From positions 32,001 through 96,000 of IMG/VR virus record IMGVR_UViG_3300028394_000045: 64,000 bases of DNA. One strand, written 5' to 3'. The position numbers and the translations under genes were made by a program. The notes under the pieces were generated by a model, which ran no database searches, was not told the DNA's origin, and saw nothing but the letters and a program-made list of their open reading frames with translations. Positions 1 to 64,000 of the stretch are shown in pieces; within the stretch, counting starts at the first letter, position 1, and each line of letters begins with the position of its first letter. The stretch comes from a virus.

Positions 1-389
1 GGGTTACCAGTTGGGCGAGTTAGACTGGCTGTAAGGTCAGTAAGATTGATATCTGCACGCTGGATATACGCACGATTGGTCACGCCTAACGCACTGTATG
101 CTGCTAATAGTCCATATTCATTGAGCTCATAGCCATTGATTGGAGTGCCTGTTGTGGTGTTGTAGAAGAATGGAACACCAAATGTAGCAGTAAGATCACG
201 CTGACTGGTGATGAGATAAGTTTTGTTAGCATTGGCTGCTGTGGTACCTGCTGCTACTGTGACGCCGTCACCGGACACTTTGTTCTGTGCGGTAGCGATC
301 ACGAAATAAGGTACGGTATTGACCGCAGATGGAATGTATTGGCTTTCGTCAATTACAATTACTTCTACGCCGGGTGATGTTAAAGCCAT
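1..389 (-). CDS. gp18: Tail sheath protein (gp18-like), 5' part; runs off the window start
   Basis: Not in the ORF track. Manual translation from ATG at 389 gives MALTSPGVEVIVIDESQYIPSAVNTVP...LITSQRDLTATFGVPFFY. SPGV and FG.P are typical of sheath N-termini. An AAGGA RBS and TAAATA lie upstream. Confidence 0.88.
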   Translation of the reverse strand, partial: MALTSPGVEVIVIDESQYIPSAVNTVPYFVIATAQNKVSGDGVTVAAGTTAANANKTYLITSQRDLTATFGVPFFYNTTTGTPINGYELNEYGLLAAYSALGVTNRAYIQRADINLTDLTASLTRPTGN

Positions 390-484
390 AGTGGTTTCCT
401 TTTCAAGTTACTGATATTTATGGGCAACATCAAAAAATGCCACGATACAGCACCCTTTGGCAAAGGTCCATAGGTAAATAATCC

Positions 485-829
485 ATGAGACCTATCTGCC
501 AAGCCTGCGGCCAACGACCTTGTGCTGTGAATTACATCCGTGAAGATGTCAAACACTATAGAAAACGCTGTGAAACATGTGCAAGGAAGAATCGTGGAAT
601 CCGACCACGAGAACCGCGCTGGAAATCAGCGGGCTATAAAAAGAAGATGAGCTGTGATCGCTGCGGATTCCGAGCCAGATATGCCAGCCAGATACTGGTG
701 TATCACCAGGACGGTGATCTCAACAATGCAGCACTGAAAAATCTCAAATCAGTGTGCAAAAACTGTGTGGAGGAGCTGCTTAGATCTGACTTGCCTTGGC
801 GGCCTGGAGATCTTGAGCCGGATGTATAG
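485..829 (+). CDS. Small Zn-finger HNH endonuclease-like protein
   Basis: Four CxxC pairs and an HNH-type motif HQDGDLNNAALKNL...C..C. TAAATA lies 4 nt before the ATG. Confidence 0.7.
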   Translation: MRPICQACGQRPCAVNYIREDVKHYRKRCETCARKNRGIRPREPRWKSAGYKKKMSCDRCGFRARYASQILVYHQDGDLNNAALKNLKSVCKNCVEELLRSDLPWRPGDLEPDV

Positions 830-1454
830 TCAGCTGCTGTATCTGTAGGTACAGGTCATCCAAGGACCCGTTGTTGTCCAGTACAGCATCAAACTTGGTA
901 CCCACCCAGGCAGTTTCGCTGGCATGTATCTTGAGCCGTGCCAACTGTGATTTGCTAGTGGCCCATCGCATGTTGCCATTTTCTCCATGGTTGAATGCCA
1001 GTGCAGCATCGTACCATTCGGGCTCAGGCCCACGAACTACACGTACCACTTGGCCGCCGGCACGTTTGATAGCAGCAATTTCATTTGGGAATCTACAGTC
1101 TGAAATCACCACATCATCCTGGCTGTGGCGCAGTTTGTTTTCCAAGCTGGCAATCCAGATATCGTCGTGGAACCCATGTCTGCATACCTCTGTGCCCCAG
1201 TGCTGTAGCACCCATCTAGGAGTGAGCTCGGGCATTTTTAAACGATCTGACCACCATAAATCTAATTGTTCTCGCCATTCACGGGCTTGTTTTGTGCGCC
1301 CTTCCAGCATGGTTCTATCCCAGCCAAAAACTTGTGCCACAGCATCTTTGAGGCTGTTGGCAAAACTTTCTCTACGGAATTCGTGAAAATTGGTGAGATA
1401 GTCTGCCACTGTGTCTTTGCCGGATCCTATGAATCCACAGATGCCTATGATCAT
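780..1454 (-). CDS. Deoxynucleoside monophosphate kinase (T4 gp1-like)
   Basis: N-terminal P-loop IIGICGFIGSGKDT, plus SFANSLK, LQHWGTE, ISDCRFPNE and HASE motifs. Confidence 0.9.
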   Translation of the reverse strand: MIIGICGFIGSGKDTVADYLTNFHEFRRESFANSLKDAVAQVFGWDRTMLEGRTKQAREWREQLDLWWSDRLKMPELTPRWVLQHWGTEVCRHGFHDDIWIASLENKLRHSQDDVVISDCRFPNEIAAIKRAGGQVVRVVRGPEPEWYDAALAFNHGENGNMRWATSKSQLARLKIHASETAWVGTKFDAVLDNNGSLDDLYLQIQQLTIHPAQDLQAAKASQI

Positions 1455-1975
1455 TTTAATTCCTTGACGTTGAGATGTTTCAATGTTGCCTGCAACATGT
1501 CAATCTGCCTGCGACAATCTTCCAGTGCATGATGGCTGGTAGCAGGACGAGGCAGATCGGGCCACAAACTATATATGGTTCTGGCATCGCGTACCACGTA
1601 GAATTGCCAGGGCAGGGGCTTGCCATAGCTTTTGTAGGCATGCTCAATGATGTTCATGTCGTAAGTGGGGCCGTTGGCCCAGATCAACTTGCTTTGCCAT
1701 ATAAACTTGGCCAGCTCGTCCAGTGCCTGGTCTAAGGGTATGCGGCCTTGTTCGTTGAATGCTTCGTCCCGTGCTGCTGCTGGTTGAGTAGCCCACCAGT
1801 CTATGGTACTTTGTTGTATGCTGCGATTGGCCTGGCTTTCTAAGTCAATTCTAGCATAGTAGAATCGTTCATGATAGCCGGAGCCTACAGGATCAAAACT
1901 TTGGGCTGCAATGGTCAGGATAGTGGTATCCGGTCCAGTGCCCAATCCTTCAATGTCAATCATTAAATCTGCCAT
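1451..1975 (-). CDS. DEDDh 3'-5' exonuclease (Rv2179c/DexA-like)
   Basis: LMIDIEGLG, WANGPTYD, RDART and HHALEDC motifs. Confidence 0.85.
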   Translation of the reverse strand: MADLMIDIEGLGTGPDTTILTIAAQSFDPVGSGYHERFYYARIDLESQANRSIQQSTIDWWATQPAAARDEAFNEQGRIPLDQALDELAKFIWQSKLIWANGPTYDMNIIEHAYKSYGKPLPWQFYVVRDARTIYSLWPDLPRPATSHHALEDCRRQIDMLQATLKHLNVKELK

Positions 1976-2010
1976 AGCACATTATAACACATGCCTATAG
2001 CGACAACGAC

Positions 2011-2787
2011 TCAACTGGTTATGTTGAATCCCACTTGTGTTTCAAACCATTCGGCCATACCAAAACTGGTGGGGTGGAATTTATCAATCTGCAACAGATT
2101 GCGTTCGGCACAGTATTCATATGGCGGCACTGGTACTGTGAATTTGGTCCAATCTACCATGCTGTACAAAGTGGATGTGGTGTCTATTTTGCCAAGACAA
2201 TGTTCCAATGCCAACCAACGTGGCCAACGATCTGTGCCTATGTTGCGGCGACGGGTGTTGGTCACCTTGTCCACCACTTCCTCGTAACTCTGATGCACAT
2301 CGTATATAAAACACATGCTATAATTCACATCGCGAGAATTCAGCAGTTCTTGTGTTTCCAAGATAGCTGCCAGCGTGGAATCTGTGGCAGATCTTGATGT
2401 CTGATTCACATACTGCTCTCGGAATTGAGACTTAACCTGTATTGGACAGTGGTCATCTGACTGCCAACTGCTGCCCATGCCACCGGATAGGTACCAGGCC
2501 CAATCTTCCAATACTGACACATATGGATACGTGTCCGGCAATTTTTCATGCACAATTTTTTCAATTGGAATGTCTATGCGGTTTATTCCGGACCACATGA
2601 CTAACACATGATCGTATTTGCCCCTGGGCAGTTGGTGTCGTAATCGGGCTGCAATGGCCCTGTTGCCCGCAGCAGCATCTCCAAAAAAATGAAATCGTTC
2701 CAGATTGACTGTAGGAGCCGGATGAGAATATCCTGCTGCGATGCCAGCAAAACTGCAACCTACTATCAGAGTTGGATTCATGATCAA
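2011..2787 (-). CDS. SGNH/GDSL-like hydrolase-fold protein
   Basis: N-terminal VGCSF, GN..IA, VMWSGINR and C-terminal DKFHP (DxxH) blocks. Confidence 0.55.
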   Translation of the reverse strand: MIMNPTLIVGCSFAGIAAGYSHPAPTVNLERFHFFGDAAAGNRAIAARLRHQLPRGKYDHVLVMWSGINRIDIPIEKIVHEKLPDTYPYVSVLEDWAWYLSGGMGSSWQSDDHCPIQVKSQFREQYVNQTSRSATDSTLAAILETQELLNSRDVNYSMCFIYDVHQSYEEVVDKVTNTRRRNIGTDRWPRWLALEHCLGKIDTTSTLYSMVDWTKFTVPVPPYEYCAERNLLQIDKFHPTSFGMAEWFETQVGFNITS

Positions 2788-3545
2788 CCAATCACAAAGG
2801 TGATGGGCTGCGCTCCGTCGATGTACCTGCGAAGATCTTCGAGCAATAGATCTATCTGTGTTTGAGCTTCGGCTTTCATGGCAGTGCCGTTTAGGGTGCC
2901 GCCACCTTGTGGGCCAGCGATAGTACCAAATTTCTCACGTGCTTCGCCAATGATCATCTTGCAGCCAGCCACCATGTAATCTCGTATCCATTGCTGTATC
3001 TGATAGTCGCTCAACAGATTGATTTCGGGTTTGAGCTGATAACACCAGATCAACACATTCTCTCCGGTGTTTTTGGGATCACGGATCAGTTGCAGTTTTT
3101 TATTCACTGGATTCCATGTGTAGTTCATGAACCCACCGAACATCTTGGCCGCCAGTTCCACATACTGGCTGTAGAAATCGTATGTGGCCAGGCCACCTGC
3201 CACGTTGAAGTTCATGAGATACACATTGATCGACGCCTGTGCAAAAGGATCAAAGTTTGATGCGAAAGGACCAGTAGCATCACCAAATGTGCGACGGAAT
3301 ATCTGTCTCACACTTTGCACTTCTTGCGGCAGTGTGTAGATGTTGAGATCTCGGATCAACTCCATGAAGATGTAGGCTTCTTCATATGCAGCATTGGACC
3401 GCTGTCTGAAAACACCTATGGCTCGCTGATATGCTGCTTCATAGTGTTCAGGATCCAACTCAAGATCGATTATCTGCCCGCCCAAGGTTAGGCGAGTGTA
3501 ATCAATCAGGGCTTGCTTGAGTTGTGGTAGTGTGTTGTCAGACAT
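2784..3545 (-). CDS. gp13: Neck protein (gp13-like)
   Basis: LKQALIDY..LTLGGQIIDLELD at the N-terminus and GEAREKF..IAGPQGG.TLNG at the C-terminus; morphogenesis context. Confidence 0.8.
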   Translation of the reverse strand: MSDNTLPQLKQALIDYTRLTLGGQIIDLELDPEHYEAAYQRAIGVFRQRSNAAYEEAYIFMELIRDLNIYTLPQEVQSVRQIFRRTFGDATGPFASNFDPFAQASINVYLMNFNVAGGLATYDFYSQYVELAAKMFGGFMNYTWNPVNKKLQLIRDPKNTGENVLIWCYQLKPEINLLSDYQIQQWIRDYMVAGCKMIIGEAREKFGTIAGPQGGGTLNGTAMKAEAQTQIDLLLEDLRRYIDGAQPITFVIG

Positions 3546-3570
3546 AAGGGGGAACTCCGTTCCCCCTTAT

Positions 3571-4719
3571 TTACCAGCTTTTGAGCACTAGCAGATTCTC
3601 GCTGCTGCGACCATTAAACTGAGTCTCAGTGGTGGTCAAGTCTTTGAAAATCTTTCTAGCAGCAGGCTTGCCCGCAGCTTGTATGGCCTTGATGGTCTCT
3701 GCGGGTTTGCGCACGGTCTTCTGCTGTGTCTCGCTCACAGAGAACCCAATGATCGAGCTGCTCTTGATGGTGAAACTGCCAGCATGGCTGTCTGCTACCA
3801 CATGGATCAGTTTGCGCTTCTTGGTGTCGTACAACCAAGCTTCGCTCTTGTCTACCAAGGATGCAGCCGGCAATCCTTTCAGCTTGAGCTCTGCAAATTC
3901 CACTTGATGCTTGAACTTGGCTGCTTTTTTCTCAGGACTCACAGGCTTGACCTTGCGCGGTTTGCGTTCCACTTTCTTGATCTGCACGTATGCGCCGCAG
4001 TCAGAGATCACAGACTCGCAGAACTTCACGATGTTTCTCAACTGCACCTTGGTGAGATAAGAATAACCTTCAACCAACTGAGAGTCTTTGCCAGCCACAA
4101 CCAGCTCAAAGTGGGCCAGTCGTGTTTTCCAGATGTCTGCAATGTGATACACCATCTGTGGTGCCACATTCATGCCGCGGATCTGTGCGATGGGTTTCCA
4201 GTCTGCTGACATCTTGCAGCCGGCAGCCACAAAGTCGTCAAACATGCCTTCTAGTTCGCCGGCACAATCCTTCATCTTTTCTCGCAGTCGATCTTGGATG
4301 TTGGGCTTGGCCACTGCTTCGGGCTCTGCCACTTCTACAGCAGCCTGATCTTTGATGGCCAACAAGTCTGCGATGAGATTGTCCAGTTTGATCTGTTCTT
4401 GGTCAGTGAGCTCCAGTCCCATCATGCTCATGCGGCACAGCCAGCCTGTGGTCAGTCGCACTTGGCTGTCGGGCAAGGTGCGCATTTTTTTAGCGTCCTT
4501 GACTCGTTTGTGTGCATCCAAGTAGGCCACGATCATTTCCTTGGCTTCTTTCTTGCCGTAGAAATAGTTGTACCAACCAAACGCATTGCTCATGGCACTG
4601 ATGCGATTTCTGTCTTGTTCGGGTTGCACACGCCACTCGGGTTCGTTGCCAACATACTTGGTGTCGGGGCTGCGCGGGTTCATCGATTTCAGTGCGACTT
4701 TAGCTGCTAGGGTTGCCAT
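3571..4719 (-). CDS. Basic hypothetical protein, probably expressed early
   Basis: 382-aa ORF with AAGGA RBS and a near-consensus sigma70 promoter; Lys-rich C-terminal half. Confidence 0.75.
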   Translation of the reverse strand: MATLAAKVALKSMNPRSPDTKYVGNEPEWRVQPEQDRNRISAMSNAFGWYNYFYGKKEAKEMIVAYLDAHKRVKDAKKMRTLPDSQVRLTTGWLCRMSMMGLELTDQEQIKLDNLIADLLAIKDQAAVEVAEPEAVAKPNIQDRLREKMKDCAGELEGMFDDFVAAGCKMSADWKPIAQIRGMNVAPQMVYHIADIWKTRLAHFELVVAGKDSQLVEGYSYLTKVQLRNIVKFCESVISDCGAYVQIKKVERKPRKVKPVSPEKKAAKFKHQVEFAELKLKGLPAASLVDKSEAWLYDTKKRKLIHVVADSHAGSFTIKSSSIIGFSVSETQQKTVRKPAETIKAIQAAGKPAARKIFKDLTTTETQFNGRSSENLLVLKSW

Positions 4720-4748
4720 GGAGTTCCTTTGCTAGTGTTTATGATGTA

Positions 4749-4777
4749 ATTATAGCACACTATGATTTTTTGGTCAA
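4749..4777 (-). promoter_or_regulatory. Sigma70-type (early) promoter TTGACC-N17-TATAAT
   Basis: Minus strand reads TTGACC AAAAAATCATAGTGTGC TATAAT, upstream of 3571..4719. Confidence 0.8.
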
Positions 4778-5044
4778 GTCCGCGCACAACAGCACAAAGG
4801 TCATGTCTGATTGTCTGCGGAACATGATGTAGTAGGGTGTCTCTACGTTGCGTCCCCGTTTTCCAAAATACCCAAGCCAATCAGAGGTCGTGGCCGTCCA
4901 GCTGGTGCCCAAGCGACTTTGGCAGATCCGTTCAATCTGAGAAATTTTGTCTTTATGATCCCACCAGCCCTCAAACCGCAAGCCAGATTCATACCCGGCT
5001 TCTTTGTGCGGACGGTATCTGCGATCCAGCTTTATGACTTTCAT
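4760..5044 (-). CDS. Small hypothetical protein, probably leaderless early gene
   Basis: 94-aa ORF; ATG lies 6 nt after a consensus -10 box. Confidence 0.65.
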   Translation of the reverse strand: MKVIKLDRRYRPHKEAGYESGLRFEGWWDHKDKISQIERICQSRLGTSWTATTSDWLGYFGKRGRNVETPYYIMFRRQSDMTFVLLCADLTKKS

Positions 5045-5050
5045 GTGAGT

Positions 5051-5079
5051 ATTATAACTGAAACAGAATTTCCGGTCAA
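5051..5079 (-). promoter_or_regulatory. Sigma70-type promoter TTGACC-N17-TATAAT
   Basis: Minus strand reads TTGACC GGAAATTCTGTTTCAGT TATAAT ACTCAC ATG. Confidence 0.8.
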
Positions 5080-5100
5080 CCTGCCCATAAATAACACACT

Positions 5101-6471
5101 ATGCCTAAACTTTCCATGTACCGTCCCAATCGAACACGGGATTATCAGTTCCTGGACCGAACCATTTCTGAAATGTACACCGTGGGCGGCTTGGATCTTT
5201 ATTGCCACAAATATCTAGGACCCGAAACCGGTGGTGCTGATTCTGCATTTTCAGGCAATGCAGATGCTACCCAACCGGTATATGAAACACAAAGCCCACT
5301 AAACATACAAGACCTGCTGTTGCTAGAAAACCGTGATCGAGCATACGATCCAGATGTGTACACCATGCGGGGTGTGTACAATACCCAAGACATTGATTTT
5401 GATCTTACACAATTTGGCTTGTTTCTAAACAACGATACCCTGTTCATCACGTTTCATTACAATGACATGATCGATGCGTTTGGACGAAAATTAATGAATG
5501 GTGATGTGCTAGAAGTGCCCAATCTCAAAGACTTCCATCCTTTAAATCCAAACTTGCCTACTGCATTTTCCAAGTATTACGTGATCCAGGATGCAGCCTA
5601 TGCCAGCGAAGGATTCAGTGTGACATGGTTGCCTCACTTGTGGCGTGTGAAAGCCACACCGCTCACAGATGCACAAGAATTCAATACTATCACCAACAAG
5701 CCATTTGTTAGCCAACAGATCTGGGACAATGGCAATTTTTACCCAACAGGCAGCATAGTGAATTATGGTGATGCGTACTATCAAGCCCAGGTCAACACAC
5801 CAGCTGGCACAGACATAAACAATACTGCCTATTGGCAACCGTACACACCACCTACCATATCTGACAGTCAAGGTACCAGAGTCAAAGATACTGAGATCAA
5901 CGATGCCATACTCACACAGGCCGATGTTGAAGTGCCACTCAGTGGATATGATGTGACCAAATTCTATGTTCTCCCCACAGAGAATTCACAACCAGGCAAT
6001 CCAACCACACTCACTGCTGATGGCGGTACAACTGTGGATGGCACACAAAGTGGCATGGATGTCACTCCCAAAGGGCCAGGTTATACTGTGGGCTATCTTA
6101 CCGGGCAAGGTGTTGCACCAAACGGATTGCCGGTTACACCTGGAGTGAGCTTTCCTCTTAACCCGGTACAAGGAGATTATGCATTGAGATTAGATTATCA
6201 GCCCAATCGATTGTTCCGTTATGATGGCAAACGCTGGATCAAGATCGAAGATAGTGTTCGTGCTAATCTCAACAACGGTGCGACCAACGATACTTTACGC
6301 AGCACTTTTGTTAACAATACATACACTGTGAATACCACAGACATGGGCAACATACCTAGCCGCCAGAGTCTCAGCGAGATACTCCGGCCCAGAGCAGACA
6401 ATGGCGATCAAGGCGGTAATTTTCCACCAAACCCATACCCACGTACACAACCAGGACAGAAGTCCAGCTAA
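5101..6471 (+). CDS. Neck/head-completion protein (gp14-like) with an inserted CBM5/12-like module
   Basis: DLTQFGLFL and GDVLE...YVI gp14-like core. WDNGNFYPTGSIVNYGDAYYQA...YW resembles a chitin-binding type-3 module. Lies between the gp13-like and gp15-like genes. Confidence 0.6.
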   Translation: MPKLSMYRPNRTRDYQFLDRTISEMYTVGGLDLYCHKYLGPETGGADSAFSGNADATQPVYETQSPLNIQDLLLLENRDRAYDPDVYTMRGVYNTQDIDFDLTQFGLFLNNDTLFITFHYNDMIDAFGRKLMNGDVLEVPNLKDFHPLNPNLPTAFSKYYVIQDAAYASEGFSVTWLPHLWRVKATPLTDAQEFNTITNKPFVSQQIWDNGNFYPTGSIVNYGDAYYQAQVNTPAGTDINNTAYWQPYTPPTISDSQGTRVKDTEINDAILTQADVEVPLSGYDVTKFYVLPTENSQPGNPTTLTADGGTTVDGTQSGMDVTPKGPGYTVGYLTGQGVAPNGLPVTPGVSFPLNPVQGDYALRLDYQPNRLFRYDGKRWIKIEDSVRANLNNGATNDTLRSTFVNNTYTVNTTDMGNIPSRQSLSEILRPRADNGDQGGNFPPNPYPRTQPGQKSS

Positions 6472-6474
6472 CAC

Positions 6475-7863
6475 ATGCAATCATTCTTTTACGACGAACA
6501 AATACGCAGGTTTTTGCTGCAATTTACCAGGATAGTATCAAACTTCCAGGTGCAGTACGGACGTGATGGTGAGCAACCTGCGCTGCTGCGTGTGCCTGTG
6601 CGGTACGGTGATGCCAGTAGGAATGCACAAACTATCCTGCAGGAAAATTCCGCAGCCAGCATGCCCAGCACTCCGCTGATGACTTTTTACGTGTCAGCCC
6701 TGACGTATGATCGCCCTAGGATGCAGGAACCCTATCATGTGAATACAGTATCTGTGCGCCAACGCACCTATGACAGTGCCACAGACAGTTACGAAACCAC
6801 GCAAGGTAATGCATTCACTATCGAACGCTTGATGCCTGTGCCATACAGATTGGGCATCACACTGGATATCTGGACCAGTAATACCAACCAAAAATTCCAA
6901 CTGCTGGAACAGATCCTGACCTTGTTCAATCCCAGCTTGGAGATACAGAGTACGGACAACTATCTTGATTGGACCAGCCTCAGCGTGGTAGAACTAGATG
7001 ACTGTGTATGGACATCTAGAGTTATTCCACAAGGCACAGACAATCCCATTGATGTGGCTACACTAAAATTTGGGCTGCCTATCTGGATTTCATCACCGGC
7101 CAAGGTCAAGAAACTGGGTGTGGTGGAACGTGTGATCGCCAGCATGTACGACGCACAAGGCGATCTAAACAATGCCATATATCAAAACGATCTGTTGTTA
7201 GGCACCAGACAGGTGATCACTCCGTACAATTGGGCTGTGGTGTTGATCAACAACAAACTGCAATGTTTACAACAGCAAGAAACAGCACAAGAACCGGCAA
7301 ATGACTCATTGACACCGCCAACCATCGTGTCCGACAGCAATCTGTTGTGGCCAGCAGTGATTGGAGTATATGGTGCGTTCCGTCCGGGCATCAGTCAAGT
7401 GAGACTGGTGCAGCCCGACGAAACCGAAGTGATAGGAACTGTGTCATTGGATCCCAATGACGATCGTTTCTTGTTGTTTGACGTGGATATTGATACTGTG
7501 CCCGGCAACACATTGGAACCGATTGATGCTATCATCAATCCTTTGACCTACGCTCCTAATCCGGATGATTCAAATTTTCAAGGTGTAAGATATCTATTAA
7601 CTGAGGCAACCGGTAATATTGACAATGATTATCCTGCTGAAGGATGGTTGGGGGCCAACGGACGTGGCTTGGTTGCCGGTGCCAACGACATCATTGAATA
7701 CAGCAACAACTACTGGCGTGTGGTGTTCAACTCAGCGGTTGTCACAGAAGTGCAATATGTTACCAATATCACAACCAGTATCCAATATGAGTGGGACGGG
7801 CAGCAATGGATCAAGAGTTATCAAGGTGTGTATCTAGGCGGTGAATGGAGCCTTGTACTTTGA
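6475..7863 (+). CDS. gp15: Tail sheath stabiliser/terminator (gp15-like) with C-terminal extension
   Basis: FFYDEQIRRFLLQF, VPVRYG, MPVPY and QLLEQILTLFNPSL motifs. Confidence 0.8.
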   Translation: MQSFFYDEQIRRFLLQFTRIVSNFQVQYGRDGEQPALLRVPVRYGDASRNAQTILQENSAASMPSTPLMTFYVSALTYDRPRMQEPYHVNTVSVRQRTYDSATDSYETTQGNAFTIERLMPVPYRLGITLDIWTSNTNQKFQLLEQILTLFNPSLEIQSTDNYLDWTSLSVVELDDCVWTSRVIPQGTDNPIDVATLKFGLPIWISSPAKVKKLGVVERVIASMYDAQGDLNNAIYQNDLLLGTRQVITPYNWAVVLINNKLQCLQQQETAQEPANDSLTPPTIVSDSNLLWPAVIGVYGAFRPGISQVRLVQPDETEVIGTVSLDPNDDRFLLFDVDIDTVPGNTLEPIDAIINPLTYAPNPDDSNFQGVRYLLTEATGNIDNDYPAEGWLGANGRGLVAGANDIIEYSNNYWRVVFNSAVVTEVQYVTNITTSIQYEWDGQQWIKSYQGVYLGGEWSLVL

Positions 7864-8285
7864 AAGCGGTAGGGGTTTGGTTCCGTAGTCATGCCACTGG
7901 CAGATACCTGTATCTCATGAGATCTGATGCCAAGCATCCGGGTGCATGGGGCTTGCCAGGTGGCAAGGTAGAGACCGGAGAAACCTTGTTGGGCGGCATG
8001 GAACGCGAGTGTGTGGAAGAACTGGGCAGCATGCCTGACTACTTGCGATTGATCCCATTAGAAAAATTCACATCCACGGACAATGCATTTGAATATCACA
8101 CCTGGGTGTGTATTGTTGATAGGGAGTTTGTGCCTGTGTTGAATCACGAACACTTGGGCTATGCTTGGTTAGACGGTGGACACTGGCCCAAGCCCATGCA
8201 TCCGGGACTGTGGAGCACAGTGAATCTCGAAGCTGTGCAACAAAAAATCGAAGCAGTTGAACGCAGTTTTCAGCCTGCGAAATAA
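7845..8285 (+). CDS. NUDIX hydrolase
   Basis: Nudix box GGKVETGETLLGGMERECVEELG; LNHEH..YAW. Confidence 0.9.
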   Translation: MEPCTLKAVGVWFRSHATGRYLYLMRSDAKHPGAWGLPGGKVETGETLLGGMERECVEELGSMPDYLRLIPLEKFTSTDNAFEYHTWVCIVDREFVPVLNHEHLGYAWLDGGHWPKPMHPGLWSTVNLEAVQQKIEAVERSFQPAK

Positions 8286-8288
8286 CTG

Positions 8289-11200
8289 TTACAATCTTCC
8301 AACCAATATTTCGATAACGCCGGCAACACCGGTGTGATCCTGCACAGCTTTACCAAGTATGGATCCCGGCGCTGGATTGGATTCTGATCTAGCAGCACCA
8401 TTGCCGGCGCTGACCATCATGTCTCCTCGACGCACTGTACCGACCACACTGCATGGCACACGACCTATCAGCGCCACTGCGGTAGGGTGATTGGCTTGTA
8501 AATCACTGTTCATCAAGTGAGCAGGATCTGTAGATACCACACCGATTATTCTGGTGCTCATGTCACTATCGCTTAGTGTAATTTCTTCCGAGCCGCCAAA
8601 CTCAAGCACTGTTCCGGGTGTGTAGTAAGCGTCAGCTGCATACATCTCGGCCAAGTCAGCATATTGTGCCGATGTTGCCTTGGCAAACACAGTATTGAAC
8701 ACAGCGCCGCTGGCACCAATATTACCAGTACCTGTTGTGGCAGCATTGTTGATGGCTGTGGTCGCATTGTTGATGGTCAGGCCAGTCAGCGTACCCAAGC
8801 TGGTGATATTGCCTTGTGCTGCTGTGGTCACTGTGCCTGCTGTGGTTGCACTGCCTGCTGAACCAGATACACTACCATTTATAGTTGCTGATACAGTCAA
8901 GCCAGTCAATGTACCCACACTGGTGATATTGCCCTGTGCTGCTGTGGTCACTGTGCCTGCCGTTGTGGCCGATGTGGCCGATGGAACTGTGCCAGTTACG
9001 TTGGCACCTGGAATACTTGTAAGTCCTGCACCCGATCCATTGAATTGGCTTCCAGTCACAGTGCTGGTTACTGATACTGTGGTACCTGTGTGTGTGGTTG
9101 CATTCACATTGGCACCACCTAACACATTGCCACCTGAGATATTACCGGTCACTGCCAAACTGGTCAGTGTGCCCACACTGGTGATATTGGTCTGTGCTGC
9201 TGTGGTCAATGTACCCACGATACTGGTACCACTCAAGTTGCCACTGGTTATGTTGCCAGTAACCGCTAAACTGCCCAGTGTTCCAACTGAGGTGATATTG
9301 GTCTGTGCTGCCGTGGTCAAGGTGCCCACGATGCTAGTACCTGACAGATTGCCACTGGTTATGTTTCCTGTCACTGCTAAACTAGTTAGGGTACCAACTG
9401 AAGTGATGTTGCCTTGTGCTGCTGTGGTCACAGTTCCTGCCGTTGTGGCCGATGTAGCCAGTGGAACTGTACCTGTTACGTTGGCACCTGGAATACTGGT
9501 CAATCCTGCACCTGATCCGTTGAATTGACTTCCTGTTACAGTGCTGGTCACACTCACAGTGGTACCTGTGTGAGTGGTAGCATTCACGTTGGCACCACCT
9601 AACACATTACCGCCTGTGATATTACCGGTTACATTCAAACTACCTAATGTACCCACTGAGGTTATGTTGGTTTGTGCTGCGGTAAGCAAGGTGCCCACGA
9701 TGCTAGTACCTGACAGGTTGCCACTGGTGATGTTGCCAGTAACTGCCAAACTGGTCAGTGTGCCCACACTGGTGATATTGGTCTGTGCTGCTGTGGTCAA
9801 GGTGCCCACGATGCTAGTACCTGACAGGTTGCCACTGGTGATGTTGCCAGTAACTGCCAAACTGCCCAGTGTTCCAACTGAGGTGATGTTGCCTTGTGCT
9901 GCACCACTCACAGTGGCAGCATAGCCAGATGTATTAACACTTAACGTACCAGTTACGTTGGCAGCAGGAATTGAAGTTAGGCCTGCGCCTGATCCGTTGA
10001 ATTGGCTTGCAGTGACAGCACCAGTTGATGATATCAATCCACCTGTGAGCAAATTACCACTTGTGGTATTGCCGGTCACTGCCAGGCTGCCTAGAGTTCC
10101 CAAGCTGGTGATATTGGTCTGTGCTGCTGTGGTCAGCGTACCCACAATGCTGGTACCTGACAGGTTGCCGCCACTAATATTACCAGTCACAGCCAAACTG
10201 GTCAATGTACCAACACTGGTAATATTACCCTGAGCTGCTGTGGTCACCGTGCCTGCCGTTGTGGCCGATGGCACAGTGCCAGTTACGTTGGCGCCAGGAA
10301 TTGAAGTCAATCCAGCACCAGATCCATTGAATTGGCTTCCAGTAACTGTGCTTGTTGCACTGATTAATCCGCCTGTTAAAATATTACCGCCGGTGATGTT
10401 ACCAGTGGCGCTATAACTTCCGGCGGTGCTTGATCCACTGCCCAGACTTAAAGAAGTAGCACTAAGTGCCGCTGCGGATATGATGTTACCGCCGTTTATA
10501 TTGCCAGTCACACTCACTGTGGTACCTGTGTGTGTGGTTGCATTCACATTGGCACCACCTAACACATTGCCACCCGAGATATTACCGGTCACCGCCAAAC
10601 TGCCCAGAGTACCTACCGAGGTGATGTTAGTTTGTGCTGCTGTGGTCAATGTACCCACGATACTGGTACCACTCAAGTTGCCACCACTAATATTGCCAGT
10701 TGCAGATACTATGCCAGAAGTGGTTAGGTTGCCGCCAATCACATTGGCAGTTGCACTCAAGGTGGTAGCATTGACCACGTTGGCTCCGCTGATGTTGCCA
10801 CCGGATCCTGCTGTTATGATGTTGCCACCGGTGATGTTAGCACTTACTGAGACTGTAGTACCCGATAGCAATACAGCATTCACATTGGCTCCACCCAGCA
10901 CGTTGCCACCTGAGATGTTGCCTGTGGCCGATATTGCACCACCTGTTATCAAGTTGCCAGTAGTGGTATTGCCAGTCACGCTCAAACTTGCCAATGTGCC
11001 AACTGTGGTAGCTGCTACTCCTGTGAGCAGTGATCCATTACCAATATAGTAGTTGCCAGTGATGTTGCCTGTGACACTTACGATGCCACCGGTGTTGATG
11101 TTGGCGCCAGTGATGTTGCCTGTGGCACTTACGATGCCACCGGTGTTGATGTTAGCACCACTGATGTTGCCTGTGACAGCCAGACTGGTCAATGTGCCCA

Positions 11201-14200
11201 CTGACGTGATATTGGTCTGTGCTGCTGTGGTCAGTGTGCCCACGATACTTGTGCCACTCAAGTTACCACCAGTGATGTTACCAGTTACCGAGACTGTGGT
11301 ACCTGTGTGTGTGGTTGCATTCACATTGGCTCCACCTAACACATTACCACCGGTGATATTACCAGTTACCGAAACTGTGGTACCTGTATGTGTGGTTGCA
11401 TTCACATTGGCGCCGCCCAGGATGTTGCCACCAGTGATATTGCCTGTTGCACTTACCAAGCCACCTGTATTGATATTGGCACCAGTTACATTGCCCGAAG
11501 CTGACATCAATCCAGCAACGCCGGCACCATTGGACACTGTCCAAATATTACCGGTGCTGTTGTAGGTTAATGTAGCATATTCAGCGCCAACTGGACCAAC
11601 TCCAATGCCACCACCGTTGGCAGCGGCCGCAGTAGCAGCATTATTGGCCATGTTGATTACCAAATCATTTGTGGTGATTGTATTGGAATCAATATAAGTT
11701 ACATTGCCAGTAACGCTCAAGTTACCTTGAATAATTACCGCACCAGTGTTACCAGCAGCAGCAGGATCAATTGTGATTATGTTATCACTTGAACTGATTG
11801 TATTGCCTGTCAATGACAGTGTGCCAAAGGTGGCATTGCCACCTGTGATGTTGCCAGTTACTGAAACTGTGGTACCTGTGTGAGTTGTGGCATTCACATT
11901 GGCACCACCCAGCACATTACCGCCTGTGATGTTGCCAGTTACTGAAACTGTGGTACCTGTGTGAGTTGTGGCATTCACATTGGAACCACCCAGCACATTA
12001 CCGCCTGTGATATTGCCGGTCACATTCAAACTGCCCAATGTGCCCACTGCGGTAATATTGGTCTGTGTGGCAGTGATTATTGTACCTGCAATGCTTCCAC
12101 CTACTGTGAGGTTGCCGCCAGTGATATTACCAGTTGAACTGATCACGCCGGCTGTGAGCAAATTACCACCAGTGGTATTACCAGTCACAGCCAAGCTGGT
12201 CAGTGTGCCCACACTAGTAATATTGGTCTGTGCAGCAGTGGTCAATGTGCCCACGATGCTGGTACCTAACAGATTGCCACCTGTAATATTGCCTGTGGCA
12301 CTAATAAGACCGCTGGTCAAGATGTTGGCGCTGGCCGATACTGTGCCAGGAGTTGTTAGATTACCGCCAGCAATGTTTGCAGTGACATTGAGTGCTGACA
12401 CCACATTTGAGCTCAAGCTCAATCCTGCGGCATTTAGATTAGCGCCGGTGATGTTGCCATAGGCGCTTATGGTACCACGGGTGATACCTGTACCAACTCT
12501 TAGATCTTCAGCAATAGCAGTGTTTGTGGTAACAACATTTCCAACAGTGGTGACGTTGCCACCAATCACATTGCCTGCGGCCGAAATAGAGTTGGTAGAT
12601 AACAACACACCCGAAACTGCAATATTGCCGCCGGTGATGTTGCCACTACCTGTTACTACACCAGTGCTAAAATATACACTACCATTAAACGCCGCGCCAT
12701 TAACATTGCCGCCGGTGCTGATTTGAGTCCCGACTCCGCCGGCCAATATATTGCCGCCTGTGATGTTGCCGGTTGCGCTAATTAATCCTCCGGTTACTAA
12801 ATTACCGCCAATGACATTGGCAGTTGCGCTGACATTGCCGCCAGTTAAGATGTTGCCGGTTGCACTTACGATATTACCAACAACAAGATTGCCAACACCT
12901 GGGCCATTACTAACAGTTAAATTACCAACTTGTGCATCACCAGTGCCAAGTAATCCGAATATACCAAACAGAATGTTGCCAGCGGTGATGTTGCCACTGG
13001 TTGATATCGGGTTTGTTCCAAATGCTGCCAAGTTAGCTGCCACGTTGGCATTACCGTATGTTGCTGGTAATCCGGTTAGTTGAGATCCGTTACCCAGGAA
13101 ATAATTTCCAGTTATATTGCCTGTGGTGCTGTAGCTTGCAGCAGTTGATGCACCTGTAGTGATAGTTGCGCCACCGGTGATGATATTGCCACCCGTGACG
13201 TTGCCAGTGGCGCTGTAGCTTGCGGCAGTTGAAGTACCAGATGAACTGATCCCGCCTGTGATAATGTTACCACCGGTGATGTTGCCTGTGGTTAATATTG
13301 GGTTTGAGCCAAATGCTGCCAGATTAGCTGCCACGTTGGCATTGCCATAACCGGCTGCAATACCCGTCAGCTGAGATCCGTTACCGATAAAGTAGTTGCC
13401 CGTGACGTTACCAGTGGCACTTACGATTCCGCCTGTTAATATGTTTCCGCCGGTTGCATTACCTGTCACCGCTAAACTGATCAATGTGCCCACGCTGGTG
13501 ATATTGGTCTGTGCTGCTGTGGTCAAAGTACCCACAATGCTGGTGCCTGACAGATTGCCGCCAGTGATGTTACCTGTTACTGATACAGTGGCACCTGTAT
13601 GTGTGGTAGCATTTACATTGGCACCACCAAGAATGTTGCCTGCTGTGATATTGCCACTGGTTGATATGGGATTTGAGCCAAATGCTGCTAGATTAGCTAC
13701 AACATTGGCATTGCCATATGTGGCTGCAAGGCCGGTCAGTTGAGATCCGTTACCGATAAAAAAGTTGCCGGTTACGTTACCTGTTGCTAGCACTATGCCG
13801 GCAGTGGTTAGGTTGCCGCCAATCACATTGGCAGTTGCACTCAACGTGGTACTGTTAATTACATTGGCTCCGCTGATGTTGCCACCGGATCCTGTTGTTA
13901 CGATGTTGCCACCGGTGATATTGCCAGTTGCACTTACCAGGCCGGCTGTTAATACATTTCCACCAGTGACATTACCGGTACTACTTACAATTCCGGCTGT
14001 TAGTAAATTTCCACTTGTGGCATTGCCTGTGACTGTTAAACTGCCTAACGTACCCACTGAAGTGATATTGGTCTGTGCTGCTGTGGTCAGTGTGCCCACG
14101 ATGCTGGTACCACTTAGGTTACCGCCAGTGATGTTACCGGTTACTGATACAGTGGCACCTGTGTGTGTGGTTGCATTCACATTAGCACCACCTAGTATGT

Positions 14201-16064
14201 TGCCACCAGTGATGTTACCAGTTACCGAAACTGTGGTACCTGTATGTGTGGTTGCATTCACATTGGCACCACCTAGGATATTACCACCAGTGATGTTACC
14301 GCTGGTGGATATTGGGTTTGAGCCAAATGCTGCCAAGTTAGCTGCCACGTTGGCATTGCCATAACCGGCTGCAATACCCGTCAGCTGAGAGCCATTACCG
14401 ATAAAAAAGTTGCCGGTGATATTGCCCGTGGCACTCACAATGCCAGCAGTTAAGATGTTGCCGCCGGTGACGTTGGCACTGACTGAAACAGTGGTACCTG
14501 TATGAGTTGTGGCGTTGACATTGGCACCACCTAGGATATTACCACCAGTGATATTGCCACTTGTGGATATTGGGTTTGAGCCAAATGCTGCCAAGTTAGC
14601 TGCCACATTGGCATTGCCATATGTGGCTGCAATACCCGTCAGCTGAGAGCCATTACCGATAAAAAAGTTGCCGGTGATATTGCCGGTTGTGCTGACTGGA
14701 TTTGTGCCCAATGCAGCCAAGTTGGCAACAACATTGGCGTTGCCGTAACTGGCAGCAATACCTGTCAGCTGAGATCCATTGCCAATAAAGAAATTGCCGG
14801 TTACATTACCGGTTGATGATACAATGCCAGCAGTTAATATATTACCACCAGAGATGTTGCCGGTTACCGCTACGGTGCCCAACGTACCCACTGAGGTTAT
14901 ATTGGTCTGTGCTGCTGTGGTCAGGGTACCCGCAATACTGGCGCCGCTGAGGTTGCCACCGGTTATATTACCTGTTGCACTTATCACACCACCTGTCAAT
15001 ACATTGCCGCCGGTGACATTGGCACTGACTGAAACTGTGGTACCTGTATGTGTGGTAGCATTCACGTTGGCGCCGCCTAACACATTACCACCAGTGATGT
15101 TACCAGTCACTGCTAGACTAGTCAATGTGCCCACTGAGGTAACATTGGTCTGTGCTGCTGTGGTCAGGGCACCCGCGATACTGGTGCCTGAGAGATTGCC
15201 ACCTGTGATGTTGCCGGTGGTGGATACTGGATTGGTTCCAAGTGCTGCCAAGTTGGCCACCACATTGGCATTGCCATATGCGGCTGCAAGACCGGTAAGT
15301 TGTGATCCATTGCCAACAAAGTAGTTGCCAGTGATATTGCCTGTGGTTGATACAGGATTAGTGCCAAATGCTGCCAAGTTGGCAGCCACGTTGGCATTGC
15401 CGTATGGAGTAAGAGTTCCGGCGCCGGATATCACTGAAGTCTGTCCTGATTCATTTACAAAAACAATGCTGGTACTGTTGGCACTGATACTGGCGTTGCC
15501 TAAGAAAAGAGAATTGTTTGAAAGATAAAGATCGTTAAATGCAGCAGTTGGGCTACCTAGATTATAGGTGATATTAGCTGTTGGAATTATGTTGGCTTTG
15601 ACAACAATATTAGCCGGAGTAAAAACTGCTATATTGCTAACACCACCCACGCCCACGGAAACATTGCTATTGGCCGCTACACTCACATTGCTGTTGCCGT
15701 TGATAATTGATGTTCCGCCGCCACCGGCAGAGATGCCAGTCAGTTGAGATCCGTTACCTACAAAATATGTTGAGTAAACTGTATCGAATCGAACATTGGC
15801 GGTACCGATATCATACACCGCATCAATGCCGGGCACAATTGTGCTGTTGGCCTGAATGTTGCCAACACCATTGCCTGCCAGTACCAAATTGTTATTTGTC
15901 CCAATCACACCAATGGTGTTTCCGGAGATCACCACATTACTATCTACAGGTCCTGCTGCATATATTTCGGAAAAATTTTCATTTACTGCGGTAAATGCAT
16001 CGCGTAATGACTCGCCGGTGCCATCATTTGTTGTGTTACCGGTGTTGATGATCTGTTGTGCCAT
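8289..16064 (-). CDS. Giant repeat-rich fibre protein (2591 aa) with C-terminal autoproteolytic chaperone-like domain
   Basis: N-terminal NDGTGESLRDAFTAVNENF attachment motif, dozens of G/T/N/V repeats, and C-terminal AQYADLAEMY...GVVSTDPAHLMN...VALIGRVP. Confidence 0.8.
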   Translation of the reverse strand: MAQQIINTGNTTNDGTGESLRDAFTAVNENFSEIYAAGPVDSNVVISGNTIGVIGTNNNLVLAGNGVGNIQANSTIVPGIDAVYDIGTANVRFDTVYSTYFVGNGSQLTGISAGGGGTSIINGNSNVSVAANSNVSVGVGGVSNIAVFTPANIVVKANIIPTANITYNLGSPTAAFNDLYLSNNSLFLGNASISANSTSIVFVNESGQTSVISGAGTLTPYGNANVAANLAAFGTNPVSTTGNITGNYFVGNGSQLTGLAAAYGNANVVANLAALGTNPVSTTGNITGGNLSGTSIAGALTTAAQTNVTSVGTLTSLAVTGNITGGNVLGGANVNATTHTGTTVSVSANVTGGNVLTGGVISATGNITGGNLSGASIAGTLTTAAQTNITSVGTLGTVAVTGNISGGNILTAGIVSSTGNVTGNFFIGNGSQLTGIAASYGNANVVANLAALGTNPVSTTGNITGNFFIGNGSQLTGIAATYGNANVAANLAAFGSNPISTSGNITGGNILGGANVNATTHTGTTVSVSANVTGGNILTAGIVSATGNITGNFFIGNGSQLTGIAAGYGNANVAANLAAFGSNPISTSGNITGGNILGGANVNATTHTGTTVSVTGNITGGNILGGANVNATTHTGATVSVTGNITGGNLSGTSIVGTLTTAAQTNITSVGTLGSLTVTGNATSGNLLTAGIVSSTGNVTGGNVLTAGLVSATGNITGGNIVTTGSGGNISGANVINSTTLSATANVIGGNLTTAGIVLATGNVTGNFFIGNGSQLTGLAATYGNANVVANLAAFGSNPISTSGNITAGNILGGANVNATTHTGATVSVTGNITGGNLSGTSIVGTLTTAAQTNITSVGTLISLAVTGNATGGNILTGGIVSATGNVTGNYFIGNGSQLTGIAAGYGNANVAANLAAFGSNPILTTGNITGGNIITGGISSSGTSTAASYSATGNVTGGNIITGGATITTGASTAASYSTTGNITGNYFLGNGSQLTGLPATYGNANVAANLAAFGTNPISTSGNITAGNILFGIFGLLGTGDAQVGNLTVSNGPGVGNLVVGNIVSATGNILTGGNVSATANVIGGNLVTGGLISATGNITGGNILAGGVGTQISTGGNVNGAAFNGSVYFSTGVVTGSGNITGGNIAVSGVLLSTNSISAAGNVIGGNVTTVGNVVTTNTAIAEDLRVGTGITRGTISAYGNITGANLNAAGLSLSSNVVSALNVTANIAGGNLTTPGTVSASANILTSGLISATGNITGGNLLGTSIVGTLTTAAQTNITSVGTLTSLAVTGNTTGGNLLTAGVISSTGNITGGNLTVGGSIAGTIITATQTNITAVGTLGSLNVTGNITGGNVLGGSNVNATTHTGTTVSVTGNITGGNVLGGANVNATTHTGTTVSVTGNITGGNATFGTLSLTGNTISSSDNIITIDPAAAGNTGAVIIQGNLSVTGNVTYIDSNTITTNDLVINMANNAATAAAANGGGIGVGPVGAEYATLTYNSTGNIWTVSNGAGVAGLMSASGNVTGANINTGGLVSATGNITGGNILGGANVNATTHTGTTVSVTGNITGGNVLGGANVNATTHTGTTVSVTGNITGGNLSGTSIVGTLTTAAQTNITSVGTLTSLAVTGNISGANINTGGIVSATGNITGANINTGGIVSVTGNITGNYYIGNGSLLTGVAATTVGTLASLSVTGNTTTGNLITGGAISATGNISGGNVLGGANVNAVLLSGTTVSVSANITGGNIITAGSGGNISGANVVNATTLSATANVIGGNLTTSGIVSATGNISGGNLSGTSIVGTLTTAAQTNITSVGTLGSLAVTGNISGGNVLGGANVNATTHTGTTVSVTGNINGGNIISAAALSATSLSLGSGSSTAGSYSATGNITGGNILTGGLISATSTVTGSQFNGSGAGLTSIPGANVTGTVPSATTAGTVTTAAQGNITSVGTLTSLAVTGNISGGNLSGTSIVGTLTTAAQTNITSLGTLGSLAVTGNTTSGNLLTGGLISSTGAVTASQFNGSGAGLTSIPAANVTGTLSVNTSGYAATVSGAAQGNITSVGTLGSLAVTGNITSGNLSGTSIVGTLTTAAQTNITSVGTLTSLAVTGNITSGNLSGTSIVGTLLTAAQTNITSVGTLGSLNVTGNITGGNVLGGANVNATTHTGTTVSVTSTVTGSQFNGSGAGLTSIPGANVTGTVPLATSATTAGTVTTAAQGNITSVGTLTSLAVTGNITSGNLSGTSIVGTLTTAAQTNITSVGTLGSLAVTGNITSGNLSGTSIVGTLTTAAQTNITSVGTLTSLAVTGNISGGNVLGGANVNATTHTGTTVSVTSTVTGSQFNGSGAGLTSIPGANVTGTVPSATSATTAGTVTTAAQGNITSVGTLTGLTVSATINGSVSGSAGSATTAGTVTTAAQGNITSLGTLTGLTINNATTAINNAATTGTGNIGASGAVFNTVFAKATSAQYADLAEMYAADAYYTPGTVLEFGGSEEITLSDSDMSTRIIGVVSTDPAHLMNSDLQANHPTAVALIGRVPCSVVGTVRRGDMMVSAGNGAARSESNPAPGSILGKAVQDHTGVAGVIEILVGRL
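8700..15400 (-). repeat. Mosaic coding repeat array (GTLTTAAQTNITSVGTL, GGANVNATTHTGTTVSV, YGNANVAANLAAFG units)
   Basis: Near-identical DNA duplications, e.g. ~9680-9890, ~11060-11165 and ~11840-12015. Boundaries are approximate. Confidence 0.9.
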
Positions 16065-16126
16065 GTGGGTTCCTGAGTTTATGATATATTTACCATAACT
16101 CAGGAATTAGGATTGCACGGATCAGT

Positions 16127-19100
16127 TTATAGTCGGCCTACTACCACGTGGATTGTGCCCGAGTCGCCTGAAAAATCTTCTAATGATTTGCCAATCACAG
16201 TGCCAATAGAGGGTGTTGCACAGGCTTGAGCATGACCGTTGCCCGCAGAAATCATCATGGCACCTTTCCAAACTGTGCCAGTGACTCGGGTAGGTACTCT
16301 TCCGGTCAGGGCCACTGCCACCACATGTTCGCCTGTTTGTGTGGAGTTCATTAGATGTGCCGGATCAGTTGATACCACACCGGCCACTCGATCGCTGGCT
16401 GATGTGGTGCTAATGGTGATTTCTTGTGTGCCGCCAAAATCCACCACAGTGCCTGGCGCATAGTCGGCATCGCTTGCATACATCTCAGCCAAGTCGGCGT
16501 ATTGTGCTGTGGTTGCCTTGGCAAATACTGTGTTGAATGTGCCAGCAGCCGAGCCAATATTACCGGTACCGGTTGTGGCAGCATTGGTAATTGCTGTAGT
16601 GCCGTTGTTGATCGTCAAGCCAGTCAATGTGCCCACGCTGGTGATGTTGGTCTGTGCAGCAGTGGTCAATGTGCCCACAATGCTGGTGCCAGAAAGATTA
16701 CCGCCAATGATGTTACCTGTGATACTGAGCCCACTGGAACCACCTTGATACCCGGCAGCACTGATGTTTCCTGTTAATACTGTTCCTGCTGCACTCACGG
16801 TACCAGTTATACTAACTGTGGTACCGGTGTGTGTAGTAGCACTGATATTACCACCGGTGATGTTGCCGGTCACTGCCAAACTACCCAATGTGCCTACTGA
16901 AGTGATATTGGTTTGTGCTGCTGTGGTCAATGTGCCCACGATGCTAGTACCAGAAAGATTACCACCCGTGATGTTGCCCGAAACATATGCTGTACCTGTC
17001 ACGCCCAGTGTGGTGGTCGGAGCGGTGTTTCCAATCCCCACATTGCCGCTGGAGGTGATACGCATGCGTTCTGTAGTATTAGTATACCAGATATGGCTAT
17101 AGTCGGCGCTTATAACATATTGCTCACCACCACTACCATTATACAAGCTAAATGCACGACTAGATCCTGCATTAGAAAATATGTACGTACCCTGCGTAGA
17201 GTTATAACCAAGTACACCAGCAGAATCTACAGCAGTCGATGTAGTGGCTATGAAACGTGTTGCAGTCACCGTGCCCGATACTGACAAGCTGCCTAGCGTG
17301 CCCACACTGGTGATGTTGGTCTGTGCTGCTGTGGTCAATGTGCCCACAATACTGGTACCAGAAAGATTACCACCGGTTATGTTACCGGTAGCTGAGATCA
17401 ATCCAGTTACATATTCGCCGGTGCTGGCAAACACGGCCACATTTGATGTGCCGGCTACGCCAACTGTGATGTTGCCGCCTGCACTTACCACAGTCACATT
17501 ACTGGTACCGCTGTTGATATTGGCCACGCTGGTAATAACACCAGTCAGCAATGCGCCGTTGCCCAAGATGTAGTTGCCGGTTACGTTGCCTGTCACACTG
17601 ACTACAGTACCAGTCAAACTTACTGCATTCACAGTTCCACCACCATTTACATTGGCACCGGTGATGTTTCCTGATGTTGATAACACGCCCGGAGTTAATA
17701 AATTGCCGCCGGTTACGTTGGCACTGACTGACACTGTGGTACCTGTGTGTGTTGTGGCATTTACATTGGCACCACCTAACACATTACCACCGGTGATGTT
17801 GCCAGTTACAGAGACTGTGGTACCTGTATGTGTGGTGGCATTCACATTAGCTCCGCCCAGCACATTGCCACCTGTGATGTTGCCAGTAGCACTTACGATA
17901 CCACCTGTTAATACGTTGCCACCGGTGGCATTGCCAGTTACTGCAAGGCTACCCAATGTACCCACTGACGTAATGTTAGTTTGTGCAGCAGTGGTCAGGG
18001 TACCCACAATACTTGTGCCGCTTAGGTTGCCACCTGTGATATTACCAGTTGCTGAAACCACTCCAGCGGTGTTGATATTGGCTCCGGTCACATTGCCGGT
18101 TGCACTAGAATATCCAATTATGTTGTATCCACTTGGACTTATGTTACCAACACTGACATTGCCCACAACTATCAACACATTGGCGCCGGTGCTGGTGATG
18201 GACATGGAAGTGGTTCCATTGGCGATCGTTGTGACCGATACGTTGGCAGCGGCAGTCACATTGCTGAGATATCCGCCGTCACCTACAAAATATGCACTGG
18301 TCACAATATTTCCGGCGCCGCTTATCAGTCCCGATCCAAACAAGATATTGCCGCCGGTGATGTTTCCAGTAGCACTAAATGTTGTTCCTGTGTGAGTTGT
18401 GGCAGCTATGTTGCCGCTGGTGATATTGCCAGTCACACTCACCGTGGTACCTGTAAGGGTAGTAGCATTCACATTAGCGCCACCTGAAATATTGCCGCCG
18501 GTGATGTTGCCAGTTGCAGATACCTGGCCGGCTGTTAATACATTGCCACCGGCGATATTGGCACTCACACTCACGGTGGTACCTGTGAGAGTTGTAGCAT
18601 TGACATTGGCTCCGCCTAATACGTTGCCACCTGTAATATTGCCAGTAACTGATACCGTGGTTCCGGATAACAATGTGGCATTCACGTTGGCACCACCATT
18701 AACATTGCCGCCTGTTATGTTGCCGGTTACACTTAGATTGGTGCCTGTGAGATTGATCGCATTCACATTGGCACCACCTAACACATTACCACCAGTGATG
18801 TTGCCAGTTACTGACACAGTGGTGCCTGTGTGTGTGGTAGCATTAACATTGGCACCGCCTAACACATTGCCTGCTGTGATGTTGCCTGTGGCACTGACTG
18901 AGCCGGTTGTTCTTAAGTTACCTGCTTGCACATCTGAGTTGGCTATGAGGTAAGCACCGGTGATGTTGCCTACTGAATTTATTGATACAGTAGAAAGTAA
19001 ATTTCCAGTTGTGACGTTACCAACTACACTCAATCCACTAGCACTGGAAAAGGTAGCCACTGCTGTGGGAGTTATAGCACCTGAGGCTGTGGTGAATATT

Positions 19101-20095
19101 TGTACATTGGTAGCACGACTGGTATCGGTAAATGCCTCTGCGGCCGTGACATCTAATCTCCCAGTTGATGCATTACCAAACTGCAAAGTACCACTGCTAA
19201 ATCCACGTGCTGTAAATTGAGCCAGTGTGTCACCTGATTGTGTTCCAGTAGGAGTGGCGCCTGTACCGCCAGCTGATCGTCCGGTAAATGCACTATACGA
19301 TCCTGTACCAAATGCATCTTGAACGATCCTGGTGTTGGCCGTATCTGCACCTGAAATATGCAAATCGGTTCCCAATGTTGTGCTGTTGCCTGTTATAGAA
19401 TATACCACAGTCTGTGGAGTTGCCAGTATGGTCAATTCGCAATCTGGCGTGTTTGTTCCTACTGCTAAATTAGCACCAGTAATATTGCCAGTTGCTGAGA
19501 TTATACCACCAGTACGTATGTTACCACCTTGGATGTTGCCGGTCACAGTGGCGATACCACCAGTAACCAGATTGCCACCGGTGACATTAGCTGTTGCAGA
19601 AATTAATCCACCAGTGACTAAATTGCCACCAGTTACGTTTGCACTTACCGAGACTGTGGTACCTGTAAGGGTAGTAGCATTTACATTAGCACCGCCTAAT
19701 ACATTACCTCCGGTGATATTGCCAGTAGCCGAAATCAATCCTGCTGTTCTTAGATTTCCACCTTGAATGTTACCAGTAGCACTCACTGTGCTGGCCGTAC
19801 TCACTGCACCAGTGATGTTGGCAGTACCTGTGATATTAGCCCCGGTTGAAGTGAATACTGCTACGTTTGCAGTACCACCTACACTGATATTTGCATTGCC
19901 GCTGGGAGAAGGAATACCAAGGTTAGTAGTACCGCTGTTCAATGCAGTGGCAGAAAGATTACCGGTCAGCGTGGTGGTACCCGATACCGTAAGATTTCCG
20001 GTTACGGTCACTGTACCACCTTGCAGGGTAATAACATCCGATGCTGTAACAGTTTGTATGGTAAGATTACCGAGCACACGCTTGAAAGTAGACAT
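16127..20095 (-). CDS. Second repeat-rich fibre protein (1322 aa), paralogue of 8289..16064
   Basis: Same repeat units and the same C-terminal AQYADLAEMY domain; also carries the ERMRITSSGNVGIG tail-fibre motif. Confidence 0.8.
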   Translation of the reverse strand: MSTFKRVLGNLTIQTVTASDVITLQGGTVTVTGNLTVSGTTTLTGNLSATALNSGTTNLGIPSPSGNANISVGGTANVAVFTSTGANITGTANITGAVSTASTVSATGNIQGGNLRTAGLISATGNITGGNVLGGANVNATTLTGTTVSVSANVTGGNLVTGGLISATANVTGGNLVTGGIATVTGNIQGGNIRTGGIISATGNITGANLAVGTNTPDCELTILATPQTVVYSITGNSTTLGTDLHISGADTANTRIVQDAFGTGSYSAFTGRSAGGTGATPTGTQSGDTLAQFTARGFSSGTLQFGNASTGRLDVTAAEAFTDTSRATNVQIFTTASGAITPTAVATFSSASGLSVVGNVTTGNLLSTVSINSVGNITGAYLIANSDVQAGNLRTTGSVSATGNITAGNVLGGANVNATTHTGTTVSVTGNITGGNVLGGANVNAINLTGTNLSVTGNITGGNVNGGANVNATLLSGTTVSVTGNITGGNVLGGANVNATTLTGTTVSVSANIAGGNVLTAGQVSATGNITGGNISGGANVNATTLTGTTVSVTGNITSGNIAATTHTGTTFSATGNITGGNILFGSGLISGAGNIVTSAYFVGDGGYLSNVTAAANVSVTTIANGTTSMSITSTGANVLIVVGNVSVGNISPSGYNIIGYSSATGNVTGANINTAGVVSATGNITGGNLSGTSIVGTLTTAAQTNITSVGTLGSLAVTGNATGGNVLTGGIVSATGNITGGNVLGGANVNATTHTGTTVSVTGNITGGNVLGGANVNATTHTGTTVSVSANVTGGNLLTPGVLSTSGNITGANVNGGGTVNAVSLTGTVVSVTGNVTGNYILGNGALLTGVITSVANINSGTSNVTVVSAGGNITVGVAGTSNVAVFASTGEYVTGLISATGNITGGNLSGTSIVGTLTTAAQTNITSVGTLGSLSVSGTVTATRFIATTSTAVDSAGVLGYNSTQGTYIFSNAGSSRAFSLYNGSGGEQYVISADYSHIWYTNTTERMRITSSGNVGIGNTAPTTTLGVTGTAYVSGNITGGNLSGTSIVGTLTTAAQTNITSVGTLGSLAVTGNITGGNISATTHTGTTVSITGTVSAAGTVLTGNISAAGYQGGSSGLSITGNIIGGNLSGTSIVGTLTTAAQTNITSVGTLTGLTINNGTTAITNAATTGTGNIGSAAGTFNTVFAKATTAQYADLAEMYASDADYAPGTVVDFGGTQEITISTTSASDRVAGVVSTDPAHLMNSTQTGEHVVAVALTGRVPTRVTGTVWKGAMMISAGNGHAQACATPSIGTVIGKSLEDFSGDSGTIHVVVGRL

Positions 20096-20683
20096 TCAAA
20101 GTTCCTTTGTGTTATTTATACGATTCAAAAAGTCCGCCATGGGCATGTGATGTAGATTGCCAACATTTTTGAAATCTGCTATGTCAGCAGTGGTCGGACC
20201 AACAACTCGATAAAAACTGACTTTGCGAAAATCCTTACAGAGCTTTGCAATCTGTTTGGCCCAATTGCCAGTGTAAGTGGGGTTTGCAGAACTCTTTTTA
20301 TAGAATTCTGTATCCGCATAACAGTTGTTGAACCGACCAGTTCGGGTTGGCCCCATATCAAACCCAATCATATAAACTGCTCGGTTGGCATCTGCTGCTG
20401 CTATACTCACAGCTACTGGCCCTGAACTGTAGCCAAAATATTCTTGATCGATACGTACTGCTCCAGAATCTGGCAAAGGACGGCGGGTGTACATTCTGTT
20501 TTTTTGTGCATAACCTGTTCGTTGTATGGCTTCACTGATAGGCACATCAGTACTGATCAACACTGTAGGAGTGAATTCACGATAGATCGCGTTGCATCCA
20601 TATACTGGCCCAAGCGACAGCAAGAGATCTAAGTCAATCCCTTGACGGCTCACGCCATTACCCAACACGAATGCTCTGCTCAT
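20096..20683 (-). CDS. Maf/DUF115/GT29-like Rossmann-fold protein (possible glycosyltransferase)
   Basis: AFVLGNGVSR, YGCNAIYR and VYMIGFD motifs; abuts the fibre gene. Confidence 0.5.
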   Translation of the reverse strand: MSRAFVLGNGVSRQGIDLDLLLSLGPVYGCNAIYREFTPTVLISTDVPISEAIQRTGYAQKNRMYTRRPLPDSGAVRIDQEYFGYSSGPVAVSIAAADANRAVYMIGFDMGPTRTGRFNNCYADTEFYKKSSANPTYTGNWAKQIAKLCKDFRKVSFYRVVGPTTADIADFKNVGNLHHMPMADFLNRINNTKEL

Positions 20684-20715
20684 AAAAAATCCTCCCAGTA
20701 TGTAGCTGGGAGGAT
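20684..20715 (-). terminator. 10-bp hairpin plus U-tract that also contains the GGAGG RBS of 20096..20683
   Basis: Minus strand reads ATCCTCCCAG CTACATA CTGGGAGGAT TTTT ATG. Confidence 0.65.
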
Positions 20716-20731
20716 CCGGACACCTAACAAA

Positions 20732-21562
20732 TTAGGATGTGACGCTGGCGATTTGAGCCAATTGCAGAGTACCATTTTGCGACTGAGCGCCGCCAATAAC
20801 TTCAGCACCAGACCATGTAACCGAACCTTCATCAGTGAAGAAGTTGGTAGGATAGAAGTTTTCTGCACTTTGGACATTGACACCCAAATTGCTGTTGCTA
20901 TAGTTGCCAACGGTCATGCCATTCCAGTCACGTACCCACTTGTTGGTGATATAACTGGCATACACAGCAGCACTATCGCCTACTGAATAACTAATACTCA
21001 TGTTGCCTGCAGACGGAGTTGCTGTGTTTGACAACACACATTGACCTACAGGATATACTGTACCATTACCGGCACCTACAGCCAATGCTGTGAATATTCT
21101 ACCTACTGCTGCTGTACCACTCAAGATTGTGGACCAATCACTTGTGCCCAAGGATACGATTTGATAACTTTGACCAACAATAAGACCGCTGCTGAGTGCA
21201 TAAGTTCCGCCGGTATAGGCTACCAGGAACTTGTGCGCACCTTTTTGGCGTATGATACGTCCGGTATAGCTGCTGGCCAATGAAAAAGTGTTTGACCCAT
21301 CTGCCAATAGAATATTGACCAATGCAGCAACTTCTGGATAGGTAGCACTGGCTGTGCTGGTCACCGGCGAACCGCCAACCACACCCAGATATTCAGTGTC
21401 ATTTAGAGTTTGAACTGGGGTGTTATAAGCAGGATTTGTCAATGCACTAAACGGTGGAAAACCTGCGTCAGTTAGAATGTTTTGATTGTAGCTGGTTGTT
21501 GAACCGGAAACACTTGTGCCTGAACCAGTGTTTGTTTTTTGAATTTTAAGAGCTCTTCCCAT
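20732..21562 (-). CDS. Probable virion structural protein; start revised to ATG 21562
   Basis: AAGGAG RBS 6 nt before ATG 21562 (MGRALKIQK); S/T/G-rich; late promoter upstream. Confidence 0.65.
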   Translation of the reverse strand: MGRALKIQKTNTGSGTSVSGSTTSYNQNILTDAGFPPFSALTNPAYNTPVQTLNDTEYLGVVGGSPVTSTASATYPEVAALVNILLADGSNTFSLASSYTGRIIRQKGAHKFLVAYTGGTYALSSGLIVGQSYQIVSLGTSDWSTILSGTAAVGRIFTALAVGAGNGTVYPVGQCVLSNTATPSAGNMSISYSVGDSAAVYASYITNKWVRDWNGMTVGNYSNSNLGVNVQSAENFYPTNFFTDEGSVTWSGAEVIGGAQSQNGTLQLAQIASVTS

Positions 21563-21579
21563 TTTTTTCTCCTTAAAGA

Positions 21580-21650
21580 AGCCCAATGTGGGTTCTAGCC
21601 ACTACGCAGTGGTTGCTGCATAAGACGCATTATCGCGTACATAGTTGACT
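21580..21650 (-). ncRNA. Candidate structured 5' leader (three hairpins plus a closing stem)
   Basis: Stems ACGC/GCGT, TATGCAG/CTGCGTA and GTGG/CCAC, closed by AGTCAA/TTGGGCT, between TAAATA and the RBS. Confidence 0.5.
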
Positions 21651-21707
21651 TATATTTAGCTGCATGTTAAAATTTGATACCGCACAGCGGATTTTATTAA
21701 ATATCTC

Positions 21708-22856
21708 ATGACATCAAACGAACTCATCGAAGCAGGCAATCAACATCGTGCCGAAGATAATCCTGCCCAAGCATTACAATGCTATGCTATGGCATTTGTA
21801 CAAGATCCAGAATCAGCGGCAGCATTCAACAACTATGGCAACGTGCAACGTGAGATGGGACACCCGGCCAGAGCCATTCCGTTCTTGCAGCACTCATTGG
21901 TGTTGGAACCCAACAATGTCACAGCACAGTTCAACTTGGCCGTGAGTTATCTGTTGATGGGCAACTATGCGCAAGGATGGCCAGCTTACGAATCAAGATG
22001 GAACTACGAACATCTGGCCGGCACAGAACCCAAGTATTCTCAACCTCGCTGGCGCGGCGAAGACCTTAGAGACAAGACCATCTTGGTGGTAGGCGAGCAA
22101 GGACATGGTGATTGCATACAGTTTGTTCGATTCTTGTACAACCTGCACATGATGGGTGCCCGGATCAAACTGCAAGTGACTGACGGATTGATTCCTGTGA
22201 TGAGCAGCAGCAGTATACTACAACAGGTCAGCAGTTATACCACTGACATGGGTGAGTTTGATTATTGGATTCCCATCATGAGCCTGCCGGGCATACTGGG
22301 CATCACTGTGGATACCATACCCAAGATACAAAGCTACCTCCATGCACAACCTGCATTGGTAAAAGACTGGCTGGATAGACTGGGACCAAAAACACGCATG
22401 CGTGTGGGCATCAGTTGGAGTGGGCGCAGAGACGCCTGGCTCAATCGTCACAAAGGCGTGCCGTTTCCTGTTATCCTGGACATGATACGTGCCAATCCTG
22501 AGTACGAGTGGATCAATCTGCAGATAGATGCCACACCGGATGAAGAACAAGCACTGGCCGATGCTGGTGTGACCAGATATCCCGGCAGCATCGTGAGCTT
22601 TGCAGAGACTGCGGCGTTGATCATGCACATGGACGTGGTCATAGGTGTTGATACTGCGGTGTCACATCTAGCCGGTGCACTGGGCCGACCAGCATGGATT
22701 ATGCTGAATGCTTATGCCACAGATTGGCGTTGGTTGTTGGACCGAGATTCCAGTCCTTGGTACGCCACAGCCAGATTGTTCCGACAGCCTGTAATGGGCG
22801 ATTGGGACAGCGTTACTAAAAAAGTATCCCAGTATCTCTCTTGGTTCAAAGTCTAG
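21708..22856 (+). CDS. TPR-repeat protein fused to a GT-B (GT9-like) glycosyltransferase domain
   Basis: N-terminal TPRs (AFNNYGNV, AQFNLA), EQGHGDCIQFVRF, and DVVIGVDTAVSHLAGALGRP...DWRW. Confidence 0.85.
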   Translation: MTSNELIEAGNQHRAEDNPAQALQCYAMAFVQDPESAAAFNNYGNVQREMGHPARAIPFLQHSLVLEPNNVTAQFNLAVSYLLMGNYAQGWPAYESRWNYEHLAGTEPKYSQPRWRGEDLRDKTILVVGEQGHGDCIQFVRFLYNLHMMGARIKLQVTDGLIPVMSSSSILQQVSSYTTDMGEFDYWIPIMSLPGILGITVDTIPKIQSYLHAQPALVKDWLDRLGPKTRMRVGISWSGRRDAWLNRHKGVPFPVILDMIRANPEYEWINLQIDATPDEEQALADAGVTRYPGSIVSFAETAALIMHMDVVIGVDTAVSHLAGALGRPAWIMLNAYATDWRWLLDRDSSPWYATARLFRQPVMGDWDSVTKKVSQYLSWFKV

Positions 22857-24102
22857 CCAGATATACCAGGCGGTTCAGTGCCGCGGTTGATTCGTCTACT
22901 TTGTTTTTTCTCGCTTGTTGTATAATATCCTGTATTTCGGCGTCAGTAGCGACTGCTGAATCACTGGCAGGAGCAGCAGGTGTTTTTTCAGCTGCTGGAG
23001 CCGGTGTCTCGGTAGAAGCAGCCGGTGAGGGAGGAGACCAGTCAGTTGGTATTTCTTTTACTGTTGGACCTGCACGTTCTGGTGGCAACGGCTTAGGAGC
23101 CAAAACTTTTTCAGGTCCTTGCGTGACAATAGAAACTGGATTGTAGTAGTCCGGAACTGTGCCGGGTCTGATTGCATTGATTGCTGATGGTGCAGCAGCG
23201 CCTAATGCGGCAACCCCAGCAGCGGTTAGTCCTTTTTTACCCCACCATCCCCATTGCTTGGCTTGTTCCTGGGCTGCTGCCGGATTTTGGGTGGCCAGGT
23301 CCAACAATCGATCTGCCATGTCTCGTGGTAAAGTCACAGTGTCTGCTTGGGGTTCCGGAGCAGCTCGCTGACCGGAACCTTGTCCAGGGCGGCGTGGTCT
23401 AACTTGTCTACCGCCTGTGGCCGCAGGTGCTGGCGCTGGTGCATTGGCAGACATCGGCGGCTCAAAGTCAGAAGGCAATCCAGGTTCTTGTCTCTCCGCT
23501 GCTGCTGCTTTTTCAGCAGCCGCTGTTCTTTCGGCGGCTGTTCTTTCAGCTTGTGCTGCTTTTTCAGCTGCATATGCCTCAGCTTCTGCGCTGGGTTTGC
23601 CTTTATTAGGCATACCTGGATTCATATCATGTCTGGCACGAACTTCCTGGTCGGCTGCAGATGTGTCTGCTTTGGGTTTTGGTTTTGGAAGCGAACCTAT
23701 TCTAGCAGGTGGTAGATTCTGCAAATAGTCCGGTAAGGCCTGTGTCTTGCTGAGGTTAGGATCAAATCCTTGATCTCCACGACGCCTAAAGAGTGATGGC
23801 AATTCTGATCTTTGTGGTGGAACTATTCCAAGTGCTGCTTTTTCTGCGTCTGACAATCGATCACCTGAGGCTTTAATACCACCTAATTCTGTATTTGTTG
23901 CTGCTTGTGTTCTAGCGATCGCTTGATCCATTGTTTCGCCAGGTTTCATAACAATCCTGGGTTTCATTGCCGACGATGCTGCTTGCACGGTTTTGTTAAG
24001 GTATGGTTCGACATACTTAACAACTGGTTGGATTCCTTTTGTTATCCAAGGTGGAAGTGTAACTTCGTCAAGACGTCTAGGTGCAATTTCGTTTATTTTC
24101 AT
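22846..24102 (-). CDS. Low-complexity A/P-rich protein, possible internal head protein; start revised to MKINEI
   Basis: ATG 24102 lies downstream of TAAATA 24126-24131. The track's longer start runs into the capsid terminator. Confidence 0.55.
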   Translation of the reverse strand: MKINEIAPRRLDEVTLPPWITKGIQPVVKYVEPYLNKTVQAASSAMKPRIVMKPGETMDQAIARTQAATNTELGGIKASGDRLSDAEKAALGIVPPQRSELPSLFRRRGDQGFDPNLSKTQALPDYLQNLPPARIGSLPKPKPKADTSAADQEVRARHDMNPGMPNKGKPSAEAEAYAAEKAAQAERTAAERTAAAEKAAAAERQEPGLPSDFEPPMSANAPAPAPAATGGRQVRPRRPGQGSGQRAAPEPQADTVTLPRDMADRLLDLATQNPAAAQEQAKQWGWWGKKGLTAAGVAALGAAAPSAINAIRPGTVPDYYNPVSIVTQGPEKVLAPKPLPPERAGPTVKEIPTDWSPPSPAASTETPAPAAEKTPAAPASDSAVATDAEIQDIIQQARKNKVDESTAALNRLVYLARL

Positions 24103-24166
24103 GGTGGTGTCCAATTGGTATGATTTATTTATTTTATCTTGTGCATAACATACCAAAACCACAGCC

Positions 24167-24197
24167 AACAAAAAACGCCCCGAAGGGCGTTTTTGTT
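24167..24197 (-). terminator. Rho-independent terminator after the major capsid gene (cUUCGg loop, potentially bidirectional)
   Basis: Plus strand reads AAAAAACGCCC CGAA GGGCGTTTTT, giving a GCCC-TTCG-GGGC loop and U-tract on the minus strand. Confidence 0.9.
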
Positions 24198-24219
24198 TTC
24201 CAAATAAATGGATTGTGGA

Positions 24220-25416
24220 TCAGCTGAACGAGAGGTTCGAAACTGCGATTTCTCCAACATAGTCGCCCGCATTGCCAAAAGACGATGCAGTATTAGTGAG
24301 CTCTATGTAACCATAACGTGTCATGAACGACACGACTGGTTCGAAGGTGCTTGGATCCAGAACAACACCGCTGCTCATCAATGGAATGTATGGGCAGTAG
24401 AATGCAGGAGCGTCAGCTTCTGAAGAACCTTTGTAACCAACCAGCACAGGTGTGGTATCGCTGGCATAGCTGTCAACGAACACACGCATAGCGCCGTTCA
24501 GTGTGCCAACAAACTTGGTGTTGGTGGGTGCTTCAAAAGTACCTTCTGTGGTACGAGCAAATGCGCTTGTGGTCGCACTTTGCAGTACGGTCAATGCAGC
24601 AGAGCTAACAACAGCGTAGTTACCAGCGCCACGACGTGTGCGTTGGGCGATCAGGTTAGCAACACGGTTGATCAACACAGCCAGAGCAGCGTGTTCGTCA
24701 CCAACGAATGTAGCAGTACCAGAAACGGTAGCTTGGTTGTATGTGAACTCAGTAGCTGCCAACGAACGCAGAGACAACAAGATCTCTTGGTCAATTTCAG
24801 CTGTAATTTCTTGTGCCAGAGCAGCCATGATTTCTGCTTCAACGTCAATACCATGCATGGCTTGTGCGTCTTGTGCAGATTCAAAAGTCCAACGAGCTTG
24901 CAACTTGCGTGTGCGAGCTTCGACGGCCTGCTTCAGGATCTGAACAGAAATCTGCTTGCCGCCAGTACCTTCCATGGTAGCTGTGGCGCCACCGGTGTAG
25001 TTGGTAGCTGTAGCAGTATTTTGTGGTACTGTGGAATACGCAGTAGCGATTGTGAATGGACTCAATGCTTCTTGGCCAGCTGTGACACTGGTTGCAGCAG
25101 CACTTGTGTCAGTCAAACTCTGGGCATAACGCACACGCAGGGTGTGGATCTGACCAACAGGACCAGTCATGGGCTGGACGCCAACCAATTCGTTAGCGAT
25201 AACGGTTGGCATCACACGACGGATAACTGGCAGAATCACACGGTTCAGTGTGGCGATGTTGCCAGAACCTGTGGAGCCTGCTGTTGCATTCTCTTTCAGG
25301 TACTTGCGAGTGTTTTCAAGGATAACACCCATGCTATTGCGCTTAGATCCGTTAAGACCTTCGAGCAGGGCTTCTTTGGTTTCGCCCCAGCGGCTCTCTA
25401 ATAGTTCTTGTGACAT
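24220..25416 (-). CDS. gp23: Major capsid protein (gp23-like)
   Basis: LVGVQPMTGPVGQI, ARTRKLQARWT.E.AQD..AMHG, EITAEIDQE, FYCPYIPL and MTRYG. Confidence 0.97.
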   Translation of the reverse strand: MSQELLESRWGETKEALLEGLNGSKRNSMGVILENTRKYLKENATAGSTGSGNIATLNRVILPVIRRVMPTVIANELVGVQPMTGPVGQIHTLRVRYAQSLTDTSAAATSVTAGQEALSPFTIATAYSTVPQNTATATNYTGGATATMEGTGGKQISVQILKQAVEARTRKLQARWTFESAQDAQAMHGIDVEAEIMAALAQEITAEIDQEILLSLRSLAATEFTYNQATVSGTATFVGDEHAALAVLINRVANLIAQRTRRGAGNYAVVSSAALTVLQSATTSAFARTTEGTFEAPTNTKFVGTLNGAMRVFVDSYASDTTPVLVGYKGSSEADAPAFYCPYIPLMSSGVVLDPSTFEPVVSFMTRYGYIELTNTASSFGNAGDYVGEIAVSNLSFS

Positions 25417-25438
25417 TTAAGTCTCCTTTATTAAATGA

Positions 25439-26527
25439 TTATAATCCTGCCAAACGCTTCAAGTCGATCACATTGCTGCGTTCTTCTTGTGGAACATTTT
25501 GTACAGTTTTATTACCAGTTACTGCGGTGACTTGTTCTGTGATAACTTTAGAGGTTCTCACGGATCTGTCTTCCAACACTGCTGGTAGATATTTTTCAAA
25601 AGCATTTTTCAGACGGGCTGTTTGTACGCTTTCGAGCAAATTACGCATGGTTTCTGCTTTTTCCCGGTTGAGAGGAGCCAACAGCATCTCCAATGTGCTG
25701 TCACGCTCATTGGATTCTTTTAACATACGCACTTCGCGTTCCTTGTGCTCGATCAAGACTTTTGCCTTGGTACCGAGCTTGATGGCTTCCGCCAACTGAC
25801 GATCTTTGCGACTTACTAGGTCGTACAGCTTGCGGACTTCGGCTTTCTCATTGAGATGAGTTGCACCAAATTCAGCAGCGTATGCTTCAAAGATACGACG
25901 TCCAAAATTGTTCTCGCGAGCAACCTTGATGTCTTCGTGTAGTTGTGTAAGTTCAGCCTTGAGATGACGGCTTACAGATTGAGACATTTTTTCAGCACTT
26001 TCTTTGATGAAACGTGCTTTCAATTGCTCAAGTTTTCCACGTGCTTCGCGCACCAGACGTACTTTTGTCTCAACGACATCACGCTTGTCTTGTGCGAATT
26101 CTTGAATTTCACGGGCCAATGCATGCACCACGAAGTTTTCTAGTTTTTCTAGGCCTTCATTGTGCTGCTTGCGGTCTCGACGCAGTTCGCCAATTTCCTC
26201 AGCAAGTTTTGTGACCATAAAGTTGTTGAACTTTGTGGCCGACTCTTTCATCTTGCCGTGAAACTTCACGCGGTCTTCAGCGATAGCTTGCTTTTCAGCA
26301 GCAATTGCCTTGACTTCTGTGGTGAGACCTTCTGTAACCATACGATCTAGGGCTTCCACCATTACTGACTTATCGTGCTCATAGCGTTGTGCGAACTCTT
26401 CACGTAGTTCTGCACGAGCTTGCTCACGAGCTTCATTCAGCTTGGTTTCCCAGGCTTCATTAATCTCTTGACGAGTTTCCTCGGTGATCAAGTTGCTATC
26501 TAGCAATGGTTTGATTGCATCTAACAT
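25439..26527 (-). CDS. gp22: Prohead core scaffold (gp22-like)
   Basis: Long coiled-coil E/K/A-rich protein between the protease and MCP genes; AGGAG RBS. Confidence 0.8.
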   Translation of the reverse strand: MLDAIKPLLDSNLITEETRQEINEAWETKLNEAREQARAELREEFAQRYEHDKSVMVEALDRMVTEGLTTEVKAIAAEKQAIAEDRVKFHGKMKESATKFNNFMVTKLAEEIGELRRDRKQHNEGLEKLENFVVHALAREIQEFAQDKRDVVETKVRLVREARGKLEQLKARFIKESAEKMSQSVSRHLKAELTQLHEDIKVARENNFGRRIFEAYAAEFGATHLNEKAEVRKLYDLVSRKDRQLAEAIKLGTKAKVLIEHKEREVRMLKESNERDSTLEMLLAPLNREKAETMRNLLESVQTARLKNAFEKYLPAVLEDRSVRTSKVITEQVTAVTGNKTVQNVPQEERSNVIDLKRLAGL

Positions 26528-26540
26528 TAGTAGATTCTCC

Positions 26541-27176
26541 TTAGATTTTGAGTTCTTTGATCAGCTTTACAACTTCGCTTTTCAAATACCTCTGCACTTT
26601 GTTGTCTTGCCCAGCTTCACGTGCTACCTCTAGCAATCTATGTCCGTACTTCATGTTCATGAGACTTTCATAGATAGCTTTGGGATATGCATTTGGAGCA
26701 CTGGGTTGGGCAACCACATCTATAGTGACTATTTCAAAGTCACTTACATGTCCTGTTCTGTCATCAACATTGCCACTACCACGGCTGGAAACTCCCAGTT
26801 TCACTCCGGATGTTAGTAATGTCTTGATCAATTCTCCCATTGGTGTTGGAAGGATTTTTAATTTTCCACAACCAGCAGTTCCGTCCATCCACATGCCTTC
26901 AACGCTGTGGCAAACTCGGTCCAGATTGATCTTGAGATCTTCTGGATGATCCACTTCACCTAATACTGAATTGCCTTCACGTATTTGAGTGTTGATGGTA
27001 GTAACTGCTTTGTTGATTTCATGCAATGGATATATTCTGTCGTTGGCGTTGCGTTTGTCGCCTTCGATACAAATACCTTTGAGGTACAGATGCTTACCAG
27101 TGCCATCTGGTCCAGATTCTTCAAGAACCTGGATGTTGGCCTGTGTAAAAGTCAATTGTTCTCTTAGGTATTTCAT
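26541..27176 (-). CDS. gp21: Prohead protease (gp21-like)
   Basis: NANDRIYP, GEVDHP, LGVSSRGSG and DVVAQPSAPNAY. Confidence 0.95.
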   Translation of the reverse strand: MKYLREQLTFTQANIQVLEESGPDGTGKHLYLKGICIEGDKRNANDRIYPLHEINKAVTTINTQIREGNSVLGEVDHPEDLKINLDRVCHSVEGMWMDGTAGCGKLKILPTPMGELIKTLLTSGVKLGVSSRGSGNVDDRTGHVSDFEIVTIDVVAQPSAPNAYPKAIYESLMNMKYGHRLLEVAREAGQDNKVQRYLKSEVVKLIKELKI

Positions 27177-27179
27177 CAA

Positions 27180-27986
27180 TTATCCACGTGCAACTGGGCT
27201 TCGGGTGTTGACACCTGAGGCTTGACCCAAGTGCGGCTTGTTAGCTGGCTTGAGGTTTTGTGTGCCTTGTGCTGGTGTATTACCCACACGGCCGATCATG
27301 TCTTTGGTTGTGTTTCTGTAAGCAGCGGTATCGTGATTTCCGCCCATTTCGCCACCGGCATGCACAGGTTTTACACTGTTGCCAATTGGACCTTTTGCGC
27401 CTGCATTTGCTGCCACAGTAGACCGCTTGTTCACGCTGCCTTCTTCAGAAGTCACTGGTTTTGGGGCTGCTTTGAGTGTGACAGCTTCCATCATGCCCGG
27501 TGGCATTTCGCCGGTGTCGTCCATTTCAATAGCGTCGCCGCCTTCTTCAGGACCAAAACCATCGCCGTCGCCCATACCGCCCATACCATCCATGATGTCT
27601 TCAAATTCAGCCATCAATTGGTCCAGCTTGTCTTCAAGATTCATGATGTCGTCTTTGGTAGCTGGTTCATCGCCGTCGCCCATGTCATCCATTCCGCCCA
27701 TGTCACCGTCACCAGCTTCAACATCGCCAATGAATTTATTAGCAGCATCGCCGCCCATTTTGTCACCGTCGTCTTCGTCGTCGCCTTCAGCTTCCATGTT
27801 CATGTCGGACTCTTCTTCGGAATCGACTTCGTCCATTAGACTTTCTTCGATTTCCTCTTCATCGGCCTCCATCATGCTTTCATAAATCTGGCGGCTTTTT
27901 TCCACGATGATGTCATGAAAAAGTTCTTGAGCCTTGTGCTCTTCGTCATTGATCACATATTCAATCAATTGTTCAAATCTGTTCAT
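27180..27986 (-). CDS. Acidic prohead core protein (position of gp67/gp68)
   Basis: Very D/E/M-rich; between portal and protease; AGGAG RBS. Confidence 0.6.
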   Translation of the reverse strand: MNRFEQLIEYVINDEEHKAQELFHDIIVEKSRQIYESMMEADEEEIEESLMDEVDSEEESDMNMEAEGDDEDDGDKMGGDAANKFIGDVEAGDGDMGGMDDMGDGDEPATKDDIMNLEDKLDQLMAEFEDIMDGMGGMGDGDGFGPEEGGDAIEMDDTGEMPPGMMEAVTLKAAPKPVTSEEGSVNKRSTVAANAGAKGPIGNSVKPVHAGGEMGGNHDTAAYRNTTKDMIGRVGNTPAQGTQNLKPANKPHLGQASGVNTRSPVARG

Positions 27987-28096
27987 AAGAAAACTCCTAT
28001 AGGTAAAGTGTGCTGTTATTTACACAGCAAGAGAAATCTATAGTGTTTAAGGGCAGAAAATGACGATAAATTGCAGGAACTGCAATCGTCTGGCTA

Positions 28097-28321
28097 TCAC
28101 AAGCCCGGTGGGGCTGCGGGTGCTGGTGCATACTGCTGACGCACCAATTTCAATTTGTCTTTGTACTCAACTGTACGCACGTCATTCATGCGGCGTAGTT
28201 TGTTCAACTGTCTCAGGGTCAAATGAGTCTTTCGCAGGTCGCCCAGTTCAGGCTGGCTGTTGTCCTGCTTGAGATCCTGATATGCCTCAGGATTTTTTTG
28301 AAAAAACTCGTGTAGTATCAT
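28097..28321 (-). CDS. Small head-cluster hypothetical protein
   Basis: 74 aa with RKTHLTLRQLNKLR; TAAATA lies 5 nt before the ATG. Confidence 0.65.
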   Translation of the reverse strand: MILHEFFQKNPEAYQDLKQDNSQPELGDLRKTHLTLRQLNKLRRMNDVRTVEYKDKLKLVRQQYAPAPAAPPGL

Positions 28322-28329
28322 ACTGGTAT

Positions 28330-30120
28330 TTATGCAGGAGCAGCAGGTGCGCTGCCCGGTGCTGCACCGGCCGGATTGGCCGGCATTGGTGCTCCAGGAG
28401 TTGCACCAGGGGTGCCAGGTGCGGCCGGTGCCATTCCTGCAATGTCTTGTCCTGTTTCAATGTCTGCTTCCATTCCTGCTGGATTGATACCCACACTACG
28501 CAAGTCTTGCCCGCTGGCTGCTTTTTCTTCTATGGTATCGTTTTCTTCGCGCCACATCTCTTCGTTTTCCTGGATCTCTTCTTCGGTCAAGCCCAAGAAA
28601 CGCTCCAGCAAGAATCTCTTGCTCATGTAAGGCAACGGCTCTAGGCTTTGGAATGATGTGATACGTGTGTTGTCCAGTTCACTCTGACGGTAGCTGGCAA
28701 AGTTCTGCGGCGGATTAAATCTGAGACTGAACAGGCTGGAGTCTATGTTGAATCCGCGCCATTTCATGAACATCTTGAATTCATCATCCAATTTCTGCAC
28801 AATAAGTGCTTGCAGTCGTTCGCAATACTGATTGAATCTGTACTCTTGTATTAGAGCTGTGCCCACTTTTCCGTCGTTCATTGTGGCGCCGCTGTCGTCT
28901 GGTCCAGTGGGCAAATAGCTGCTGGGCACACGCAGACCGCGGGCCATTTTGTTGTTGAAATACTTCAAATCGTCAATTTCGCCCAGGTTCTGACCACCGG
29001 CTAAAGTGTCAATACTGCTGCCACGGCCGTCTGCTGTGACTGGGAAAAAGTAATCTTCGCCCACACTCAGTGGGTTGTAGCTGGCATCCATCATGTTGGT
29101 TCCGCCACCTGTTATGGTAGGAATACGTCGCTGATGCATTTCGTTTTTGACCCGTTCCACAAACGCCATGGCCAGGTGGCTGGGCATGTTGCCCACGTCG
29201 ATCTTGAAGATTCGTCGTTCTGGAGCTCGTTGCACACGGTAAATCAGTATGGAATCTTCCAGCAGTTGTTTTTGCTTGAACACCATGTAGATCTGTTCCA
29301 AGATGCTGCGTCCAAAAGGCCAAAACACATCCAGGCCTTCATTCAAACTCATATGCACCACATGCTTGGCATCAATACAAACTTCGTTCATGGCCTGCAT
29401 GAATCTGCTGTTGCCCACTCCACCGCCGGTGCCGCCATTGGGCATGGTGTAGTTGGATGCTCCGGCCACACTGCCGGTCACAGGATTGGTCATGTAGTCT
29501 GTGGTGGTCTTGGCTGCCACGCTCATGTTCTGGAAGTTGGGGTTGATGTCACGGATCACATACTGTTCCGGACGCTTGCCTTCGCTTTCATTCACGATCA
29601 CACGAGCCAGTTTGCTCATGTCCACCCACATCATCTCAAATGTTTCTGGATCACGCACAAACACTTGATCACCGTACTTGATGGTGTTGCGGAACAGTTT
29701 GAAGATGCGTTGATCCAGCTTGTTCAGCTTGACCCATTGCTGTAGCTGCTTCTTGATGATGCTGATCTCGTGATCAGTGGGTTTTTCCTTGAAATCCACT
29801 TCAAACGGTGTGCCGTTCTGCTTGTTAGGCTGTGTGCTGAACTCTGCAATAATGTCCAAACAGGCATTGACTTCTGAGTCCATGTCCATGTTTTCGTACT
29901 GATTGTAGCGTTCAATTCGATTGGGATGGCCACTATACACTTCGGGCAAACGACTGGCATAGTTACGAAACACAAAGTCTGCTTGAGCACCGGTGCCGTC
30001 GTTTTTGCCGTAGTTGTCTAGACCAAATTGATTGCGACCCGATATAGGGCTGAGTTGTCCGGAAGTGTCGGCCACTTTGAAATACTTTTTCCAAGAGCCT
30101 TGTGGTGTTTTTTCTGCCAT
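28330..30120 (-). CDS. gp20: Portal protein (gp20-like)
   Basis: LLEDSILIYRVQRAPERRIFKIDVGNMP, EDYFFP, and GQNLGEIDDLKYF..K..RGLRVP. Confidence 0.96.
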   Translation of the reverse strand: MAEKTPQGSWKKYFKVADTSGQLSPISGRNQFGLDNYGKNDGTGAQADFVFRNYASRLPEVYSGHPNRIERYNQYENMDMDSEVNACLDIIAEFSTQPNKQNGTPFEVDFKEKPTDHEISIIKKQLQQWVKLNKLDQRIFKLFRNTIKYGDQVFVRDPETFEMMWVDMSKLARVIVNESEGKRPEQYVIRDINPNFQNMSVAAKTTTDYMTNPVTGSVAGASNYTMPNGGTGGGVGNSRFMQAMNEVCIDAKHVVHMSLNEGLDVFWPFGRSILEQIYMVFKQKQLLEDSILIYRVQRAPERRIFKIDVGNMPSHLAMAFVERVKNEMHQRRIPTITGGGTNMMDASYNPLSVGEDYFFPVTADGRGSSIDTLAGGQNLGEIDDLKYFNNKMARGLRVPSSYLPTGPDDSGATMNDGKVGTALIQEYRFNQYCERLQALIVQKLDDEFKMFMKWRGFNIDSSLFSLRFNPPQNFASYRQSELDNTRITSFQSLEPLPYMSKRFLLERFLGLTEEEIQENEEMWREENDTIEEKAASGQDLRSVGINPAGMEADIETGQDIAGMAPAAPGTPGATPGAPMPANPAGAAPGSAPAAPA

Positions 30121-30138
30121 GATCAGTTATTTACCGTG

Positions 30139-32910
30139 TTATGCGGTTACGTTGTATATCTTTTGCTGCACGTCCACGCTGTTTTTCTGTATGCGTATCA
30201 ACTCTTGCATGGCATCCAGCAAGGCCACATTGGTAGCTTTTTGCTCGGCCAAGGCAGATTTAACATCGCCCATGCTGCTTTCAAAACTTGCTTTGGCAGC
30301 TGATTGATCGGTCTGAGACAATGTACGTAATCCTTCTGCCAGGTCCGGAGACATAGTTGCCAGCATCTTGGCCACATCAGCAGAGTTGTCAAGACTAACA
30401 TTCATGCCTTTGCTGTTGAGTGTGGCCACATCTGAATTGATGGTCAAGCCTGCTGTGGCATCTGACATATCAAATGCTTGGGACAATGCTGAGGCAAGAT
30501 CAACATCGTTGGGCACAACTTCGCTGGCTTTCTTTTCTTTGGCCTTGGGCACACGTTGCCAGTGTCCAGGATCAGATTTTGGCAATGGCCGCATCCACCC
30601 GTTATCTTTAAGAATCTTTTCGAGATCCTTGGTCATGTCCTTTACTCTGACATCAAGAGCGTCGCCAGTTAGATGTTTGCTGTTTTCAGCAACAGGAAGA
30701 TTCTCTTTAGTAAACCTGTTGCCTTTTTCGTCTGTGTGATCTACCAGTGCTTCTTGCTCTTTCTGGGTTCGCACATTGCTGATCACTGGAACACCTTGTT
30801 TGACCAGTTCAAGCACATCGTCCAGCACTCGAGCACCGTTATCTAATACTGTGATATTTGCTGTTTCTTTTGCCTTGGATTTGTCTTTGGCTGCTGCTTC
30901 GTCCGCTGTTTTCCTGGCGGCTGCTTCGTCGGCCGCTTTTTTTGCGGCTGCTTCAGCAGCTTTAGCCTCCGATTCATTCTTTATTCTAGCTTGTTTTTCT
31001 GCATCGGTTTCGCCTACAGGTGGTGGTGGTGTAACTACCACTGGTGGTGGTGTAACTACTACGGGTTTACTTTTAGCGTCTGCTTTACTTTTAGCTTCGG
31101 CAGCGTGAACAGCTTCGTCAGCGGCTTTGCTTTTTTCTTCTGCTGCTTTTTGAAGTTTGTTGGCTTCATGAATCTTTTGCGCTGCGGCGCGCTGTTCTTC
31201 CGACCCATTGGTCATTTTGTTAAGTTCTGCTTGGGCCGTGGCTATTTGAGCTTTAATAAGTCTAAGCTCTTCCGTTGCTTTACTAGATTCCGCTCGTGCT
31301 TTCTCTACAGCAGGATCTGTTTCACTGACCTGTTGCTCTTTAGCACCAATCGGGGGCTTGGGCGCAGCTGGATTTTTTCCAAATGCTGCAAAATAATCAT
31401 TGATAGCATCAAGAACTGCTTTCTGCACATTTTTTTCAAAATCTTTCAGAGCAGCACCAAGTCCTATTTGTATTGGTCCAACATCAAATCCTTTGAATAT
31501 GGCCTGCTGCAAATTTGTCATGCCCTGTTGTTGCTGACGTAACAATTCTGCATATTTTTGTAAATTCTCATCTCCTGAACCAGGTGTAGCACCTGGACCG
31601 CCCACCGTGTCTTTTTGACCTTGTTCTAACTGTTTCTTCCTTGCTACCGGGTTGCTGTTTGCATATTGTTTAAGAGCCTGCGTTTCAACATATTTAATTC
31701 CGCTGTTATCTTGTATACCCAACTGCGCAGATGTATTCATTGCATCGCCATAATTCGCAGCCGCTCGGGACAGTTTTTCAGTGGCCTCTTCTGCGGTTAA
31801 TAGTCCAGCCTTCAAATCTTGAGTGACTTGCAGTATCACTCCCTGGGTACTTGTCACACCTTTTTGTCCTGCTTCGCTGGTGATTGCGCCCGATAGCGTA
31901 TCTTTAAAAGCCTGTTGTAATTCTGGACTGAGTTTAGACAAAATTGCATTGGTTCTATGAATTTCCTCGACTGCTTTGATCTGTTCAGGGTCTCCGCTTT
32001 CGTTCATCTTATCTATCGTGGCACGGAATCGTTGTTCGTTCATTGCTGCTTCTCGTACGGCAGTTTGTTCCTTGCGAGTAAGCCCAGTTAATTTGGTCAA
32101 AGCATCTTGTTCGTAGAGATAGTTTTTAGTACTGGCAGCCAACTGAGTGATATTTTTGTTCTGCGCTGTACCACTGATGGTTTGTAGTCTTACAAAATCC
32201 ATCATGGCTTCGTTCATGGTTTCTTGTGTAAAGCCCAACTTGAAGAAATTTGCTCTTTCACCTTCCATTGCTGCGCCAAGATCATCAAACTTTTTGCGTC
32301 CGTTAGCTACTGTGTTACCAAACACTGCTAAATTTTTGCTGTTGCTAGCTATGAGATTCAGATACTCATCCATTTTCAACATGTTGGTGCCGGTTTTACG
32401 AGCACTATCTGCAACTTGTTGCAATCCTTCAGAAGTGGTGGCACCTGCGTCGGATAATTTTTTATAGGAAGCATAAGATGTATCCAGCATCTCTCTTCCC
32501 ATTTCATTCAGCTTTTGCACAGTATCAAATGCTGCCAGGCCTATAGCAGCCAACGCACCAACCACTGCTTTTACAGCGATACCGCCCGGAGTCAACAGAG
32601 TCAATGCTATTGCGGCCTGCTTGACAGCCGTGTTCATATTTTCAATGGATTGATTGAATGCTGATGCACCCTGGCGACCTTCGTACATGGCAGATGCCAC
32701 TGATCCCACAGCTTTGCCCAGGCTCTGCAATGACTGGGCTGCATTCATGCCCGATTGTGTTAGTTGTTGATCTCTGTATACTTCAGCAGCAGTTCTTCTG
32801 CGTATGGCATCTGCTGACTGAGCAGTGAGATTGCCGTAACGATCAAACTCTACATTGAGCCGGCGCAGGTGTTCGGCAACTGCGTTTACTTCGTCATTTA
32901 TGTCAGACAT
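30139..32910 (-). CDS. Tape-measure-like protein with a C-terminal peptidase M15-like domain
   Basis: Long Ala/Gln-rich helical body; R-T-x-x-E-Q, S-K-H-x-x-G-x-A-x-D and D-P-G-H motifs near the C-terminus. Confidence 0.65.
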   Translation of the reverse strand: MSDINDEVNAVAEHLRRLNVEFDRYGNLTAQSADAIRRRTAAEVYRDQQLTQSGMNAAQSLQSLGKAVGSVASAMYEGRQGASAFNQSIENMNTAVKQAAIALTLLTPGGIAVKAVVGALAAIGLAAFDTVQKLNEMGREMLDTSYASYKKLSDAGATTSEGLQQVADSARKTGTNMLKMDEYLNLIASNSKNLAVFGNTVANGRKKFDDLGAAMEGERANFFKLGFTQETMNEAMMDFVRLQTISGTAQNKNITQLAASTKNYLYEQDALTKLTGLTRKEQTAVREAAMNEQRFRATIDKMNESGDPEQIKAVEEIHRTNAILSKLSPELQQAFKDTLSGAITSEAGQKGVTSTQGVILQVTQDLKAGLLTAEEATEKLSRAAANYGDAMNTSAQLGIQDNSGIKYVETQALKQYANSNPVARKKQLEQGQKDTVGGPGATPGSGDENLQKYAELLRQQQQGMTNLQQAIFKGFDVGPIQIGLGAALKDFEKNVQKAVLDAINDYFAAFGKNPAAPKPPIGAKEQQVSETDPAVEKARAESSKATEELRLIKAQIATAQAELNKMTNGSEEQRAAAQKIHEANKLQKAAEEKSKAADEAVHAAEAKSKADAKSKPVVVTPPPVVVTPPPPVGETDAEKQARIKNESEAKAAEAAAKKAADEAAARKTADEAAAKDKSKAKETANITVLDNGARVLDDVLELVKQGVPVISNVRTQKEQEALVDHTDEKGNRFTKENLPVAENSKHLTGDALDVRVKDMTKDLEKILKDNGWMRPLPKSDPGHWQRVPKAKEKKASEVVPNDVDLASALSQAFDMSDATAGLTINSDVATLNSKGMNVSLDNSADVAKMLATMSPDLAEGLRTLSQTDQSAAKASFESSMGDVKSALAEQKATNVALLDAMQELIRIQKNSVDVQQKIYNVTA

Positions 32911-32916
32911 GAATTT

Positions 32917-32947
32917 TCACCTATAAGTAGTGTATATTTATAGGTGA
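32917..32947. promoter_or_regulatory. Symmetric divergent late promoter/RBS element
   Basis: Inverted repeat TCACCTATAA-N11-TTATAGGTGA. It contains TATAAGTA (+), TATAAATA (-) and an AGGTGA RBS on each strand. Confidence 0.7.
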
Positions 32948-32950
32948 TTT

Positions 32951-33793
32951 ATGACCCAATCTGCTAACCCGTTGAAACAATATTTCCGCCAACCTGCGAT
33001 CTATCTCAGATTGCCCACAGGAGGCAAATACTGGCCACCGGGCTCTATTGAACTGACCCACAACGGTGAATTTCCAGTTTATCCAATGACTGCCATCGAC
33101 GAAATAACTTATCGAACTCCGGATGCCCTGTTCAACGGACAAGCAGTGATCACTGTGATACAGAGCTGTATTCCCAACATCAAAGATGCGTGGCAAGCAC
33201 CCACTACAGATATCAACAGCATGCTGGTGGCTATTCGTTTGGCCAGTTACGGACATGAACTAGAAATCAGCAGCACCTGCCCCGGCTGCGAAACCAGTGA
33301 AGATTATGCATTGGATCTGCGTAACATACTGGATCAGTTGAAATCACCAGATTTTGAAAGCACATTGACTTATGGTGATCTAGAAATTGCATTTGGACCC
33401 ATCAGCTACCAAAATCAAAACAAAAGCAATCAAGAACAATTTGATGAGCAGCGTATGATAAGGAGTGTGACCGATTCAGACCTGCCGGAAAATGAAAAAC
33501 TCCAACGATTGAATGATGCCATGCGCAGGATTACCGAACTCACAATAGATGCACTCAAATGGAGCATTACCGGCATCCGAACACCCGGCGCTATCGTGAG
33601 CGAAACTGAGCACATACAAGAATTCCTGCGCAATTGCGATCGCAAGTTGTTCAATATCATACGTGATCATGTGATCAATCTACGACAGACCAGCGAACTA
33701 AAACCATTGGATATTGTTTGTGGAAAATGCCATCACGAATATCGACAATCGGTTACCTTGGACATGACAAGTTTTTTCGGACCCGCCTCCTGA
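32951..33793 (+). CDS. gp26: Baseplate hub assembly protein (gp26-like)
   Basis: YLRLPTGG, VYPMTAIDE, IRLASYG, CPGC and a C-terminal CGKC; divergent from the tape-measure-like gene. Confidence 0.7.
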   Translation: MTQSANPLKQYFRQPAIYLRLPTGGKYWPPGSIELTHNGEFPVYPMTAIDEITYRTPDALFNGQAVITVIQSCIPNIKDAWQAPTTDINSMLVAIRLASYGHELEISSTCPGCETSEDYALDLRNILDQLKSPDFESTLTYGDLEIAFGPISYQNQNKSNQEQFDEQRMIRSVTDSDLPENEKLQRLNDAMRRITELTIDALKWSITGIRTPGAIVSETEHIQEFLRNCDRKLFNIIRDHVINLRQTSELKPLDIVCGKCHHEYRQSVTLDMTSFFGPAS

Positions 33794-34008
33794 ATTCCAA
33801 CGCCGAAGAAATCTCAACACTGGTAGACGATATGGAACAGGAGGCTGATGAGTTACGTCGGCAGAGTTTAAAAATGAGTTGGTACATGCGCGGCGGATTG
33901 TCCTACGATGATGTACTGAGTCTCAGCCACCGAGAACGCACAATGGTCAGTGGCATCATCAAAGACAATCTTGAAACAACCAAAACCAGCCGATTACCTT
34001 TCTTCTAA
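33778..34008 (+). CDS. gp51-like hub assembly domain, probably reached by -1 frameshift (alternative: ATG 33832)
   Basis: -1 frame ORF ...SWYMRGGLSYDDVLSLSHRER...; slippery T TTT TTC at 33772-33778; no clear RBS before ATG 33832. Confidence 0.6.
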   Translation, partial: RTRLLNSNAEEISTLVDDMEQEADELRRQSLKMSWYMRGGLSYDDVLSLSHRERTMVSGIIKDNLETTKTSRLPFF

Positions 34009-34508
34009 TGGATATCATAACTGTCACTCGCGACATACTTGCATGGTCGCAAACTTTTGTAGAAGTTCCGCACCCGGCCCTGGGCAACTGGGCACCCTGT
34101 CCATTTGCACGGCAAGCACGGCTGGCTGGCACAGTGGGCATATTTGTAGGTAAAGAACCATACTTTGATCTTGAATCACGTGCTGCACTGGGTATGCAGC
34201 AATATCAAGTTATCATCTATGCATACGATCCAGGAGAATGGACTCTTGAGTATTTCTCACCTAGATTGAAATCAGCCAATCGAGATTTTTTGCTTGCGGC
34301 AGACTTAATCGTGTTAGAAGATCACCCTGATGCAGTAGAAGATGTGAATGGTGTGATCATGAATCAGGGCCGGTATGCATTGAGTCTGGTACAGAGCCTC
34401 AGTGAGCTGGATCAACGAGCACTACAACTGGCCCACAAAGGATTCTATCATGCTTGGCCTGAAGACTATCTCACAGGTTTGTTTGAACACAGGCAAGATC
34501 CAAGATGA
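34008..34508 (+). CDS. DUF1415-like protein
   Basis: W..FVE.....GNWAPCPFAR and EDHP motifs resemble the DUF1415 LCPFA/FHP motifs; TAATG coupling. Confidence 0.5.
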   Translation: MDIITVTRDILAWSQTFVEVPHPALGNWAPCPFARQARLAGTVGIFVGKEPYFDLESRAALGMQQYQVIIYAYDPGEWTLEYFSPRLKSANRDFLLAADLIVLEDHPDAVEDVNGVIMNQGRYALSLVQSLSELDQRALQLAHKGFYHAWPEDYLTGLFEHRQDPR

Positions 34509-34948
34509 CATATCAATTTGCCAGGATTGATCTTGCCCGGACCGACTACAAACCCACAGTTGAGTGGCAGTTTATAACCAGTCGAGAGCCAGATATGTTG
34601 GCCAGGCTTGATAACATCTACAGAACTTATTGCATCTACAAACATTTTGCAAGTGTGATGCCTGTGTTCCATAGCAGATATCTTGATCCCATGGCTGACT
34701 TGATTGGATACTACGATTCTGGAAAATTAGTAGCATGGAGTCTGATACGCAGATTTGATCAGCACAATGCACAATGCGACCAGTTTGCCTGGACCTATCA
34801 TAAACCAAAACTACGCATGGGCATAGAAACCATGAAAACAGAGTGTGCTATCTACAAAGCTCGCGGATTTGAATACTTGTACCTAGAACAAGCACACTTA
34901 TACAAGTCAGAAATTGACGGATTTGAAATACTAGGACCACTGGAGTAA
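34505..34948 (+). CDS. ATE/Bpt-like aminoacyl-tRNA-protein transferase C-terminal (GNAT) domain
   Basis: GYYDSGKLVAWS...FAWTYHKPKLRMG...ECAIYKARGFEYLYL...YKS resembles ATE_C. Confidence 0.55.
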   Translation: MTYQFARIDLARTDYKPTVEWQFITSREPDMLARLDNIYRTYCIYKHFASVMPVFHSRYLDPMADLIGYYDSGKLVAWSLIRRFDQHNAQCDQFAWTYHKPKLRMGIETMKTECAIYKARGFEYLYLEQAHLYKSEIDGFEILGPLE

Positions 34949-34951
34949 CAC

Positions 34952-35296
34952 ATGGATTTATACACAATTTGGGCAGACAAACAAGGTGACATTTCAGACC
35001 TTGACTGGGTGAATGGAATGAAAAGTTTTTTTGATCATCTGATCAGTGAAGACCGCATGGTCACCTATCGTATCACCAGGTGCAAGATGGGCTTTCGCAG
35101 CATACCGGACATGCCAGAGTGGATGATAATCATGGAGTTTCGTAACATGGCTCAGATAGATCGTGCATTCAAGCGAGTGGCACCACTCAAAGGCGAACTT
35201 GAAGATAAACATCGCAGCTTCAATCAGTTTGTGTCGGGCAATATCCAGCATGCGCTGTTCAGAGATTGGCCAGATAATGACTTGGATGATCTATGA
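34952..35296 (+). CDS. DUF6614-like protein (probable dimeric alpha/beta barrel)
   Basis: MDLYTIWAD...YRITRCKMGF...PEW.I.MEF..MAQIDRAF. Confidence 0.5.
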   Translation: MDLYTIWADKQGDISDLDWVNGMKSFFDHLISEDRMVTYRITRCKMGFRSIPDMPEWMIIMEFRNMAQIDRAFKRVAPLKGELEDKHRSFNQFVSGNIQHALFRDWPDNDLDDL

Positions 35297-36345
35297 AAAA
35301 AATTGTATGTTCTCTCAGCGCAGATAGTGTAGGTTGTACTTTTATTGATTGGAGCATACATTTTCTAGCAGGAAAAAAACAGTATTACTCGTTTGCACAA
35401 CAACAATGGATTCCGTTGGTATTGAATCCTCTCACAGATTGCAATGCACACGGCCATGATAGAAATCACCCTGGCGGAATAGAAAATGTAACTACGATGT
35501 TGCAACAGGCAAAAAACATGCCCGATGATGGGTTGTATAGCATGTACCCATTTTCTGCAGAAACATCACATGTTCGTAAGAAACTAAAAATCAATTTTGA
35601 ACAAGCCGATGAGAAAGATTTTTCAGAAATAGAGCAAAAATGGCATACGGAAAACTACGCTAGGATATTTGATTGTTGTATCAATAACAATGCCAAGATA
35701 ATTTTTATACATGATAACAAATCTGTCAACTGGTATAAATTATTTGGCCATCAACGGATAAAATACAATGTACCTGAAGACGAACAAGCTGAAATAGACT
35801 ATAGAAAAAAAAGTTTTCATAAAAACTCAATAGATAAATGGAAAAATCTTGGATTAGAAAATATTTGGGATGTTAGAGAACGGCAAGCACTGGATGTAAG
35901 ATTACTTGATATGCATACTAATGAAGTCGCAGATAAATGTAATTTTTCAAAACCACACTTCAGAGCCAGCGTCAGCGACCTATGGCATCGTGGGATAGAA
36001 TTATTTCATCAGATCATGATGTACTTAGATATGCCCATTGTTCCGGATAGATTGGGTCAATGGATTCCTATATATCACGAATGGGCGCAGAAGCCATTGG
36101 CATTGATGAAATTTGGAGACGGGTTTGATGATACAATAAAATGTATAGTAAATGGATGGTATAAAGAACTACCAGAACTGTCATTTGATCAAGAAGTCAT
36201 AATACAACATGCTCTGATCTACAAACATAATCTCAATCTAAGAACGTGGCAACTAGAAAAGTTTCCAAGGAACACAATAGATCTACATCGATTGCTTGAG
36301 CCAAACATTCATACGCTTGTGCATACATATGAAGAACTTCGCTAG
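35293..36345 (+). CDS. Hypothetical protein, sulfotransferase-like family (paralogue of 44935..45816)
   Basis: GCTFIDW, AHGH, WDVRE and a C-terminal E..IQ..L......L..FP; AT-rich. Confidence 0.5.
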   Translation: MKKIVCSLSADSVGCTFIDWSIHFLAGKKQYYSFAQQQWIPLVLNPLTDCNAHGHDRNHPGGIENVTTMLQQAKNMPDDGLYSMYPFSAETSHVRKKLKINFEQADEKDFSEIEQKWHTENYARIFDCCINNNAKIIFIHDNKSVNWYKLFGHQRIKYNVPEDEQAEIDYRKKSFHKNSIDKWKNLGLENIWDVRERQALDVRLLDMHTNEVADKCNFSKPHFRASVSDLWHRGIELFHQIMMYLDMPIVPDRLGQWIPIYHEWAQKPLALMKFGDGFDDTIKCIVNGWYKELPELSFDQEVIIQHALIYKHNLNLRTWQLEKFPRNTIDLHRLLEPNIHTLVHTYEELR

Positions 36346-36724
36346 CGAAGTTCTATTGATATCGCTATCGCTCATCAATGTGTTTTTTGTTTCTTGACTT
36401 AGTATCATCTAGATACTGTGGTCATAATTCACCGTATGCACGGTGAATAAGCATCATCTGAGTGACAGCAGTCATCTTGGTTAATGAGATTGTGGTTTCC
36501 CACGCGGAGGCGGTTGACCGGTACCCCCTACTCAAGCTTCACATATCAACGGAACCCTAGTGACCCGATCAAGATCCAAGTCCTACAAGCATGGGGTGTA
36601 TCTTCTTCACAGAGCCCAAACCATTTGTTGCCTTAAGTTAGCAATTGCCTTTGACGCCCAAGTCCGGACCGGGTATCGCACCGTTCCTCAATGGGGTTGA
36701 GTCATATCACTCAACACAGAGTCG
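36333..36724 (-). ncRNA. Candidate large structured non-coding RNA (~390 nt) downstream of the GIY-YIG gene
   Basis: No ORF of 60 aa or more; at least nine stems, including GTTGAGT/ACTCAAC, GTGG-GAAA-CCAC, ATTCACCGT/ACGGTGAAT and a 22-bp palindrome. Confidence 0.6.
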
Positions 36725-36727
36725 TGA

Positions 36728-37156
36728 TTAAATTTTGTTTAGGATTTGGCGGCCATGTACCCTTACCTGTATATGGCCATTGTAATAATCTGCTGATTCC
36801 AATACCTGTCTACTGAACTGCTCGCGTGCCTCAATGTATGAGCATTCACTCTTGCTTGCACAGTAGTAAAGTATTTCTCTGGTGAAATTGTCGGTGCCTA
36901 GTTTTTCAATGTCTGCGGATAGTTCTGCGCTGGATCCATAATATTGTTGCCAATCTGAATCAATTTTGCTTCGTATGCGTTTTTTCTTTTTGATGCCGTT
37001 CTTTTGTTTGACCGTTTTGTATGTGGTTTTTGAAAACTTTGCCAGTTTTTTGCCTATGTATTTGCGTCCAGTGAGATTATTTGTGATCAAGTAAACAAAT
37101 CCCACACATGAGTCGGGCAAAGTCTCCACAGGGGTGTTTTGATATAGCCATGTCAT
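36728..37156 (-). CDS. Stand-alone GIY-YIG endonuclease (Seg/EndoII-like catalytic domain)
   Basis: GFVYLITNNLTGRKYIGKK, YYGSS, REIL, YIE and YYN motifs; Lys-rich insertion. Confidence 0.85.
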   Translation of the reverse strand: MTWLYQNTPVETLPDSCVGFVYLITNNLTGRKYIGKKLAKFSKTTYKTVKQKNGIKKKKRIRSKIDSDWQQYYGSSAELSADIEKLGTDNFTREILYYCASKSECSYIEAREQFSRQVLESADYYNGHIQVRVHGRQILNKI

Positions 37157-37213
37157 ATTGCAGTTTTGTTACTTGAGTCATGTAGTTATGCCTAATTGTG
37201 TTGCGTAATGATT

Positions 37214-38116
37214 TTATTGTTTAAGTTCTGCTATATATTGCCATTGATTTTTTGAGGTAGTAGTAATATTGTCGCTAGAGCAACTGCTCTTGCATATTGT
37301 GTTACATTCTGATGTATTCCATGATTTTTGAATGTCCTCAAAATCATTGTCAAATCCTATAAAATCTTTTTGTCTATCTCCAAGAATACAGCAAGGACTC
37401 AATCTGCCTTGCGCATCGATATATGCGCTTTGTTCAGACAATGCAAAACAATCAATTGGTCCTGTTTTTGGTTCAGGTATGGTCCAGGTTGTTGCACGTT
37501 TTAAATTATCGATCAATGGCCTATTGCTGATTTTGGCACGAAACCAAAAAAATCCCATGTCACGGGCTAGTTGTTCACACTGATGCACCTGGTGTTCATT
37601 GTGTTGATATACTAACATATCCCAGTGTGCTCGTCCGCCTGCATTGATATAAGTTTCAGCATTGGTCATGAGTTTGGTCCAATTTACATTTTTTCGATAT
37701 ATTGCATTGGTATTTTCTAAGCCATCAATACTGAATACCACATAATCCCGTTGCCTGTTCAGTATCGTTCCCAGAGTATTCCACCATCTAGCAGATTGTA
37801 ATGCTCCGTTTGTATTCATACCCAGCGTGATTTCTGGGTTGATAGATCGAAAGTATTGATATATGTCCAGAGTATGTTTGCCGGCCGCCGGGTCTCCATA
37901 CAAGCCGCACATGTACATCTTGTGTAGCTTGGCAATATGTGTGTTATCAAAATGTTGAATTATTTGGTCAATGGTCAGATGATGTTGAAAATTTTTATCA
38001 AAGTTGGGATCTAGTTCTCGAGAACACAACGCACATGCAGCCTGACACACATCTGTGGGTTCTAGATGTAATTCTTTGATGTCACGACGTTGCAGCACTG
38101 GTATAGTTATATTCAT
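37214..38116 (-). CDS. Radical SAM protein with C-terminal SPASM/twitch-like domain
   Basis: CQAACALC, GDP, TNG and FSIDG motifs; C-terminal YIDAQGRLSPCC...C...C. Confidence 0.88.
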   Translation of the reverse strand: MNITIPVLQRRDIKELHLEPTDVCQAACALCSRELDPNFDKNFQHHLTIDQIIQHFDNTHIAKLHKMYMCGLYGDPAAGKHTLDIYQYFRSINPEITLGMNTNGALQSARWWNTLGTILNRQRDYVVFSIDGLENTNAIYRKNVNWTKLMTNAETYINAGGRAHWDMLVYQHNEHQVHQCEQLARDMGFFWFRAKISNRPLIDNLKRATTWTIPEPKTGPIDCFALSEQSAYIDAQGRLSPCCILGDRQKDFIGFDNDFEDIQKSWNTSECNTICKSSCSSDNITTTSKNQWQYIAELKQ

Positions 38117-38120
38117 GTTG

Positions 38121-39182
38121 CTAATATAGTTGTAATTTTTTTAGTAGATCTTGATTTTCAAATAGCATGCCTAAATTATATCTATTTTTCTGCTGATTGT
38201 ATGCACTGATCCAGGTATGGTTATCAGCACGGCCAATGCTGGTGTAATCATCTCCGCGCCCAAAATGCACAACCTTGGTGGCAATGAGACCTAACTTGTT
38301 GCACCAATATTGTTGTTGATCCTGATACTTGGTCACATTATAATCAACAGGAAATGTATTGATAATATCTAGTGCCAAGCCGGCTCCTAGGCGATTGCAT
38401 ATATTCTCATCGTTGCTGATTTGCAATGGATCACTAGGTTTGTTCTTGCACATACGCACAGCTATTTTAGCGCATTGAACAGGAAAAGTCTTGCTTAAAC
38501 TAAAAGTAATTTGCTCTATGCACTCGGCACTGAGATCAATATCCACAGCATTATTGCTGTTAGGCAGATAGATAAAATCTACCAACAGCTTGATTCCTAT
38601 GCGATTGCACTCATCAACCAACCAATCAAAATTTTGATGTTTGTCTCCGGTAAGTGCAAACGGGTAACTACAAATACATATATCGTTGGGTTTTAAGTCG
38701 TCATCTTCGATAAACGCCCATGATATGCCCACACTGTTCCAGATGTCGATATGCCACCAGTAGTCGCCTTTGAAAATACGAAACCTGCGGTCTTTGTTCA
38801 CAAGATAGAAGTTGATAAAACTTTCTTGTGACCCGGCACTGAATCCCGTGTATCGAAACAAATCAAAATTGTGTAAGCGATATCGTGTGCCTCTGGAGAT
38901 CCAAGATTTAAATTGTTGTTCAAACTCTTGCACTACCCAGGGATTTACAAGATGCCGGTTAATGTTCTGATTCTGCACAAACTCCATCACCTCAGGATCT
39001 TTAATGCTGTTGCCGCTGCTGAATATGCCGTGAGTTCGCAGCCTCACATGTTCAAAACCACTGCTGAGGGGGTATGCCCAAATATACTCACCAGGCACAT
39101 CCAGCTGATTGGTAGCACCGGCCAAAGACAGTACCCAGGCTATCTGTTTTATTTGATTGATATCTGCTGTAGTAGTTGACAT
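38121..39182 (-). CDS. PLP-dependent fold-type I enzyme (aminotransferase-like)
   Basis: LLVDFIY (PLP Asp) and ITFSLSKTF (Schiff-base Lys). Confidence 0.7.
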   Translation of the reverse strand: MSTTTADINQIKQIAWVLSLAGATNQLDVPGEYIWAYPLSSGFEHVRLRTHGIFSSGNSIKDPEVMEFVQNQNINRHLVNPWVVQEFEQQFKSWISRGTRYRLHNFDLFRYTGFSAGSQESFINFYLVNKDRRFRIFKGDYWWHIDIWNSVGISWAFIEDDDLKPNDICICSYPFALTGDKHQNFDWLVDECNRIGIKLLVDFIYLPNSNNAVDIDLSAECIEQITFSLSKTFPVQCAKIAVRMCKNKPSDPLQISNDENICNRLGAGLALDIINTFPVDYNVTKYQDQQQYWCNKLGLIATKVVHFGRGDDYTSIGRADNHTWISAYNQQKNRYNLGMLFENQDLLKKLQLY

Positions 39183-39628
39183 GCTGTGATGTAATAATTA
39201 TAATCTTCTTGCCAGTGTGGGTCATTGTTGTTTTTGGTATGGCGAGTGTGCAATATCCATGTCAACACTGGCATAGTAAGATCCAACACAAAATCCCCAT
39301 TGGGGCCAAAAAACAAACAGCTAGGATACACAGCACCATCAACTGCACGAAACTCGCTATGCCATATTAGTTCTTCAAGATCATATCCATCTACTGTCAG
39401 TCGGGCAAGTTCAAAACTTCTATCACGTACAATTTGATTATTTTCAACCACTGTGTCATGTGGTTGCTTATCCCAATGTGTGATCACTATGGATACTGCA
39501 CCCTGGGTGGACGGAACATCAAAATCATATACTTCGAGCACCGTGCCGGAATACAATTCTTCATGATTGATAGAAATTTTGCATCGTGGCTGATCTATGA
39601 TGTTGATAAATTCAAGATGTAGTTTCAT
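39149..39628 (-). CDS. Hypothetical protein; start revised to MKLHLEF
   Basis: Overlap-coupled to both flanking PLP genes. Confidence 0.55.
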   Translation of the reverse strand: MKLHLEFINIIDQPRCKISINHEELYSGTVLEVYDFDVPSTQGAVSIVITHWDKQPHDTVVENNQIVRDRSFELARLTVDGYDLEELIWHSEFRAVDGAVYPSCLFFGPNGDFVLDLTMPVLTWILHTRHTKNNNDPHWQEDYNYYITACQLLQQISIK

Positions 39629-40643
39629 TTTGTAAGTGACTGAACAAGTCCCAGTGATTATATATTGCAGACAAACAAATTCTGTTTTGGAATTGACCAG
39701 CATCAAGATCCAGCTGGTACGTATGCAATAGACCACTGCGATTGTACTGGCTCCAGTCTGCATCGCCAATGGCAAATATAACAGATTGACTGGGAGTCAG
39801 ACCAAGATATCCGCATACTTGCTGTTGTTTTTCCTGATATAGTTTTGCAATGTAGTCACTGGAAAATTTTTGTATGATTTTTAACCCCACCCAGGCACTT
39901 AGGCTGTTATTGTAGTGAGTAGAGTGATGCAGCTTTTGCCCATCAAAAATATTTGGTTTAGTAAATCTCACACCGATACGCAGTCTTGCCACAGTAAACG
40001 CTTTGCTAAGACTGAAAGTCACTGTGTCAATGCAGTCTGCACTGAGATCTGCGCTGACGCCGCGACTGATAAAATAGTAGCAACAATCAACCAACACCGG
40101 TATGCCCAGTTGATTGCATTTCTCTAATACCTGATCAAAATTTTCTAATTGCGTACCGGTATCACAAAAAGGTAAACTCACTACCAGTGCGTCCCCGGCT
40201 GTTAACGGGTCAGCCTCGGATATCATACTCCATGGGGTATTATTACTGATCCAAGTTTTTAGATGATAAAAGTATTCGCCCACGAAGCATCGCATGCGTC
40301 TTGATCTATATCGATAATAAAAACTATCAAAACTCTGAGTAGTGCCGCTGCTGAAATCAGCCTGATATTGATCTAATCCAGTGATTTTGTTCACAGAATT
40401 TTGAGAGATCCATTTGGGCATGCTGTGAACAAAATCATTGAGATTTTGCGGACGATTCAATCCGTCTTGTAGTAGATCCTGGGAAAATATCTCTCTAATG
40501 TAATCACAAAATTCTGGTGGTTCTACAGCTCGTGACCCTTGCAACACAAATCTGACTTGATTTCTAGTGGAAAAAAAATCTGTTTGTTCACAGGCAGCAA
40601 TTGCCCAACTTAACTGTGTTGCTCGATCAAGCAATTTCTGCAT
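39612..40643 (-). CDS. PLP-dependent fold-type I enzyme (paralogue of 38121..39182)
   Basis: VLVDCCY and VTFSLSKAF..ARLRIG; start taken at MQKLLD. Confidence 0.72.
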   Translation of the reverse strand: MQKLLDRATQLSWAIAACEQTDFFSTRNQVRFVLQGSRAVEPPEFCDYIREIFSQDLLQDGLNRPQNLNDFVHSMPKWISQNSVNKITGLDQYQADFSSGTTQSFDSFYYRYRSRRMRCFVGEYFYHLKTWISNNTPWSMISEADPLTAGDALVVSLPFCDTGTQLENFDQVLEKCNQLGIPVLVDCCYYFISRGVSADLSADCIDTVTFSLSKAFTVARLRIGVRFTKPNIFDGQKLHHSTHYNNSLSAWVGLKIIQKFSSDYIAKLYQEKQQQVCGYLGLTPSQSVIFAIGDADWSQYNRSGLLHTYQLDLDAGQFQNRICLSAIYNHWDLFSHLQNETTS

Positions 40644-42390
40644 CCGTTGAATATGAAGTGAAGCCATTCTCTTTTATCACCTTGAGAATGTTCTCTACCC
40701 TGCTGGTCAGTTCGTCTCTATGACTCACAAGCCAAATGCTCTTGTGTCGTTCGCGACTCATCTTCTTTAACAGGGCCAGGGCATTCTCTACGCCTTGGGT
40801 GTCCAAGCCGGAGTCAATCATCTCGTCAATGAACAAGATGTTGATGGGTTCATACAAACTCTCCCACACATCGCGGAACGCCCAACTCATGCTGAGGATC
40901 AATCGGTTACGCTCACCTCGGCTCAAGTTGTCAAAGTCCAATTCACGACCTAGTTCTTCAATGCTCACTGTAAGATCGTTCTGGAACTTCACAGTATGTG
41001 GTAATCCGATACGATCAAGATAGTGTGTGAGTCTGCTGTTGAGATAACTCAAGTTTTGATCAATGATCTTCTTACGCACAAAACTGTCTTTGCTGGTGAG
41101 CAGTTTGAGCAAAAACTCTTGATGCTCTTGTAATCTAGTGTATTCGTTTAGCGTGTCATACGAAACTACTTGCAGGGCTTGATTCTGCATGTCTGCGATC
41201 TGTTCGCTGTAAGGATCAGTCTCTGCGGATCGTGTGACAAGATCCTTGTTTAGGGTATCCACAGTGTTCTTGTGATTCAGTGCCTGTTCGAGGCTGTCAT
41301 AGAACACCCGGGGTGCTTGCCCTAGTTCGCCAAGTTCTCGCAATCGATCTTGATGTTCGGATCGTTGCGTGTCGTTGGTCAGCACTTGCAATGAGATTTC
41401 TAGCAGAGTCTTTTCACGCTGTGCTTTCACAGTGTCAAGACTGTTGTCGTGTATGTCTGTGCCGCAGGCAAAACACTTGTGGCTGGCAATCTGCGTGAGA
41501 TCTTTTTCAATCTGAGCCATTTGCTTCAGCAGTTTGGTATCGTCGGCATCAATCTGCCGTATCCAACGATTGGCTTCGTCTATGGATTTTTTACGAGCAT
41601 GGTATGCGTCGAGATCTCTGTGTGCTTGTACCTCCGCTGCAATATCGATGTGTTCAAGGTCAGCAATACCTTGTGCTAGACCTTCAGTATCTTCTGTTTG
41701 TTTGCGTAGCCACAAGGTTCTGCGTTTCTCTAAACTGACAATCTGTTCTTCGATGCGTTTGTTGGCTTCTTGCACCGCACGGATACGCAGTTCTTCTGCT
41801 TGGATAGAATCTTTGGTTTGTCTGTTGAGTTCTTTGATACGATCGGCACGCTCACTCAGCAGCGTGATACCCAGCAGTTGTTCAATGATTGTGCGCTGTT
41901 CATTGGCCTTGAGACTCAAGAAAGGCGGTGTGTAAGTGTTCAGTGCTACAATATGCTGGAACATGTCATGGCTCATGCCCAACACACGCTCGATAGCTTC
42001 TTGTGTTTCTCTTGAATCACCTTGTGCTTCGTCCTGTGCTGCTTGATGCTCGTCGTTTACATAGAACTTGAGAACATTGGGTTTGCGACCGCGCTCAATT
42101 CGATAGTTCTGCCCGCCCACAGAGAAGTCCAGGCTCACAAGCATGTGCTTGGCATTGGTCTTGTTTACTAGATTGTCTTTACGAATGTTTGATAATGCTT
42201 GGCCATACAATGCATAGCTTAGTGCATTGATGATTGTGGTCTTGCCTGTGCCATTGCGAGATCCATCGCCTCCCATGTCCAAGTTTTCGCCCAGCACCAA
42301 GGTAAGGTCCGATCGATCAAAGTCAATGGCCTGCGTGGTATTGCCTACGCTCATGAAGTTTTTTACTGTGAGGTCACGAAGATGTATCAT
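40627..42390 (-). CDS. gp46: Recombination endonuclease ATPase subunit (gp46/SbcC/Rad50-like)
   Basis: KNFMSVG, Walker A NGTGKTT, Zn hook CFACG, signature LSRGE, Walker B LFIDE and VSH. Confidence 0.95.
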   Translation of the reverse strand: MIHLRDLTVKNFMSVGNTTQAIDFDRSDLTLVLGENLDMGGDGSRNGTGKTTIINALSYALYGQALSNIRKDNLVNKTNAKHMLVSLDFSVGGQNYRIERGRKPNVLKFYVNDEHQAAQDEAQGDSRETQEAIERVLGMSHDMFQHIVALNTYTPPFLSLKANEQRTIIEQLLGITLLSERADRIKELNRQTKDSIQAEELRIRAVQEANKRIEEQIVSLEKRRTLWLRKQTEDTEGLAQGIADLEHIDIAAEVQAHRDLDAYHARKKSIDEANRWIRQIDADDTKLLKQMAQIEKDLTQIASHKCFACGTDIHDNSLDTVKAQREKTLLEISLQVLTNDTQRSEHQDRLRELGELGQAPRVFYDSLEQALNHKNTVDTLNKDLVTRSAETDPYSEQIADMQNQALQVVSYDTLNEYTRLQEHQEFLLKLLTSKDSFVRKKIIDQNLSYLNSRLTHYLDRIGLPHTVKFQNDLTVSIEELGRELDFDNLSRGERNRLILSMSWAFRDVWESLYEPINILFIDEMIDSGLDTQGVENALALLKKMSRERHKSIWLVSHRDELTSRVENILKVIKENGFTSYSTDAEIA

Positions 42391-42401
42391 AAGTGTTTGA
42401 C

Positions 42402-42430
42402 ATTATAACAATATTACCTGTAGATGTAAA
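42402..42430 (-). promoter_or_regulatory. Sigma70-type promoter TTTACA-N17-TATAAT for gp46
   Basis: Minus strand reads TTTACA TCTACAGGTAATATTGT TATAAT. Confidence 0.7.
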
Positions 42431-42431
42431 C

Positions 42432-43925
42432 CTACATACCCATGGCATGTGCTATTTCGGCATGAGTGCTTGAAAAATTTTGTCCTCGTATGCGATCAAA
42501 GTGTCTACTGAGAGACACAAACCCAACTCCATCTGAACCAGGAAATGACTTTATAGTAGTTAAAATGCTGCTCATCTCGGGCCAAGGATGATCTTGAAAT
42601 TTTTCAAGTATCAATTTTTTAGCAAGTGGAGTGAGATTCTTGATACTGAATTCTTTAGGCGAATCAAGATAGTTAACATTAACAGGTAATCCTAATTTGT
42701 CTGCCCAGATTAATAGTTCATCAAGATAAAAAATATTCATGATACTGATAGTTGGCATTATACTAATTTTTAGATTTGATAAAGAGAGATCTACCAATTT
42801 ACGAATGTTTGATGTTACCTGCTGCCATGAACCCCCGCGTTCGAGATCAAACCGTGCTCCTACGTTGTCGATGCTAAAATGTATATCTACATGAGCAAAA
42901 TGTTGCCAATGTTTGATGAGATGATCAGGATAGACGGAGCCATTGCTATTGTAATGTAATCTTATATGTTTTGCATGTTCTTGTTCCACTGCCTGTGACA
43001 CCAGTTGGTGTAGAGGTTTGATTAAAAACGGTTCTCCGCCATACATATCAATATTAGTCAATGAAGGCAGCAGATCAGATATCTCTTGCATGATTTTGTT
43101 GTCTGACTCGGCCCAGTTAAACGATCTTATGGGTAAAATTCCACTGATTGATTGTACTTCTTGTGCAAACAATGAACTGGCCTTTGGAGTGCATATACGA
43201 CATTTAAAATTGCATGTGTTGCCCGGAGCAATATCTAAACTGGTAATTTTGGGATCATCCAGATACTTGGTCAACAGATCTTTCTTCAACAATCGCATGT
43301 GCATTGTACGGTTGCTGGTTAGTCCGTGTTCCTCGAGATTCCAACAATGATCACATCCTGATACTTTTTTTCCAGATAACAAATTTTGTCTAAGTTGGTT
43401 GTACCCCTGATTATGAAACAATTGATCTATTGAGTTCCCAACAGCATTGCCAACTGGATCTTGGTAAACACAACATGGCTTGGCGTCTCCGGACTGATCG
43501 ATCATCATATGAGACCAAGGCATGGGGCATAAAGTTGCCGGCAATACAAAACCGCTAGACATGGGTTTGGTATCGGTTATATTCACTTGTATCGATTGGA
43601 ATGAAACATTATCTCCAGAATTTTCAAAAGCAATGGCATCAAGTTTGAATGTGAGATCAACTGGAACGCATAACAATACGAAAAAATTGGATACATCTAT
43701 CAATGTTGCGGCTTGATATAAATGTTCCAGCAATTGATCAGATACATCGTGTTTGGTATAAAATACCAATCGATCGTTGAGAGAAAATTCTTGCTGATGA
43801 TGCTGTTGTAAAATTTTATAGGCCTGTGATGGGCCTTTGGTGAGATCTGCCAGATCAACAAAACATTTTATTAAATATTTTTTAGATAGGTCATGTTTCA
43901 ACTGATCAACTGTGAGAGTGCTCAT
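42432..43925 (-). CDS. Radical SAM protein with twitch/SPASM-like domain N-terminal to the core
   Basis: CPMPW...KPCC...CDHC, followed by CNFKCRIC, GGEP and FSID. Confidence 0.88.
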   Translation of the reverse strand: MSTLTVDQLKHDLSKKYLIKCFVDLADLTKGPSQAYKILQQHHQQEFSLNDRLVFYTKHDVSDQLLEHLYQAATLIDVSNFFVLLCVPVDLTFKLDAIAFENSGDNVSFQSIQVNITDTKPMSSGFVLPATLCPMPWSHMMIDQSGDAKPCCVYQDPVGNAVGNSIDQLFHNQGYNQLRQNLLSGKKVSGCDHCWNLEEHGLTSNRTMHMRLLKKDLLTKYLDDPKITSLDIAPGNTCNFKCRICTPKASSLFAQEVQSISGILPIRSFNWAESDNKIMQEISDLLPSLTNIDMYGGEPFLIKPLHQLVSQAVEQEHAKHIRLHYNSNGSVYPDHLIKHWQHFAHVDIHFSIDNVGARFDLERGGSWQQVTSNIRKLVDLSLSNLKISIMPTISIMNIFYLDELLIWADKLGLPVNVNYLDSPKEFSIKNLTPLAKKLILEKFQDHPWPEMSSILTTIKSFPGSDGVGFVSLSRHFDRIRGQNFSSTHAEIAHAMGM

Positions 43926-44938
43926 AGATTCTGGTAAATTTTCAACAGTAGTCGGTTATCGTAAAACTCCGATTCAATATTGGTGATCTGATCTGTCACA
44001 ATTTGATCTACTGATTCAAACTTGATCTCACCAGGCGCCATGTCTGTGTCCACAGAACTATTCTTGTTGGGTATCAGGGCCATCTCTCTGAGACTGTAGT
44101 CTTTGATGTAGGTTTCTTTGATGAAGTTGGCTTCTTCGTATGAAATCTCGATGTCCAAGTTCACACGAACATGCATGCGAGGTGCAAGTAATGCGGCTGC
44201 ATTGTCGATGATGTTGGCAAGACCTAACACACGATATCTGGGTTGATCGGGCCACGCATGATACACAGGATCCTGCCCCCACTCCAAGATGGTAAGACCG
44301 CGAGCATCGTCGCCGGCATCTGCGTAGTTGTGGGGAAATGCGTTGCCAATGTATGTAATGTTCTTTTTGGTTTGTCGTTTGTGGAAGTGACCAGTAAACA
44401 CATGTTCAAAATTGTTGAAGTCTTCTCTGCGAACCTCACCGTGATCCGGCATCTCTACCATAGCATTCATCAAATAACCGGGCAGTTCAAAATGCCCAAA
44501 CATATACTTGCCTTTTAGCTTGGGTATGCGTTTGTGATCATCACCACACAGCCAAGGAGCAATCACAACATCGCCACTGCTGAACCAATCGTTACAGATC
44601 TCCACATTGGGCAAATGTCGTGCCCACTCTACACTTTGGATATCACGCTTGTCACGATAGTATAGGTCGTGATTGCCTGGAATAAAGTAAACATGTTCAA
44701 AATTTGCATTCATGTGCTCTAGAGCCCTGAGGCTGTAGTTCAAGGTGACAATGTTGAGACTGGCTCTGTTGTTGTGCCAGTCGCCTAGGAACATGCAGGT
44801 TTCACAACCTTCCTCTCGTGCCTTGGCAGTGGCCCACTTCACAAAGTTTAAGCAGTCTTCATTGTGAGTGGTGCTGTTGGATTTAAGTCCAAAGTGGATG
44901 TCCGTGAAGATTGCGGCTTTGCGGAATAGATTGGTCAT
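43922..44938 (-). CDS. gp47: Recombination endonuclease nuclease subunit (gp47/Mre11-like)
   Basis: TDIHFG, GDW, GNHD, GHFE and GHFH metallophosphoesterase motifs. Confidence 0.95.
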   Translation of the reverse strand: MTNLFRKAAIFTDIHFGLKSNSTTHNEDCLNFVKWATAKAREEGCETCMFLGDWHNNRASLNIVTLNYSLRALEHMNANFEHVYFIPGNHDLYYRDKRDIQSVEWARHLPNVEICNDWFSSGDVVIAPWLCGDDHKRIPKLKGKYMFGHFELPGYLMNAMVEMPDHGEVRREDFNNFEHVFTGHFHKRQTKKNITYIGNAFPHNYADAGDDARGLTILEWGQDPVYHAWPDQPRYRVLGLANIIDNAAALLAPRMHVRVNLDIEISYEEANFIKETYIKDYSLREMALIPNKNSSVDTDMAPGEIKFESVDQIVTDQITNIESEFYDNRLLLKIYQNL

Positions 44939-45816
44939 GGTGTATAAAGTAGTTCTTTCAATTGTACACTAGTTGTAGGGAATGTGTCAAGCCCATGACA
45001 TCGGATTTCATATCCTAATTCTCTTAGTCTCCATTGTATCCATGCTTCGCTAACAATAGGTAAAGCATTCCAGGTTATAAAGTCACCATTTAGTATTGAG
45101 TCAATGATATAATTGCAAATTTTATCCTGATCGATGTGTTTTTGTAATTTGATATTTTGTTCATGATATGGCAACAATGCACTGATAGGTCGTTGAACAT
45201 CTAATTTCAAAAAATCTGCAATAGCCGTGATGGTATTCTCAAAATCATGTAGTAAATCCTTGACAAAAATATACCTACATCTTGGAGATTGCCATTTATC
45301 AGGAAAATACCATTCTACTTGAGATTGCCATGATGGAACAAGATACATGCTTAAGAATTCTCGATATATCCACACATCAATGTCCTTTATTGCGGTATCG
45401 GGAGCAATTGGCCAATTCTTGTATATTTTTTTATAATCCACCTCACTACCAATAAAATCAATCCACCGGTTGTACCACACCTTATCTATCCAATTGTTTA
45501 AATTAAGCAACACCGAATCAGTATCAGGGTATAGAAAAATTACCTGGTCAACTGATTGTAAAATCTCGTCGAGATGATTTTTTAGTGAATGATTCTTATC
45601 GGTCTTGGGATGCAATCTTACAAATTTACTATGATCGGAGCCACTTAGATATTGTCGCCAACCTTGCATATTCAGCAGATGGTTACCATCGAAATTATGA
45701 CTAGCACCATTGGCTCTAAATGGAGATGATAATTGGTCAGATGTTGATAGACTGGTCAAACACCATTCTACATAAGTGCCATATGCTCCGCCATTGAACA
45801 ATATTGGAACGGTCAT
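44935..45816 (-). CDS. Hypothetical protein, sulfotransferase-like family; start revised to MTVPIL
   Basis: ATGA overlap with the gp55 stop; GAYGTYVEW and WIYRE; C-terminal motif shared with 35293..36345. Confidence 0.5.
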   Translation of the reverse strand: MTVPILFNGGAYGTYVEWCLTSLSTSDQLSSPFRANGASHNFDGNHLLNMQGWRQYLSGSDHSKFVRLHPKTDKNHSLKNHLDEILQSVDQVIFLYPDTDSVLLNLNNWIDKVWYNRWIDFIGSEVDYKKIYKNWPIAPDTAIKDIDVWIYREFLSMYLVPSWQSQVEWYFPDKWQSPRCRYIFVKDLLHDFENTITAIADFLKLDVQRPISALLPYHEQNIKLQKHIDQDKICNYIIDSILNGDFITWNALPIVSEAWIQWRLRELGYEIRCHGLDTFPTTSVQLKELLYTP

Positions 45817-46721
45817 TCGTCCAAGGTGCTTACAACCGGACCGCTCATGGCAGCCATACCTGCCTTGCCTGAATTCTGTCGAGTCCATGACGGATTGAGT
45901 CCGTTCATCTCAAGGATGTCATCACGGATGTTTTGCATCTTCTTCTCAATGTTCAAGATACGGGTAAAACTGTTGGTGATAGCAGCAGTGTAATACGCAA
46001 ACGGATTCTGCGATTTTGACTCGTCAAACTGCAATCCAATCTGGCTCAACTGTAACAAGGCTTGCCCACGCATCTCTTCATTGTAGGTGTATCCACGCCA
46101 GTTTGATCTAGTGGCATAGCGTTCGCACAACTTCATGAACATGGTGGCCAACTTGCGTGTCATCTCTCCATGATCCTTTGAAAATTCGCCATCATCGAGA
46201 CTGCCCTTCCAATGACTGCGTCCTACGATAAACGGTGCTTTTTCTTCATCTATACGGTAGTGTTCAAACGGTGGAAAATTCAATCTCACGTGATTCAAAC
46301 TCAACACTGGTACATCTAACAACTCGGCCAAAGGATCATCTTCTTCCACAGCATCGTCTAGATCTAGTATGTCTTCCAGGCGTTTGCGTTTAGCTTTGGC
46401 TTCTGCTTTGGTTATTTTCTTCGGAGCCATAGGCACATGGTCCCACACGGTGATACGAAAAACAATATCTGTGTTGGGGATTTTCTTGGGATCAACAATC
46501 TCACCAGTTTCTCTTTTGATGCGATCTGCACGGTTTCGGCGTGCTTCGGCAATGGTGCGTTGATTTATTTTGTCAAGACTGGGCAAGATGATATCAAATT
46601 GATGATCCGCCCCACGGTCTTGATACCAGCAGTAGTTGTTTTTGCTTAGATGTATTTCTTTTAAGATATCTCTGTTGTTGAGATAGTTCACACGGGGGGC
46701 TGACTTTGGTAATAAAGACAT
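45813..46721 (-). CDS. gp55: Late transcription sigma factor (gp55-like)
   Basis: YLNNRDILKEI, NWRGYTYNEEM and FDESKSQNPFAYYT...F.R.L..EKK; AGGAGA RBS before ATG 46721. Confidence 0.9.
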   Translation of the reverse strand: MSLLPKSAPRVNYLNNRDILKEIHLSKNNYCWYQDRGADHQFDIILPSLDKINQRTIAEARRNRADRIKRETGEIVDPKKIPNTDIVFRITVWDHVPMAPKKITKAEAKAKRKRLEDILDLDDAVEEDDPLAELLDVPVLSLNHVRLNFPPFEHYRIDEEKAPFIVGRSHWKGSLDDGEFSKDHGEMTRKLATMFMKLCERYATRSNWRGYTYNEEMRGQALLQLSQIGLQFDESKSQNPFAYYTAAITNSFTRILNIEKKMQNIRDDILEMNGLNPSWTRQNSGKAGMAAMSGPVVSTLDE

Positions 46722-46737
46722 GAATTCTCCTGATATA

Positions 46738-46770
46738 TATTTATTGTAACACACTGTGTGATGTTGTCAA
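46738..46770 (-). promoter_or_regulatory. Sigma70-type promoter (TTGACA-N16-TACAAT) overlapping a TAAATA motif, upstream of gp55
   Basis: Minus strand reads TTGACA ACATCACACAGTGTGT TACAAT AAATA. Confidence 0.65.
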
Positions 46771-46825
46771 CCTTTATATAAACTATGCCGTTTTTCCACC
46801 TGCTAAATAAGATACAGGAACAAAA

Positions 46826-48556
46826 ATGGCATACGATCCCAATCAAGCAGGACTATTTAACAAGCTGATACAAACTGGCCTAAACACGGCCAATGCAGCC
46901 GTACAATCCGGCATAGCTGCCACAAAAGATTTTGCACTGGGCAACAACGGCAATCTTGGTTCATTGATACCCGGAGCCAATGCTGTGCCAGCAACTGCAC
47001 AGGCCACATTCCAGGCTGTGGATTTTGCACAAACAGTATCCGGACTACCCACACAGATGGCAGCATTAGCCACTAGTGCATTGCCGCCACTGTCTGCACT
47101 GCCAACTGTAGAGATTGCACCAAGACCGGTAACTGGACTGGACCTTACTGCTACCAGTCCATTTGCTCCATTTGAGCAAGTACAAGCAGTGCCTCGCCCC
47201 ACACTGGCCGCCGAGGCAGCACCCAGTCCTACTCAATTTTCTCCTACAGACCCAAGGGTATCTTCGTCTATCCCTAATCCAGTGATAGTGACCACTTCTG
47301 ATGCTGCACGTGATGCGGCAATCAGTGCATCACGACCTGGGTACGACCAAGCACCGCCGGTGACTGACACAAACATACCAGGGGGCATACGACCACAGGA
47401 TGTGGGACCAGCCAACACCGCTCCTGCACCACAACTGGTACCCACCCAGACACTTGATCCTGCCACTGCCCAACAAGCATTGGCAACAGCGCCTACTCCG
47501 CCCAATGAAAGTGCCGCAGAAACTGCCAGATTGGCCGCAGCCGGAAATGCAGATCCCAACAATTATGTTGAAACTTTTGCGCCACGCCCAGCAGATGAAT
47601 TTGCAGGTATAGACCAGCAGGTGGCTGCAAACACAGCACGCAATGCAGAGAATCAGAGCAACGCCGAAACAGCTCGTCTGAACAATGCCAATCAGCAGGC
47701 TGCAATACAATCCACGTACAAGCAACCGGGCAATATTGAGTGGCGATTCCGTATCAGTCTTGCAGAAGGCGCCGATTATCTTTACAAGGTTCCTCCTAAA
47801 TCTCCTAATAACTCTAACAAAGTTGGCGGTGCCGGCGGGGTTGGTTCTCCGGGTGCCGGCATACTAGAACCTCTAAGAGGAACCAACGGAGTGATATTTC
47901 CCTACACTCCTCAGGTGCAGATGAGTTATAGAGCCAAATACAACAGCTATGAACTGGTGCATTCAAATTATCGAGGCGCATTCTATCAGAACAGCAGCGT
48001 GGATGACATCAGCATACGTGGTACATTCACTGCACAAGATACCAGTGAAGCAGCATACATGTTGGCTGTGATACATTTTTTCAGATCAGTTACCAAGATG
48101 TTCTATGGCCAAGACAAACAACGCGGCGCACCACCTCCATTGGTGTATCTCAATGGATTAGGCGAATATCAATTCAACAATCATCCTGCGGTGGTCACAT
48201 CATTCGACTATTCGTTGCCTGCAGATGTAGATTACATACGAGCCAACAATCCCAACAATTTTGGCACTGATTTGTTGAGCCGCCGGCCATCTTATGCAGC
48301 GCCACCATCCAACCCGCTGGTGGGAATAGCCAGTAGATTGGGATTGTCCGGATTGTTTCCGGGCGCTACCCCAAACAAACCCAGTCCACAGCCTGTAACT
48401 AATTCAGTAAACAACACAGCAGCAGCCACATACGTTCCCACCAAGATAGAGATAAGTCTGACTCTCATGCCTATGCAAACCAGAGAACAAGTCAGCAAAC
48501 TATTCAGCCTGGCTGATTTCGCCAATGGTAACCTAATACGCGGAGGATTCTGGTAA
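46826..48556 (+). CDS. Baseplate/tail-tube initiator-like protein (gp48/gp54-like) with P/A-rich N-terminal extension
   Basis: GVIFPYTP, HFFRSVTKMFYG and PPPLVYL...FNNHP.VV.SF; first gene of the baseplate operon. Confidence 0.55.
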   Translation: MAYDPNQAGLFNKLIQTGLNTANAAVQSGIAATKDFALGNNGNLGSLIPGANAVPATAQATFQAVDFAQTVSGLPTQMAALATSALPPLSALPTVEIAPRPVTGLDLTATSPFAPFEQVQAVPRPTLAAEAAPSPTQFSPTDPRVSSSIPNPVIVTTSDAARDAAISASRPGYDQAPPVTDTNIPGGIRPQDVGPANTAPAPQLVPTQTLDPATAQQALATAPTPPNESAAETARLAAAGNADPNNYVETFAPRPADEFAGIDQQVAANTARNAENQSNAETARLNNANQQAAIQSTYKQPGNIEWRFRISLAEGADYLYKVPPKSPNNSNKVGGAGGVGSPGAGILEPLRGTNGVIFPYTPQVQMSYRAKYNSYELVHSNYRGAFYQNSSVDDISIRGTFTAQDTSEAAYMLAVIHFFRSVTKMFYGQDKQRGAPPPLVYLNGLGEYQFNNHPAVVTSFDYSLPADVDYIRANNPNNFGTDLLSRRPSYAAPPSNPLVGIASRLGLSGLFPGATPNKPSPQPVTNSVNNTAAATYVPTKIEISLTLMPMQTREQVSKLFSLADFANGNLIRGGFW

Positions 48557-48855
48557 TGGCCACCTACGACACAACCAGTCCATACTACAACACACCATTC
48601 ACTCAGTTCTATCTTGACAAGATGGTCAACCGACCTATCCCGGTAGAGAATGATGATCTTACATTTACGATAAATCTCACATATCAATATCGTCCTGACT
48701 TGTTGGCCTATGATCTGTATGGGACTCCGAGTCTGTGGTGGGTGTTCTATCAACGCAATCCTAACACCCTGACCAAACCACCATTTGATTTTGTAGCAAA
48801 CACTTTTATCTATCTGCCCAAACTCGGCACATTGAAAACAGCACTGGGATTCTAA
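48556..48855 (+). CDS. gp53: Baseplate wedge protein (gp53/LysM-like)
   Basis: YRPDLLAYDLYG...LWWVF..RN motif. Confidence 0.8.
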   Translation: MATYDTTSPYYNTPFTQFYLDKMVNRPIPVENDDLTFTINLTYQYRPDLLAYDLYGTPSLWWVFYQRNPNTLTKPPFDFVANTFIYLPKLGTLKTALGF

Positions 48856-48858
48856 CAT

Positions 48859-51753
48859 ATGGCTACTGTTAATAGTAATGGACTTATCAGGAACAAGCAG
48901 GATGAAATTGCGTTTCTTAACAAATACATAGCCAGTTTAGAAGCTGATCTTACCAAACCCGAATACGCTCTTCCGGGATATCAGAAACAATTACTAACGC
49001 GGATTGCTGCCAGCAAAGAACAGCTGGCAGGTGTAGAAACCGCAGTGGCAGAGGCTCCAGCTGTGGCTGCTGCACAACCAACTCCCAGTTCTACTGCCGC
49101 CTCGGCTCCGACCCCTGTTGAGCCGGGACCGGGCACTACCGGAACAGTGGTTGCCAAAGCTGCTCCACCCACGGCTGGTGCTCCCGTCTATGGTCCTAAT
49201 ACAGTATACACAACTGAAGTCAATGGCGTAGGCAATAAGCCTGTTAGTAGAGAAGAAACGGCAGCAACACCTGCTGTTCGAGTTAATGTGACCGGTGTTG
49301 GCCCAAAAATTATATTACCAACACCCAATGTACTGGACAAATTCAGCAGCTACACATATCAGGCGTCGGTCTATCTATTGACTCCTGCACAGTATGGTAA
49401 TTTTCAAGATGGCAATAGGATTATTCCCAACAGCCAACTCTTGTTCCAGAGTGGAGGCAAAGCCCCGGGCACTGGTAATAAATTTTTTGATCATGATTTT
49501 TACATAGACAACATAACCATAGAAACTCTCATGGCCGGCAAACAGACCCAAGGCGCGCACATGGCCACAGATATAAAATTCACTGTGACCGAGCCCACAG
49601 GTATCACACTGTTAGACAGACTAAAAAATGCTGTGAAAGCTCAACGTCCAGCCGGTGATAAATCCAACTGGGCAGCAGCGCACTATCTCATGGTCATAAG
49701 TTTTTTTGGTTACGATCAAACCGGCAATCTAGTCACACCTGGCAATACTGCAACCACAGCCGGCGCTCAGAATTCAAAAGCGGTTGTGGTAAAATACATT
49801 CCTTTTTTGATAAAAGGTGTCAATTGGTCAGTGGGTAACAAATTAGTCAGCTATGAGTTTACTGGTGCACCAGTGGGACAGCTGACTGGCGGCAGTTCAA
49901 AAAGTGGAACTATCTCATCAGATTTTCAGATCACTGCCGGCACGGTGGGTGAATTTTTTGGCGGCAGATCTATCACTTCAGCAGGACCTGCTGACGCTCC
50001 GGCAGATTCTCCTGGGCAGAGCACCACGCCATTCAAAAGCACCGGTGGCGGCGGAGCAAACGCACCCGAACCTGCTGTGGCAGCGCCTACGTCTTCTGCC
50101 GGGGGATTAGTGGAAGCACTAAACGCAAATGCAAAACGAGTAGCAAAGCAATCTGGATGGCAACAGCCCGACACATACGACATTGTGTTTGTGAATGCTG
50201 AAGAAATTAAATCGGCTTCGTTGGGAGCCTTGGAAACTTTCAAAGACAAGAAGATTGTGCCAATGGGTCGACCTGCATTTCTGTCACCTGGCAGTTTGGA
50301 TTCCTCTAAGACCCCTGCTTCCATTACCAGATATACGATTCCCATAACTGCCGGAATGCCTATTATCAAAATGCTGGATCTTGTCATACGTGACAGCCGA
50401 TACATTACACAAAAGCAAATAACAAAAAATGATTCCGACGGCGGCACAGGTGCAAGCAGCAATAACACTGATCCACCAACCTGGTATCTGATCACATTTT
50501 CTGCCAGGCCCATTGGCGACGCCATTGATCCCATCCGAAACGATTATGCCTACAACATGCGATATACCATAACCAAGTATGCAGTACCAAATTTACATAG
50601 CACTAGATTTCCTGTATTGAAAACATTTCCGGGGCTACACAAAGAATACAAATATTGGTTCACCGGAGAAAACAAAGCCATACTTGATTTCTCGGCAAGA
50701 TTTGACAGCATGTACCAAATGACAGTCAATGGTGCCGGCGACACATCGGCCTTGGATGCACAGACGAGGATACTATCTGCCAGCAAAAATGATCTTTATC
50801 GAGATGAAGTTTACCTTTTAAAAACAGGATATGCACCTCGAAGCACACAACCTGTGGGCCTTGGGTCCAACAATGTCAACGAAGGCAGCGCGAATGCTGC
50901 CGAATATCTTTACTCGCCCGAAATGCTAGGCAGCTCTAAGATCCGAATAATCGGCGATCCTGCCTGGATACAGCAAGGTAGTTTGGTTAGCCCTATCGGG
51001 ATCAATGGATTCAAACAAGAAGCTGATCTGGGATTTTTGCCCGACGGCACTATTTCTTTTGATACCGTACAAGCATTATACGAGATTGCATGGCAACGTC
51101 CCGAGGACTATGATATCTCCACCGGCCTGGCTGATCCGTATGCCAAAACATTCCAAAAATATGGCGAACGAGAACCATTGCAAAGTAATATCTATCAGGC
51201 AACAAAGGTAGTGCATGAATTCCGTAACGGACAATTTGAACAGACCATTGAAGGATTGATATGCCTGTTCAACAAACCAAAGCAGATCACCACAGCAGCC
51301 CAATACTCAGCTGCAGATAGTAGTCGAGTGGCCATTGGTGAGTCTCCAAGCGAGCGAACTCAACCTGCAACAGCATCGGCGTCAAACAGATTTGCAACCA
51401 ATACTAATACAGCAGCAGCATCAGTGGTATCGGCAGCAGCACTCAGCACAGGCACCACACCGGCCCCGGCCCAGCCGGCAGCAGTTGCCGGTTCAAATGT
51501 ACCAGCTACCACAGCAGAACAATATGCCGCGATAGATAACGCTCGGGGCCCAATAACTGAAGTGCAAAATGTGGTACCGTCATTGCCTCCCACAGCAGTG
51601 ACCAGCAATGGACAAACAGTGGGCGGATACGGATTTGGGGCAGTACTGAATTCACCTCCGGTACTGGTGCCCGGTGCAGGCCGAACATCAATTGATGCAT
51701 TGCAGGCTTCCGCAGTAAATATACCACCTTATCTAACACGTAGAGATCCATAA
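48859..51753 (+). CDS. Large baseplate hub-like protein
   Basis: Lies between the gp53-like and gp5-like genes; IIGDPAWI and Y....V.HEF..GQFEQ hub-like motifs. Confidence 0.5.
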   Translation: MATVNSNGLIRNKQDEIAFLNKYIASLEADLTKPEYALPGYQKQLLTRIAASKEQLAGVETAVAEAPAVAAAQPTPSSTAASAPTPVEPGPGTTGTVVAKAAPPTAGAPVYGPNTVYTTEVNGVGNKPVSREETAATPAVRVNVTGVGPKIILPTPNVLDKFSSYTYQASVYLLTPAQYGNFQDGNRIIPNSQLLFQSGGKAPGTGNKFFDHDFYIDNITIETLMAGKQTQGAHMATDIKFTVTEPTGITLLDRLKNAVKAQRPAGDKSNWAAAHYLMVISFFGYDQTGNLVTPGNTATTAGAQNSKAVVVKYIPFLIKGVNWSVGNKLVSYEFTGAPVGQLTGGSSKSGTISSDFQITAGTVGEFFGGRSITSAGPADAPADSPGQSTTPFKSTGGGGANAPEPAVAAPTSSAGGLVEALNANAKRVAKQSGWQQPDTYDIVFVNAEEIKSASLGALETFKDKKIVPMGRPAFLSPGSLDSSKTPASITRYTIPITAGMPIIKMLDLVIRDSRYITQKQITKNDSDGGTGASSNNTDPPTWYLITFSARPIGDAIDPIRNDYAYNMRYTITKYAVPNLHSTRFPVLKTFPGLHKEYKYWFTGENKAILDFSARFDSMYQMTVNGAGDTSALDAQTRILSASKNDLYRDEVYLLKTGYAPRSTQPVGLGSNNVNEGSANAAEYLYSPEMLGSSKIRIIGDPAWIQQGSLVSPIGINGFKQEADLGFLPDGTISFDTVQALYEIAWQRPEDYDISTGLADPYAKTFQKYGEREPLQSNIYQATKVVHEFRNGQFEQTIEGLICLFNKPKQITTAAQYSAADSSRVAIGESPSERTQPATASASNRFATNTNTAAASVVSAAALSTGTTPAPAQPAAVAGSNVPATTAEQYAAIDNARGPITEVQNVVPSLPPTAVTSNGQTVGGYGFGAVLNSPPVLVPGAGRTSIDALQASAVNIPPYLTRRDP

Positions 51754-53300
51754 TGGCAAATAATATTCAGCGCAATAAAAAAGACCCCAGTTATAGATTT
51801 GATCGTGGTGGATACCCGGCAGAATTTGGTCCATTCACTGGAGTGATCAAATCTACTGTGGATCCTACTAGATCTGGTAGACTGCAGGTATACATTGACG
51901 CGTTTGTTTCCGGGAATCCCGGAACCAATGTGGTTGCCGCAACTTCGCCCGAGGACGATCCTCAGAATTGGACCACGGTCAGCTACATGCAACAATTTGG
52001 TGGGTCTACCCCTCCACCTCCTGCTGGTGGGTCTACCGACTCACTCGGCAGCTACCCAGGAAATCAAAACAGCTATGGCATGTGGTTTACTCCGCCGGAT
52101 GTGGGTGTGACTGTGCTGTGTGTATTTGTGAACGGTCAACGAGATCAAGGATACTACATTGGTACTGTGCCTGAACAAGGGCTAGGCGGCATGTTGCCGG
52201 CCATTGGGTCCAGTTCACAATATATCATTGATGACAATAACGAAAACCAAAAACAATATTTTAATGCAGTTCCGTTATTGCCAGTATCGGAAATCAATAC
52301 CAATAACTCAGAAATTTTTAATAATCCGGCATTCTTCAATCAACCTAAACCTGTACATAGTTATGTGGCAGGCATCATGTTCCAGCAAGGGCTTATAAAC
52401 GATCCTGAGCGCGGACCCATCAGAAGTTCCAGTCAACGTGAAACACCCAGTGCTGTGTTTGGAGTGAGTACTCCGGGCGGTCCTATCTATCAGGGTGGTA
52501 TGAAACCCAAAAACATTCGAAAGCAAATAAACGACGGAACTATTAAACCAGGGCAGGCAGAGGTGTTAGGGCGGGTGGGCGGTCATACTTTGGTAATGGA
52601 TGATGGTGACCTTGAAGATAACAATCAACTATTCCGACTAAGAACCAGCAAAGGTCATCAGATTACCATGAATGATAGCGGAAACTTTTTCTATATTGTT
52701 CATGCCAATGGGCAAACCTGGTTGGAGTTTGGAGCAGAAGGCACAGTAGATATATATTCTACCAACTCTATCAACATGCGTACCGCAGGGGATATAAATT
52801 TCCACGCGGACAGAGACATCAACATGTTTGCCGGTAGAAACGTACAGATCAAAAGTACTAATCGCATGCAGTTAGAAAGTGCAGGCAACATGGTACTCAA
52901 TGCGCAACAAGACATAACCATGTACAGCAAAGCCACCATTGGAGTCAAAGCTGACGGTGCCCTCACTATCAACAGTGCGTCCGGCAGCTGGGGTAGTGGC
53001 AGTGAATTAATAGTCACTGCGGAGCAGGTTGATATCAATGGACCAGCTGCCGGCCGTGTTGCCACACCCAACCCGGTGACCAAAACTCTTTTTTCAGACA
53101 TACAATTCAGCACCAGCAACGGTTGGGTGGCTGCACCCGATGATTTGAACAGTATTTGCAGCAGGATAGTCACGCATGAACCATATCCATATCACAACAA
53201 AGGTGTGGATGTTCCTACGTTCAACTTTGAAAAAGGAAAACCCACACCGCCACCGGGTGCAGAGCCGGTGCCCGCCGGCGTAGAAATCATAGCGAAATAA
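51753..53300 (+). CDS. gp5: Baseplate central spike (gp5/VgrG-like OB fold plus beta-helix)
   Basis: DPTRSGRLQV, YGMWFTPPDVG..VL and GH...MDD...RT.KGHQI, followed by beta-repeats. Confidence 0.82.
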   Translation: MANNIQRNKKDPSYRFDRGGYPAEFGPFTGVIKSTVDPTRSGRLQVYIDAFVSGNPGTNVVAATSPEDDPQNWTTVSYMQQFGGSTPPPPAGGSTDSLGSYPGNQNSYGMWFTPPDVGVTVLCVFVNGQRDQGYYIGTVPEQGLGGMLPAIGSSSQYIIDDNNENQKQYFNAVPLLPVSEINTNNSEIFNNPAFFNQPKPVHSYVAGIMFQQGLINDPERGPIRSSSQRETPSAVFGVSTPGGPIYQGGMKPKNIRKQINDGTIKPGQAEVLGRVGGHTLVMDDGDLEDNNQLFRLRTSKGHQITMNDSGNFFYIVHANGQTWLEFGAEGTVDIYSTNSINMRTAGDINFHADRDINMFAGRNVQIKSTNRMQLESAGNMVLNAQQDITMYSKATIGVKADGALTINSASGSWGSGSELIVTAEQVDINGPAAGRVATPNPVTKTLFSDIQFSTSNGWVAAPDDLNSICSRIVTHEPYPYHNKGVDVPTFNFEKGKPTPPPGAEPVPAGVEIIAK

Positions 53301-53301
53301 C

Positions 53302-54969
53302 ATGGCCGGATTTACATTTACCTTACCCAATGGTCAGCCGTTTGAAATCAAAGGGCCGCCGGGCCTTAACTTTGATCAAGCCAAGGCCATCTTTGACAAG
53401 CAAGCTGCCACAGGATCATTGATCGGTCTCAAGCCGGGAGATGTGCTGAGTGCATCCACACAAGCCCAGGCTGGATTACAAAGTGCTCAAGCTCAAATAG
53501 GGCAAGCATTGAGTGGGGTCACAGGTTCTTTAGGCGCAGGCATACCCGGCGCAGCCGGCCTTGTAGGCAGTGCATCAAAAAGTCTAGCCGGCATAGGTGG
53601 TGCATTGAGTGGCAGTCTTTCTGCAGGTGTTCCAGGACTGACAGGAGCGATAGGCCCGGCAGTATCAAATCTCCAGGGGTCATTGTCCGGCGCAGCCGGT
53701 ACCATTGGATCATTTGCTACCACTGCTATCGGCACACTCAATAAGGCCATTAGTGGTGTACCTGGCGGTGCAACTATCAATACAGCTGATTTTGCCAAAC
53801 AGATTCCAGCATTGGGCGCAATTGGTAAACTCAGTGTGCCGGATGTGACTGGAATCATGGCATCGGCGAAAAATCTAGTGGGGCAAGCAACAGACAAACT
53901 GAGTAACTTGAAAGGAGCAGGGTCATTTGGGTTCGATGCATCTCAGTTGGAAAAAGCTGGTGTGTTTAAACCCGGAACTTCTTTGTTAGCCGCCGTAAAA
54001 GGTGCATCATTAAATGATCTGTTCAAGAGTGCATCTTCATTCACCGGTAAACTGGGGATCAAAAGTGGAGCAGATTTGCTGGCCAGTGCGCCTGCCCAGG
54101 CAAAAATACAGCAAGATCTAATGGTCAAAGGACTGGCCGGTTTATCAACTCTTGGTGTTCCAACCGGAGCTCTTAGTGCTCCTGCATTGGGTGCTGTTGT
54201 TGTCTTAGCTGCTAAAAGTGTTTCCAATGCTGTAGCTTGGCTCAAAGGAGCGCCAGCTGCGGCCGGGGTGCCAGCGTCGGCCGCAACCGCAGCGGCTGCA
54301 ATCGCACCCGGAGTTTCTAATACAGATGTGGCTAATACAACTGCATATGCGGTAAGATATACTGAACAAAAAGTGCCCGAAGTGTTCAAGGCACAAGTAA
54401 CACCTGTTCCGGCCGAAAATACCACCAATCGAGAAACACTCACTGCGGCTACCACAAGAGTACTGGGCAATGACAAGATACCTGAACCCAGCTATGTTAG
54501 CTATCCGCCAGTGTTGGGCGGAGCCACGCAACGTGCCGACCTATTGGCCGCACTGGAAGCTGCCAAGAATGACATAGAACTCACAACAAAACAACTCAAT
54601 GCCGAGGGTGAAAAATTAAAAGTGTTAGAGAATCAACAAGTAATATCTCAGCAGCAATATGATGACATGAGATTTAGTCTCAAAGCGGCAATAGACTTTG
54701 CGGTAAAAACATATGCCCTCACATATGACCCAGCACTGGCCAAGTATGATGCTGCTGTGTCAGCCGGCGGCGGCAATGGTATAGCAGGCAAGGTTATAGA
54801 AGAAACCGGCGATGTATTTGCAGCAAACAACATCACTCGAGTACAAAGCGAATTCTTTAGAATTGTACTCAGTCTCAAAGCCTTGGTCCGAGAACGGTAT
54901 AAACTAACTGCCAGCCTGGCAGAACGTGCCAAGGCATTGAAGACACGTATCTCTACCAATGTCAGCTGA
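53302..54969 (+). CDS. Baseplate-associated hypothetical protein (G/A-rich, C-terminal coiled coil)
   Basis: 555-aa ORF coupled to the gp5-like gene. Confidence 0.6.
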   Translation: MAGFTFTLPNGQPFEIKGPPGLNFDQAKAIFDKQAATGSLIGLKPGDVLSASTQAQAGLQSAQAQIGQALSGVTGSLGAGIPGAAGLVGSASKSLAGIGGALSGSLSAGVPGLTGAIGPAVSNLQGSLSGAAGTIGSFATTAIGTLNKAISGVPGGATINTADFAKQIPALGAIGKLSVPDVTGIMASAKNLVGQATDKLSNLKGAGSFGFDASQLEKAGVFKPGTSLLAAVKGASLNDLFKSASSFTGKLGIKSGADLLASAPAQAKIQQDLMVKGLAGLSTLGVPTGALSAPALGAVVVLAAKSVSNAVAWLKGAPAAAGVPASAATAAAAIAPGVSNTDVANTTAYAVRYTEQKVPEVFKAQVTPVPAENTTNRETLTAATTRVLGNDKIPEPSYVSYPPVLGGATQRADLLAALEAAKNDIELTTKQLNAEGEKLKVLENQQVISQQQYDDMRFSLKAAIDFAVKTYALTYDPALAKYDAAVSAGGGNGIAGKVIEETGDVFAANNITRVQSEFFRIVLSLKALVRERYKLTASLAERAKALKTRISTNVS

Positions 54970-54989
54970 TTTCTATTGGTAAATACGGT

Positions 54990-55367
54990 ATGGCGCAGAC
55001 ATTCATAGGTTTCAATACCATCAACCAGTATAAGAAATTCACTCTCACTGACTTTGAATTGATCAAACGCGATCTTTCCAATGCATTCAATATCCGGCAA
55101 GGTGAACTGCCAGGGCGTCCTGACTATGGCACCATAATGTGGAACTTCTTGTTTGAAAATCAAATTGAAGAACTACAGAATAGCATAGTGGCCGAAGTGC
55201 AACGTGTGGCCGGAGGAGACCCCAGAGTGTTTATTTCGGACATACAGATATTTCCTGAAGAAAACGGTATCTTGATACAGATAGAAGTCACTGTCACGCC
55301 ATCCACTGATGCCACTCGCCTGGGCATATTCTTTGATATCATAAGCCGACGAGCTAGTTTTGTTTAG
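54990..55367 (+). CDS. gp25: Baseplate wedge subunit (gp25-like)
   Basis: IKRDLSNAFNIRQGE..GRPDYG..W..LFE and DPRV motifs. Confidence 0.9.
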   Translation: MAQTFIGFNTINQYKKFTLTDFELIKRDLSNAFNIRQGELPGRPDYGTIMWNFLFENQIEELQNSIVAEVQRVAGGDPRVFISDIQIFPEENGILIQIEVTVTPSTDATRLGIFFDIISRRASFV

Positions 55368-55428
55368 GATAAACTACGCAGTTTTTTGTGTCCATAAATA
55401 AACAACAAGGCACAAAAGGTCAAAACCA

Positions 55429-58400
55429 ATGGCAACAACAACTAGACAAACCGCAATCTTTGGAGTAGAGGACTGGAAACAGATCTACCAGACCTATCGC
55501 GAAGCTGACTTCCAAAGCTACGATTTTGAAACTCTGCGCAAAAGTTTTGTTGATTATCTGCGCCTGTACTATCCCGAAACATTCAACGACTACATTGAGT
55601 CTAGCGAGTTTATTGCTCTGCTGGACGTGATGGCATTCATGGGCCAAGCACTGGCTTTCCGTACCGATCTCAACACACGAGAAAACTATATAGACACGGC
55701 CGAGCGTAGAGATTCAGTGGTGCAGTTGGCAAATTTAGTCAGCTACACAGCCAAACGCAACACAGAAGCACAAGGTCTGCTCAAAGTATTTTCTGTTGTC
55801 ACAACAGAAAATGTCACAGATTACAATGGTGTTAATCTCAGCAACGTCACAGTGGATTGGTCAGATCCTACCAACCCCGACTGGCAAGAACAATTCACCA
55901 CTATCATCAATGCGGCACTGGTTGATACCCAACGTGTGGGACGTCCAGGAAATCGACAGACTATCTTGGGTGTGCGCACCGATGAATATGGCATCAATCT
56001 AGTACCGGGTTTCTTGCCGGTGATCCCTTATACTGCCACAGTGGATGGAATCAACATGCCCTTTGAAGCAATGACCAGCACTTCAATTGGTGAAAACTAT
56101 CTATACGAACCAAGCCCTAAACCCAGCCAGGCATTCAACATATTGTTCCGCAATGATCAGCTGGGATTCAACAGCAACAACACCGGTTATTTTTTTATGT
56201 TCAAGCAGGGCGTGCTACAGAATCAAGACTTCAACCTGCCCGAGCGTATTTCTAACCGTACTGTAAATATCAACATTGACGGTGTCAATCAAGAAGATCG
56301 TTGGTTGTTTCAATTGGATAATGTGGGCAACATCAACCGTGAATGGCAGTATCAGGAAAACATTTACTCGGCTGCCGCAGAACAGATTGGAACTAGCCTA
56401 CGTCCTATATTTGCCGTGACCAGCAGAGCCAATGATCAGATCACATTGGTGTTTGGCGACGGCGTATTCAGTGAAATACCAGTTGGTACATTCCGTTGCT
56501 ATGTCCGTGCATCCAATGGATTACAGTACATTATCAATCCTGAAGAAATGCAAGCAGTCAGCTTGCCTATCAGTTATATCAGTCGCAGTGGCAATCTTGA
56601 AACTGTAACTTTCACTTGTGGTATCACACAACCTGTGAGCAATAGTCAATCGCGCGAACCTATCGCTCAGATCAAACAACGTGCCCCGGCACAGTATTAC
56701 ACACAAAACAGAATGGTCAATGGCGAGGATTACAATCTCTTTCCATACACTCAGTATAACTCCATTCTCAAGAGCAAGGCAGTAAATCGTGCCAGCATCG
56801 GCACCAGCCGTTATCTTGATCTAGTGGATAACACCGGCAAATACAGTAGTACCAATACCTTTGGCAGCGACGGCGGTCTATGGGAACAAAATGTATTGCC
56901 TACCATACTATTCACATGGAATACCAGGAATGAAATCGCAGATGTCATAACAAATCAAGTGCAACCACAACTGCTTGCGCCCATTGTAAAGCAATTCTAC
57001 TATGCAAATTTTCCTCGTCAAGCGGTCAATACAGGAACCACAGCACTGAGCACTTGGCAACAAAGTACCACTCTGGCCAATCAAACCACTGGGTTCTTCC
57101 GTAACAGCACGGTCAGCAGCACTTGGCCCAGCGGCACACCCATACCAGTGGGCAATGTTGTGAGCATAACAAACCCATTTTACTTTGTGACACCAGGAGC
57201 ATTGATCAAATTCGTTTCACCCACTGGATACTATTTTGATCGTAACAATCGATTGGTACAAGGATCTCCCACTCGTTCAGATGAAACAGTAGAAATCTGG
57301 GCCAGCCCGTTACAGGTGCTTGGGGATGGGTACAATGGTGGATTGGGTAATCTTCCATCCGGTACAGGACCAATCACATTGAACAATTTTGTCCCTACCG
57401 GCGCTATTGTTGACAGCATCATTCCGTTGTTTGTGACAGACTTGCCATTGTCTCTGGAAACAGCCATCAGTGAGCAGATCGTGTTGTATCGCAATTTTGG
57501 ATTGGGATACGACAACGATGGATCTGTCACAGGAACTCCGTATTCGTGGTATCTGATCACCAGCACCAACTTGGATCAAGATGCTGCCTGGAGCCAAACA
57601 GTACCGGGCCTGGCTGGTAACACCAACGGGGTCAATACAGATGCCAGTTGGTTGATACAGTTTGTCACAGTGAATCAAAGCTACACAATTACTTTCCGTG
57701 GATTACAATACAATTTTGGATCTGTATTACAGACCCGATTCTTCTTTTATGATGGCCAACAAGTTTATGACAGCCGCACTGGCACAGTGATCAAGGATTA
57801 TGTCAATGTGTTGGCAGTCAATACACAACCAGATTCTACTGCACACTTACCTGGTGATATTCCAATGACCATCATCGGCCAACCAGTTGAAAGTGATGGA
57901 TACGTGGATGACTTCCAGGTACTGGTCAGCTATCGAGATTCTGACAGTGATGGTGTGCCGGACAATCCAGACTTCTTTACAGAAATAGTGGCTCCTGCCA
58001 CAAATGCAAATGAAAAATTAGTTTTCTTGCAGCAGACTGTGGATTTTGATAATTTGCAACGCTATCTGTTGGTAGAACAAGGACGAGTGAATTCAGACTA
58101 TGCCACTATAGATGATATTGAATTGGTCAAGAGTGAATGGTCTCCGGGCCAGGTATTTTATGCCTACAGCCAAGACACATTCTACGAACTCAGCATTTCG
58201 GTAACTGGAGTACGCACATTAGTTGAAGTATCAGGGTGGATAGCACGTACAGGACGCCAGAGCCTTTACTATCAGTATCGTCACAACTCACCATTAACCA
58301 ACAGGATAGATCCAGGCACTACCAATATCATTGATCTGTATGTGGTGCCCCAGGCCTATTACACCTCTTATCAAAATTGGATCAGAGATACTACTGGTAC

Positions 58401-58896
58401 AGTAGCACAACCTGATCTACCCACCATTGACGAACTGAACACAGCATACCAAGGGCTGCAGAATTACAAAATGATCAGCGACAACATTATCCTGAACCCG
58501 GTGATATTTAAACCAATGTTTGGTATGAAAGCAGCACCAGAACTTCGTGCTACCATCAAAGTTATTCGCGCTTCTAATAGCACAGCCAGCACCAGTGAGA
58601 TCAAGAGTTCAGTTGTGGCCGAGATGAATACTTACTTCAGCATTGACAAATGGAATTTTGGAGACACATTTTATTTCTCTGAGCTGGCAGCATATCTACA
58701 CCGTATGTTAGGAACCATCATCAGTTCAGTGGTATTGGTACCACTGAACTCACAGAAGTATTTTGGTGATTTATATGAGGTACGGTCGGCCCCCAATGAG
58801 TTGTTCGTTAATGCAGCAACCATTGACAATATTGAAGTGATTGAAGCACTTACCAGTACCAATCTGCGTACTGCACCAGGCAGCGGAGTAATTTAA
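55429..58896 (+). CDS. gp6: Baseplate wedge subunit (gp6-like)
   Basis: DFETLRKS..YL, FNDYIESS, REN.IDTAERRDSV..LA, FGDG and AP..Y.TQNRMV..EDY. Confidence 0.88.
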   Translation: MATTTRQTAIFGVEDWKQIYQTYREADFQSYDFETLRKSFVDYLRLYYPETFNDYIESSEFIALLDVMAFMGQALAFRTDLNTRENYIDTAERRDSVVQLANLVSYTAKRNTEAQGLLKVFSVVTTENVTDYNGVNLSNVTVDWSDPTNPDWQEQFTTIINAALVDTQRVGRPGNRQTILGVRTDEYGINLVPGFLPVIPYTATVDGINMPFEAMTSTSIGENYLYEPSPKPSQAFNILFRNDQLGFNSNNTGYFFMFKQGVLQNQDFNLPERISNRTVNINIDGVNQEDRWLFQLDNVGNINREWQYQENIYSAAAEQIGTSLRPIFAVTSRANDQITLVFGDGVFSEIPVGTFRCYVRASNGLQYIINPEEMQAVSLPISYISRSGNLETVTFTCGITQPVSNSQSREPIAQIKQRAPAQYYTQNRMVNGEDYNLFPYTQYNSILKSKAVNRASIGTSRYLDLVDNTGKYSSTNTFGSDGGLWEQNVLPTILFTWNTRNEIADVITNQVQPQLLAPIVKQFYYANFPRQAVNTGTTALSTWQQSTTLANQTTGFFRNSTVSSTWPSGTPIPVGNVVSITNPFYFVTPGALIKFVSPTGYYFDRNNRLVQGSPTRSDETVEIWASPLQVLGDGYNGGLGNLPSGTGPITLNNFVPTGAIVDSIIPLFVTDLPLSLETAISEQIVLYRNFGLGYDNDGSVTGTPYSWYLITSTNLDQDAAWSQTVPGLAGNTNGVNTDASWLIQFVTVNQSYTITFRGLQYNFGSVLQTRFFFYDGQQVYDSRTGTVIKDYVNVLAVNTQPDSTAHLPGDIPMTIIGQPVESDGYVDDFQVLVSYRDSDSDGVPDNPDFFTEIVAPATNANEKLVFLQQTVDFDNLQRYLLVEQGRVNSDYATIDDIELVKSEWSPGQVFYAYSQDTFYELSISVTGVRTLVEVSGWIARTGRQSLYYQYRHNSPLTNRIDPGTTNIIDLYVVPQAYYTSYQNWIRDTTGTVAQPDLPTIDELNTAYQGLQNYKMISDNIILNPVIFKPMFGMKAAPELRATIKVIRASNSTASTSEIKSSVVAEMNTYFSIDKWNFGDTFYFSELAAYLHRMLGTIISSVVLVPLNSQKYFGDLYEVRSAPNELFVNAATIDNIEVIEALTSTNLRTAPGSGVI

Positions 58897-61800
58897 TGGC
58901 CACTGTACGTTCGGTAGATTTACTCCCACAGATTTTTCAGACTGATACCAACAAGCAGTTTCTAGCTGCCACATTGGATCAACTCACACAAGAGCCAAAG
59001 TTCAAGCAAACACAAGGATACATCGGGCGAACAGTAGGTCCCGGTGTGAATCCCAATGACAATTATGTGGTAGAACCAGATGCTATCAGAACCGATTACC
59101 AACTTGAACCCGGCGTGGTCAGTTTGGTTCCTGATACAAACACTATTAAAAATGCCATCACCTATCCGGGCATCAATGATGCAGTGGGATTCAGTGGTGG
59201 CGATAGTGCTCGACCTGACCGACTGTATGAGAGTGAATACTACAGCTGGGATCCGTTTGTAGATTTTGATACCTTTGTGAATTTCAGCCAGTATTTCTGG
59301 CTGCCGGCCGGACCCGATGCAGTGGATGTACAAGCAGCCGCTATCCCCACCACTGACAACTTTGCAGTCACACGTGAAAATGGAGTCTACACATTCTCAG
59401 GAGTAACTGGCGACAATCCAGTGATCGATCTTGTGCGTGGTGGCAGCTATACATTCCAAATAGCACAGAACACTAAAGAAACTGTGAATTATCGTGTGGG
59501 CAATTCAGGAACGTCTGCATACCTATTGGATGGATTACGCAATCCCACTCTTACACTTGTGCGTGGTAACACCTATGTGTTTAATTTGGTATTTGTCGGA
59601 GACTTTCCATTCTGGATCAAGACAGCACCGGTCACAGGAGTGGGCGATGTGTATGATACTGGAGTCACAAGAAATGGTGCGGTAACTGGCCTGGTCACCT
59701 TCACTGTGCCACAAGACGCACCTAGCACACTGTATTATGCCAGCCAAACACAAATGAACATGCAAGGTACGCTAAACATCGTGGACGGCGTGCCAGGTAC
59801 AGGACCAGGATTTTGGATACAAGCCTTTCCTGGAGTGAATGGCAAAGATCCTAACAATCCAAATATCAGTTCAAGAGATGTGTTGGGAGTATCCGACAAT
59901 GGTACAGACCTTGGTACAGTGGTATTCAATGTGCCACAAAAAACTGCACAGAATTTTTATTATTCATTGACCCCGTTTGGAGTAAATTCTAATGGACTAG
60001 TGATCACTCCTGTAGATATAATTTGTGATCTCAAATTTGAACAGGTCAATAACCAACCGGTGGAGCAGTTCTTGGCCACATACGGCGGCATCGATGGCAC
60101 AGCCAATCTCAACGGCCGCACATTGGTATTCACTGAACCCGTGACTGATGCTGAAGCCGGTGGCTGGCAAGTGAATACGTTCTTTGATCCATTGACCGAG
60201 ACCAGTTCAAACAACGGATTAGTAGGCAGCTATGATACCACATTCTTCAGCCAGTCATCACCTGTGCCTCCTGAAGATCGTTATCAGCTGTGGCAGATCA
60301 ACTATGTGACTGTTGATCATTACACCTACATGACTTTGTCTAAGATCTCGGATATTCCGGTGCTGAACAAATTCACAGCAAGATATGGGATACAATACAG
60401 CAATACCCAATGGTATAAAACCGCAGCTGGTGTATTTGAACGCATTCCTTTGCTGACCGCTGCACAAGATATATTGTATTATCAAGACGGCACAGATCCG
60501 GAGATCTTTGGCCGTATCCGCTTGGTAGAACAAACAGCCAGCACCACTTTGTTTATTGATGCCATCTTGGGCCAGCCATCTTATACTAGCCCAAATGGTG
60601 TGGTCTTTACAAACGGACTCAAAGTAAAATTTGTTGGTGATGTGTCACCGGCCACTTATGGCTCGGGAACTTTTCCATTGGTGATTACTGCCGCTCAGCC
60701 AGGCAGCAATTATCTCACAACAGCATCCACAGCGGATCTGTATGTTGGAGAAAAGATAGTATTCAGTCAAAGCATTGGCGGCGTCTTGCCCGGAACATAC
60801 TATGTACAGAGCATAGCAGCTAATGGGATACAATTTAGCATCAGCACACAAAAAGGTGGTGGGGCATATCCATTGGATATCGGCAGTGGCAATGTCACTG
60901 CCACAGTGGTCAGCGATTTGGAATATTATGTAAGTGGAGTAGGAACTGCAATTGAGCTGTTACCCGTTGAAAACTTTGTGACTCCTGAATTGTATGTGGT
61001 TGATGCCAACGACAGCACAATCTATACAGAACCCGACACAACTGATTATCTTACTATTAATCGTGCTAGCTTGGATCGCAATGCATGGAGCCGTAGTAAT
61101 CGTTGGTTCCACACTGATGTGATTAATGCCACAGCAAAATACAATAATGCTGTGGCAACATTCGATAACAACTATAGAGCCAAACGTCCGATCATCCAGT
61201 TCCGTCCTGATATCAGACTATGGAACATGGGTACCGAAGGTAAAACCCCAGTTGATATAATTGATTTTGCTCAGACCGACGCATTCAGCAATATAGAAGG
61301 ATCCACTGGATATACCATTGATGGATACACATTGATTGACGGCAGTCGAGTGATATTTGCAGCAGACGAAGATCAAAGTGTCAGAAACAAGATATATGTT
61401 GTGTCATTTATTGTGCCAGACACTGTTGCTCCGCTGATCGCACAGCCTATTATCAATCTCACACCGGCGGAAGATGGTGAAGTATTGGCCGATCAATGTA
61501 CTGTATGTCTCAATGGCGTAACATCTGCTGGTGTGACTTTTTGGTTTGATGGCACCAACTGGATCGAAGCACAACAAAAAACCGCAGTACAACAGGCACC
61601 GTTGTTCAATGTATATAACACCTCTGGATACAGCTTTGGTGATCAGACGGTGTATCAAAGCTCAACATTTTCTGGCAGCAAGTTGTTCAGCTATGCAGTG
61701 GGCGATACTACTATAATAGATCCTATATTGCAGTTTCCTTTGCAATATCTCAATATCAACAACGTGGGTGATATTGTTTTTGTTAATAACTTATACAAAG

Positions 61801-64000
61801 ATACTTTCTTGTATGTAGTTGATAATGCCAGCGTGACACTTGACATCAGCTCAGGATCCGTGAGAGAGTATGACACTCGTGCAACTTATCAACGCCTAAT
61901 AGGATGGCAGACTGCTGCAACAAAAAGTCAAACATATCAGCAGTTTAAATTTACCTATACCGGTGCTACACTCAAGCTGGATGTCAAAGCCAACAGTTCA
62001 GTTAATAATACCCCGCCAATTAAAATATATGTAGGGTCAGTATTCCAGGAACCCGGTGTTTATAGCTATCTTACTACTGATACTAGCACAACAATCACAT
62101 TAAACAACACCTATATACCCGGTGATATCATTGAAGTGTTGGTGTTGAGTGATCAGACCAGCGCCACAGCATTTTATCAAGTGCCTATCAATCTGCAGAA
62201 CAATCCGTTGAATGGAAATAGTCCGGAATTTACACTGGGCACCATAAGAACACATTATGAAAGTATCTGTCAAAATCTGTTGACAGTTCAAGGGCCAGTG
62301 AATGGATCTAACAACACCAGAGATCTGGGCAATCTAGTTCCGTATGGATTGACTATATTGCAACAAAGTGCGCCAATGACATTGGCTGGCTATTTTTTAC
62401 GGTCACCGGACTACAATATCTTTGCTTCATTGAGTTTTGCTGCTAGAGAATATAACAAATACAAGTATCAGCTGTTGGATGCAGTGACACAACAAACTAT
62501 TGGTTTTGATACTATCTCGCAAATATTAGACACCGCAATACAAAATGTTACCCTGGGTCGCGTTGAAACACAGCCATTCTATTGGTCTGATATGTTACCG
62601 TCTGGTGCAGTTTATACAACCACTACCTATACCATTGGCTATACTGATACTGGCAGTTTTGATACAGTACAAGTTTATAATTATCGTTCAGCTAATTATT
62701 TGGGAATGAATGTATATCTAGGTGAGGCATTGCTCACAAGAGACCGTGACTATGTAGTGGCCACAGATGGTCCTCGTATAACTGTTCTAGTTGATCTGCC
62801 GTTGGGGAGCCAATTAGTTCTTCAAGAATACAGCGCCACCTATGGAAGTTTTGCTCCCAACACCCCGACTAAACTGGGATTGTATCCAGCATTTGTTCCA
62901 CAGGTTATTACTCAGCGAGCCAGCGGTGGTATGGTGCAGGTAACACAAGGTCATGATGGATCTATCACTCCGCTATTCAACGATATTCGCGACCAGGTAC
63001 TGCTGGAATTTGAAACCAGGATTTATAACAATCTCAAGCTAGATGGAAATCCGGTACCACTTACTATCGAAAATGTCTTACCAGGCCAGTTCCGTGACAC
63101 AGGATTCAGCTATTCTGAAATTACTAACATATTGAATCAAGATTTCTTGAGCTACGTGGGTGCTAACAAACTTGATTACCGCACACAAAATTTCCGTGCC
63201 GACAACAAATTTACTTGGAACTACAGTTCCGCACAGAACAAATTAAACAGCAAAGAAAATCTTCTAGGAGCCTGGCGCGGTATCAATCGTTATTTCTACG
63301 ACACCGAACAACCACAATATACTCCTTGGGAAATGTTGGGCTTCAGCAAGCAGCCGCTGTGGTGGGAAGGCAAATATGGTCCGGCACCATACACCGGCGA
63401 CAACTTGGTGTTGTGGGATGATTTGGCCGCTGGTTATGTTGCTGACCCAGTGGCGCCGTATTTCCGCCCAGAATATGCACGTCCAGCCAGTATAGGATCT
63501 GCTGACGAACCCCCACGTAGCGGTATTTGGGGACCGGGCCCGTATCCTTCCATGGCACCAGTTATTCCCACTGGTGATGAAGGGCAATTACTCAGCCCAT
63601 TCAACAGCACCATGGGAACTTATGCCAATGCTCAATTCCAGAAGAGTTGGGCACCGGGAGATGGCGGCCCAGTTGAAGCTTCGTTCTGGAACAGCTCTAG
63701 CTATCCATTTGCAGTGATGCATGTGCTGGCAGTGACTCGCACAGCCAAGTTTTTTGCATTGTTTGCTGATCGTGACTTGTATCGATACAATGTGGAATTT
63801 GGGCAGTATCTATTGAATGATCGATATCGTCTAGATGCCAATGGCATCGAAGTATATGGTAATGGAGTCAGCAAAGCCAGCTACATTGACTGGATAGTTG
63901 ATTACAATCGCCAAAGTGGTATTAATTCTACTGATGAGCTAACAGCTGATCTGGCCAGTCTTGACGTGAGATTGTGCTATCGCATGGCCAGTTTCTCAGA
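58896..64000 (+). CDS. Giant baseplate wedge-like/structural protein (>1700 aa); runs off the window end
   Basis: Not in the ORF track because it is unterminated. It starts at a TAATG overlap with gp6 (MATVRSVDLLPQIFQTDTNKQFL), and the same frame reads LDVRLCYRMASFS at the window end. Confidence 0.8.
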   Translation, partial: MATVRSVDLLPQIFQTDTNKQFLAATLDQLTQEPKFKQTQGYIGRTVGPGVNPNDNYVVEPDAIRTDYQLEPGVVSLVPDTNTIKNAITYPGINDAVGFSGGDSARPDRLYESEYYSWDPFVDFDTFVNFSQYFWLPAGPDAVDVQAAAIPTTDNFAVTRENGVYTFSGVTGDNPVIDLVRGGSYTFQIAQNTKETVNYRVGNSGTSAYLLDGLRNPTLTLVRGNTYVFNLVFVGDFPFWIKTAPVTGVGDVYDTGVTRNGAVTGLVTFTVPQDAPSTLYYASQTQMNMQGTLNIVDGVPGTGPGFWIQAFPGVNGKDPNNPNISSRDVLGVSDNGTDLGTVVFNVPQKTAQNFYYSLTPFGVNSNGLVITPVDIICDLKFEQVNNQPVEQFLATYGGIDGTANLNGRTLVFTEPVTDAEAGGWQVNTFFDPLTETSSNNGLVGSYDTTFFSQSSPVPPEDRYQLWQINYVTVDHYTYMTLSKISDIPVLNKFTARYGIQYSNTQWYKTAAGVFERIPLLTAAQDILYYQDGTDPEIFGRIRLVEQTASTTLFIDAILGQPSYTSPNGVVFTNGLKVKFVGDVSPATYGSGTFPLVITAAQPGSNYLTTASTADLYVGEKIVFSQSIGGVLPGTYYVQSIAANGIQFSISTQKGGGAYPLDIGSGNVTATVVSDLEYYVSGVGTAIELLPVENFVTPELYVVDANDSTIYTEPDTTDYLTINRASLDRNAWSRSNRWFHTDVINATAKYNNAVATFDNNYRAKRPIIQFRPDIRLWNMGTEGKTPVDIIDFAQTDAFSNIEGSTGYTIDGYTLIDGSRVIFAADEDQSVRNKIYVVSFIVPDTVAPLIAQPIINLTPAEDGEVLADQCTVCLNGVTSAGVTFWFDGTNWIEAQQKTAVQQAPLFNVYNTSGYSFGDQTVYQSSTFSGSKLFSYAVGDTTIIDPILQFPLQYLNINNVGDIVFVNNLYKDTFLYVVDNASVTLDISSGSVREYDTRATYQRLIGWQTAATKSQTYQQFKFTYTGATLKLDVKANSSVNNTPPIKIYVGSVFQEPGVYSYLTTDTSTTITLNNTYIPGDIIEVLVLSDQTSATAFYQVPINLQNNPLNGNSPEFTLGTIRTHYESICQNLLTVQGPVNGSNNTRDLGNLVPYGLTILQQSAPMTLAGYFLRSPDYNIFASLSFAAREYNKYKYQLLDAVTQQTIGFDTISQILDTAIQNVTLGRVETQPFYWSDMLPSGAVYTTTTYTIGYTDTGSFDTVQVYNYRSANYLGMNVYLGEALLTRDRDYVVATDGPRITVLVDLPLGSQLVLQEYSATYGSFAPNTPTKLGLYPAFVPQVITQRASGGMVQVTQGHDGSITPLFNDIRDQVLLEFETRIYNNLKLDGNPVPLTIENVLPGQFRDTGFSYSEITNILNQDFLSYVGANKLDYRTQNFRADNKFTWNYSSAQNKLNSKENLLGAWRGINRYFYDTEQPQYTPWEMLGFSKQPLWWEGKYGPAPYTGDNLVLWDDLAAGYVADPVAPYFRPEYARPASIGSADEPPRSGIWGPGPYPSMAPVIPTGDEGQLLSPFNSTMGTYANAQFQKSWAPGDGGPVEASFWNSSSYPFAVMHVLAVTRTAKFFALFADRDLYRYNVEFGQYLLNDRYRLDANGIEVYGNGVSKASYIDWIVDYNRQSGINSTDELTADLASLDVRLCYRMASFS

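What the first reader, a model, noticed from the sequence alone, without database searches (positions are those of the whole stretch)
36333..37156. Stand-alone GIY-YIG nuclease followed by a ~390-nt structured ncRNA: candidate nuclease-RNA system
Seen: the longest non-coding gap in this gene-dense window begins at the stop codon of a 142-aa GIY-YIG protein. On the same (minus) strand it folds into a chain of stems: GTTGAGT/ACTCAAC (36696-36715), TTGC/GCAA, GACTTG/CGGGTC, a junction GAG..GGGGG-[CGGT CA ACCG]-CCTCC-[GTGG GAAA CCAC]..CTC with a GNRA tetraloop, ATTCACCGT/ACGGTGAAT (36427-36448), AGTATC/GATACT (36401-36417) and ATTGAT/ATCAAT. AGATGA occurs three times. G-U pairs and the GAAA loop favour a minus-strand RNA. 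The protein is a catalytic domain only, with no NUMOD/HTH tail, but has a basic insertion (KTVKQKNGIKKKKRIRSK). Known: compact nucleases with a cis-linked structured RNA exist (IscB with HEARO/omega RNA, TnpB). I know of no such pairing for GIY-YIG, and stand-alone GIY-YIG domains such as T4 EndoII work without RNA. Inference: an RNP nuclease, possibly RNA-guided or RNA-regulated, or else a new phage ncRNA class.
Basis: partly seen in the sequence, partly recalled or inferred. Interest (0 to 1): 0.85.

Follow-up and report, generated by a model that had tools for sequence, protein, structure and literature searches.

The report
Twin-box phage RNA beside nuclease gene
The gap after the small nuclease gene holds a real, intricately folded non-coding RNA gene that is common in uncultured T4-like lake phages; its function is unknown, and nothing indicates that it guides or needs the nuclease next to it.

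Summary
Window 36333-36724 (minus strand) is non-coding and encodes a conserved RNA of about 390 nt.

- **Structure:** in 53 diverse homologues, 93% of cells in 79 modelled pairs are paired. Fifty pairs show compensatory changes, and a pseudoknot covaries.
- **Rfam:** no family matches the window's RNA. Its 3' domain is homologous to an uncatalogued extension of sister RNAs, whose 5' 140 nt is Rfam Polynucleobacter-1 (RF01718).
- **Twin boxes:** two 7-nt boxes (AGAUGAU here) vary widely, with 18 versions, yet stay identical to each other in 113 of 116 distinct RNAs.
- **Box partner:** I found no complementary sequence inside the RNA or in nearby DNA.

The nuclease-RNA reading is not supported.

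- More than 500 phage records carry the 142-aa GIY-YIG family, and none yielded this RNA by blastn.
- At least 15 contigs have the RNA without the gene, often after a PD-(D/E)XK nuclease instead.
- In other contigs 0.8-2 kb of genes separate the two.
- The gene-RNA adjacency was already noted for Polynucleobacter-1 in 2010.

This scan found the same RNA family earlier on other DNA. My test agrees with those reports. Function remains unknown.

The parts
36728..37156 (-). 142-aa stand-alone GIY-YIG protein gene (SegE_GIY-YIG / phrog_447 family). It is a neighbour of the RNA, not shown to be part of it.
   Evidence: Pfam PF19835, E 4e-33. phrog_447, E 6e-38. 39% identical to P-SSM2 PSSM2_218. 502 phage records hold homologues.
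36395..36724 (-). Conserved core of the structured RNA (class-1 twin-box RNA). It consists of a 5' multi-hairpin domain, a pseudoknotted core and the twin-box module.
   Evidence: Covariance model R1 scores 375 bits here. 79 pairs are 93.4% paired against 78.8% in shuffles, and 50 pairs have double changes.
36696..36715 (-). 5' hairpin GUUGAGU/ACUCAAC.
   Evidence: Coordinates. The stem sequence differs between relatives (GUUGGGC, GGCAAGC, GAUCC, UGGUCGAG and others) but stays complementary.
36628..36644 (-). Hairpin UUGC/GCAA with a conserved 9-nt loop, UAACUUAAG.
   Evidence: Loop residues are invariant in 29 close relatives. The stem pairs covary (helix 6).
36506..36557 (-). Most conserved core, GGGUUCCGUUGAU...GGGGGUACCGGUCAACCGCCUCC. 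GUUGA pairs with the UCAAC hairpin loop to form a pseudoknot.
   Evidence: Near-invariant block. The G-C/A-U switch at the GGGGG/CCUCC helix is (helix 14). Pseudoknot pair counts are A-U 80, U-A 30, G-C 3 and U-A 88, C-G 7.
36492..36503 (-). GNRA-capped hairpin GUGG-GAAA-CCAC.
   Evidence: All four pairs show double changes across relatives (helix 16).
36453..36459 (-). Twin box 1 (AGAUGAU), preceded by AUGAC-N7-ACUC.
36427..36448 (-). Central hairpin AUUCACCGU/ACGGUGAAU between the two boxes.
   Evidence: Five of nine pairs have compensatory changes (helix 17).
36404..36410 (-). Twin box 2 (AGAUGAU), preceded by AUGAC-N7-AUCU.
   Evidence: Identical to box 1 in 113 of 116 distinct RNAs, with 18 different 7-mers. 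On a tree the joint state changes as often as each box alone.
36355..36379 (-). 3' hairpin A (AUUGAU/AUCAAU) with a conserved GAGCG..AGCGA internal loop, placed after an A-rich linker.
   Evidence: In 24 of 27 relatives the minimum-energy fold (MFE) shows the hairpin, with different stem sequences.
36333..36354 (-). Terminal 22-nt palindromic hairpin. It looks like a terminator, overlaps the stop of the convergent + strand ORF (36343-36345) and is probably bidirectional.
   Evidence: Folds in 26 of 27 relatives with different stems. It has too few U residues to pass the terminator scan.

Best explanation
Window 36333-36724 (minus strand) is a gene for a large, stable non-coding RNA of uncultured T4-like freshwater phages.

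**Build.** The RNA is modular.
- The 5' domain differs between at least three architectures. The window has the version that is not in Rfam; the commonest sister version is Rfam Polynucleobacter-1.
- This domain is joined to a conserved pseudoknotted core and a 'twin-box' module.
- In the module, two copies of RUGRC-N7-AYCU are each followed by a 7-nt box, and the copies flank a hairpin.
- An A-rich linker and two 3' hairpins follow. The last hairpin looks like a terminator.

**Proposed mechanism (inferred).** The folded scaffold displays the two boxes unpaired. They act as sequence-specific recognition elements that engage two copies of one partner in trans, either a nucleic acid or a dimeric protein. 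The box sequence sets the specificity, which changes often between phage lineages.

**Relation to the nuclease.** The GIY-YIG gene is a conserved upstream neighbour at the end of the gp47-gp46 recombination-nuclease operon. The RNA may be made from the same transcript, but it neither guides nor needs that nuclease.

**Shown versus inferred.**
- Shown: the RNA structure, its homology, its modularity, the twin-box coupling, and its independence from the GIY-YIG gene.
- Inferred: that the boxes are unpaired and act in trans, and how the RNA is transcribed.
For: **Conservation.** The tract is 75-94% identical over its whole length in about 35 relatives. A model built from it finds weaker copies at the same position in nearly all other GIY-YIG loci.

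**Structure.**
- 93.4% of cells are paired, against 78.8% in shuffles.
- 50 of 79 pairs have double changes.
- The covariation score is 0.408, against 0.153 in shuffles (0 of 500 reach it) and 0.035-0.077 when partners are slid.
- The pseudoknot covaries.
- The 3' hairpins fold in nearly all of 27 relatives (24 and 26 by MFE), with different stems.

**Non-coding:**

**Modularity.** RF01718 scores 75-120 bits on 14 sister loci, and the R1 3'-domain hit follows directly. The window and divergent class-1 loci have no Rfam hit.

**Twin boxes.**
- Identical in 113 of 116 distinct RNAs, with 18 different 7-mers.
- The two strongest mutual-information pairs of the domain are box-to-box identity pairs, and three more rank in the top 40.
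- On a tree built without the box columns, box 1 changes 45 times, box 2 changes 43 times and the joint state 45 times.
- The consensus fold leaves box 1 unpaired. Only a weak, G-U-rich helix touches box 2.
- There is no internal partner.

**Independence from GIY-YIG:**
Against:
- No sigma-70-like promoter lies directly upstream, and no canonical U-tract terminator was found. An independent transcript is therefore unproven.
- No partner for the boxes was found within about 3-10 kb. Nothing stood out among 46 complementary sites in the 151-kb record.
- Both boxes lie within 60 nt, so recombination would move them together. This inflates the count of concerted changes, but it does not explain why the two boxes are identical.
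- The alignment used for the pair counts was fitted to the model's structure.
- 84 of 101 informative contigs keep the GIY-YIG gene upstream. In many of the rest another small nuclease takes its place. A functional link with a nuclease therefore cannot be ruled out.
Confidence: 0.6

Rival explanations
1. Nuclease-RNA system. The RNA binds the adjacent small nuclease and guides or regulates its cleavage, with the variable twin boxes serving as guide-like specificity elements.
For: - The adjacency is strong: 84 of 101 contigs found through the RNA alone have the GIY-YIG homologue upstream, including homologues only 37-53% identical.
- Where the GIY-YIG gene is absent, a different small nuclease often sits directly before the RNA (PDDEXK_15, RusA-like).
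- The boxes are short, variable and flanked by a conserved scaffold.
Against: - The protein family is found in 502 phage records. Blastn with the window tract and with a sister RNA matched no phage record.
- Melnitz, C48C1, S-SRM01 and P-SSM2 leave 0-150 nt after the gene.
- At least 15 contigs have the RNA without the gene, some with no nuclease nearby (L134, L097, L089, L113).
- Whole genes are inserted between gene and RNA in at least 9 of 80 loci.
- The basic insertion in the protein is also present in P-SSM2, where no RNA follows the gene.
- Two identical internal 7-mers are unlike any known guide RNA.
Confidence: 0.07
2. Homing hot spot. The adjacency exists because free-standing endonuclease genes (GIY-YIG, PD-(D/E)XK, a full-length SegE-like gene) repeatedly settle next to a highly conserved RNA gene whose DNA offers a good target. 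By my recollection, T4 segB in the tRNA gene cluster is a similar case. The RNA's own function is unrelated to the nucleases.
For: - Three unrelated or differently built nuclease genes occupy the slot just upstream of the RNA: the 142-aa GIY-YIG, PDDEXK_15, and a 357-aa SegE-type protein with NUMOD3 in L155.
- The RNA core is far more conserved than its surroundings.
- Gene content around the RNA is fluid, but the RNA's borders are respected.
Against: - The 142-aa protein lacks the DNA-binding tail of known Seg homing enzymes.
- In cyanophages it is a widely conserved gene at another locus, near nrdA/nrdB. That pattern looks more like a core gene than a mobile one.
- No cleavage data exist.
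Confidence: 0.15
3. Cis-acting 3' UTR. The structure is not a separate gene. It is a long 3' untranslated element that terminates, stabilises or regulates the convergent transcripts meeting here.
For: - The conserved sequence starts 4 nt after the GIY-YIG stop codon, and no promoter-like site lies directly upstream.
- The tract ends in a palindromic hairpin that overlaps the stop of the convergent gene.
- Weinberg et al. scored Polynucleobacter-1 as possibly cis-regulatory.
Against: - A 330-nt pseudoknotted scaffold with invariant loops and co-evolving twin boxes is far more than termination or stability requires.
- The RNA is kept intact when the upstream gene is replaced, when other genes are inserted before it, or when flanking genes run in other orientations.
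Confidence: 0.12
4. DNA-level element. The boxes and palindromes are protein-binding repeats (iterons) of an origin, packaging site or nicking site, not features of an RNA.
For: - Identity coupling of two direct repeats is what iterons bound by one co-evolving protein would show.
- A perfect 22-bp palindrome lies where transcription converges.
- Another first-stage note proposed this reading (e1-5704664).
Against: - Dozens of compensatory base-pair changes keep helices intact. Many conserved pairs are G-U, which would be C-A on the other strand.
- The model matches one strand only.
- The boxes lie inside this strand-specific scaffold.
Confidence: 0.04

Closest known systems
Polynucleobacter-1 RNA motif (Rfam RF01718; Weinberg et al. 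2010, Genome Biol 11:R31, PMC2864571)
   Same: - Sister RNAs at the same genomic position, downstream of the same GIY-YIG gene family, match RF01718 at 75-120 bits.
- They continue into a 3' domain homologous to that of the window's RNA.
- The 2010 supplement already states that most examples lie downstream of GOS11034 genes resembling P-SSM2 PSSM2_218. I show that this protein is a homologue of the window's GIY-YIG protein.
- Both come from fresh-water or estuary samples, and function is unknown for both.
   Different: - The window's RNA does not match RF01718 at E <= 10. Its 5' domain has different helices.
- The Rfam model covers 141 nt only. It holds neither the pseudoknotted core nor the twin boxes.
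- The 2010 authors found no example in a sequenced phage and did not name the neighbouring gene as a nuclease.
Omega RNAs, the guide RNAs of IscB (Rfam family HEARO) and of TnpB
   Same: A structured RNA of a few hundred nt encoded next to a compact nuclease gene.
   Different: - No HEARO or other Rfam hit.
- The nuclease here is GIY-YIG, not RuvC/HNH.
- There is no transposon end and no terminal guide segment.
- The RNA and the gene occur apart.
GOLLD and ROOL, large ornate RNAs of phages and lake or rumen metagenomes
   Same: Large, intricately folded, phage-borne RNA of unknown function, found in lake metagenomes, with a modular and variable 5' part. The variable 5' half of GOLLD is from my own knowledge.
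   Different: - No match to either Rfam family.
- This RNA is shorter (330-390 nt against roughly 580-800 nt).
- It is not next to tRNA genes: none were found in the window.
- Twin boxes are, to my knowledge, not described for either.
T4 segB, a GIY-YIG homing endonuclease gene inside the tRNA gene cluster (from my own knowledge)
   Same: A GIY-YIG family gene lying beside conserved structured-RNA genes in a T4-like phage, without the RNA being a cofactor.
   Different: SegB has a DNA-binding tail and proven homing activity. The 142-aa protein here is a catalytic domain only, and no activity is known for it.

Membership tests
Polynucleobacter-1 RNA (RF01718) | Covariance-model score at or above the gathering score of 37 bits | tested here: not met
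   No RF01718 hit in window 35900-37500 at E <= 10, nor in six divergent class-1 loci at E <= 0.1. 14 sister loci score 75-120 bits.
Polynucleobacter-1 RNA (RF01718) | Location downstream of a GOS11034 / PSSM2_218-like gene (Weinberg 2010 supplement) | tested here: met
   Text of the supplement. PSSM2_218 is 39% identical to the window's GIY-YIG protein, E 2e-20.
Twin-box RNA (working name for the wider family, not published) | Homologous pseudoknotted core (CCGUUGN...GGUACCGGNCAACCGCCUC) followed by two RUGRC-N7-AYCU modules with identical 7-nt boxes flanking a hairpin | tested here: met
   Window features are at 36404-36557. R1 links class-1 and class-2 RNAs. Box identity holds in 113 of 116 distinct RNAs.
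Omega RNAs of IscB (Rfam HEARO) and TnpB | Rfam HEARO match; adjacent RuvC-type nuclease; guide at the RNA terminus next to a transposon end | tested here: not met
   No Rfam hit. The neighbouring protein is GIY-YIG only. The variable segments are internal twin 7-mers.
GOLLD / ROOL | Match to the Rfam covariance models | tested here: not met
   The only gathering-level hit in the 64-kb window is freshwater-2 at 21560-21640. Nothing appears at E <= 10 in the region.
Group I intron carrying a GIY-YIG homing endonuclease ORF | Match to the Rfam group I intron family (Intron_gpI) and a host gene split into two exons | tested here: not met
   No Rfam hit. The upstream radical-SAM ORF ends with its own stop, and the downstream gene is convergent.
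tRNA / tmRNA | ARAGORN detection | tested here: not met
   No tRNA or tmRNA gene in the whole window.
Box C/D RNA (kink-turn) as a reading of the AGAUGA repeats | Conserved RUGAUGA and CUGA boxes with invariant sheared G-A pairs | tested here: not met
   The boxes vary freely (GGAUAAU, ACGAAAU, ACAGAAU, AUAGCAG and others), so the G-A positions are not kept.
SegE_GIY-YIG (PF19835) / phrog_447 (the protein) | Profile match above the curated cut-off over the whole domain | tested here: met
   114.7 bits against a cut-off of 25, residues 3-129. phrog_447, E 6e-38. No sequence match to any solved structure.

The most novel reading that the evidence does not exclude
The twin-box RNA is a programmable recognition RNA. 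Its two identical, fast-evolving 7-nt boxes base-pair with two copies of one target, bringing them together or sequestering them. The target could be a repeated site on phage or host nucleic acid. The RNA would act with the recombination and repair nucleases encoded just upstream (gp47/gp46 plus a small GIY-YIG or PD-(D/E)XK nuclease). That would be a new kind of RNA-specified nucleic-acid transaction in T4-like phages.
Probability: 0.07. Interest if true: 0.9.

Novelty: new variant of a known kind. Interest (0 to 1): 0.6.

Why it matters
Large, ornate non-coding RNAs of unknown function are rare, and several have turned out to do unexpected things. This one is abundant in uncultured T4-like lake phages.

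- **Gap in the catalogue.** Only a 141-nt piece of a sister version is in Rfam. The conserved core, the modular exchange of 5' domains and the window's own 5' domain are not catalogued there, and I found no paper that describes them.
- **An unusual constraint.** The twin boxes are two short segments that change dozens of times in evolution but always together and to the same sequence. This points to a specificity-setting interaction with a paired or dimeric partner. It also gives a direct experimental handle: mutate one box, then both.
- **A corrected hypothesis.** The tempting 'RNA-guided GIY-YIG nuclease' idea has no support. This saves effort and places the known Polynucleobacter-1 motif in its true, phage-borne and much larger context.

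Tried and rejected
- **Rfam.** The whole window at gathering score, the region at E <= 10, and six divergent loci at E <= 0.1 gave nothing for this RNA.
- **ARAGORN.** No tRNA or tmRNA.
- **Single-sequence folding.** Not significant on either strand: z = -1.44 and -1.07.
- **Blastn against 50,697 phage records.** No match with the window tract or with a class-2 RNA.
- **Genome-contig scan with a 14-base pattern.** It returned only chance hits in high-GC bacteria, and none matched the RNA profile by nhmmer. I could not confirm bacterial copies myself.
- **Coding or pseudogene remnant,** for example a decayed DNA-binding tail of the nuclease. Rejected: no periodicity, and gaps are mostly not multiples of three.
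- **Internal partner for the boxes.**
  - No consistent complementary 7-mer.
  - No column covaries with the box columns except the other box.
  - A box pairs no better with its own RNA than foreign boxes do, or than it does with foreign RNAs.
- **The weak 5'-leader/box-2 helix** proposed by RNAalifold. It is G-U rich, competes with the covarying 5' hairpin and has no fixed register in rare-box sequences. I do not count it.
- **Local trans partner.** No enrichment of anti-box sites at any position in 164 loci.
- **Own 151-kb record.** 46 anti-box sites, nothing distinctive. One module-like copy lies inside a 5046-aa ORF and looks like chance.
- **Mini-ORF starting at the AUG inside box 1.** The frame and the AUG are not conserved.
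- **Palindromic loops (CUUAAG, GGUACC) as dimerisation sites.** CUUAAG is not kept in divergent members, and GGUACC lies within helices.
- **T4 EndoII as a close relative of the protein.** No sequence match to any solved structure.
Full report
**What is there**

The window is part of a 151.6-kb IMG/VR virus record. CheckV rates it 44% complete, and relatives reach 345 kb. It is T4-like: gp46, gp47 and baseplate genes lie around the site.

The ORF 36728-37156(-) encodes a 142-aa protein that matches Pfam SegE_GIY-YIG over its whole length (E 4e-33) and phrog_447. It has no extra domain. From 4 nt after its stop codon to the stop of the convergent + strand ORF (36345) there is no gene.

The tract does not fold unusually well as a single sequence (z = -1.44). 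It matches no Rfam family even at E <= 10, and it holds no tRNA or tmRNA.

**It is a real structured RNA**

Eighty IMG/VR loci encoding relatives of the protein were fetched.
- About 35 carry the tract at 75-94% identity over its full length.
- A covariance model built from 29 of them (R1) finds weaker but significant copies at the same position in nearly all the others.
- A 21-nt pattern from the core found 119 more loci.

On an alignment of 53 diverse members, a consensus fold of 79 pairs gave these results:

| Measure | Observed | Control |
|---|---|---|
| Cells forming a standard pair | 93.4% | 78.8% in shuffles |
| Pairs with changes on both sides | 50 of 79 | about 34 in shuffles |
| Covariation score | 0.408 | 0.153 in shuffles (0 of 500 reach it); 0.035-0.077 with partners slid |

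The alignment was fitted to the model, which favours the structure. The compensatory changes are nevertheless plain in an unfitted MAFFT alignment too.

Further points:
- A pseudoknot between GUUGA and the UCAAC loop of the core hairpin covaries (A-U 80, U-A 30, G-C 3).
- Two 3' hairpins follow an A-rich linker. By MFE they fold in 24 and 26 of 27 relatives, with different stem sequences.
- Many conserved pairs are G-U, and the model scores on the minus strand only. The RNA is therefore read from the minus strand.
- The tract is not coding: there is no three-base periodicity, and 229 of 258 gap runs are not multiples of three.

**Family and architecture**

The RNA comes in at least three builds that share the 3' part.
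- **Class 1** is the window's build. It has a 5' domain of several hairpins that Rfam does not know.
- **Class 2** has a 5' 140 nt that matches Rfam Polynucleobacter-1 (RF01718) at 75-120 bits in 14 of 20 loci tested. The R1 3'-domain hit follows directly after it.
- **Class 3** (L015, L018, L029, L033) has yet another, longer 5' part. A twin-box module was seen by eye in L033.

The lead to RF01718 came from earlier reports of this scan on other DNA. I tested it here and it holds.

Polynucleobacter-1 is listed once in the main text of Weinberg et al. 2010, as a fresh-water/estuary and Burkholderiales motif of unknown role. I found no later paper that mentions it.

**The twin boxes**

Before reading the earlier notes I saw that two 7-nt segments change together. 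In the window both read AGAUGAU. They lie at 36453-36459 and 36404-36410, each after RUGRC-N7-AYCU, on either side of the central hairpin.
- Among 116 distinct RNAs, 113 have identical boxes, using 18 different 7-mers such as GGAUAAU, AGAUGAA, ACGAAAU, ACAGAAU and AUAGCAG.
- The strongest corrected mutual-information pairs in the whole domain are box-to-box identity pairs, not base pairs.
- On a tree built without the box columns, box 1 changes at least 45 times, box 2 at least 43 times and the joint state 45 times. Recombination would carry both boxes together and so inflates these counts. It cannot create the identity.

I looked for a partner and found none:
- no complementary 7-mer at a consistent place in the RNA;
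- no advantage of a box for its own RNA in duplex energy;
- no enrichment of complementary sites in 1.3 Mb of flanking DNA;
- nothing distinctive among 46 sites in the phage record.

The boxes are thus most simply read as displayed recognition elements for a trans partner that comes in two copies. This is an inference.

**Relation to the nuclease**

The adjacency is real.
- Of 101 informative loci found through the RNA alone, 84 have the GIY-YIG homologue upstream. Some of these homologues are only 37-53% identical.
- It is also not new. The 2010 supplement says most Polynucleobacter-1 RNAs lie downstream of GOS11034 genes resembling P-SSM2 PSSM2_218. PSSM2_218 is 39% identical to the window's protein.

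The two are separable.
- Homologues of the protein occur in 502 phage records. Blastn found the RNA in no phage record.
- In Melnitz, C48C1, S-SRM01 and P-SSM2 the next gene follows within 0-150 nt.
- At least 15 contigs have a full-length RNA (77-303 bits) with no GIY-YIG gene within 2.5-12 kb.
- In at least 9 of 80 loci, 0.8-1.9 kb of other genes lie between the two. These include a homologue of the window's convergent 350-aa ORF.

Where the GIY-YIG gene is absent, the gene before the RNA is often a 170-aa PDDEXK_15 (RusA-like) nuclease that follows gp47-gp46. In one locus it is a 357-aa SegE-type protein with NUMOD3. In others it is unrelated, such as a PNP_UDP protein.

The recurrence of small nucleases is notable. 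Three explanations are possible:
- old synteny at the end of the gp46 operon;
- endonuclease genes homing next to a conserved RNA gene;
- a functional link, less likely.

I cannot separate these with the tools at hand.

**Verdict**

- The RNA-guided or RNA-regulated nuclease reading is unsupported. The fallback, a new phage ncRNA, is right in substance.
- The RNA is an undescribed, larger and modular relative of the little-studied Polynucleobacter-1 motif.
- The same RNA family was found before by this scan on other genomes. My independent tests agree with those reports.

Noticed in passing
window 21560-21640 (-): A full-length match to Rfam freshwater-2 RNA (RF02980): 67.8 bits against a gathering score of 49.9. 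This is a second catalogued but uncharacterised RNA motif in the same phage.
   Followed up: no
L195:9825-10343, L101:2614-3126 and equivalents in L160, L140, L157, L109, L096, L177: In phages that lack the GIY-YIG gene, a 170-aa PDDEXK_15 / RusA-like nuclease gene lies directly before the RNA, after gp47-gp46. No homologue exists in the window's 151-kb record or in the 80 GIY-YIG loci. Two unrelated small nucleases therefore alternate in this slot.
   Followed up: partly
L040:3438-4427 versus window 35293-36345 (+): In L040 a homologue of the 350-aa ORF that converges on the RNA in the window sits on the RNA's strand, between the GIY-YIG gene and the RNA. Genes are shuffled around the RNA but its borders stay intact. 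The ORF has no Pfam or PHROG match.
   Followed up: partly
L015, L018, L029 (about 3430-3900) and L033: A third RNA architecture lies downstream of the same GIY-YIG gene, with a different and longer 5' part. In three of these loci a small Cys-rich ORF lies between the gene and the RNA. Neither R1 nor Rfam matched these loci. A twin-box module (ACAUGAA twice) was seen by eye in L033.
   Followed up: no
L155:2526-3599: A 357-aa SegE-type GIY-YIG protein with a NUMOD3 motif, a classical free-standing homing-endonuclease build, lies about 450 nt upstream of a class-1 RNA.
   Followed up: no
G000:C1:97142-97165 (outside the window, about 1.1 kb past its end): A sequence fitting the module pattern (ATGGC-N8-ATCT-AGATGAT-G) lies inside a 5046-aa ORF. 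It is probably chance.
   Followed up: partly
window 37214-38116 (-) and 38121-40667 (-): A radical-SAM gene (Pfam E 2e-7) and two paralogous ORFs of about 350 aa without Pfam matches lie between gp46 and the GIY-YIG gene. They look like accessory metabolic genes inserted into a core T4-like operon.
   Followed up: no
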